Notes: generated from the sequence alone by a model not told the origin. 32,855 bases of DNA from a virus (IMGVR_UViG_3300020543_000019:1-32855); one strand, 5' to 3'. Positions 1 to 32,855 are shown, counted from the stretch's first letter. Made by a program: numbers and translations.

Positions 1-101
1 CTAAAGTTACAGGTAGTGAGAATGTTCTGAAACATGATGATATAGTTAGACTTGGGAGGGAGTTTGAGGGGATTGGGGAGAGTAGGTTTTTGAATTGTTA
101 G
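1..101 (+). CDS. Possible 3' end of a convergent gene (partial, ...KVTGSENVLKHDDIVRLGREFEGIGESRFLNC*)
   Basis: Frame from nt 3 is open to TAG at 99-101; too short to verify. Confidence 0.3.
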   Translation, partial: KVTGSENVLKHDDIVRLGREFEGIGESRFLNC

Positions 102-104
102 GAA

Positions 105-151
105 TCCCCTTTCAGCTATATACTAACTTCTAATACATACCCGAAAGAGGA
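105..151 (-). other. Long irregular RNA hairpin (21 bp, 5 G-U pairs, one G.G mismatch); candidate 3'-end, terminator or processing structure
   Basis: Minus strand UCCUCUUUCGGGUAUGUAUUAG-AAG-UUAGUAUAUAGCUGAAAGGGGA pairs almost fully; starts 11 nt after the stop of the 85-aa gene; no U-tract follows. Confidence 0.65.
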
Positions 152-162
152 CTAAGTTGAAG

Positions 163-420
163 TTAAGCTACAGGAGTTTCCATAGCCGCATACATCTCAT
201 CATCTTCTGAGTCAGCACTAACTTTACCCAACTTCTTACCTAACTGCAGTGCCACATCCGCGTAGCAGTTAAGTAACTTTTCAAACTCGACCTTAGCAGC
301 TGAGATAGCAACTGCTTGCTCTTCAACTGTACTATAACTAGCTAGGCAAGCCTTCATACTAATGTCGAAAAGGTCATTAACCTCCTTCGCAGTAGCTTCA
401 ACTGTATGTTTAATTTTCAT
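163..420 (-). CDS. Hypothetical protein, 85 aa, helical with acidic tail (cassette gene 3)
   Basis: GAGGG RBS before ATG; overlaps the upstream gene by 11 nt. Confidence 0.8.
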   Translation of the reverse strand: MKIKHTVEATAKEVNDLFDISMKACLASYSTVEEQAVAISAAKVEFEKLLNCYADVALQLGKKLGKVSADSEDDEMYAAMETPVA

Positions 421-793
421 AGAACCCTCGAAAGTAGGTGAAGAAAGTCTTTACAGCTGACTTTCCTTCCTCCGTCTGGAAATAAGTTGCTAATTTCTTG
501 TCAACTTGTTGTAGAATATCTGGTTTAGAGAGCCATTTCTGCTCTTCAACTGTCAAACACTGCCCTATAGCTTCCAACATAGTTAATTCTCGCGCTGGAA
601 CTACAGGAGGTTCGGGTTTAACTAGAGTTGAGTCCTTCAATAAGCTCATTTCTTCACGAATAACATCCCTAATTAAACTTTTTATGTCACTAGGACTGTC
701 ATTTATAGCTGGAACTGGTTGTTTAGCGACTAAACCTCCCACTACTTGCAGTTCTGCTATCCGTTTTTGTAACTCATCTATTGAAGAACTCAT
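410..793 (-). CDS. Hypothetical protein, 127 aa (cassette gene 2): N-terminal coiled coil, Pro-rich linkers, helical C-domain
   Basis: GAGGT RBS 4 nt before ATG; SIDELQKRIAELQ heptads. Confidence 0.85.
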   Translation of the reverse strand: MSSSIDELQKRIAELQVVGGLVAKQPVPAINDSPSDIKSLIRDVIREEMSLLKDSTLVKPEPPVVPARELTMLEAIGQCLTVEEQKWLSKPDILQQVDKKLATYFQTEEGKSAVKTFFTYFRGFYEN

Positions 794-837
794 CTTTACC
801 TCGATTTAGAACCTAAACTAACCAGACCATACCGATT

Positions 838-1692
838 TCAGCCATTAACTCTAGTGTTATTAGCTGTTTGCGAACCAGCTGAACCCGACATTGTTCCAAG
901 ATTAACCACAGATTGCGTGTTTCTCTGTAACTCACTAACAACTCCATTCAGAGCATTAACTACATACCCTAACTGTTGTTGTTGCTGTTGTTGGAGCTGA
1001 TTCTGATTGATGTTGTTAGTAACATTAACTCCACTATCAGCTACATGACGTTGAGTTCTCAAGTCCGCAATCTGATTGTTCAAATCAGTAACCATATTAG
1101 CTGTAATCAACGCTCTAGTTTTATCACCATCATTAGTGATTTCTCTAGTTACGTTATTAAACCCGTTAAGCATAGATACAGTAATACCATCTAACTGATT
1201 ACCAATTTGCTGAGTAGATTCATGCAACTCGTTAACAATAGTTCCAGTAGAAGTTGCTACTGAAGCCTTAATCTCGCCTTGTCCTTGGAGGTTTGCAATC
1301 TGAGCTTGTAGTTGTTGTACTAAAGCAGTCTGCGCGGTAGCATTAACTGTAGAGTTAATAGCATTTTCTGAAGCATTGATAGTTGAGATAACTTCTTGAG
1401 AACTATCTTGAATGTCTTTCAAGAGTAGCATAGCATTGTTATTAGCTTGATTAGCATTAGCTAGAGCAGCTGCAACTGCGGCATCAATAGCAGCATTTTG
1501 GCTGCCATTACCATTTAGGTCATTACCATTAGGATTAAATAGTAATCTACCTAATAAAGCTCCCATTACAAAGCCGCCACTACCATCATTACCGCCACCG
1601 AAGATGTTACCCATATTACCACCTGTAATTGCTGATTGAAAGAGATTGTTCAAGTCAATACCTGAACTTGTACTTGTAGAATCGACTGCCAT
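838..1692 (-). CDS. Gly-zipper, Q/N-rich coiled-coil protein, 284 aa (cassette gene 1)
   Basis: AGGAG RBS favours ATG at 1692 over the track start at 1716. GGFVMGALLGRLLF hydrophobic segment, long N/Q/A helical region, NNINQNQLQQQQQQQ tract. Confidence 0.88.
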   Translation of the reverse strand: MAVDSTSTSSGIDLNNLFQSAITGGNMGNIFGGGNDGSGGFVMGALLGRLLFNPNGNDLNGNGSQNAAIDAAVAAALANANQANNNAMLLLKDIQDSSQEVISTINASENAINSTVNATAQTALVQQLQAQIANLQGQGEIKASVATSTGTIVNELHESTQQIGNQLDGITVSMLNGFNNVTREITNDGDKTRALITANMVTDLNNQIADLRTQRHVADSGVNVTNNINQNQLQQQQQQQLGYVVNALNGVVSELQRNTQSVVNLGTMSGSAGSQTANNTRVNG

Positions 1693-1713
1693 AGTCAATC
1701 TCCTAGTTCTTCC

Positions 1714-1755
1714 CACTGTAATGCAGTGTCATTTCTGAGTAATAGCTACTCAAAA
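1714..1755 (-). promoter_or_regulatory. Two-hairpin 5' leader of the Q/N-rich gene
   Basis: UUUUGAGUA-GCUAU-UACUCAGAA (1733-1755) and CACUG-CAUUA-CAGUG (1714-1728), just upstream of the RBS. Confidence 0.4.
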
Positions 1756-1823
1756 CCTTTATCAGCAAGTTAAGTTTATAACTAAACTAAGTTAATTATA
1801 AAATTACCTTACTATTTATAGTT

Positions 1824-1852
1824 AGTGTACTCTTGTTTTGTTACAATTTCAA
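1824..1852 (-). promoter_or_regulatory. Putative sigma70-type promoter for the three-gene cassette
   Basis: TTGAAA-17 bp-TACACT in the intergenic gap; flanked by an 11/12 inverted repeat (1800-1811 / 1861-1872). Confidence 0.5.
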
Positions 1853-1871
1853 GACATATTTAAGGGAATTT

Positions 1872-1909
1872 TGCGCCAAGAATCCGACATTAGCCAGAAA
1901 CTTGACGCA
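1872..1909 (-). other. RNA hairpin at the end of the tail operon (15 bp, 3 G-U pairs, 2x2 U-U internal loop)
   Basis: UGCGUCAAG-UU-UCUGGC-UAAU-GUCGGA-UU-CUUGGCGCA, 6 nt after the stop of the 161-aa gene; no U-tract. Confidence 0.65.
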
Positions 1910-1915
1910 TAAACC

Positions 1916-2401
1916 TTACAAACTAGCTAAATAAGCTTTAAATCCATCTACAATACCTTCTATAGTTGCTAAATCAGTAGCTGAATCTATAGATGAAGTA
2001 GCTATGTTACTTTCAGCTCGTATATTATCTATCCAAAGGTTCATTTCTATAGTAGCTGGAGCTGTTGGCTCTCTATTGTAGTTTATCTGACGGTAAGTTG
2101 GGTATGCAGATAATATCTTAGCTCCAGAAAGCCTATTAACCTCATCTTTGTAGTCAGTCTTTGCAGTGTCAAGAATAGTTGGAGGGTCTTCCCATTGTTT
2201 AGTAGTCCAGTTGAACTCACTATATTGGTTTGGTCTATCTGTAATAAATTTAATTTCTCCATTCTCTATAAATTGAGTACTATCGTCAGCTTCTCCTTCT
2301 ATAAAATACTCATCTATACCTACATTACTAGTTATCAGCTCTTCTGGCATATTCAGAACTCTAAGTATTTTCCCATCAATGTTATAAATGATAGCATTCA
2401 T
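1916..2401 (-). CDS. Putative tail fibre assembly/chaperone-like protein (DUF4376-like)
   Basis: ATGA overlap with J; RPNQYSEFNWTTKQWED motif followed by a helical C-terminus, typical of post-fibre genes. Confidence 0.6.
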   Translation of the reverse strand: MNAIIYNIDGKILRVLNMPEELITSNVGIDEYFIEGEADDSTQFIENGEIKFITDRPNQYSEFNWTTKQWEDPPTILDTAKTDYKDEVNRLSGAKILSAYPTYRQINYNREPTAPATIEMNLWIDNIRAESNIATSSIDSATDLATIEGIVDGFKAYLASL

Positions 2402-5400
2402 CGTTTACATCCTACTACAGTAATAAAGGCATTTGAATAAATTAGCGTACATCCGCTAGGTTTTTGGTGTTTCATGTTAAATACGCAAGTACTATTTGCA
2501 GGTATTTGTAAAGTTAAAGTTGCGCTACCTGGAGCTGGTTGGTAGCTCATCTGCCCTCCTCCGCCATTAACTTGAAACCCGCTGTAAGCCCAAGTAGCAT
2601 TATACGGTATAGTTGTAGTTCCTGCAATTACTTGCTGTAGGGATACTTGTAAAAAGTTATCATATCTAGTAGTAGGACCTATAAATCTGATAGAGAACCC
2701 AAAAGTTACATTGACAGATAACGCATTTGGTAAATTATTAACATAAGTTAGGGATTGTATAGCTGGACTCCAAGTAGTACCAGTGTATGCTGTAGTATTA
2801 GTCACAGAAGTTGTAGTAAAAGCAGTACTAGGCACAGTAACAGCATTACCTTGAATCTTCAAAGTACTAACATTAGCATCAATAATCTGAGCAGTTCCAA
2901 TAGCTGCGCTGCCAATTTGAGTTTGCCCAATAGCAGCACTAGATATAAATGTACTTATGTTTCCGTTAGTAATCTCAGGAACTACCTTCTGCCAAGTTCC
3001 AGCTATTTTAACCCACATTAACATAGCAGTGTAATCAAAATAACTATCACCATTAACAGCTGCGCTTGGTACGTTAAACCCACTCATAGGTTGACCAGAA
3101 CCAGTATAACTAGTACCTGCGCCTGCAGGACCAGTTGGACCCTGTGGTCCAGTTGCACCTGGTAAACCTTGACTGCCTTGAGGGCCTTGAGGACCTTGCG
3201 CCCCAGGATTACCAGTAGGACCAGCTTTAGCTCTTGATATATTAAGTACTTTACTTATAGTAGCTCCACTATATACTGCATTTAGAGTATAAAAGACAGT
3301 ATCAGCCGCTAAAGCACCTGTAACACTATAAGCACCAGACGAATTTATACTGCAAGTTAAGCCGCTAAGCGTAGCAATAGATACTGAAAAACTGCAAAGG
3401 GAAGTTACATCTGTAGTTCCGCTAAAAACTTTAAAGTTACCAGCTGCAGGAGCATAACTAGAAACTACCCCACTACTATCTGCAGGTAATGTAGTAGTCT
3501 CATTAGTTAAGTACCCATTTAGTGCATTTTGCCCTTGAGGTCCTGTACTGCCTTGACTTCCTGTAGGTCCTTGAGGACCAGAAGACCCTTGAGGACCTTG
3601 AGGACCTTGACTACCATTAACACCATCGTACAATTTAAGAACAGTTATTTCGTCAAAAGTACCGCCAGAAGCGCATCTAACTCTTAGAGAAGCAGCTGTA
3701 AATGCAGTATTATTATAGGCTAAAGTGTAAGTTTGGTTAGTATTAGTACCGCTAAGAGAAACCCAAGTAGCTCCAGACCAATATTCCCAAGAATAAGTAG
3801 TTAAGCCACCGAATAAAGCGGCAGTTAAAGTTATATTTGCGACTGTAGGAGTAGATTGTCCAGATAAAAACTTAAATGCTTGTTCACCAGTAACTATAAC
3901 ATAAGTAGCCGCAGTTCCATCTTTAGCTAATAGACTTACAGCCGCCCATTCAGCACTTGTAATTACGTCTGTAGTTCCAGTTCCTAATGCAGTAGCTGTG
4001 GTTAGCCAGCGATAAGCTCCTGTAGTTGGTAAACTTCTTTTCCAAGGGTCTGGTTGTAGTCCTGTAGAAGTTACTAAAGCTCCATTAGAAAAAGTATAAG
4101 TTAAATCTACATTTGGCGGTGTAGGAGCTGCAGAAGTACTTGTAGTCTGGTATAAATAGATAGTAGCTGTGTTTATACCATTAGTTCCTGGAGTTCCAGG
4201 AGTTCCATCAGTACCATTCTTAGCTAACACAACTGGAGTTGCCCATTCATTAGCTTGAATAGTATCAGTATTTCCACCTCCAGAAGCAGTAGCAGCTGAA
4301 ACATATAGAGGGTCAGTGCCAACAGGTAATATATAAGACCAATTATTATCTAATCCAGTAACAACTGCAGAACTAAAAGTATAAGTTACTGGTTGTGTTG
4401 GTAGTGCAGGAGGATTAGCTCCAGCTAGTCTTCTATAAATATAAACCGTAGCAGTAGTTAAACCTGCAGGACCAGTTCCACCCTTAATAGTATATAATGC
4501 CCAGTAAGAGTTAGAAGTTATAGGATAAACTGGAGTTGATGCACTACCGCCCGAAGTGTGCGGAGTTACACAAGACCACCCATAGCCAAGTGCGTCCATA
4601 ACTATATCACCAACTACATAGCTATACCCACTAGACCAGTTACCTAAGAATACATTTCTAGTAGCTCCTACTTGAGGAACTCCAGGACCTTTAGCATTAT
4701 TCCAGTTAAAGTTACCGCCTGCAAAGATTACATTTCCACTAGTATCATAAAGTCCTAAAGACCCATAAGTATTAATATTACCAGTTTTATCTATACTCCA
4801 CCCTTTATAAGTAGTTGGGTTATAGTTTAAACTCATAATAGAGTTGCCAATTTTGGCGTTAGTAATAATACCATCAGTTATCTGAGCTGTTCCAGTAATA
4901 ACTGCATTTGTAGTATCTAAAAGACTTGCAACAATAGAACCAGCTTTAATCTCGGAAGCACCTACAGTTCCAGCTATAATCTGAGAACCAGAGATGAAAG
5001 CATTGCCATCCCCACCTTTAATATTACTAGCTGAACCTCCAGTATAAGTTGCAATAGGATAGCAACCAACTCCTACGGCAATAAGTAAAGTAGTAGTTAC
5101 TTGTAGAGCAGTTAAAGATACAGCTGGGTTAAAATAAACATAGACAAAACCAGAAGTCCAAGTTGTAGTTCCTGCTGTAATTGTATAAGTATTTGAGCCA
5201 TTTCTAATGACAGTCCCAGCAGTCCAGTTAAGTTTATTAGCAACTACAGAGTCAACTGTAAATTGAAGTCCAGTTTTAGTCCAAGTAGTCGCATCCGCAC
5301 TTAAAGGAGTTGAATTCTGCTCTCCAGAAACATTAAGTCCAGTCTTACTAAAGCTGTCATAAGCTGCAACTGCATAATAGTAAGTACTACTTGAAGGTAC

Positions 5401-8154
5401 ATTCAAAGTAATATAAGTATCTGGTCCGTCATAGACTAAAGTACTAGAATCTTTAGTAAAGTTAGCTGTTAAACTTCTAAATACTTGATAACCAGCTATA
5501 TCTGCTTCTGGAGTTGTTGTAATGTGCACAAATACAGAAGAAACACCAGATAGAATGTCAAAACTTTGCACTCCAGGAACTATATTAGCAGGATTAACCT
5601 CTACATAGTTAGATAAATCCCCTATAATATCTCTACTATAGACTTTAACAACAAAGTTTCTTTGCGGAGTTCCAAAGATAGTAAAGTTTTCATAAAAACT
5701 AAATACAAACTCACCGCCTTTGTCTTTATTAGGAACTACTGTATAAGTTCCTTTAACAGTTCTAGTTGCTGTATCAAGAACTTGAACTACATAGTCTTTT
5801 AAAGCATCTTCTTTAGTATCATTTACAGTATTATACATCCAAGATAGGTGTAAATCTGGTTGAGTAAATGCAACTCCCACTGTATTAGGCACTACAACAC
5901 TAGTAGGAGGCACTAAAGAGGACATAGCAGCTGCAACTCTATAGTTGTAAGGGTTTATTGTAGTTGTAACTATAGATTTAATCCCAGAGAAAGGATTAAC
6001 TGCCCAAACATAGACCTCATAAACACCTGGAAGTGGGTACTCAATGTCAAAGTTAGTTGTAGATAAGTCTTTTAACTGTACAAAGTCCTGTGCATCTCGT
6101 CTATAGCTCACTTCAAAGATAGCTTTAAAGTCATTTGTAGTACTTCCAGAACTCCAATCCCAAGAAATGTCTAACTTAGAGAACTCAACACCACGATTTA
6201 CTACATGAACTTGGTCGATAACTAAATTAGTAACTGCAGGTATGCTGAAGTTATCAAAGTTTACATAACTACCAGAAGTAGACGGCTTAACTATAGTCCC
6301 TGTAGAGTCAATATAGTTGTATTTGTCTTCATCATGGGTAAGTCCAGTTATAGTATAGACGTGAGAATCGTCTTTCTCAATCTTTAAAACTTTAATAACT
6401 CTAGGAGTTAAAGCAGCAGTCTTAAATAGAATAGTACTTCCAGTATAAGGGGAGTCAGTACCTACAAAAGTTATAGTAGAAAAAGACCCATTACTTTGAT
6501 TGATAGTTTTAGAGCTAAATGTAGTTCCGTCAGTTCCTATAAACTCAACTGAGTAACTTGCATTAGCTAAAGTGATTGTACGGTCTAAGACTATTGTAAC
6601 TTGTCCACCAGAGACTGAAGAACTTTTAATAATACCATGTTTAGCATTAGAGCTAACATTATCACTATCCATTACAGAGACTAGCTCTCCAATTTGGTAA
6701 TGCGCCCCTTGAAACAGTTGTTTAAAAGTAACTAAATCCCCGCTATAGCAGTTATTATATAAAGTCCAACGAGCTTTTCTTAGAGCTTGGTATTCACTTT
6801 TACAGCCTAAAAGAATAACATCTGAAGTTTGCAAACCATATCTAGTAATTAAAGAGTCTTCATAGTGAGTTACAGTATCACTATCTCCAAAAAAGTCTTC
6901 TCTAGCATAAGTTACATTGACTAAGTTAGTTCTACCTTCTAAGTCGTTAGAAGTATAGTCAAACATACCATCAACTACTGTAGCATTAGACACTACTTTA
7001 GTAATAGCTTGCCCTGCACCATCCCAGACAATCTTAATCTGCCCAAACGCATTAGAAGAGAAGTTAGCATTACCTAAAGTCAAAAGTTTCATTAAGAAAG
7101 TAGGCACATTCTCTCTTTCAATACACTGAAGATGAACTGTATATCTAGGTTCAGTAGTATTACCTGCTGGAACCATCTCATCGCAATGTTTAGCATAGGT
7201 ATAGAAGGAACCTAAGTCTATATCAGCAGCTGAAACTCCTAAACCCCAATCCTCATTTCTAAGTACCCAGTAAGTTACCCAAGCTAAGTTATCAGTATAT
7301 TCTGTGTAGGATTTAAAAGAACCATTCCAAGGAGTATTTTCGTTATAGTTTCTACCAGAAACTGTATAGTTAGAAGGTAATAAGAACTTCATACCTTTAA
7401 CTTTAAACTTCAACTCTGGAATAGATGTTCCAAAAGTTTTAGCATCGTAAATAGTTACGCCTAAAAGAGCAGTTTTTGGGTAAGTTAAAGTTCTTTCTGT
7501 AATAGTTATGATGTTAGCTAGAAAAGTTTTACTCATTAACTTATCTTCAGCATCATCAAGAGAAGTTCTAACTATTTTAATTTCCCAAGAATCTGCAAAT
7601 AAAGTTCCAGCTGGCTTATCAACTCTAACATCCCAAGCATAAACATTTGTACATTTACCTTTTTTAGTAACGGCAGCTGCTAATTGCCAGTTTTCTGTAG
7701 TACCATTAGCTAATTTTCTACGCTTATAAATATCTAAAGAAACTTGATAACCTACTCTATCTCCTTGGTCAGTTACTTGCATAAGTCTATCTATAGATAA
7801 AGTAACTCGTGCAGCATCATACTGACCTAAAAGGGTATAAACCTTTTCTACGTTATATTTTAACTCAATAGGAAAAGTACCAGAACCTGCAATAGGAGCT
7901 TCAACTTCAGAAAAACCTTTTATAATTTCTTGGTCTAGTGTACCAGTTCTTGTTTCCCAAGTAACTACATCAGCTGCATAATTAGAAATACTAGCACTAT
8001 TAACTAGAACATCACTAACAGAATCAATTTCACCTTCTGAAAGTGCAAAAAGCAATCTCATGGTTTGTTTTGATTTTAAAGTGTCTTTAGCTTCTACGGG
8101 TGTATGTCCGCCACCACCTTTTTCGCCATAAATATCTAAGTCTAGGTTTTCCAT
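2398..8154 (-). CDS. Tail tip attachment / central fibre protein (lambda gpJ-like) with extended C-terminal fibre
   Basis: N-terminus GGGGHTPVEAKDTLKSKQ resembles lambda J; LSEGEI, YPKTAL and YTDNLAW motifs; FN3-like domains; collagen repeats. Start at 8154 overlaps the gpI stop. Confidence 0.93.
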   Translation of the reverse strand: MENLDLDIYGEKGGGGHTPVEAKDTLKSKQTMRLLFALSEGEIDSVSDVLVNSASISNYAADVVTWETRTGTLDQEIIKGFSEVEAPIAGSGTFPIELKYNVEKVYTLLGQYDAARVTLSIDRLMQVTDQGDRVGYQVSLDIYKRRKLANGTTENWQLAAAVTKKGKCTNVYAWDVRVDKPAGTLFADSWEIKIVRTSLDDAEDKLMSKTFLANIITITERTLTYPKTALLGVTIYDAKTFGTSIPELKFKVKGMKFLLPSNYTVSGRNYNENTPWNGSFKSYTEYTDNLAWVTYWVLRNEDWGLGVSAADIDLGSFYTYAKHCDEMVPAGNTTEPRYTVHLQCIERENVPTFLMKLLTLGNANFSSNAFGQIKIVWDGAGQAITKVVSNATVVDGMFDYTSNDLEGRTNLVNVTYAREDFFGDSDTVTHYEDSLITRYGLQTSDVILLGCKSEYQALRKARWTLYNNCYSGDLVTFKQLFQGAHYQIGELVSVMDSDNVSSNAKHGIIKSSSVSGGQVTIVLDRTITLANASYSVEFIGTDGTTFSSKTINQSNGSFSTITFVGTDSPYTGSTILFKTAALTPRVIKVLKIEKDDSHVYTITGLTHDEDKYNYIDSTGTIVKPSTSGSYVNFDNFSIPAVTNLVIDQVHVVNRGVEFSKLDISWDWSSGSTTNDFKAIFEVSYRRDAQDFVQLKDLSTTNFDIEYPLPGVYEVYVWAVNPFSGIKSIVTTTINPYNYRVAAAMSSLVPPTSVVVPNTVGVAFTQPDLHLSWMYNTVNDTKEDALKDYVVQVLDTATRTVKGTYTVVPNKDKGGEFVFSFYENFTIFGTPQRNFVVKVYSRDIIGDLSNYVEVNPANIVPGVQSFDILSGVSSVFVHITTTPEADIAGYQVFRSLTANFTKDSSTLVYDGPDTYITLNVPSSSTYYYAVAAYDSFSKTGLNVSGEQNSTPLSADATTWTKTGLQFTVDSVVANKLNWTAGTVIRNGSNTYTITAGTTTWTSGFVYVYFNPAVSLTALQVTTTLLIAVGVGCYPIATYTGGSASNIKGGDGNAFISGSQIIAGTVGASEIKAGSIVASLLDTTNAVITGTAQITDGIITNAKIGNSIMSLNYNPTTYKGWSIDKTGNINTYGSLGLYDTSGNVIFAGGNFNWNNAKGPGVPQVGATRNVFLGNWSSGYSYVVGDIVMDALGYGWSCVTPHTSGGSASTPVYPITSNSYWALYTIKGGTGPAGLTTATVYIYRRLAGANPPALPTQPVTYTFSSAVVTGLDNNWSYILPVGTDPLYVSAATASGGGNTDTIQANEWATPVVLAKNGTDGTPGTPGTNGINTATIYLYQTTSTSAAPTPPNVDLTYTFSNGALVTSTGLQPDPWKRSLPTTGAYRWLTTATALGTGTTDVITSAEWAAVSLLAKDGTAATYVIVTGEQAFKFLSGQSTPTVANITLTAALFGGLTTYSWEYWSGATWVSLSGTNTNQTYTLAYNNTAFTAASLRVRCASGGTFDEITVLKLYDGVNGSQGPQGPQGSSGPQGPTGSQGSTGPQGQNALNGYLTNETTTLPADSSGVVSSYAPAAGNFKVFSGTTDVTSLCSFSVSIATLSGLTCSINSSGAYSVTGALAADTVFYTLNAVYSGATISKVLNISRAKAGPTGNPGAQGPQGPQGSQGLPGATGPQGPTGPAGAGTSYTGSGQPMSGFNVPSAAVNGDSYFDYTAMLMWVKIAGTWQKVVPEITNGNISTFISSAAIGQTQIGSAAIGTAQIIDANVSTLKIQGNAVTVPSTAFTTTSVTNTTAYTGTTWSPAIQSLTYVNNLPNALSVNVTFGFSIRFIGPTTRYDNFLQVSLQQVIAGTTTIPYNATWAYSGFQVNGGGGQMSYQPAPGSATLTLQIPANSTCVFNMKHQKPSGCTLIYSNAFITVVGCKR
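3120..3615 (-). repeat. Two collagen-like (Gly-X-Y)n tracts within J
   Basis: GSQGPQGPQGSSGPQGPTGSQGSTGPQG (about 3530-3615) and GPTGNPGAQGPQGPQGSQGLPGATGPQGPTGPAG (about 3120-3224). Confidence 0.9.
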
Positions 8155-8729
8155 TACACAGTTACCTCTTCTGAAAATAGTCCCGATGATATAAGTACTG
8201 CCCCACAATAAGGGTTACCAAAAATAAGTGGAACACTTCCACCTTGGTTTCTTACTATAGGTGCGCTATTAAATAAGTTAGATTCTTGTTGTTGTGATGA
8301 AGGGTCTTTACCAAATTCTGGTGTTGGCGAAATAGCTGACATAATAGCTGAAACTGCCATACTAACTGCGATTAAAACTACAAGAGTTACAGCATAAGCA
8401 ATAGCGGTTGCAGCTGCTCCAGTAGCTCCTAAAGCAGCTGCCGCAGATACTCCTAGAGATATAGGTTCTTCCCCTTCAATTTCTTTTATAATATATAAAT
8501 CAGTAAAACCTTCAAAACTAGAAAAGATAACTTCTGGGGTTAAAGCTATCATATTTTCATAATCTTTTTCATTAGCTAAAATAAACTTATGCTCTTCTTT
8601 AATTAAACTAGATACAAACTCTTCTCCCTTTTGCAGCTGCATAAGAGATAGAACTTCTTTTAAAGAATCAGCATGAAACTCAAAACTTTCAGTATCAGCT
8701 CCAATAACAATAACTTTAATCTTTGACAT
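8154..8729 (-). CDS. Tail assembly protein (lambda gpI-like)
   Basis: Lies between K and J; Ala/Gly hydrophobic middle; SNLF...QGGSVPLIFG C-terminal motif. Confidence 0.85.
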   Translation of the reverse strand: MSKIKVIVIGADTESFEFHADSLKEVLSLMQLQKGEEFVSSLIKEEHKFILANEKDYENMIALTPEVIFSSFEGFTDLYIIKEIEGEEPISLGVSAAAALGATGAAATAIAYAVTLVVLIAVSMAVSAIMSAISPTPEFGKDPSSQQQESNLFNSAPIVRNQGGSVPLIFGNPYCGAVLISSGLFSEEVTV

Positions 8730-9447
8730 ATCTAAGTACCTTTTTAATTCTTCCTATATAAGTTTCAAAGGGAACACTAACACTGACAAGACCTTGATGA
8801 AGTATTTGCCCTTTAGTATAAATCCCTAAGTGATTACTTTGGAAACCTCCATTATCTAAAAGAACTAAGTCATTTTCTTTTAATTCCTCATAAGGAACTT
8901 CAATAAAACCGTATTCTTCTATATAAATATCAAAGATTCCATCAAAAACTCTTAATTTATCATAGTCTGGTGTTATTTTAGCTTCTGGAAGGTCAATACC
9001 TAACTCAAACCAATAGAAATCTTGAACTAAGTTATAACAGTCGTTTAGAAACCATTGAAACCTTCTACCAATATAAACATTTGACCTAACTCTTGGAAAT
9101 TGAATAGGGTCACTTACACTCATACCCTCACATCCAACAATAAGCCAAGGTTTTGCAGTTTTCTTTTGACCTACATAGTCAGCATAACTTGGAGTTCTTA
9201 AATCAAATAGTTCAGCTTTTCTAGTTTCTCTTGTATGAGAGTGAACAATAGCTAAAGTTTCTTTATACCATTTTATATAATCAACTGAATCAATCTTGAA
9301 AGACTCTTGAGGTCTATCTGAGATGTTAGTAACTGGGATAAAATCCTCAGCTGTTAAGAAGCCACACATTTCATTAGGATAAGCTTGTAGAGTAGCATCT
9401 TCTATCTGCTGCAACTGCAGCTCGCTAAGTATAATCTTATCTGACAT
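8716..9447 (-). CDS. Tail tip assembly protein (lambda gpK-like; JAB/MPN plus NlpC/P60)
   Basis: EMCG...HSH...PSYAD JAB motif; DCYNLV...HLGIY...ILHQ NlpC/P60 motifs; ATG at 9447. Confidence 0.92.
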   Translation of the reverse strand: MSDKIILSELQLQQIEDATLQAYPNEMCGFLTAEDFIPVTNISDRPQESFKIDSVDYIKWYKETLAIVHSHTRETRKAELFDLRTPSYADYVGQKKTAKPWLIVGCEGMSVSDPIQFPRVRSNVYIGRRFQWFLNDCYNLVQDFYWFELGIDLPEAKITPDYDKLRVFDGIFDIYIEEYGFIEVPYEELKENDLVLLDNGGFQSNHLGIYTKGQILHQGLVSVSVPFETYIGRIKKVLRYVKD

Positions 9448-9973
9448 ATTTATTAATCCCAAGTCCAGGAAAATCCTTCTTTAACATCTGCCTTTTAGGT
9501 AACATAGCTCTTTCTTTATCTCTAAAATCTCTAAGCTCAAAGGATAAAAGGTTTTTATTATGACTAAGTTTCTTAGCTATAAAGTATTTTAAAGGTGGTA
9601 ATGAAATTTTATTAGCTGTATTTAGGTAAGGGGCAAAAGTTCTAGTGTAAATTATAGTAGTTCCTATAATATCACCGTACTTAAAGACAAAATCACCTAT
9701 AGATTTATCTATATTAGCTATAGTAAGCTGAGGTCTAGGAGGTGCGCCTTCTGAACTTAAAGATAAGCCAGATAACTGAATAGGAAATGGGTAATAAGTA
9801 TTTCCACCAAACATTACATTATGTAAGTTAGAAAGGTCAGTTCCGTCCGTCATAGGAGTAAATCTTAGAATGCTATTTACAAGACTAGCTTCGTTAGTAG
9901 AAGATAAATCAATATCAAATAGCTCAATGAAAGCTGGGACTTCATTCTTTAAAACATCTTGAGCTATTGTCAT
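9437..9973 (-). CDS. Minor tail protein (lambda gpL-like), short and cysteine-free
   Basis: IELFDID, YYPFPIQLSG, GAPPRPQLTIAN and LPKRQ motifs; lies between M and K. Confidence 0.88.
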   Translation of the reverse strand: MTIAQDVLKNEVPAFIELFDIDLSSTNEASLVNSILRFTPMTDGTDLSNLHNVMFGGNTYYPFPIQLSGLSLSSEGAPPRPQLTIANIDKSIGDFVFKYGDIIGTTIIYTRTFAPYLNTANKISLPPLKYFIAKKLSHNKNLLSFELRDFRDKERAMLPKRQMLKKDFPGLGINKYVR

Positions 9974-10320
9974 ACGTCAAATACCTGTCTTATAGTGCAA
10001 GTTACATTATAGAAAGTTCCTTCACGGGTACGAGTAATGTCTCCAGAGATTCTAAACTTCTTCTGTACAGTTTCGTCACAAGGAGTCCAAGTAATAATAC
10101 CCCAAGTTCCTACTGACTTTAAAGCAGCTATGACAGTTTGAAATTCAGCTGTAGTTAAAGCTCCCCAAACAATATCCCAAGTGTCCATTGTATTGTTTAA
10201 ACCGTTAGGAGCTATTTGCTCATAACCATCCCCAAACTTAGCTGAGATTTGACTAAATCCCACCTTTAAAGAACTATCTAAGGTTATTTTATTAACCACT
10301 GGCATAGCTACTGTAGTCAT
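9970..10320 (-). CDS. Minor tail / distal tail protein (lambda gpM-like)
   Basis: AKFGDGYEQIAPNGLN, WTP and terminal QVF motifs. Confidence 0.92.
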   Translation of the reverse strand: MTTVAMPVVNKITLDSSLKVGFSQISAKFGDGYEQIAPNGLNNTMDTWDIVWGALTTAEFQTVIAALKSVGTWGIITWTPCDETVQKKFRISGDITRTREGTFYNVTCTIRQVFDV

Positions 10321-10324
10321 TACC

Positions 10325-13300
10325 CTATCCGTATTTAGTTACTTGGTTAAGTCTATTTCCAGGTCTAGCTGCAGAGTTAATCTCTTGTCTAGCTATAGCT
10401 CTTACAATAGCTTCAGAAGCTTTATTAGCTATAGAATCTGGAGACGCATTTGACCCAGCATTAACTGTAGTGTTGACATAGTATATATTACTGCCGCCTT
10501 GCTGTCCAGTATTATCTACACTAACGCCTAGTTTTCCTTGAGAATTTCTTTTTAAAGGTAGAATAGCTTCTGGACCTGCTTCACCCATTAAACCAACACC
10601 TTTTGCAAAGGGAAATAATGTAGGAGAATTAACCATTGTGCCAGAGTGTGCTGAGATTCCAGCTCCAGAGAAAACTCCACCATTAGCTACTTTAGCTGTC
10701 ATCCAATTACTGCCTTGCATAGTTTGGGTAAAACTTGTAGAATTACCTGCGGCAACACTAGGACCAGAACTGAACAGACCTCCTAAAGCATTAAAGGCTG
10801 CTCCAATAATAGGTCTTAAAATAGCACTTCTAGCTTCTTGCGCAATAATCTTAGCAATATCTGAAACAATACTAGCTGCAAAACTCTTGAAAGCTTGTTG
10901 CGCATTCATAGTTCCAGTAATTAAACCTTGGAAAGAACTTTCAAAAGCACTACCTAAAGATTGCTCTATAAACTGCCCAGTAGCATCTGCAGTTAGTTTT
11001 AAACTTTCAAGTTTTTGTTTAGCTATATCGTATTTGTCCTGGGCAGCTGGTCTAGCTTCCTCTCTAGCTAAATCTAAAGCTTCTTTAGCTAAAGCTACAT
11101 CTTTCTCTCTTATAGCTAGAAGTTTTTGGTTAGCTTCAGTTTTAGCCATAGCCGCTGACAAGTCATTTAACTGACCAGCTGATTGTAACTCATTAATCCG
11201 ACTTATAGCGTCAGCATGAATCTTTTCCGCAGTAGCTGTTTCTCTATCATAGATAGCCATCTTAGATTTAAGATTTTTAGCTTCATTCAGAATAACTAAT
11301 TCTTCTTTAAGTCTAGCCGCTTTAGCTCCAGCTTCTCCACCTTCTCTAATCTCAGCTTCAAGTTGACGGTTTAGAAGTTCAACTTTAACTTTAGTAATCT
11401 CTACAGAATCTCTTTCAATACCTAGAATGTCTTGGTATTGTTGATGAATACTAGCTAAGTTAGTTTCATACTCATTCATACTAGTAGCTGTTTCATCTTT
11501 AGCTACTTTAGATTTAGATTGATAATCTTGCTCAAGACGTTTAAGTTGCTCTTCGGCTTGAGTTACTAGACCTTTTTTACCAGACTGTTGAGCTAGCTCT
11601 CTTTGTTTTTCGTACCAATCTTTTTCAGTATTATAGTCTTTATCAAGGATAGCTTGTTTACGTCTTAGGTAATCCTCAAAAGATAAAACTTTACGGTCAT
11701 TTTCAGAGTTAAGTTCGTTAATTTTGTTCTCAGCGTCATTAGCAGCTGTTCTTTCAAATTGTCTTACTTGACTAATCTCTTCTTTGATACCAGCAAGTCT
11801 TTTAGAGGAAGCTCTATTTTGTTCAGCTTCTAGTCTATCATTATACTGTTTAATAGCTTTTTCTGTAATTCTGGATTCAGTTTCTCTAGCTGTAGCTATA
11901 GAGCGAGAACTTTCCTCAGCTTCAGCTTTAGCTTTTTCAATAGCATCAGACTTTACACTTCCAGTAGGTTTCTTAAGTAACTCTGTATATCTATCTATAG
12001 TAGCTTTATCTTGCTCTAACTGAGTTTTAGTCTGCTCTCTGAAAGTTTTCAAAGCGTTAGCAACAGCTTCTTGTTGAGTTTTTGGAATCTTATCAGCAAG
12101 AGTTACCATTTTTTCTTGAAAGTCTTTCTCACTTTGAATTCTGTCTTGATGAACTTTATCAGCAGCATCCTTATCTTGCTGTAATAACTTCTGCGTAACT
12201 TTATTTCTGACAGTCTGAGCTTCTTCCTTAACAGCTGTAATAGCAGCTTCGTCTTGGTTTATCTTATCCCATTCTGCTTTAGTTAAAGCTTGACCTCTAT
12301 CTCTTTTAATTTGCTCTGGGGTATCTTTCATCTTAGCTTGCATAGCTGTAAGCTTATTATTAATATCCCCCAAAGTTTTATCTTCTTCTACTCTAATTTT
12401 AAGAAGTTCTGCTTCGGATTTTAATTTAGAAGTATCAGTGCCTAATTCTTTTTCTCCTATAACTAAAGCTTCTTTATAAAGAGCATTAAAATCTCTTCTA
12501 GCATTCTTAATCTTTTCAAACTCATTGTAAGTAGCAGAAATAGTTTCTCCTAAAGTTACAAAGAAAGTAATAACTGCAGCTGCTTCAGCATTAGACCACA
12601 TCATAGCTACTTTAGTTGCTTTAGCTTGAGTTTCCATAGCTGCATAGGCTAAAATCAGTTTAGCTATATGCCCCGCTACTAAACTTAAAGCAGCTACAAC
12701 TACAGTTTGTAAAGTACTTGCAAGGTTATCGCCTGTACTTACAAATAAAGTCATGCTTTTTACAGTTTCAGTTACACTTTTTACAAAGCTATTCATTGCA
12801 GGAGCAGTTTTCTCGTAGATAGCTTCTTGCAAATGCACAAAACTTGTTTGCATTCTGCCTGTATTAGCGTTTAAGTTATCTATAGAAGCATTGAAAGCTG
12901 GGGTAAACTTAGTTGCCATATACTGTATGAAATTCTCCATAGTATCTTTAGCAAATACCGTACCTGCTTTCATCTGTTTAGCTAATTCTTGAGGAGCAAT
13001 ATTCATAGAAGCTGCAAAACTAGCAAATGCGCCTGGGAGTAAGTTACCTAATTGCTTAACTAACTCTTCAGACTGTACTTTAGATTTATTAAAAATCTGA
13101 GACATAGCTAAGAATACATGGTTTGCTTTATCGGCACTAAGATGCAAACCTGTAATTACTGTATTTAAGTTAGTAAACATTCTCCATGTAGAATCTAAAC
13201 TAACTCCAGAAAGAGACGTAGATGCTTGGAAGCCTTTAAAGTTGTCTCTTAAAATTCCAATATTAATACCAGTCCGTTCAGCTTCAGAATCTAAAGCTTT

Positions 13301-14380
13301 TAGGGCTGAGTTCATTGCGGCAGTACTACCCATAGTAGATTCTAAAGATGCTTTAACAGAATCTAACTCAATACCTACTCTAGGAATACCTCTTAAACTT
13401 TCAGTTACAGTATTAATAGCTGTATTCCAAAGTCTATACTCTATATTAATCGCACCAATACGAGCAAATAGACTGTCATAAGAATTTCTAACATCTTCTG
13501 GAACTCTAGGAATAGGAGACAATCTTGCGGTAGGTGTAGGCGCAAAAGCTTCAGTAGCTGAAGTCCGCATTCCTCTAAGCTGATTCTGTCTTTGTCTTTC
13601 GTTAAAGTCAGTTTCATTAGCTAAAAGTTGTCTATTAGTTGCAGCTTGTCTTTCAAGTCTTTGTCTAGCAGCAGTTTCTTCAAGTCTAGCTCTTTCAGCT
13701 TCTCTAACTCTAGTTTGTTGCAAACCACGTTCTACTAAGTTAAACTCTTCTTGTTGGAGTTTAGCTCTTTCAGTCATATCCTCTCTAAGACTTCTTAGTA
13801 GTTTCTTACGGTCAGAGGATTCTGCAGACGTAATATCTCCTATAGCAGTCCCTAGTCTTTGTTTACTAGCTGCATTTAGAATTGCATTACGTTCTTCAAT
13901 AGTTTTTCTTAAAGAGTCAAGAGTTATTTTTCTAGTTTTATCAGCTAAATCTTCTTCTGCTTTTATACGTTGAGCTGCATATTTACCTTGCGAGTCAGCT
14001 TGTAATTTAAGTTCTTCCTCAGACAGCATTTTAGTAGCTGAAGTTCTTAAACTTTTACCTATATCTGGTGTATTTGTTTTAATTGCAGCTAATAGACTAC
14101 TTACTTTAGATAATTCATTACCAAATTCTTCTACGACTTTAGCAGAGAAATTCTCTTTAAGTTTAGAAGAAGCTATTGAGCTATTAATAGCTTCTAACTG
14201 TTTAGCCTGTTGTAAAAGTAATTTACCTTTAACTTCTTCTAAGGCATTAGACTGTAGTTGTAGATTAGAAAGAGAAGTAGTATCTTTTTCTAAATCTTTA
14301 AGAGCATTTTTAACTACGTCAATACCTTTTGTATCAGCAGTAAGTTTAAGGGTTAATGTCTTGGTTGTCTGGTCTGCCAT
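10325..14380 (-). CDS. Tail tape measure protein, about 1351 aa
   Basis: Long helical A/E/K/Q-rich protein; SQIFNKSKVQSEELVKQLGN tape-measure motif; GLMGEAGPEAILPL C-terminal motif; ATG at 14380. Confidence 0.95.
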   Translation of the reverse strand: MADQTTKTLTLKLTADTKGIDVVKNALKDLEKDTTSLSNLQLQSNALEEVKGKLLLQQAKQLEAINSSIASSKLKENFSAKVVEEFGNELSKVSSLLAAIKTNTPDIGKSLRTSATKMLSEEELKLQADSQGKYAAQRIKAEEDLADKTRKITLDSLRKTIEERNAILNAASKQRLGTAIGDITSAESSDRKKLLRSLREDMTERAKLQQEEFNLVERGLQQTRVREAERARLEETAARQRLERQAATNRQLLANETDFNERQRQNQLRGMRTSATEAFAPTPTARLSPIPRVPEDVRNSYDSLFARIGAINIEYRLWNTAINTVTESLRGIPRVGIELDSVKASLESTMGSTAAMNSALKALDSEAERTGINIGILRDNFKGFQASTSLSGVSLDSTWRMFTNLNTVITGLHLSADKANHVFLAMSQIFNKSKVQSEELVKQLGNLLPGAFASFAASMNIAPQELAKQMKAGTVFAKDTMENFIQYMATKFTPAFNASIDNLNANTGRMQTSFVHLQEAIYEKTAPAMNSFVKSVTETVKSMTLFVSTGDNLASTLQTVVVAALSLVAGHIAKLILAYAAMETQAKATKVAMMWSNAEAAAVITFFVTLGETISATYNEFEKIKNARRDFNALYKEALVIGEKELGTDTSKLKSEAELLKIRVEEDKTLGDINNKLTAMQAKMKDTPEQIKRDRGQALTKAEWDKINQDEAAITAVKEEAQTVRNKVTQKLLQQDKDAADKVHQDRIQSEKDFQEKMVTLADKIPKTQQEAVANALKTFREQTKTQLEQDKATIDRYTELLKKPTGSVKSDAIEKAKAEAEESSRSIATARETESRITEKAIKQYNDRLEAEQNRASSKRLAGIKEEISQVRQFERTAANDAENKINELNSENDRKVLSFEDYLRRKQAILDKDYNTEKDWYEKQRELAQQSGKKGLVTQAEEQLKRLEQDYQSKSKVAKDETATSMNEYETNLASIHQQYQDILGIERDSVEITKVKVELLNRQLEAEIREGGEAGAKAARLKEELVILNEAKNLKSKMAIYDRETATAEKIHADAISRINELQSAGQLNDLSAAMAKTEANQKLLAIREKDVALAKEALDLAREEARPAAQDKYDIAKQKLESLKLTADATGQFIEQSLGSAFESSFQGLITGTMNAQQAFKSFAASIVSDIAKIIAQEARSAILRPIIGAAFNALGGLFSSGPSVAAGNSTSFTQTMQGSNWMTAKVANGGVFSGAGISAHSGTMVNSPTLFPFAKGVGLMGEAGPEAILPLKRNSQGKLGVSVDNTGQQGGSNIYYVNTTVNAGSNASPDSIANKASEAIVRAIARQEINSAARPGNRLNQVTKYG

Positions 14381-14747
14381 TATCTTCTGCCTTATCAACA
14401 ATAATATCTAAATACCCAGAATGGATATAGGGAATCAACTGTAAAGTTCTCTCTACAGGCATACATTTATCTTTAACTAAAGCTAAAAGAACTACTGTAT
14501 CTATTGCATAGTACTCAGAAAGATAGTTAGTAAGAGTTCTATAAACAGTAACTATCTCCTCTAAGCTTTCCCAGAGGTAGAAGTAAACTTCTTCATCTTC
14601 CTCTATTTCACTAGATTCTTCAAAAGCGAGAGATTGAAAAGCAGCTTTAAAGTCATCCTCAACTTTTTTAGCTTTAGCTAGTTTGTGAGATTGTGAACTC
14701 TCTAAAGCTGCTCTTCCTAGAAACTCTCCCGCTTCTATTAGTTTTTT
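14346..14747 (-). CDS. -1 frameshift extension of the tail assembly chaperone (gpGT, DUF1799-like); absent from the ORF track
   Basis: Slippery A-AAA-AAC at 14741-14747 directly before the G stop; the -1 frame is open for 131 codons (LIEAGEFLGRAAL...YLWESLEEIVTVY...DINP*). Confidence 0.85.
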   Translation of the reverse strand, partial: KKLIEAGEFLGRAALESSQSHKLAKAKKVEDDFKAAFQSLAFEESSEIEEDEEVYFYLWESLEEIVTVYRTLTNYLSEYYAIDTVVLLALVKDKCMPVERTLQLIPYIHSGYLDIIVDKAEDNGRPDNQDINP

Positions 14748-15181
14748 AGTTCAGCTTCCTTATAGGATACATTAACTAGTGCATCTCTATAAGCTTCAAA
14801 AAGGGAGTTCTTCCAAGGATTAGAACCCATATAATGCTCTAGGAGGACGACTAAAGCTTCAGCTGGGGTTTGGAAGAACTCATTTGGTTCAACTGTTCTT
14901 GTATCGGCAACTACTAAGTCCTCTAAGTACTCGCCTTTTTCGTCATAGATTTCAAGAACAGCATTTTTAATGTAGATAACTTCTTTAGAGATAAAGTTGA
15001 AATCAGCATTAGTATCTGTGGCAGAGTCTGGAGTTTGTTCTTTAAATTTTGCTTCCAGCTGCGAAAGGTCATATCGTTTGAACCCTACAAGAATCTCGCT
15101 AGTTGCGCTTGAAGCATCAGTAGCTTTTACTTTAAGTTCGATACTCGGAGTTTGAAGTTTTACAAATAGTTTTTTAGCCAT
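14738..15181 (-). CDS. Tail assembly chaperone (gpG equivalent)
   Basis: Lies between tail tube and tape measure; ends in ELKN on the slippery site; GAGGA RBS. Confidence 0.85.
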   Translation of the reverse strand: MAKKLFVKLQTPSIELKVKATDASSATSEILVGFKRYDLSQLEAKFKEQTPDSATDTNADFNFISKEVIYIKNAVLEIYDEKGEYLEDLVVADTRTVEPNEFFQTPAEALVVLLEHYMGSNPWKNSLFEAYRDALVNVSYKEAELKN

Positions 15182-15207
15182 TTTAGTGTTGTCCTCTAAA
15201 GTTATAT

Positions 15208-15236
15208 AAAAAGAGGAGGAGCTTTCACCCCTCCTT
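15208..15236 (-). terminator. Intrinsic terminator after the tail tube gene
   Basis: GGAGGGGU-GAAA-GCUCCUCC stem with GNRA loop, followed by UCUUUUU. Confidence 0.85.
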
Positions 15237-15252
15237 TGAAGCGCACAAAATC

Positions 15253-16518
15253 TTATTGGTAGAAGATAAATGAACTACCAGTATTACGGAAAGTAACATC
15301 ACGACCTAAATAAGTTGCAATTTTACCTTGTTTTGTATTAGCTAATTGTAGTTTATCCCACATATAGGCTACAGTTGAGCCAGAAGTTGAACCACCAAAC
15401 TTCAATACAGCTGAGAAGAAACTACCAGCTTTAGTATCTGGTGAGAATACACCTGCAGCATTAGCTTGGTCTTCTAGCATAGATACTGATACGTCAGTTG
15501 GAGTACCGCCTTTAGCAAAACCAGTATCACAACCCGTCATATATCTTTGGAAGTCATAACCAAAGAAGTTAGCTGCATTCAAGGTTGAGAAGCAGAAACT
15601 TGAAGGAGTTACGTCAGAAGTTTTAACTACTGCAGTGCCTGTAGCAGTACCAGAGGTATTATTACCTTTAACGTAATAAATACCTTTAGTAGTTGTAGTT
15701 GCATAGAAAGTAAAGTCACCATTTAAAGCTGCTGGAGTTAAACCAGAAACTCTAATTCTACGAATCTCACCTAAAGGAATTGAGTGAGCCGCTGAGAATG
15801 TAATAGTTGCTTGAGCATTTACATAAGCAACTGAAGTTACTGTACCTGTAGTAGCTGTAAAAGTATCTGAAGGAGAAATCTCTACAAGTTGAGCAGTTTT
15901 AATTGTAGAATATAATACGGAACTAGCTACTCGTGTAGTCTGAGAGCCAAAGTTAGCAACTTGTTTAGCAACAGGTACAGGGTCATCAGAGTTACCTTTC
16001 AAAGAGAATTTCAAAGAAGGTACTTCCCCTACAGTTGCAGTTACGTCTACAGTTCCGCGCAAATCCCAGAACTTATAAAGTTTGTCATTAGTTGCATCGT
16101 CTGGAGATGATTTTCTAAAGTCAGCTGTACCGTAGTCTGGTGAGTCAGTTGCATTATCTACAAATACTTCTTTAGTAGTTGCATCAACAATAACATTACC
16201 ACCACAAACTTGATAAAGTTTCCACAAACTAGCTGTATTAGGGTTAATAGCAGTAGTCATATCAGAAAGTACTTGTTGGAAAGTATCAATCTGTAAGTCA
16301 ATGTATTTATCTTTTTCGTAAGTGTATTCATCTCTTGAAAGTGAATCACCTAGGTACTGGTAAGAACCTGTATCACGGGTAGGGTCGCCCATAATAGCTG
16401 TACAAGCAATAGCAGTTGTAGAACCTAAAGAACCTGTAGCTACTTTGTTTGCAGTACCAGAGTCAGTTTGTAAACCAAAGTAAATAGCTTGGTTCTTTTC
16501 ATGAAATTTAACAGCCAT
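15253..16518 (-). CDS. Major tail tube protein with an internal inserted beta domain
   Basis: Lies before the chaperones and tape measure; followed by a terminator; RGTVDVTATVGEVPSLKFSLKG tube-like strands. Confidence 0.82.
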   Translation of the reverse strand: MAVKFHEKNQAIYFGLQTDSGTANKVATGSLGSTTAIACTAIMGDPTRDTGSYQYLGDSLSRDEYTYEKDKYIDLQIDTFQQVLSDMTTAINPNTASLWKLYQVCGGNVIVDATTKEVFVDNATDSPDYGTADFRKSSPDDATNDKLYKFWDLRGTVDVTATVGEVPSLKFSLKGNSDDPVPVAKQVANFGSQTTRVASSVLYSTIKTAQLVEISPSDTFTATTGTVTSVAYVNAQATITFSAAHSIPLGEIRRIRVSGLTPAALNGDFTFYATTTTKGIYYVKGNNTSGTATGTAVVKTSDVTPSSFCFSTLNAANFFGYDFQRYMTGCDTGFAKGGTPTDVSVSMLEDQANAAGVFSPDTKAGSFFSAVLKFGGSTSGSTVAYMWDKLQLANTKQGKIATYLGRDVTFRNTGSSFIFYQ

Positions 16519-16522
16519 TTCT

Positions 16523-16681
16523 TTATGCTCCTTCTACGATAGTTTGAGCTTCTTCTGCTACAAGTAACTCTTGAGCAGCTTGTAACTGACCGCAGACACT
16601 ATCTGCAGGAAGTTTATTTGTTTCTTGGAATAAAGAAGTATCTACTACACTTCCATCTTCTTGAATAACACTACTAGCCAT
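16523..16681 (-). CDS. Small acidic hypothetical protein, 52 aa
   Basis: GAGGT RBS before ATG at 16681; fills the gap exactly. Confidence 0.65.
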   Translation of the reverse strand: MASSVIQEDGSVVDTSLFQETNKLPADSVCGQLQAAQELLVAEEAQTIVEGA

Positions 16682-16689
16682 AAATACCT

Positions 16690-17103
16690 CTATAAAATTG
16701 AAGTTGTTGGAAAACCAATTCGCCAAATATCTACCCAATAGAACTTACTATTAGATAAACCCATAACTCCACCTTGGACGTAAGTGAAGCTTGTGTGAAT
16801 ACTATTAGCAACAACTGGATTCCATCCTATAAGCTTTTTATAGATTGCTTTCCAAATTGTACTAAATTCTGCTTGCTGACAAACCAGCTGTATAGTAAAG
16901 TTTTGTACTAAGTTCTCGCCATTAAGGTCATAAGTGTCATAAGCTATTGGCTGATTAGGGTTTTTACTATCTATATTATTATAACCGATGTAGATAATAG
17001 GTAAGTCAGTTAGTTCTTGCAAGTCAACCTCACGGTCACGGGCAAACTGAACTGTATATCCTGTAGTATCTAATCTAGCTTTTAAAGTTTCTAAAGTAAT
17101 CAT
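16690..17103 (-). CDS. Putative tail terminator protein (gpU / Mu gp37-like)
   Basis: Size and position before the tail tube; LP.IY and KLIGWNP motifs. Confidence 0.65.
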   Translation of the reverse strand: MITLETLKARLDTTGYTVQFARDREVDLQELTDLPIIYIGYNNIDSKNPNQPIAYDTYDLNGENLVQNFTIQLVCQQAEFSTIWKAIYKKLIGWNPVVANSIHTSFTYVQGGVMGLSNSKFYWVDIWRIGFPTTSIL

Positions 17104-17414
17104 AGAAGAACCTTTGAGATATAGTCTACATAAAGTTTAGAATAACCTGTAAGGTCTGGGACTGGGGTTTTGGTTAAACTAAATGTATATGTGTAAGTTG
17201 TGTCATCAATAGTGAAAGTGTCATCAACTTGTACACCATTATCCGCTAAGTCTAAAGTAGAAACTTGAAAAGTAAAAGCTTGTTTAGTTATCTCATAGTT
17301 TGAGTCTAGGTTAACTAAAGATTCAGTTTGAAATCCAGGAATTCCATAAATCTCACATTGAGTAAAAGTTAAAAGTACTCCAGCTTTTTCAAGAACCATT
17401 TGTATATCTTCCAT
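17100..17414 (-). CDS. Putative head-tail joining / head closure protein (gpFII-like)
   Basis: 104-aa beta-rich protein with GVQVDDTFTIDD..Y and PDLTG pattern; position. Confidence 0.55.
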   Translation of the reverse strand: MEDIQMVLEKAGVLLTFTQCEIYGIPGFQTESLVNLDSNYEITKQAFTFQVSTLDLADNGVQVDDTFTIDDTTYTYTFSLTKTPVPDLTGYSKLYVDYISKVLL

Positions 17415-17415
17415 T

Positions 17416-18081
17416 TTAACTCCAGAGTTTATCAGCTACTTTAGTACCGAAATCGTCTTTAAACTTTTGTAAGTAAGGGTTTGTATCGTAAACTTTAGCT
17501 GCCATTTGGGATAAGCTCGGACCGTATATAGGTGTATAAGGTGTTCTTTTACCGTCTAAATCATCTCTAGTAGGTAAAACATCCCAAGTTAAACCACCTT
17601 CAAAATAGTTACGTCTTCTCCAAATACCTATTTTCTCTTTAACTTTTCCTCTAAAAGCTCCTTTTATAAGAGTTTTAGAATTTCTTTTAATAGAAACTAC
17701 AATAGCTTCCACTGGTTTCTTACGTTTAATTTTACCTTCAAGTCCTGGGGTAAACTTATTAGGAGCTATGAAAGGTGTAAATAAACCTGTACTTACAGTT
17801 GACCAAGGAAAATCACTTAGTTTTAAAGGCTTAGACTCATAAACTAACCCATTCTCTATAAAACCTAAACCTCTTTTTAAATTAGATTCAGTTCCTCCTA
17901 CAAGAACAGAGTTTAAACTTCTATTCCCTATAGAATAAGTTGCTTTAACCTGTGTACTTAGAACTGAATTTAATTCTCTAGCAACAGAACCTATGGCTTT
18001 CGCTACATCTTTCTCAAAGTTAGTTTGTTCAAAAGCTTGAACAATTTCATCTAATCCTGTAATCGTTGCGGTGAAAGCCAT
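17416..18081 (-). CDS. Putative tail completion protein (gpZ-like, basic)
   Basis: K/R-rich; IKGAF and PIYGPSLSQM motifs. Confidence 0.65.
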   Translation of the reverse strand: MAFTATITGLDEIVQAFEQTNFEKDVAKAIGSVARELNSVLSTQVKATYSIGNRSLNSVLVGGTESNLKRGLGFIENGLVYESKPLKLSDFPWSTVSTGLFTPFIAPNKFTPGLEGKIKRKKPVEAIVVSIKRNSKTLIKGAFRGKVKEKIGIWRRRNYFEGGLTWDVLPTRDDLDGKRTPYTPIYGPSLSQMAAKVYDTNPYLQKFKDDFGTKVADKLWS

Positions 18082-18093
18082 AGTTGTTCTACC

Positions 18094-19239
18094 TTACATT
18101 ACTTTCCAACTAACAGTTGAATTGATTTTGGTGTGCATGAATAAAGGAGCTGATTGACCTTGTAACCAAGGAGTACCAAACTCGTCTTCTACCCAAGAGT
18201 TCCAGAACATTTCAGTTGCTACGAAGTCTGCTGCGCCATGTTGAATAGCACCATAAGCTTGTACACCGTAGTTAGCAGCTGGAACCATAACTACCCAACC
18301 ATTAGGAATAAACTTAGTTAAGCTAGTAGATGCACTCGCAGTACCTTGATATGCTGCATTGTATGTCCAGATAGGAATACCAGCAATAGTGCCACGAAGT
18401 TTTAAACCTTCTTTAGATTGTTGTTTAGGTAACAACTCAACCAAGAAAGAAGAAGTAGTTGTGATTAAAGTTGAAATCACAGTTGCAAAACTAGCGTCTT
18501 TAGTTACTTCTAACCAAGCATCGTCAGACATATAAATCTTAGAGATAGGTTCCCAAGATGCGTCTAACATTTGTTGTAAGTCAGCAATAGGAGATACAGT
18601 TTTAGTACCACCTGTAGAACCCCAAGCACGTTTACCTGCGCCACCGTTATCAGTAATAACTGGTAAAGTAGAACCTGTAGGTAAGTTAACTGCAGTAGCT
18701 GTTAAGTTTGCACGGTTAGCGCGACCACCATTTAAACTTGCAGCGTCAGTTGCAATGTTTGGTTCTAAATCTACAAGAACAGAAGGATGTCTTTCTGAAG
18801 TAGCAACATAAGAACCAAAAAGTAAGATTTGTGATGCCATCCACTCAAGTAAACGGTCACGTTTAGCTTGCATTAACATCATGTTATCTTGTAATGCAGA
18901 AGCAATACGACCAGCATTAGAAGTAGGAACAGAAATCTGTTCACCAACTCTTCTTGCGCGAATGTTTCTGAAGTCAACTGTAGTTTTATCTTTCCAATAA
19001 GCTGGATAGAATACTTTAGTTTGGTAGCCACGAGCAACAGTTGGTTTAGCTTGTGCATCTGGAGCTACAAAGATACCAATACGCAAATCTGGAGAAACTT
19101 TATCTAAGTTAATAGTTTCAGTTTCAAAAGGTTGCATGATACCAAAGTTAGATTGTAACTCGGTAGGAGTTGGGTATTCACGGTCAGTAAGTGTACCGTA
19201 AATCTCATTTAATTCATAAGGAGTAGCAAAACGAGCCAT
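18094..19239 (-). CDS. Major capsid protein (lambda gpE family)
   Basis: FETETINLD, FVAP, FYPAYWKDK, RLLEWMASQIL..G, YGAI and QSAPL motifs. Confidence 0.93.
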   Translation of the reverse strand: MARFATPYELNEIYGTLTDREYPTPTELQSNFGIMQPFETETINLDKVSPDLRIGIFVAPDAQAKPTVARGYQTKVFYPAYWKDKTTVDFRNIRARRVGEQISVPTSNAGRIASALQDNMMLMQAKRDRLLEWMASQILLFGSYVATSERHPSVLVDLEPNIATDAASLNGGRANRANLTATAVNLPTGSTLPVITDNGGAGKRAWGSTGGTKTVSPIADLQQMLDASWEPISKIYMSDDAWLEVTKDASFATVISTLITTTSSFLVELLPKQQSKEGLKLRGTIAGIPIWTYNAAYQGTASASTSLTKFIPNGWVVMVPAANYGVQAYGAIQHGAADFVATEMFWNSWVEDEFGTPWLQGQSAPLFMHTKINSTVSWKVM

Positions 19240-19241
19240 TA

Positions 19242-19598
19242 TTATACCTCACCAGTATCTAAGAATGTTAAGGCAATCATACTACCTTCAACAAGTTTTT
19301 GTTTTAACAAGTTAGTGTTGATTGCTGAAGGAAATACTAACTGGTCAGCAAAGAAATCACCTGCAATATAAGCTTGAGCAGCTTGGTCAGCTGAAGTAGC
19401 ATCTACAGCGTAAAGTAAGATACCCGCTACTTTGTTAACACCAGCGTGTACTTTCCATTTACCAGCTGCATCACTTTCAAGAAGTGTGTATTGAGCTAGG
19501 TTTTGTCCAGTAACTACAGTACCAGTTTTAACTACTACATCTGGGTCTGAGCTAGCAAGAAGTCTTTTAGGGGTATATGTAAAAGTTTCGGCAGCCAT
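19242..19598 (-). CDS. Head decoration protein (lambda gpD-like)
   Basis: 118 aa between protease and capsid; AGILLYAVDAT...YIAGDF...LVFP. Confidence 0.88.
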   Translation of the reverse strand: MAAETFTYTPKRLLASSDPDVVVKTGTVVTGQNLAQYTLLESDAAGKWKVHAGVNKVAGILLYAVDATSADQAAQAYIAGDFFADQLVFPSAINTNLLKQKLVEGSMIALTFLDTGEV

Positions 19599-19999
19599 TA
19601 TTTAACTCCTTTAGAGATAGCGTGAGCAGCGGCAACAATATCTTTGATAGAGTAAGAAGAACCTTCAATCTCTACTTTAGTTTCAGTTGCATCGGTTGTT
19701 AAGTTTTTAGAAACAGTAGCTTCTACTGGAGCAGCTGTGTCAATAGCAGTTGAAGTGCCGATAGCATCAGCAATAGCAGTAAAGATGTCAACTGCATCTT
19801 CTTTAGCTGTACCAGCTGAGATACGTTTAGTAACTTGTTCAGCTGTAATTTTCAAAGTCTGACCTGCGCCTAAGATGTCAATACATCTTGCACGTTCATC
19901 AGCAATAGCTTTTGCTACAGTGTTAGTAACACTAGCTTGCAGTGTAGCTAACTCCGTATCTTTAGCACTAAGTTGAGCTTTCAACTCTTCTAGTGTCAT
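19598..19999 (-). CDS. Nested in-frame scaffolding protein (Nu3-like), 133 aa
   Basis: Internal GAGGTG RBS before ATG of MTLEELKAQ; coiled coil and ADERARC motif; mirrors lambda C/Nu3. Confidence 0.75.
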   Translation of the reverse strand: MTLEELKAQLSAKDTELATLQASVTNTVAKAIADERARCIDILGAGQTLKITAEQVTKRISAGTAKEDAVDIFTAIADAIGTSTAIDTAAPVEATVSKNLTTDATETKVEIEGSSYSIKDIVAAAHAISKGVK

Positions 20000-20839
20000 A
20001 ACATCACCTCGTTTAGTTGTTGAATTTAGATTTAAGTTTATAACTTCGTCCATAGAGGAAACAATTCCATCTATAAGACCTAACTCTAGTGCCTTATTCC
20101 CTAAGAAAGCATCAGCTTTCATGTTGACAATAGACTCTAAGGTTAATTGTGGGCGGTTCTTCGCCACTTCTGCATTGAAAAGACTATCAAGTTCAGCTAA
20201 CATCTCTGAATACTTATCGACAACAGCAGAAGATATTTGTTCATGTGGGTTGTAAATAGCTTTATCCTCTTTACTTCTAAGGATAGTATAACTATAGCCA
20301 TTAGCTTTGTCTGCTTCAGTAACATCTACTAGGGACATGATAACCCCAATAGAACCTACTGTAGAACTTTCCGTAGCATATACTTGTTGAGCGGCTGAAC
20401 CGATTGCATAAGCAGCTGAGGTCATAGAACCGTCAGTAAATGCAACTGTTTCAACACCGTAAGTGTCTGGTAAAGAAGCTATATAGCTTGAAAGTCCAAA
20501 TAGACCAGATACTTCCCCGCCAGGGCTGTCAATGTAGAATAAAATCTTACTTGCGCCTTTAGCTACTGCATTTTCTACTTGACCTTTAAGACTTGAATAA
20601 GAAGTAAAGCCAGATTCTCCAGCTCCTCCTTTAGAAACTAAACTGTCAAATACGTTAATTACCGAAGTCTTACCTTCAGTAGTTACAGTCTTATCTGTAG
20701 GATAAGCAACTCCAGAATCGAGAGCTTGTCCTGCTAATAACTTTAAACTCACATTACTAGAGATAACTTCTAGCTTATCTTGGCTAATAGCCAGAGGAGT
20801 ATTAATTAATCTTGTTAAAAGTCTATGATGTTTGTTCAT
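19598..20839 (-). CDS. Prohead protease, S49 family (lambda gpC-like), fused to scaffold
   Basis: IDSPGG, SAAYAIG and VGSIGV motifs; AAGGTGGG RBS supports ATG at 20839. Confidence 0.93.
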   Translation of the reverse strand: MNKHHRLLTRLINTPLAISQDKLEVISSNVSLKLLAGQALDSGVAYPTDKTVTTEGKTSVINVFDSLVSKGGAGESGFTSYSSLKGQVENAVAKGASKILFYIDSPGGEVSGLFGLSSYIASLPDTYGVETVAFTDGSMTSAAYAIGSAAQQVYATESSTVGSIGVIMSLVDVTEADKANGYSYTILRSKEDKAIYNPHEQISSAVVDKYSEMLAELDSLFNAEVAKNRPQLTLESIVNMKADAFLGNKALELGLIDGIVSSMDEVINLNLNSTTKRGDVMTLEELKAQLSAKDTELATLQASVTNTVAKAIADERARCIDILGAGQTLKITAEQVTKRISAGTAKEDAVDIFTAIADAIGTSTAIDTAAPVEATVSKNLTTDATETKVEIEGSSYSIKDIVAAAHAISKGVK

Positions 20840-20856
20840 ATACCCACCTTGGAAAT

Positions 20857-20901
20857 GATAACCCTTTATACTCTCTTTGAGCGAGAAAGTCAAGGGTTAT
20901 C
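20857..20901 (-). promoter_or_regulatory. Internal sigma70-type promoter inside a perfect 10-bp inverted repeat
   Basis: TTGACT (20893-20888)-17 bp-TATAAA (20870-20865); arms GATAACCCTT / AAGGGTTATC at 20857-20866 and 20892-20901, plus a 7-bp inner stem. Confidence 0.7.
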
Positions 20902-20913
20902 TGATTTATTTAC

Positions 20914-22359
20914 TTACATTCCAGCAGAATTAGGATTTGCTTTCACGTTCTTACTTTGTGCTGTATCTTTAACTATAGGTTCAAAGCTAACTCCACTTTG
21001 TTGCTGAATCTTTTTGTCCTCAACAATCTCCTCAACAGTCAAGTTTCTTTCTTCAAGTTTACTTTCCCAAGTAGCAAAACCAGACTGAACTTCTAATAGG
21101 TCAGCTTGAGCATCTTTCAAGTCATTAACGCCATACTTTCTTGGATATTGGAATGTAGGAGTTAAGTTAGCAAAACTCTTGTTACTATAAATAGCTACAA
21201 GTTCTTGAAAACGATTACAAAGAGGTTTCAAACCTAAGTTTACAATATAAAACTTATACATGAACTCTGCACGAGTCTTCATATCAATAGCTACTTGCTG
21301 TAGAGCTGAGAAACTAATTCCTGTAAGGTCTCCAGTTAGAACTTCATAAGTAAGTCCAGAAGCTTGAGCAATTTTATGTAGTTCAGCTTTGATAAGTTCG
21401 GGTAAGTTAGCTCCAATATCTGTACCTTGGTAGAAGTTAATATCTTCACCTTTGTTTAGATATTGGACACCTCCTCCAGAAGCTTGTGTAACCACTCTCC
21501 GCTGACCTGTAGACTTATCAATATCGTTTGGGTCGATACTGTTAAGAGCAGAACCGACAGAAACAGCGGCAGAAGGATTAGTATTGCGAACAACCCAGCT
21601 AATAGCTTGGGCAGCTTTTTGTTTAGCAACTGTAGCATCTGTTAGGTCATCCAGTTCATATAAAGGTAGAAGGATAGGAGCTAAGGTTGGAATACCTCTC
21701 CACTGTCCAGGTCTATCTCGGACAAATAGATGTAGAACTTCGTCAGCAGGTACTTCAACTTTTTCAATAGAATACAAATTAAACAGATTAAAGTTAGGAG
21801 TTCTTTTACTAAAGTAATAAATAACTGGTTTGCTATTCTCAAACTTAATACCATTACGGGTAGTTTGAGGAAACCCATTAGTAAAGTTAGGGTCTAAGTA
21901 CTCTGGCTCAATATTCTGAAGAACTAAAGGAATAGGATGACCAGCTCTTTTCTTAATCAACATTCTGCATAGAGCTTCTCCAGACTCAAACATAGCTCCG
22001 TTCCAAGCTTCTTGAGTATTGTCTAAAGTACCATAACCATCTAGGTTTGGGTCAGCTGCAAAAGTATCCCAGAGAGCTTGCATCTTTTTGTTAACTTTAC
22101 CTTTATCATCTTTCCACTTTACAGAGATAGCGTTAAGGTTGATTAGGTTTTTAGTTTTAGCTGTCTTTGCCCAACCATTATTTCTAACAGCATGATGTGA
22201 GCGTTGCCAGAGAAGGTTAAGTTCTCTAGCGGCAAGTAAATCAGACTCTCCAGTAATTAAACCTTTCTGCTCAAGTCTATAGTTAGTAACAGCACCATCA
22301 AAAGCTTGTTGAGTAGCTCTTGAGTAGTAGAATTCTTCTGAATCATAAGGTAAGGACAT
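20914..22359 (-). CDS. Portal protein, lambda family
   Basis: RSHHAVRNNGWA, ESGE, IEPEYL, RPGQWRGIP and YEVLTGDL..ISFS motifs. Confidence 0.95.
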   Translation of the reverse strand: MSLPYDSEEFYYSRATQQAFDGAVTNYRLEQKGLITGESDLLAARELNLLWQRSHHAVRNNGWAKTAKTKNLINLNAISVKWKDDKGKVNKKMQALWDTFAADPNLDGYGTLDNTQEAWNGAMFESGEALCRMLIKKRAGHPIPLVLQNIEPEYLDPNFTNGFPQTTRNGIKFENSKPVIYYFSKRTPNFNLFNLYSIEKVEVPADEVLHLFVRDRPGQWRGIPTLAPILLPLYELDDLTDATVAKQKAAQAISWVVRNTNPSAAVSVGSALNSIDPNDIDKSTGQRRVVTQASGGGVQYLNKGEDINFYQGTDIGANLPELIKAELHKIAQASGLTYEVLTGDLTGISFSALQQVAIDMKTRAEFMYKFYIVNLGLKPLCNRFQELVAIYSNKSFANLTPTFQYPRKYGVNDLKDAQADLLEVQSGFATWESKLEERNLTVEEIVEDKKIQQQSGVSFEPIVKDTAQSKNVKANPNSAGM

Positions 22360-22360
22360 A

Positions 22361-22630
22361 TTAGGCTCTGAATTTAGTTACGTTAAGAGGAATGTTAGTC
22401 ATAGTTCTAAACTGCATCTGAGGTTGAGCCTGTAGACTAGCTAACTCCTGTGTAAGTTCAGCTTGTTCAGCTTTAAGAACATCGTAGGTAATTTCTTGAT
22501 ACTGGAAGAGTCGTGTAAAGTCCCCAGAACCTAACCGAAGTTGAGTTAAGCGTTTACCAGCTATTAAATCTTGCAGAGCAGCATTAACAACTGCTAAATC
22601 TGCTTGTACTTCTATAAGTGTTCTAGGCAT
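22361..22630 (-). CDS. Head completion protein (gpW-like), 89 aa
   Basis: Lies between terL and portal; helix-hairpin-helix pattern (AALQDLIAGKR); GGAG RBS before ATG at 22630. Confidence 0.8.
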   Translation of the reverse strand: MPRTLIEVQADLAVVNAALQDLIAGKRLTQLRLGSGDFTRLFQYQEITYDVLKAEQAELTQELASLQAQPQMQFRTMTNIPLNVTKFRA

Positions 22631-24554
22631 TAAAGTCTCCAGATTCTGTAGTAACGTGTAAGTGTTGTTCCAACGCGGAAAAGTGGAAGTTGTTATAGTT
22701 TCTAATCTGTATAGCATAAGCAGCATGAAGAGCCATCTTCTCACAGTCAATAGCTTCTTTATGTTTACCTGCAATCAGCTTATACCCAGCTTTAGTTGTA
22801 TCTGTTTCAAATGTTTTTCTACAAGAAAGAACTCCTTCCTCGTAACCACCGTACATAGTTTCGCAGTGATAGTGTCTATCTCGATTACCTTTAAGGTTAA
22901 ACCTGCGAAGAACTTCCTCATGTGCGCGGTAAGCTCCCATAGGAAAGACATTCACACCCATAGTTTGAGCTAAAGTCTTTCTTTCTTGAGTACTTGAACC
23001 TACTTCCATAGTGTTTGGTTCGTTAAATATCTCATAGTTGTTGTATTTAAGTTCTCCAATACCTTTACAAGCAAAGATATGTTGATGTTTAAGGTTCATC
23101 TCTGAGACCCATCTATATACTAGTTCAGCTGTTGCCCCATCCCCAGAGTCAATAGAAGCAGCTGAGATGGTTAGGAACTTACCTTTGCCAGCTCCATGCG
23201 CCCATTTCTGAAAGATATAATCAGTTAGTTTACCCCAAACTGGGTCACTATAATCAAGTACATCTCCAAAGATTTCAATCCAGTTCACTAGCCAAGAGTT
23301 ACCGTTTCTACCCCAAGCTCTAGTTACTATAGCAAAACGATTATGCTGTACGTCAATACCTGCAGTAAGGATAAGACCTTCGTAAGGAACTACTGTTTCT
23401 GGGTAGTTTAGCCTTCTAGCTTTCATTTCATCTATACTCAAGCCAGCATTTAAAGGTACATAAGCTTCACCTTTAGAGTTATTAGTAAAACTTTTCATTA
23501 GACCTTCATGCCCATTGTCATATGCTTTTTGAGCTTTAAGTTTTTGTTTAGCTAGGTTTACAAGGGAAGAAGCTTCAAAGGAACTTAGCAACTCATTAAA
23601 GGCGAATCCATAAGTATCAGATACGCTAGGGTTAGAACTAACCCAACCCAGATTGTGATGGTCGAGAGCAGCAATAACATTTCGTTTCTTATCGTCATTG
23701 TTCCATATTCCTAAGCAAAAGGGACATTCATAATAAGCTGTTTCGGGGTTATATATCCCGTAGAACTCATCTATTCTTCTTTCCTGCCATTCATCACACT
23801 TTAAGTTATCAAAGTTTAGAGAATGAAACTCTCCGCAAAGATGACAAGGCACTAGGTAAACCATCTTATTACTTTGTTCATAAGCTAAATCTACTTGACT
23901 AAAGTCTTTGTCTGTAGGAGTTCCAGCATATATAAGTTTACTGTCTGAGAAGGACTTCATTCGTTGTTTAAGGATAGACATTCCATCCCCTTGATTATTA
24001 ACGTCTTTCTTAACACCATCTGGCTCTTCTACCACTACATAAGGTATTACAGAGGACTTTCCGTCTTCAGCTGTCCCCGCATTAGCTAAAACTAAGAAAC
24101 CTCCATCATAGGGGATATGCTTATGACTAACTTTAGCTAAACTTCCAATTTTCTCTTTAAGTACAGGTGTGTGTTTAATGTATGGTACTAACTTTTCTTT
24201 GTAGAACTTCTGAGCTGAAGCTGCTCTAGGAAAAGCTATCATTATATTTCTTGGGTCTAGGTCAATAGTTCTACCTATCCAGTTGTTAATAGTTTCTGTC
24301 CAAGCAATCTGAGCTGACTTCTTACCTACAATAACCATAATCTCTGGGTCATCAAGACACTCCATCACATACAGCATCCAAGGAGTTTCCATACAGTTCA
24401 TTTTTCCTGGACGTGAAGAAACGTCTGAGGTTAAGAACCTATTAGTTTCTGCCCACTCCCTAGTAGACATTCTATTTGGTTTTTTAAATAGCTGAAGAGC
24501 TTTCCCAAAGAAGAGTCTTTCTGCCCAGTTAGTGTCTAACTCAAGCATAGTCAT
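22623..24554 (-). CDS. terL: Terminase large subunit (lambda gpA family)
   Basis: KSAQIAWTE Walker A-like motif, VVVEEPD Walker B-like motif, GTPT, CxxC...CxxC, LTAGIDVQ nuclease motif, EAIDC. Confidence 0.95.
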   Translation of the reverse strand: MTMLELDTNWAERLFFGKALQLFKKPNRMSTREWAETNRFLTSDVSSRPGKMNCMETPWMLYVMECLDDPEIMVIVGKKSAQIAWTETINNWIGRTIDLDPRNIMIAFPRAASAQKFYKEKLVPYIKHTPVLKEKIGSLAKVSHKHIPYDGGFLVLANAGTAEDGKSSVIPYVVVEEPDGVKKDVNNQGDGMSILKQRMKSFSDSKLIYAGTPTDKDFSQVDLAYEQSNKMVYLVPCHLCGEFHSLNFDNLKCDEWQERRIDEFYGIYNPETAYYECPFCLGIWNNDDKKRNVIAALDHHNLGWVSSNPSVSDTYGFAFNELLSSFEASSLVNLAKQKLKAQKAYDNGHEGLMKSFTNNSKGEAYVPLNAGLSIDEMKARRLNYPETVVPYEGLILTAGIDVQHNRFAIVTRAWGRNGNSWLVNWIEIFGDVLDYSDPVWGKLTDYIFQKWAHGAGKGKFLTISAASIDSGDGATAELVYRWVSEMNLKHQHIFACKGIGELKYNNYEIFNEPNTMEVGSSTQERKTLAQTMGVNVFPMGAYRAHEEVLRRFNLKGNRDRHYHCETMYGGYEEGVLSCRKTFETDTTKAGYKLIAGKHKEAIDCEKMALHAAYAIQIRNYNNFHFSALEQHLHVTTESGDFNA

Positions 24555-25116
24555 TTACCTTTAGAGCTTCTTCAACTTCTTCTTCAGATTGTTCCAGTGA
24601 AAGTTCTTTTTCTAGCATAGATTGTACAAAGTACTCTGCGTCTGCATTAGCTTTAATAGCTACCTTTCTGCCAAGTCCACTTAGACTCTCTAGCATATTA
24701 TCAATGTCAGTTACTGTAGCAGGATGTTGACGCGCTAAATTAACTAGAGAGCTTCGGATAATCTGAAAGATAGGTTCAAATAGCTCTTTCATTTCATTTA
24801 CATCAAGTAGAAGTTCCTTTTCCTTTTTAATCTCAAGCCATTGAAGTTCCTCTTTGGCAATACCATTTCTAATATCTTGAGCTAGTTTAGCTTCGCCCAT
24901 AGAAGTTGACCGTGTGCTTACTTTCTTCTTATAATGATAAATGTATTGTTGGATGGACTCACGATAGCTAGCTGAGGTTCTTGAGGGCAACTTTCCATCT
25001 TGTCTTCCTTGATGAACCATAGATACAGGAATATCTAAAATACCAGCCAGAATTGCTGGACTAGCTTGAGCATCTATATCTATAATAGCTTTATTAGTTG
25101 GGTCTAAGGTGGTCAT
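24541..25116 (-). CDS. terS: Terminase small subunit (Nu1-like)
   Basis: N-terminal HTH (PAILAGILDIPVSMVHQ...GKLP) then coiled coil; overlaps terL; GAGGA RBS. Confidence 0.8.
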   Translation of the reverse strand: MTTLDPTNKAIIDIDAQASPAILAGILDIPVSMVHQGRQDGKLPSRTSASYRESIQQYIYHYKKKVSTRSTSMGEAKLAQDIRNGIAKEELQWLEIKKEKELLLDVNEMKELFEPIFQIIRSSLVNLARQHPATVTDIDNMLESLSGLGRKVAIKANADAEYFVQSMLEKELSLEQSEEEVEEALKVNDYA

Positions 25117-25147
25117 GTCGTCCTCGGCTAAGTTAAATTTTGTCCAG

Positions 25148-25176
25148 AATATACATTATTTTTATCTAAAAAGCAA
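25148..25176 (-). promoter_or_regulatory. Putative promoter for the packaging/head operon
   Basis: TTGCTT-17 bp-TATATT, enclosed by perfect inverted repeat TTAAATTTTG / CAAAATTTAA (25133-25142 / 25174-25183). Confidence 0.55.
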
Positions 25177-25223
25177 AATTTAAGCTAAAATAGTTATAAA
25201 AGTTTAAAATTAACCGAAATTGA

Positions 25224-25252
25224 TTGACTTGCGCGGTCAGTTATGTTACTAT
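25224..25252 (+). promoter_or_regulatory. Putative promoter for the fibre/lysis operon
   Basis: TTGACT-17 bp-TACTAT, 21 nt before ATG at 25274; the -35 box lies in an imperfect dyad (25221-25243). Confidence 0.65.
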
Positions 25253-25273
25253 CCAAGAAAATAGAGTGTTTAT

Positions 25274-25633
25274 ATGAAGTATCAAGCTTATGAACTAACT
25301 GTAGAACTTAAAGACCTCTGGGAAAGAGCTTTTAACAAAGAAGTTATAGTCTTAGACTTTACTGAAAAGCCAGAAGCTATTCTCCAGTGTCAGACTTTTT
25401 GGACTGCCTTACACAATTATAGAAGAAAAGTTAGAGCTAATAAGTTAAACCCTTTATATAAAGATGAATGGTCTAGGATTGAAAGAGCTACTCTTCGGAG
25501 AATAAACTTAACCTCATTCTGCTTACATAGAAAAAGTGGTCATAAGTTATCTAATAGAAGACAGGCTATAGAGAATAGACTTCCTTGGAATGACTTGAAA
25601 TTCCCTAAGTCAGTTACTTACTTACAGGTTTAG
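25274..25633 (+). CDS. Hypothetical basic protein, 119 aa
   Basis: First ORF of the divergent operon; R/K-rich; no recognised motif. Confidence 0.7.
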   Translation: MKYQAYELTVELKDLWERAFNKEVIVLDFTEKPEAILQCQTFWTALHNYRRKVRANKLNPLYKDEWSRIERATLRRINLTSFCLHRKSGHKLSNRRQAIENRLPWNDLKFPKSVTYLQV

Positions 25634-25635
25634 AT

Positions 25636-25869
25636 ATGCCAGATTTACCTTGCAGAGTCACTAGACTTGAAGTTAAACTAGATAATGAGACTGAAGATAG
25701 TAAAGAGTTTAGAGCTGAAATACGCCATGCTCTTTTGGAAATATCTGACTCAGTTCAAGTTATGAAAATGCAAAGAGAAAAGCAAGTAGGATTTATAGCT
25801 GGAGTTTCCGCAGTGATTGGTATTCTAGTAGCTGCTGTAGGTTATGTATTTAATAAATTTTATCAATAG
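25636..25869 (+). CDS. Coiled coil plus C-terminal transmembrane protein (XhlA/holin-like)
   Basis: RVTRLEVKLD heptads then GFIAGVSAVIGILVAAVGYVF TM helix. Confidence 0.6.
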   Translation: MPDLPCRVTRLEVKLDNETEDSKEFRAEIRHALLEISDSVQVMKMQREKQVGFIAGVSAVIGILVAAVGYVFNKFYQ

Positions 25870-25877
25870 AAGGTTTT

Positions 25878-26237
25878 ATGACTGCCGTTAAACTTAATCT
25901 TCCTCCTATAGAAAAAGGCGCAACTTATTCTCATGTTGTGTACTGGAGAGCCGCAGATAAAACTACAGCAATCAACCTCACAAACTGCACAGCTAAAATG
26001 CAAATCCGCCCTACAGTTGACAGCTCAGTTCTTCTTGGAGAACTAAGTACTGCAAATGGGAGAATAATCATTACAGGTTCTACTGGAAAGATTGAATTAG
26101 CTATTCCAAGTACAGATACAACTGGGCTTGTAGCTACTAAAGATGCAGTTTACGACCTTGAGGTCTATTACCCAGCTAAAACAGTCCGCTTGATTGAAGG
26201 TAAAGTAACTATTAAAGAGGAGGTTACTCGTGGCTGA
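25878..26237 (+). CDS. Beta-sandwich fibre adaptor/collar protein (BppU N-terminal / T5 p132-like)
   Basis: IEKGAT, INLTNCTAKMQIR, GKIELAI, AVYDLEV and RLIEGKVTI pattern; precedes the fibre gene. Confidence 0.65.
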   Translation: MTAVKLNLPPIEKGATYSHVVYWRAADKTTAINLTNCTAKMQIRPTVDSSVLLGELSTANGRIIITGSTGKIELAIPSTDTTGLVATKDAVYDLEVYYPAKTVRLIEGKVTIKEEVTRG

Positions 26238-29127
26238 TACTATAGTAGTTAATGAGATTGTAGATAGTATTGTAATTGCAGTTGGAGGAGAACAAGGACC
26301 TCCAGGAATTAGTGACTTTAATCCTGCTCTTAGTTTTGTAGGAGATGTTACAGGTTCTGGGACTACAGGACAAGCTGTTACTACCTCTCTTGCAAATACT
26401 CAAGTTGCTTCTGGAAGTTATGGTTCTCCAAGTAAAACAGTAACTTTTACAGTAGACTCTAAAGGTCGTCTGCAAGCTGCAGGTGAAAGTGTAATTCTTT
26501 TAGACGCTCTTTCGGTTATTTCTGGTGTCTTTCAGACAGATAGAATGCCAGCTTTTTCTGGAGATGCTTCAACTGTTGCAGGTAATACTGTTTTAACTCT
26601 AGCTAGTACTGGAGTTAATGCTGGAAGTTATACAAAAGTAACTGTAGATGAAAAAGGTCGAGTTATAGGCGGAACTAACCCAGCTACTCTCGGAACTATG
26701 GGCATTATTGATGCTTATACTAAGGCTGAAGTTGACGCAGCTGTTTCAAGTGCTACTCCAAGTTTTGAAACTTTGACTGGCAAACCAAGTACGCTTGCAG
26801 GTTATGGGATTATAGACGGAGTTAGTACAACTCAGTTTGGAGTTTCTATTGCAACTCTTGGAAATAACGGTAAAGTTCCTCCTAGCCAGTTACCTTCTTA
26901 TATAGATACTGTTGTTGAATATCCTTTAGCTTCTAGTTTCCCAAGTACAGGTGTTAGTGGAACTATCTATATAGATACATCTACTAAGAATAGTTATAGA
27001 TGGTCTGGTACAGGATATGTGAATGTAGGAACAGCTGGTGGTTCTGTTTCTATGGATTTCATTAATATCCTTGGCAAGCCAACTACTTTATCTGGTTATG
27101 GAATTCTTGACGCAGTTAATTCAGTTCTTGTAGGAGCTAATTCTGGTTTAGCTACTTTAGGACCTAATGGAAAGTTAACTACTTCTCAAATGCCAGCTGC
27201 TGTTGACCAGATTCAAGAGATTGGAACTTTTAACGACCTTCCTGTAAATGGTTTAACTTCAACTATCTATCTTGTTCTCGATACTAATAAGATTTATAGA
27301 TTTTCTGGTTCAGCTTATGTAGAGATTAGCTCTGCAGGTACTTCTGATGATACTTTAAAACTTCATACAGCTAGAACTATAGGAATGACTGGAGATGTTA
27401 CTTGGACTTCTGGGGTTTTTGACGGTTCAGCTAATGTTACTGGAGTTTCAAGCTTAAAAACCTCTGGAGTTACCGCTGGAACTTATACTAAAGTTATTGT
27501 AAATGATAAAGGTATTGTAACTTCGGCTAGTATGCCTACTACTTTAGCTGATTTAGGAGTTACTAATGGGGTTATTACCTCAGATGTGGGAACTAATGTT
27601 GCCCCTCTTGTTGGCGGTAAAGTTCCTTCTGTAAACTTACCTTCCTATGTAGATGATGTATTAGAGTTTGCAACTTTAGCCGACTTTCCAACTCAAGGTG
27701 AAGCTGGTAAGATTTATATAGCTACAACTACAAACCTAAGTTATCGTTGGGCAACTTCAGTTTATGTTCAAATCAGTTCAGCAGGCGGAGTTGTATCTGT
27801 AGCTGCTTTAAACATAACTACTAACGGGAATGATGTAAGTTCTACAGTTGCTAATCAGACAACAGCTCCTGTAATTACTTTAAATCTGCCTACAGCTAAT
27901 GCTACTTCTCGTGGAGCGTTGAGTGCAACAGACTGGTCAACTTTTAATGCTAAACAGGCAGCTCTAGTATCTGGCACTTCCATAAAAACTATCAATGGAA
28001 CTAGTCTTTTAGGTTCTGGAGATATAGTTATAACTGCCGGAGCTGGTTCTTTTGCAGACCTTACTGGAAAACCTACTACAATTTCTGGTTATGGTATAAC
28101 TAACGCTTATACTAAAACTGAAATAGATACTTCTTTAGGTTTAAAAGCAAATTCAGCTACAACTTACACAAAAACTGAAGTAGATACTGCTATATCTAAT
28201 GCAACTCCTTCTTTTGCTACTTTAACGGGCAAACCGACTACTATTAGTGGATATGGGATTACAGATGCTCAAGCAGTTTTAGTTTCTGGAACAAATATTA
28301 AGACCATAAACGGAACTTCTATACTTGGTTCTGGAGATATAGTTATTTCTGGAGGTGGAGGTGGCTCTGGTACAGTTACTTTAGTATCTGGAACTGCACC
28401 TATTACAGTTACAAATGGAGGTACTACTCCTACAATTAGTATTTCACAAGCTTCTAGTACCGTAAATGGTTATTTAAGCTCAACTGATTGGTCTACTTTT
28501 AATGGAAAACAAGCTGCTTTAGGTTTCACTCCTTACAACGCTACTAACCCTTCTGGTTATACTTCTAACTTAGGAACTGTTACTTCAGTTTCTGGCACAG
28601 GCACTGTTAGCGGATTAACTTTAACAGGAAGTGTGACTTCAAGTGGTAGTTTAACTCTTGGTGGTACTTTAGCTGTTAGTTTAGAAAGTATTAGTGGATT
28701 TGGAAGTGGTGTAAGTACTTTCTTAGCCACACCTTCTAGTGCTAATTTATTAGCATCTATGAGTGATGAAACTGGCAGTGGGTTGTTGGTATTTGGGACA
28801 ACTCCTACTATTACTGGACTTAGAGAAGTATCTGCTGCTTTAGCCGCTAACAATATTGATGTGGCTTCTGGAAACTATTTTACAAAAACTATCACAGGGG
28901 CTACCACATTTACAGTTAGTAATGTACCAACAACTGCGACAGTAGCTAGTTTTGTATTAGAACTTACAAATGGAGGTTCTAGTGCTATTACTTGGTGGGC
29001 AGGTGTTAAGTGGGCATCTGGTACAGCTCCAGTACTAACTACAGCAGGTAGGGATTTACTTGGTTTTATCACTAAAGATGGTGGTACTACTTGGGATGGT
29101 TTAGTTATGTCAAAGGACCAGAAATAA
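26230..29127 (+). CDS. Long fibre protein, 965 aa, built from repeated modules
   Basis: G.Y.KVTVD.KGRV x3, GKP.TL.GYGI x4, GK...SQ/NLP...D...E...IY.....YR x3, LVSGT.IKTINGTS.LGSGDI x2; G/S/T-rich; GTG start. Confidence 0.88.
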   Translation: MADTIVVNEIVDSIVIAVGGEQGPPGISDFNPALSFVGDVTGSGTTGQAVTTSLANTQVASGSYGSPSKTVTFTVDSKGRLQAAGESVILLDALSVISGVFQTDRMPAFSGDASTVAGNTVLTLASTGVNAGSYTKVTVDEKGRVIGGTNPATLGTMGIIDAYTKAEVDAAVSSATPSFETLTGKPSTLAGYGIIDGVSTTQFGVSIATLGNNGKVPPSQLPSYIDTVVEYPLASSFPSTGVSGTIYIDTSTKNSYRWSGTGYVNVGTAGGSVSMDFINILGKPTTLSGYGILDAVNSVLVGANSGLATLGPNGKLTTSQMPAAVDQIQEIGTFNDLPVNGLTSTIYLVLDTNKIYRFSGSAYVEISSAGTSDDTLKLHTARTIGMTGDVTWTSGVFDGSANVTGVSSLKTSGVTAGTYTKVIVNDKGIVTSASMPTTLADLGVTNGVITSDVGTNVAPLVGGKVPSVNLPSYVDDVLEFATLADFPTQGEAGKIYIATTTNLSYRWATSVYVQISSAGGVVSVAALNITTNGNDVSSTVANQTTAPVITLNLPTANATSRGALSATDWSTFNAKQAALVSGTSIKTINGTSLLGSGDIVITAGAGSFADLTGKPTTISGYGITNAYTKTEIDTSLGLKANSATTYTKTEVDTAISNATPSFATLTGKPTTISGYGITDAQAVLVSGTNIKTINGTSILGSGDIVISGGGGGSGTVTLVSGTAPITVTNGGTTPTISISQASSTVNGYLSSTDWSTFNGKQAALGFTPYNATNPSGYTSNLGTVTSVSGTGTVSGLTLTGSVTSSGSLTLGGTLAVSLESISGFGSGVSTFLATPSSANLLASMSDETGSGLLVFGTTPTITGLREVSAALAANNIDVASGNYFTKTITGATTFTVSNVPTTATVASFVLELTNGGSSAITWWAGVKWASGTAPVLTTAGRDLLGFITKDGGTTWDGLVMSKDQK

Positions 29128-31517
29128 TGAGCTTACGAACTATGATTAAAACTGCTGGTGGGTATGTTACTAGATATATTGGAATGATTTCTGCTATTAG
29201 TAATACTCCTGCTCAAATATCTGGTATCGAGACTAACGTATCTGGAGATTTATTTGTCTTTGCTACTTATTATATCAACAATGCTAGTTGTCAAGCAGTT
29301 TTACTTAAATTTAGCTCAAATGGAGTATTACTATGGAAAAAAACAATATCTGGTTTAACTAAAAGCGCAAATATAACAATAGATACTCTTGGGAATGTAT
29401 ATCTTTTAGGACATCGAACAGTTGCTGCTGGGACAAGTAGAATATCTTCTTTTCTTGTAAAAGTTGACACAGACGGAAACATACTATGGCAAAAGAAAGA
29501 AACATCAGCTAATACTTTCTATTATACTAGACTATCTACTGATAGTAGCGGTAATATTTATACAATAGGTAGCTATAATAACTTAACGGGACAATCACTT
29601 CCAGTTTCTATAATAGTTAGTAAATATACATCAGTAGGTGATTTAGTTTTTCAATCAGCTTATAAATTGTCTGATACAACAACAACTGACGGTTTTGGTA
29701 TTTGTACTGATTCCAGCGGTAATATTTATATTACAGGGTCTACTAGTACTACTGGCTCTACTTCTGGTTATATAATAAAATTAGATTTAGCAGGTGCATT
29801 ATTATGGAAAAAATCTCTTGGTTTTGTGGGAACTATATTATGCGCTATAACATCAACTAATGAAGTTTGCGTAAGTAATGGCACAATTATTGCTAAATTA
29901 GATAGTTCTGGTAATTATATTTGGCAAAAATCTAATTCAAATGGTGAAGCAAAATGTAGTGATTTATATATAGATAGTTTAGATAATATTTATATGGCTG
30001 TTTATAATTCATTAGGAGCAACTGGAGAGGGTACTAGAATTTTTAAATATGCTACAGACGGCACTCAAAATTTTCAAAGACTATTAAATTCATCCGCACC
30101 TACTACTTATCCAGTAAGTCTAGCAGTAGATAAATTAGGAAGTTTATTTATAGGGGATTATCTTTCTACGGCTGGTGCTTATTTGTTTATATTCAAATTA
30201 ACTTCAAGCGGTAGTTTAACTGGGACTTATACTATAGGAACACAATCAAGAGTTTATTCTGTAAATACAGGTGCAGTAGAAACAATACCAACTTTAACTA
30301 CATCAACTAATTCTTTAATTCGTCTTGTTAGTTATCCTAGTAATTTTAAGTTAACACATACAGCGGCTGTTTACCGTACATACATGGATAGTTCGGGTAA
30401 TATCTACAAGGCAAGTTATAATTTACTTGTTAAATTAAATTCAACTGGAGCTATAGTTTGGCGCAAAACTATAACTGGGCTAGTCTCAAGTCAACCGCAA
30501 ATAATTGTAGATAATACATCTGGGACTATATATTTTGCAGGTAAAATAACAAGTGGTATTGGAGTAATAGCTTTTGATAGTGCTGGAGCTATTTTATGGC
30601 AGAAACAGATAGCAGGTGTTACTGGTAGTAGTGTTATAGGTATTGATTTTAACAATGTGGATTTGTATATAAGTTGCATTATAACCAGTAATGGTTCTAG
30701 TCTGGTTAAATGTTCTACTATAGATGGTGCAGTTGCTTGGGCAAGACAAGTAGGTAGTACACTTTATGGTAATTTAAAAGCTGTAAGTGATGGAGTGTAT
30801 TTCTGCGGAATGCAATCAATTTCTGGATTTCAACATGGATGGTTTGGTAAATATGGCTCTGCAGGTACTAGAACACTTTCTATGTCTATAACTAGTGTCT
30901 CTGCTGGACCAGATAATTGCTATGGTATTACTGTAGATAGTACTGGTAATATTTATATTGCAACCCAAATAGTTTATACAGGAACTACTTACTATAGTAC
31001 AATTTTTAAATGCAATAGTGCTGGTACTAGACTCTGGCAAACATCTATTGGTAATAGCGTAAATGGATTTAAAGCACTTGTATTAGATTCTTCTGATAAT
31101 GTTTATGCTACTGGGGATGGTATTTTATGTAAAATTAACTCGGCAGGGGTATTTCAGTGGGCATATACTGGCATGAGTTGTGATAGGTTGTCTTTAGATT
31201 CTTTTGGTAATATATGTACTTCTATTTCGGTTAGTAATACAACTAGTTGGAAATTACCTACAGAACAGTTATTAGGAACTTTAGGTGGTGCTACTTTTAC
31301 ATCAAGGGCACAAAGTAGTAATGCTACAACCTCTACTATAGCTTCCGTTAGTCCAACTAGCACAGTTATAACACCTACTGTGACAACTGGTACTTTCTCA
31401 ATAGCAGACGATACAACAACAACTTTTACAAAGACAGGTATGGGATTTACTACATCTAGTACTGAAACTTTTGCCCCTAGTACAGCTCCAAGTACAGTAA
31501 CAATGAAGGTATTTTAA
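29127..31517 (+). CDS. Putative receptor-binding protein with two beta-propeller (SBBP-like) regions, about 796 aa
   Basis: Recurrent DSSGNIY and K...G...W.K blades in two blocks; S/T-rich tail; TAATG coupling supports start at 29127. Confidence 0.72.
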   Translation: MSLRTMIKTAGGYVTRYIGMISAISNTPAQISGIETNVSGDLFVFATYYINNASCQAVLLKFSSNGVLLWKKTISGLTKSANITIDTLGNVYLLGHRTVAAGTSRISSFLVKVDTDGNILWQKKETSANTFYYTRLSTDSSGNIYTIGSYNNLTGQSLPVSIIVSKYTSVGDLVFQSAYKLSDTTTTDGFGICTDSSGNIYITGSTSTTGSTSGYIIKLDLAGALLWKKSLGFVGTILCAITSTNEVCVSNGTIIAKLDSSGNYIWQKSNSNGEAKCSDLYIDSLDNIYMAVYNSLGATGEGTRIFKYATDGTQNFQRLLNSSAPTTYPVSLAVDKLGSLFIGDYLSTAGAYLFIFKLTSSGSLTGTYTIGTQSRVYSVNTGAVETIPTLTTSTNSLIRLVSYPSNFKLTHTAAVYRTYMDSSGNIYKASYNLLVKLNSTGAIVWRKTITGLVSSQPQIIVDNTSGTIYFAGKITSGIGVIAFDSAGAILWQKQIAGVTGSSVIGIDFNNVDLYISCIITSNGSSLVKCSTIDGAVAWARQVGSTLYGNLKAVSDGVYFCGMQSISGFQHGWFGKYGSAGTRTLSMSITSVSAGPDNCYGITVDSTGNIYIATQIVYTGTTYYSTIFKCNSAGTRLWQTSIGNSVNGFKALVLDSSDNVYATGDGILCKINSAGVFQWAYTGMSCDRLSLDSFGNICTSISVSNTTSWKLPTEQLLGTLGGATFTSRAQSSNATTSTIASVSPTSTVITPTVTTGTFSIADDTTTTFTKTGMGFTTSSTETFAPSTAPSTVTMKVF

Positions 31518-31519
31518 TT

Positions 31520-31972
31520 ATGCAATTAGCTATTATAAAAAATGGAACTATTAAAACGATAGACGAAGATTCAATTCTATTTCCTAATACATCTTTTCCT
31601 ATGAACTTTGTAGATGAAGACTTTCTAGTGGCTAACTCTGCTATGCAAGTTATACGCTGGGAAATGTTTGATAGTTCACTAGAGAAATCTATAGATACTG
31701 AACCATATATAAAAAATGGAAAGGTTTATACTTTTAGAATAGAACCTAAATCAGAAACTGACTTAGCAGAAGAAACTAACCAAGCTCGTCTATCCAAAGA
31801 AAATGAAGTCAGAACTGAGCGAAATAACTTACTACTAGCTTCAGACTGGACTCAAGTAGCTGATGCACCTGTAGATAAGACTGCATGGGCAGCTTATAGG
31901 CAAGACCTTAGAGATATAACATCTCAAGAAGGTTTTCCATTTAACGTAGTCTTCCCTAACCCTCCTTTATAG
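31520..31972 (+). CDS. Tail fibre assembly chaperone
   Basis: RN.LL.ASDWTQ..DAP.D...W..YRQ.LRDI..Q.GFP..V.FP..P signature. Confidence 0.88.
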   Translation: MQLAIIKNGTIKTIDEDSILFPNTSFPMNFVDEDFLVANSAMQVIRWEMFDSSLEKSIDTEPYIKNGKVYTFRIEPKSETDLAEETNQARLSKENEVRTERNNLLLASDWTQVADAPVDKTAWAAYRQDLRDITSQEGFPFNVVFPNPPL

Positions 31973-31980
31973 GATTTATT

Positions 31981-32136
31981 ATGTCTATTTTTGACGATTT
32001 AGTAGAAACAGTAAAAGATGCAGCTGAAGTTGCTATTGAAACAGCAGTTCCTGTCCTTCCGCATGAAGTTGTAGAGACAGTTGTTGATATGACGGTAGAT
32101 TCAGTAGTTGATGTAGTGTCTGAAGCTATTTCTTAG
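31981..32136 (+). CDS. Small acidic Val-rich protein, 51 aa (absent from the ORF track)
   Basis: AGGA RBS; MSIFDDLVETVKDAAEVAIETAVPVLPHEVVETVVDMTVDSVVDVVSEAIS* fills the gap. Confidence 0.7.
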   Translation: MSIFDDLVETVKDAAEVAIETAVPVLPHEVVETVVDMTVDSVVDVVSEAIS

Positions 32137-32147
32137 CCTAAAAGCCT

Positions 32148-32399
32148 ATGGACTTTCTAAACTTTGTAACTGAAGTAGGATTTCCAATAGCAGCTGCTTG
32201 CGTGGGGATGTATTTTGTCTTCCTCACGCAGAAGTTTATCCTAGATTCTGTACTTGAGAAGGTTAAAAGTCTAATAGCTATTATAAAACAGCTCGACCTG
32301 CGGGTCAGCTCTATGTCACAGGACATTTTGAAGATAGATAAACTACTTTCGACAGCTTTAGAACTTCCAAAAGAAGAGGATAAGCCTAATGGACCTTAA
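32148..32399 (+). CDS. Single-TM membrane protein with GFPI motif (YvrJ-like; holin candidate 1)
   Basis: VGFPIAAACVGMYFVF TM segment followed by coiled coil; upstream of the endolysin. Confidence 0.6.
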   Translation: MDFLNFVTEVGFPIAAACVGMYFVFLTQKFILDSVLEKVKSLIAIIKQLDLRVSSMSQDILKIDKLLSTALELPKEEDKPNGP

Positions 32400-32631
32400 A
32401 GAGCTTGCTAACTATATAAATCAGTATGGTTTTCCTATAATAGCTGCCGGGGGGATGGGTTATATTGTCTACTTTGTGTGGATTTGGACTACAACTATGG
32501 TCAAGCCGATACTAGAGGAAGCTTATATAGTTCTTGTAGAGCTGATTGACCAGATTAGAGTCCTAGATAATGATATGATACGGTTGGAACAGAAACTTAA
32601 AACTATTTTACTCTTGAGAGGTAAGAAATGA
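32389..32631 (+). CDS. Single-TM membrane protein with GFPI motif (paralog; holin candidate 2)
   Basis: YGFPIIAAGGMGYIVYFVW TM segment, coiled coil, basic C-terminus; ATGA overlap with the endolysin. Confidence 0.6.
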   Translation: MDLKELANYINQYGFPIIAAGGMGYIVYFVWIWTTTMVKPILEEAYIVLVELIDQIRVLDNDMIRLEQKLKTILLLRGKK

Positions 32632-32855
32632 GCAAACACTTTAAACCTAGTGAGTTTATGTGCCATTGTGGGTGTGGTGAGATGGAGGTTAGTGATAAGT
32701 TAGTTGACTTACTAGAGGAAATCCGCACTAAAGTTGGCAAGCCTATTATTATTATGAGTGGAAAACGCTGCGAGAAGCATAACGCTAAAGTTGGCGGAGC
32801 TAAGAAGTCTCAACACGTCTTAGGTAATGCAGCTGATATTAAGATTAAAGATATG
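32628..32855 (+). CDS. Peptidase M15A-family endolysin (partial, runs off the window)
   Basis: MSKHFKPSEFMCHCGC...SGKRCEKHNAKVGGAKKSQHVLGNAADI carries the SxHxxGxAxD Zn-peptidase motif. Confidence 0.92.
   Translation, partial: MSKHFKPSEFMCHCGCGEMEVSDKLVDLLEEIRTKVGKPIIIMSGKRCEKHNAKVGGAKKSQHVLGNAADIKIKDM

What the first reader, a model, noticed from the sequence alone, without database searches (positions are those of the whole stretch)
105..1909. Self-contained three-gene cassette built around a Q/N-rich, Gly-zipper coiled-coil protein: best candidate for an undescribed system
Seen: three co-oriented unknown genes (284, 127, 85 aa), each with a good RBS, plus their own promoter candidate, a structured leader of about 125 nt and a long hairpin on each side. 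It looks like an insulated transcription unit rather than part of the tail operon. Gene 1 runs Gly-rich hydrophobic segment, long N/Q/A heptad region, GDKTRALI, then poly-Q/N. From memory (unverified), a similar Gly-rich coiled-coil gene followed by a partner with SID...LQ, LT.E.Q..L and EEGK motifs occurs in very distant phages without a known function. Inference: a membrane-inserting or self-polymerising protein with two dedicated partners, possibly for superinfection exclusion, anti-defence or host envelope remodelling.
Basis: partly seen in the sequence, partly recalled or inferred. Interest (0 to 1): 0.8.

Follow-up and report, generated by a model that had tools for sequence, protein, structure and literature searches.

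The report
Mobile phage helical-rod gene cassette
Three real, linked genes at the end of a phage's tail region form an add-on unit shared by unrelated phages; it is predicted to build a roughly 29-nm self-assembling protein rod with a dedicated helper, likely acting at the infected cell's membrane, and no study of it was found.

Summary
The three ORFs (284, 127, 85 aa), promoter-like site, structured leader and flanking hairpins are real. All 20 near-clade viral loci with downstream DNA keep the three genes in order, in unrelated phage backbones. Gene 1 belongs to a wide, unnamed phage family (207 viral loci; phiPLPE gp38, FL-1, At2). It is a Cys-free, likely distant relative of T5.077; gene 2 links weakly to T5.078. 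Its helix is not a plain heptad: indels come in phase-keeping steps of 4, 7 and 11, pointing to one continuous variable-length coiled coil. The Gly-rich segment is too weak for a normal transmembrane helix; there is no signal peptide. Of 83 loci, 51 carry a gene-2-type partner, 26 collagen-like genes, 15 gene 3. Insulation is only partly supported: hairpins lack U-tracts, and several relatives lack the promoter and leader. RNA-library contigs from one sample cover the cassette. Best reading: a dispensable late, virion-independent rod, likely membrane-tethered, with gene 2 as chaperone or adaptor (0.4). Binding could not be tested. This scan reported related Cys-rich cassettes before on other DNA.

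The parts
1873..1908 (-). Hairpin just downstream of the last tail gene (stop at 1916); no U-tract in the sense direction. In L006, L013, L014 and L015 a T-run follows it on the opposite strand
1824..1852 (-). sigma70-like promoter candidate TTGAAA-17-TACACT (9/12), hexamers conserved in 9 of 9 close relatives
1693..1817 (-). About 125-nt leader with three hairpins (about 1764-1813, 1734-1756, 1714-1728). The first starts just after the predicted +1; the RBS lies outside the three hairpins; no Rfam match
838..1692 (-). Gene 1, 284 aa: Gly-rich weakly hydrophobic segment (res ~30-55), predicted continuous helix 63-219, second helix 224-262 with N/Q run, conserved C-terminal VNLGTM..QTA.NT.V tail; N+Q 25%, no Cys, net charge -10
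410..793 (-). Gene 2, 127 aa: two N-terminal helices plus a conserved ~55-aa four-helix C-terminal domain (LT.EEQ.WLS...F.T..GK), the usual partner of gene 1
163..420 (-). Gene 3, 85 aa, start overlapping the end of gene 2; found only in the near lineage and always together with gene 2
104..153 (-). Long (~22 bp) hairpin after gene 3, with G-U/A-U and compensatory variation; no U-tract

Best explanation
This is a portable accessory phage operon, likely dispensable and late-expressed, whose gene 1 is predicted to self-assemble into a variable-length coiled-coil rod (about 29 nm here) that likely tethers to the cytoplasmic face of the inner membrane through its Gly-rich segment, with gene 2 likely acting as its dedicated chaperone or adaptor. 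Shown: linkage, order, mobility between unrelated phage backbones, phase-keeping indels, no signal peptide, optional collagen-like or acidic genes inserted behind gene 1. Inferred: oligomerisation; higher-order packing (the face opposite the hydrophobic seam is small-residue rich, not charged); membrane contact; gene 1-gene 2 binding; gene 3 as a lineage-specific helper; collagen-like subunits as exchangeable tips, absent here. The most likely job, inferred only, is to modify the envelope of the infected cell late in infection (blocking further infection or tuning lysis), independent of the virion type.
For: Co-occurrence: 20 of 20 near-clade viral loci with downstream DNA carry genes 2 and 3 in order; 4 of 24 end too early. 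L020, L022 and L023-L025 were not in the seed profiles and their gene 2 scores E 6e-10 to 3e-19. Upstream contexts differ: lambda-like tail, endolysin, primase. In 83 non-redundant loci a gene-2 domain follows in 41, a T5.078-like partner in 10, never both and never upstream; in 3 loci the partner lies on the opposite strand. Rod: AF2 helix 63-219 at pLDDT mostly >90. Of 124 distinct motif-to-motif distances, 118 are 0 or 7 mod 11, and the nine lengths seen at least twice are 66, 70, 73, 77, 84, 88, 95, 99 and 106 (62 of 124 are one length and relatives are not independent). The A/G/S/T face lies roughly opposite the hydrophobic face, with little charge. The middle of gene 1 is swapped in L013/L015 (21-23% identity against 65-76% at the ends; genes 2 and 3 are 66-84%). 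No lipobox in 0 of 120 homologues, and N-termini are acidic. Hosts of cultured carriers: Iodobacter, Acinetobacter, Flavobacterium, Pararheinheimera, Dickeya. T5.077 and T5.078 are 'Not Fit' in a T5 knock-down screen (PMC11879866, supplement file 7). RNA-library contigs of a ~96-97% identical relative cover 168-1673, with capsid contigs at 99% identity in the same runs (one sample).
Against: The Gly-rich segment is weak (KD19 0.77 here; at least 1.6 in only 9 of 68 and 8 of 28 homologues), so membrane anchoring is unproven. Gene 1 has no detected partner in 13 of 83 loci (12 after one by-eye correction). Frequent position beside tail-fibre genes and the collagen-like partners fit a virion fibre equally well. 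The T5 screen called only 17 of 162 genes Fit, so 'Not Fit' is weak, and the link to T5.077 is distant. RNA contigs cannot show strand, start or level. No functional data were found for any member.
Confidence: 0.4

Rival explanations
1. Accessory virion fibre or whisker: gene 1 is a trimeric stalk attached to the particle, gene 2 its folding chaperone, and collagen/beta-domain genes are adhesive tips.
For: Lies right after tail-fibre genes in the window clade, phiPLPE (annotated 'putative tail-fiber'), At2 and the Lelliottia remnant. 26 of 83 loci carry collagen-like genes; one partner hits T4 gp9/10 weakly (E 3e-4). Variable length and a swapped middle. Low-charge N/Q/T/A composition.
Against: Carried by unrelated phage backbones and sometimes among replication genes (KLER1-1). 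In phiPLPE, gp34 and gp35 are flagged MS-confirmed but gp38 is not (weak, as gp36 is unflagged too). It has its own promoter candidate in this lineage, and T5.077 sits apart from the structural genes behind promoter P12.
Confidence: 0.25
2. Self-polymerising matrix or inclusion: the rods pack side by side into a lattice or fibre bundle that coats or aggregates progeny or lysis debris.
For: Small-residue face opposite the hydrophobic seam and about 11% charged residues; conserved poly-Q/N; collagen-like and Dps/ferritin genes in the cassette of one clade.
Against: No precedent for tailed phages known to me (recalled); no direct evidence of polymer; the conserved hydrophobic Gly segment is not explained.
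Confidence: 0.13
3. Anti-defence or host-takeover factor: gene 1 acts as a coiled-coil decoy or scaffold that binds a host defence or division protein; genes 2 and 3 regulate it.
For: Accessory, mobile, own promoter candidate, cytoplasmic; its likely T5 relatives are 'Not Fit' in a lab host.
Against: Late-region position next to tail and lysis genes. The same motifs are kept in phages of very different hosts. The only PADLOC hit at E < 0.01 is a generic coiled-coil match to LmuB, E 7e-4. Collagen partners make little sense.
Confidence: 0.12
4. DNA-pilot or ejection tube like phiX174 H: a packaged Q/N-rich helix forms an envelope-spanning barrel.
For: Same architecture class: Q/N-rich helix with 7- and 11-residue repeats, long enough to span the wall (PMC7354561 passages).
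Against: No sequence match to H in Pfam or PDB sequences. N/Q are not concentrated on one face (amplitude 0.025-0.047 against 0.09-0.10 for hydrophobics). Net charge -10. The phage has a tape measure protein, and the gene is optional.
Confidence: 0.07

Closest known systems
T5.077-T5.078(-T5.079) unit of Escherichia phage T5 (PHROG 8119, 7894), function unknown
   Same: Own promoter (P12) and closing hairpin/terminator; Gly-rich hydrophobic segment followed by a long Q/N/A helix; small helical partner directly behind. T5.077 beats 300 of 300 local shuffles with 3 of 4 gene-1 profiles, and 299 of 300 with the fourth. Type-B partners of gene 1 match T5.078 (E 2e-8; PHROG 7894 E 3e-6).
   Different: Gene 1 has no Cys-Cys-Cys and carries DGDKTRALI, poly-Q and a conserved C-tail that T5.077 lacks; the alignment covers mainly the N-terminal half. 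Window gene 2 links to T5.078 only weakly (hhalign probability 3 directly; 44.5 between type A and B profiles against at most 2.6 in 40 shuffles). Gene 3 is unrelated to the Cys-rich third gene of T5.
Iodobacter phage phiPLPE gp38-gp39 (gp38 annotated 'putative tail-fiber protein'); also Acinetobacter phage At2, Flavobacterium phage FL-1, KLER1-1 gp74; PHROG 9288
   Same: Clear gene-1 homologues (profile E 4e-67 for gp38); gp39 is the bare gene-2 C-terminal domain (E 4e-21) (both helped neither nor tested function, and gp39 was among the rows of the iterated profile).
   Different: No gene 3. The tail-fibre label is an annotation without an MS flag in the record. FL-1 and KLER1-1 show no gene-2 partner.
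phiX174 DNA pilot protein H
   Same: Q/N-rich long helix mixing heptads and hendecads (PMC7354561).
   Different: No homology found; N/Q not confined to one face; optional gene in phages that have a tape measure protein.
Trimeric phage fibre and autotransporter stalks with polar core layers (P22 gp26, fibritin, UspA1, reovirus sigma1)
   Same: Long low-charge coiled coil rich in N/Q/T; UspA1 and sigma1 appear among generic structural neighbours (Z 7.5-7.8).
   Different: Z values are at the level of any long helix (top 8.3, NudEL); no specific match; oligomer state untested.

Membership tests
T5.077/T5.078-like cassette (uncharacterised) | Gene 1 homologous to T5.077 | tested here: inconclusive
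   hhalign probability 91-94 on the Gly segment and up to 112 columns; beats local shuffles for 3 of 4 profiles; compositional bias is high
T5.077/T5.078-like cassette (uncharacterised) | Small helical partner homologous to T5.078 directly downstream | tested here: inconclusive
   Met for type-B loci (E 2e-8); for window-type A only weak (profile P 2e-4; T5.078 ranks first among non-members at E 0.42)
T5.077/T5.078-like cassette (uncharacterised) | Cys-Cys-Cys motif in the rod and Cys-rich third peptide | tested here: not met
   No Cys in gene 1; 64 of 68 near homologues have none; gene 3 is unlike the T5 peptide
phiPLPE gp38 / PHROG 9288-like family (uncharacterised) | Gly segment + DI motif + DG[DE]KTRxLI + N.NQ..QQQ + VNLGTM tail | tested here: met
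   (PHROG 9288 E 8e-6)
Microvirus DNA pilot protein H | Sequence homology | tested here: not met
   No Pfam hit to E 1 and no PDB sequence hit
Microvirus DNA pilot protein H | Amide-lined decameric tube | tested here: inconclusive
   N/Q weakly polarised on the helix; no oligomer model could be run
Phage tail fibre or whisker | Presence in virions | not testable with these tools
   phiPLPE record has no MS flag on gp38; weak
Phage tail fibre or whisker | Homotrimeric coiled coil | not testable with these tools
Spanin, holin or membrane-bound superinfection exclusion proteins | Canonical transmembrane helix or lipoprotein signal | tested here: not met
   KD19 maximum 0.77; lipobox in 0 of 120 homologues
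Known defence or annotated bacterial families | Profile match above cut-off (Pfam, NCBIfam, PADLOC) | tested here: not met

The most novel reading that the evidence does not exclude
Tailed phages of many unrelated groups encode a virion-independent, self-polymerising structural system: a length-tunable coiled-coil rod with a chaperone and plug-in collagen tips that builds a lattice or fibre coat in or on the infected cell and persists after lysis, protecting, aggregating or anchoring progeny much as occlusion bodies do for insect viruses.
Probability: 0.13. Interest if true: 0.88.

Novelty: new variant of a known kind. Interest (0 to 1): 0.52.

Why it matters
One of the more widespread unexplained phage accessory modules now has a defined anatomy: a rod whose length changes only in helix-phase steps, a conserved ~55-aa partner domain, and optional collagen-like tips. 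It also has cultured carriers (phiPLPE, At2, FL-1, KLER1-1, and more distantly T5), so the question becomes directly testable by deletion, virion proteomics and expression. If it is a virion-independent assembly acting on the envelope, it would be a new kind of phage late function. If it is a virion whisker, it would be a fibre that can dock on unrelated particle types.

Tried and rejected
Family libraries: no Pfam, NCBIfam or PADLOC match above cut-off for genes 1-3; PHROGs gave only 9288 (unknown function) and a weak 36217 for gene 1. PDB sequence searches with profiles of all three genes gave nothing below E 0.01. Fold searches: gene 1 returns only generic long helices; gene 2 gave nothing with E <= 0.001 or Z >= 5; gene 3 was not folded. 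These absences do not show that the folds are new. ESM Atlas: gene 1 hits unnamed, mostly viral clusters (0.94-0.95); gene 2 no usable hit. Rfam on 1-2000: one chance-level hit. FL-1's small downstream ORF looked like gene 3 by eye but scores E 0.74-0.93 or worse once left out of the profile: rejected. A first loose collagen filter over-called and was replaced; the strict one misses L076. RNA contigs do not cover 1674-3100 and most of the tail fibre, but tail fibres vary among relatives and holes in contigs prove nothing, so this is not used as evidence for a separate transcript. The NxxQD calcium motif (PMC13580157, section 3.1) was considered and not pursued. GTDB exact-motif scan: 5 stretches, 3 true family members; one exact motif only, so no census. 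Paper searches found no study of the family: T5.077, 0 papers in main texts; 3 listings, not read. Most subscription papers, including the original phiPLPE and T5 proteomics papers, are not in the library; four supplementary files of PMC11879866 were not searched.

Full report
Setting. The window is a 32.9-kb virus record of a lambda-like siphophage: terminase, portal, protease, decoration, capsid, tape measure, minor tail proteins and a J-type fibre on the minus strand (PHROG hits). The cassette follows the last tail gene (stop at 1916) and ends near the left edge.

Observation. The three ORFs, their lengths and ribosome-binding sites are as described, and rough pN/pS against six relatives is below 1 for each. 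The promoter candidate is no better than chance alone, but both hexamers are kept in 9 of 9 close relatives, and the first leader hairpin starts just after the predicted +1. Both flanking hairpins fold better than shuffles (z -3.5 for 1685-1920, -3.2 for 60-175) and show compensatory and G-U changes (few, close sequences). Neither has a sense-strand U-tract, although the phage has a normal terminator at 15235-15214. They read better as RNA end-stabilisers or processing sites than as intrinsic terminators (inference). In L009 and L010 gene 1 directly follows the upstream gene, and L017 and L020-L022 do not show the window's promoter and leader (by eye), so insulation is lineage-specific at best.

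Distribution. Gene 1 has 293 homologues in one search and 132 representatives at 50% clustering. A motif scan confirmed 207 viral loci, of which the best 80 were returned. Of 24 near-clade viral loci, 20 extend far enough, and all 20 carry genes 2 and 3 in order, behind tail fibres, an endolysin or a primase. I then counted 83 non-redundant loci: 103 had a complete gene 1, and 20 were dropped as duplicates or for under 700 nt downstream; the T5 locus was left out. The gene-2 C-terminal domain (type A) follows in 41 (15 with gene 3, 7 with collagen-like genes, 2 with both). A T5.078-like partner (type B) follows in 10, collagen-like genes alone in 19, and nothing recognised in 13 (L076 is collagen-type by eye). 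A and B never co-occur and are interleaved on a quick gene-1 tree. The partner never lies upstream, and in three loci it lies on the opposite strand. Cultured carriers are phiPLPE, At2, FL-1, KLER1-1 and a truncated copy in Sucellus. In GTDB an exact-motif scan gave 5 stretches, 3 real: two enterobacterial copies with a type-A partner and one MAG contig with a collagen partner.

Gene 1 anatomy. AF2 gives one helix 63-219 and a second 224-262 (mean pLDDT 76, pTM 0.31), about 29 nm at 1.5 A per residue. The hydrophobic period is 3.63. Across 124 distinct homologue segments, the distance between the DI and DGDKTR motifs takes values such as 66, 70, 73, 77, 84, 88, 95, 99 and 106; 118 are 0 or 7 mod 11 (half are one length and kin are not independent). 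The next interval takes 39, 46, 50 or 53 in all but one case. Length therefore changes only in phase-keeping steps, as expected for one continuous coiled coil of mixed heptads and hendecads. The face opposite the hydrophobic seam is A/G/S/T-rich and charges are few, which suggests packing beyond a soluble bundle (inference). The Gly-rich segment is conserved but weakly hydrophobic, and no lipobox occurs in 120 homologues. In L013 and L015 the middle of gene 1 is 21-23% identical while its ends are 65-76% and genes 2-3 are 66-84% identical, so the middle is exchanged. Near relatives L016, L017, L020-L023 insert an acidic or collagen-like gene after gene 1. Two of these share a D-D-x-x-I motif with the collagen partners of the distant clade (short motif, suggestive only). 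The window has no such gene.

Genes 2 and 3. Gene 2 is modelled as two free helices plus a confident four-helix C-domain, with no fold match. phiPLPE gp39 consists of that domain alone. Gene 3 occurs in 22 loci (duplicates included), all near-clade and all with gene 2.

Relation to T5. An earlier scan note pointed to T5.077-079. T5.077 scores above all 300 local shuffles with three of four gene-1 profiles. T5.078 matches the type-B partner profile (E 2e-8) and type A weakly. I treat this as a probable distant relationship, not proven membership: the Cys-Cys-Cys motif and the Cys-rich third peptide are absent here. T5.077 and T5.078 were 'Not Fit' in CRISPRi-ART (PMC11879866: passages and supplement file 7 rows seen), a screen that called only 17 of 162 T5 genes Fit.

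Expression. Three RNA-library runs from one freshwater sample hold contigs covering 168-1673 at about 96-97% identity, one of them spanning genes 1 to 3 (371-1673). The same runs hold capsid and major-tail-region contigs at 98-99%. This fits expression during infection by a close relative, but contigs show neither strand, start nor level, and DNA carry-over is not excluded.

Mechanism. The simplest account is a portable late operon making a self-assembling rod with a dedicated small partner and optional tips. Because it moves between unrelated phage backbones, sometimes sits away from structural genes, and keeps a hydrophobic Gly segment, I favour a virion-independent rod at the inner membrane that alters the envelope of the infected cell (0.4). 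Rivals are an accessory virion fibre (0.25), a matrix or inclusion (0.13), an anti-defence scaffold (0.12) and an H-like DNA tube (0.07; H features from PMC7354561, abstract and passages). For coiled-coil background I saw the abstract and section 3.1 of PMC13580157 and passages of PMC4786415; what I saw does not treat this family.

Verdict. Real and conserved; a Cys-free, three-gene variant of a widespread, annotated but unstudied kind of phage cassette. Seven paper searches found no study of it, within a library that lacks most subscription papers. Interest 0.52.

Noticed in passing
window 32148-32399 and 32389-32631 (+): Two tandem paralogues of PHROG 18771 (unknown function), E 3e-21 and 2e-23.
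   Followed up: no
window 25878-31972 (+): A second fibre-like cluster (965-aa and 808-aa ORFs, tail-fibre assembly genes) transcribed away from the head-tail operon.
   Followed up: no
L002 5970-6743; similar ORFs in L006 5604-6362 and L016 5183-5872: A plasmid-type Rep3 initiator (Pfam E 1e-27 for L002) lies just downstream of the cassette in close relatives, hinting at a phage-plasmid-like replication mode.
   Followed up: partly
L033 4831-5049, L042 4260-4442, L053 4358-4546: The gene-2 domain lies on the strand opposite to gene 1.
   Followed up: partly
L074 3695-5460, also L073, L076, L082, L090, L100: In one clade gene 1 heads a run of collagen-like and small beta-domain genes plus a Dps/ferritin-like gene (Pfam Ferritin E 2e-15 for L074); in L098 and L105 the gene-2 domain closes that run.
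   Followed up: partly
L128 3278-4306 (Buttiauxella brennerae), L129 3308-4781 (Lelliottia wanjuensis): Gene 1 + gene 2 pair kept in what look like small prophage remnants in enterobacterial chromosomes; the Buttiauxella gene 1 ORF is short (201 aa).
   Followed up: partly
L133 3285-3650 (Dickeya phage Sucellus): Truncated gene 1 homologue (121 aa, N-terminal part only) without a partner.
   Followed up: partly
L127 (uncultured Aquiluna MAG contig): Contig with gene 1 + collagen partner looks phage-like by gene content and may be misbinned; not tested.
   Followed up: no
window 1916-8208 against L002, L003, L006, L007, L013-L015: The tail-fibre end and its assembly gene differ strongly among relatives whose cassette leader and genes are nearly identical; the cassette borders a recombination hot spot.
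   Followed up: no
window 14401-14738: Gap between the tape measure gene and the 147-aa ORF, where lambda-like phages have a frameshifted tail chaperone (recalled); not checked.
   Followed up: no
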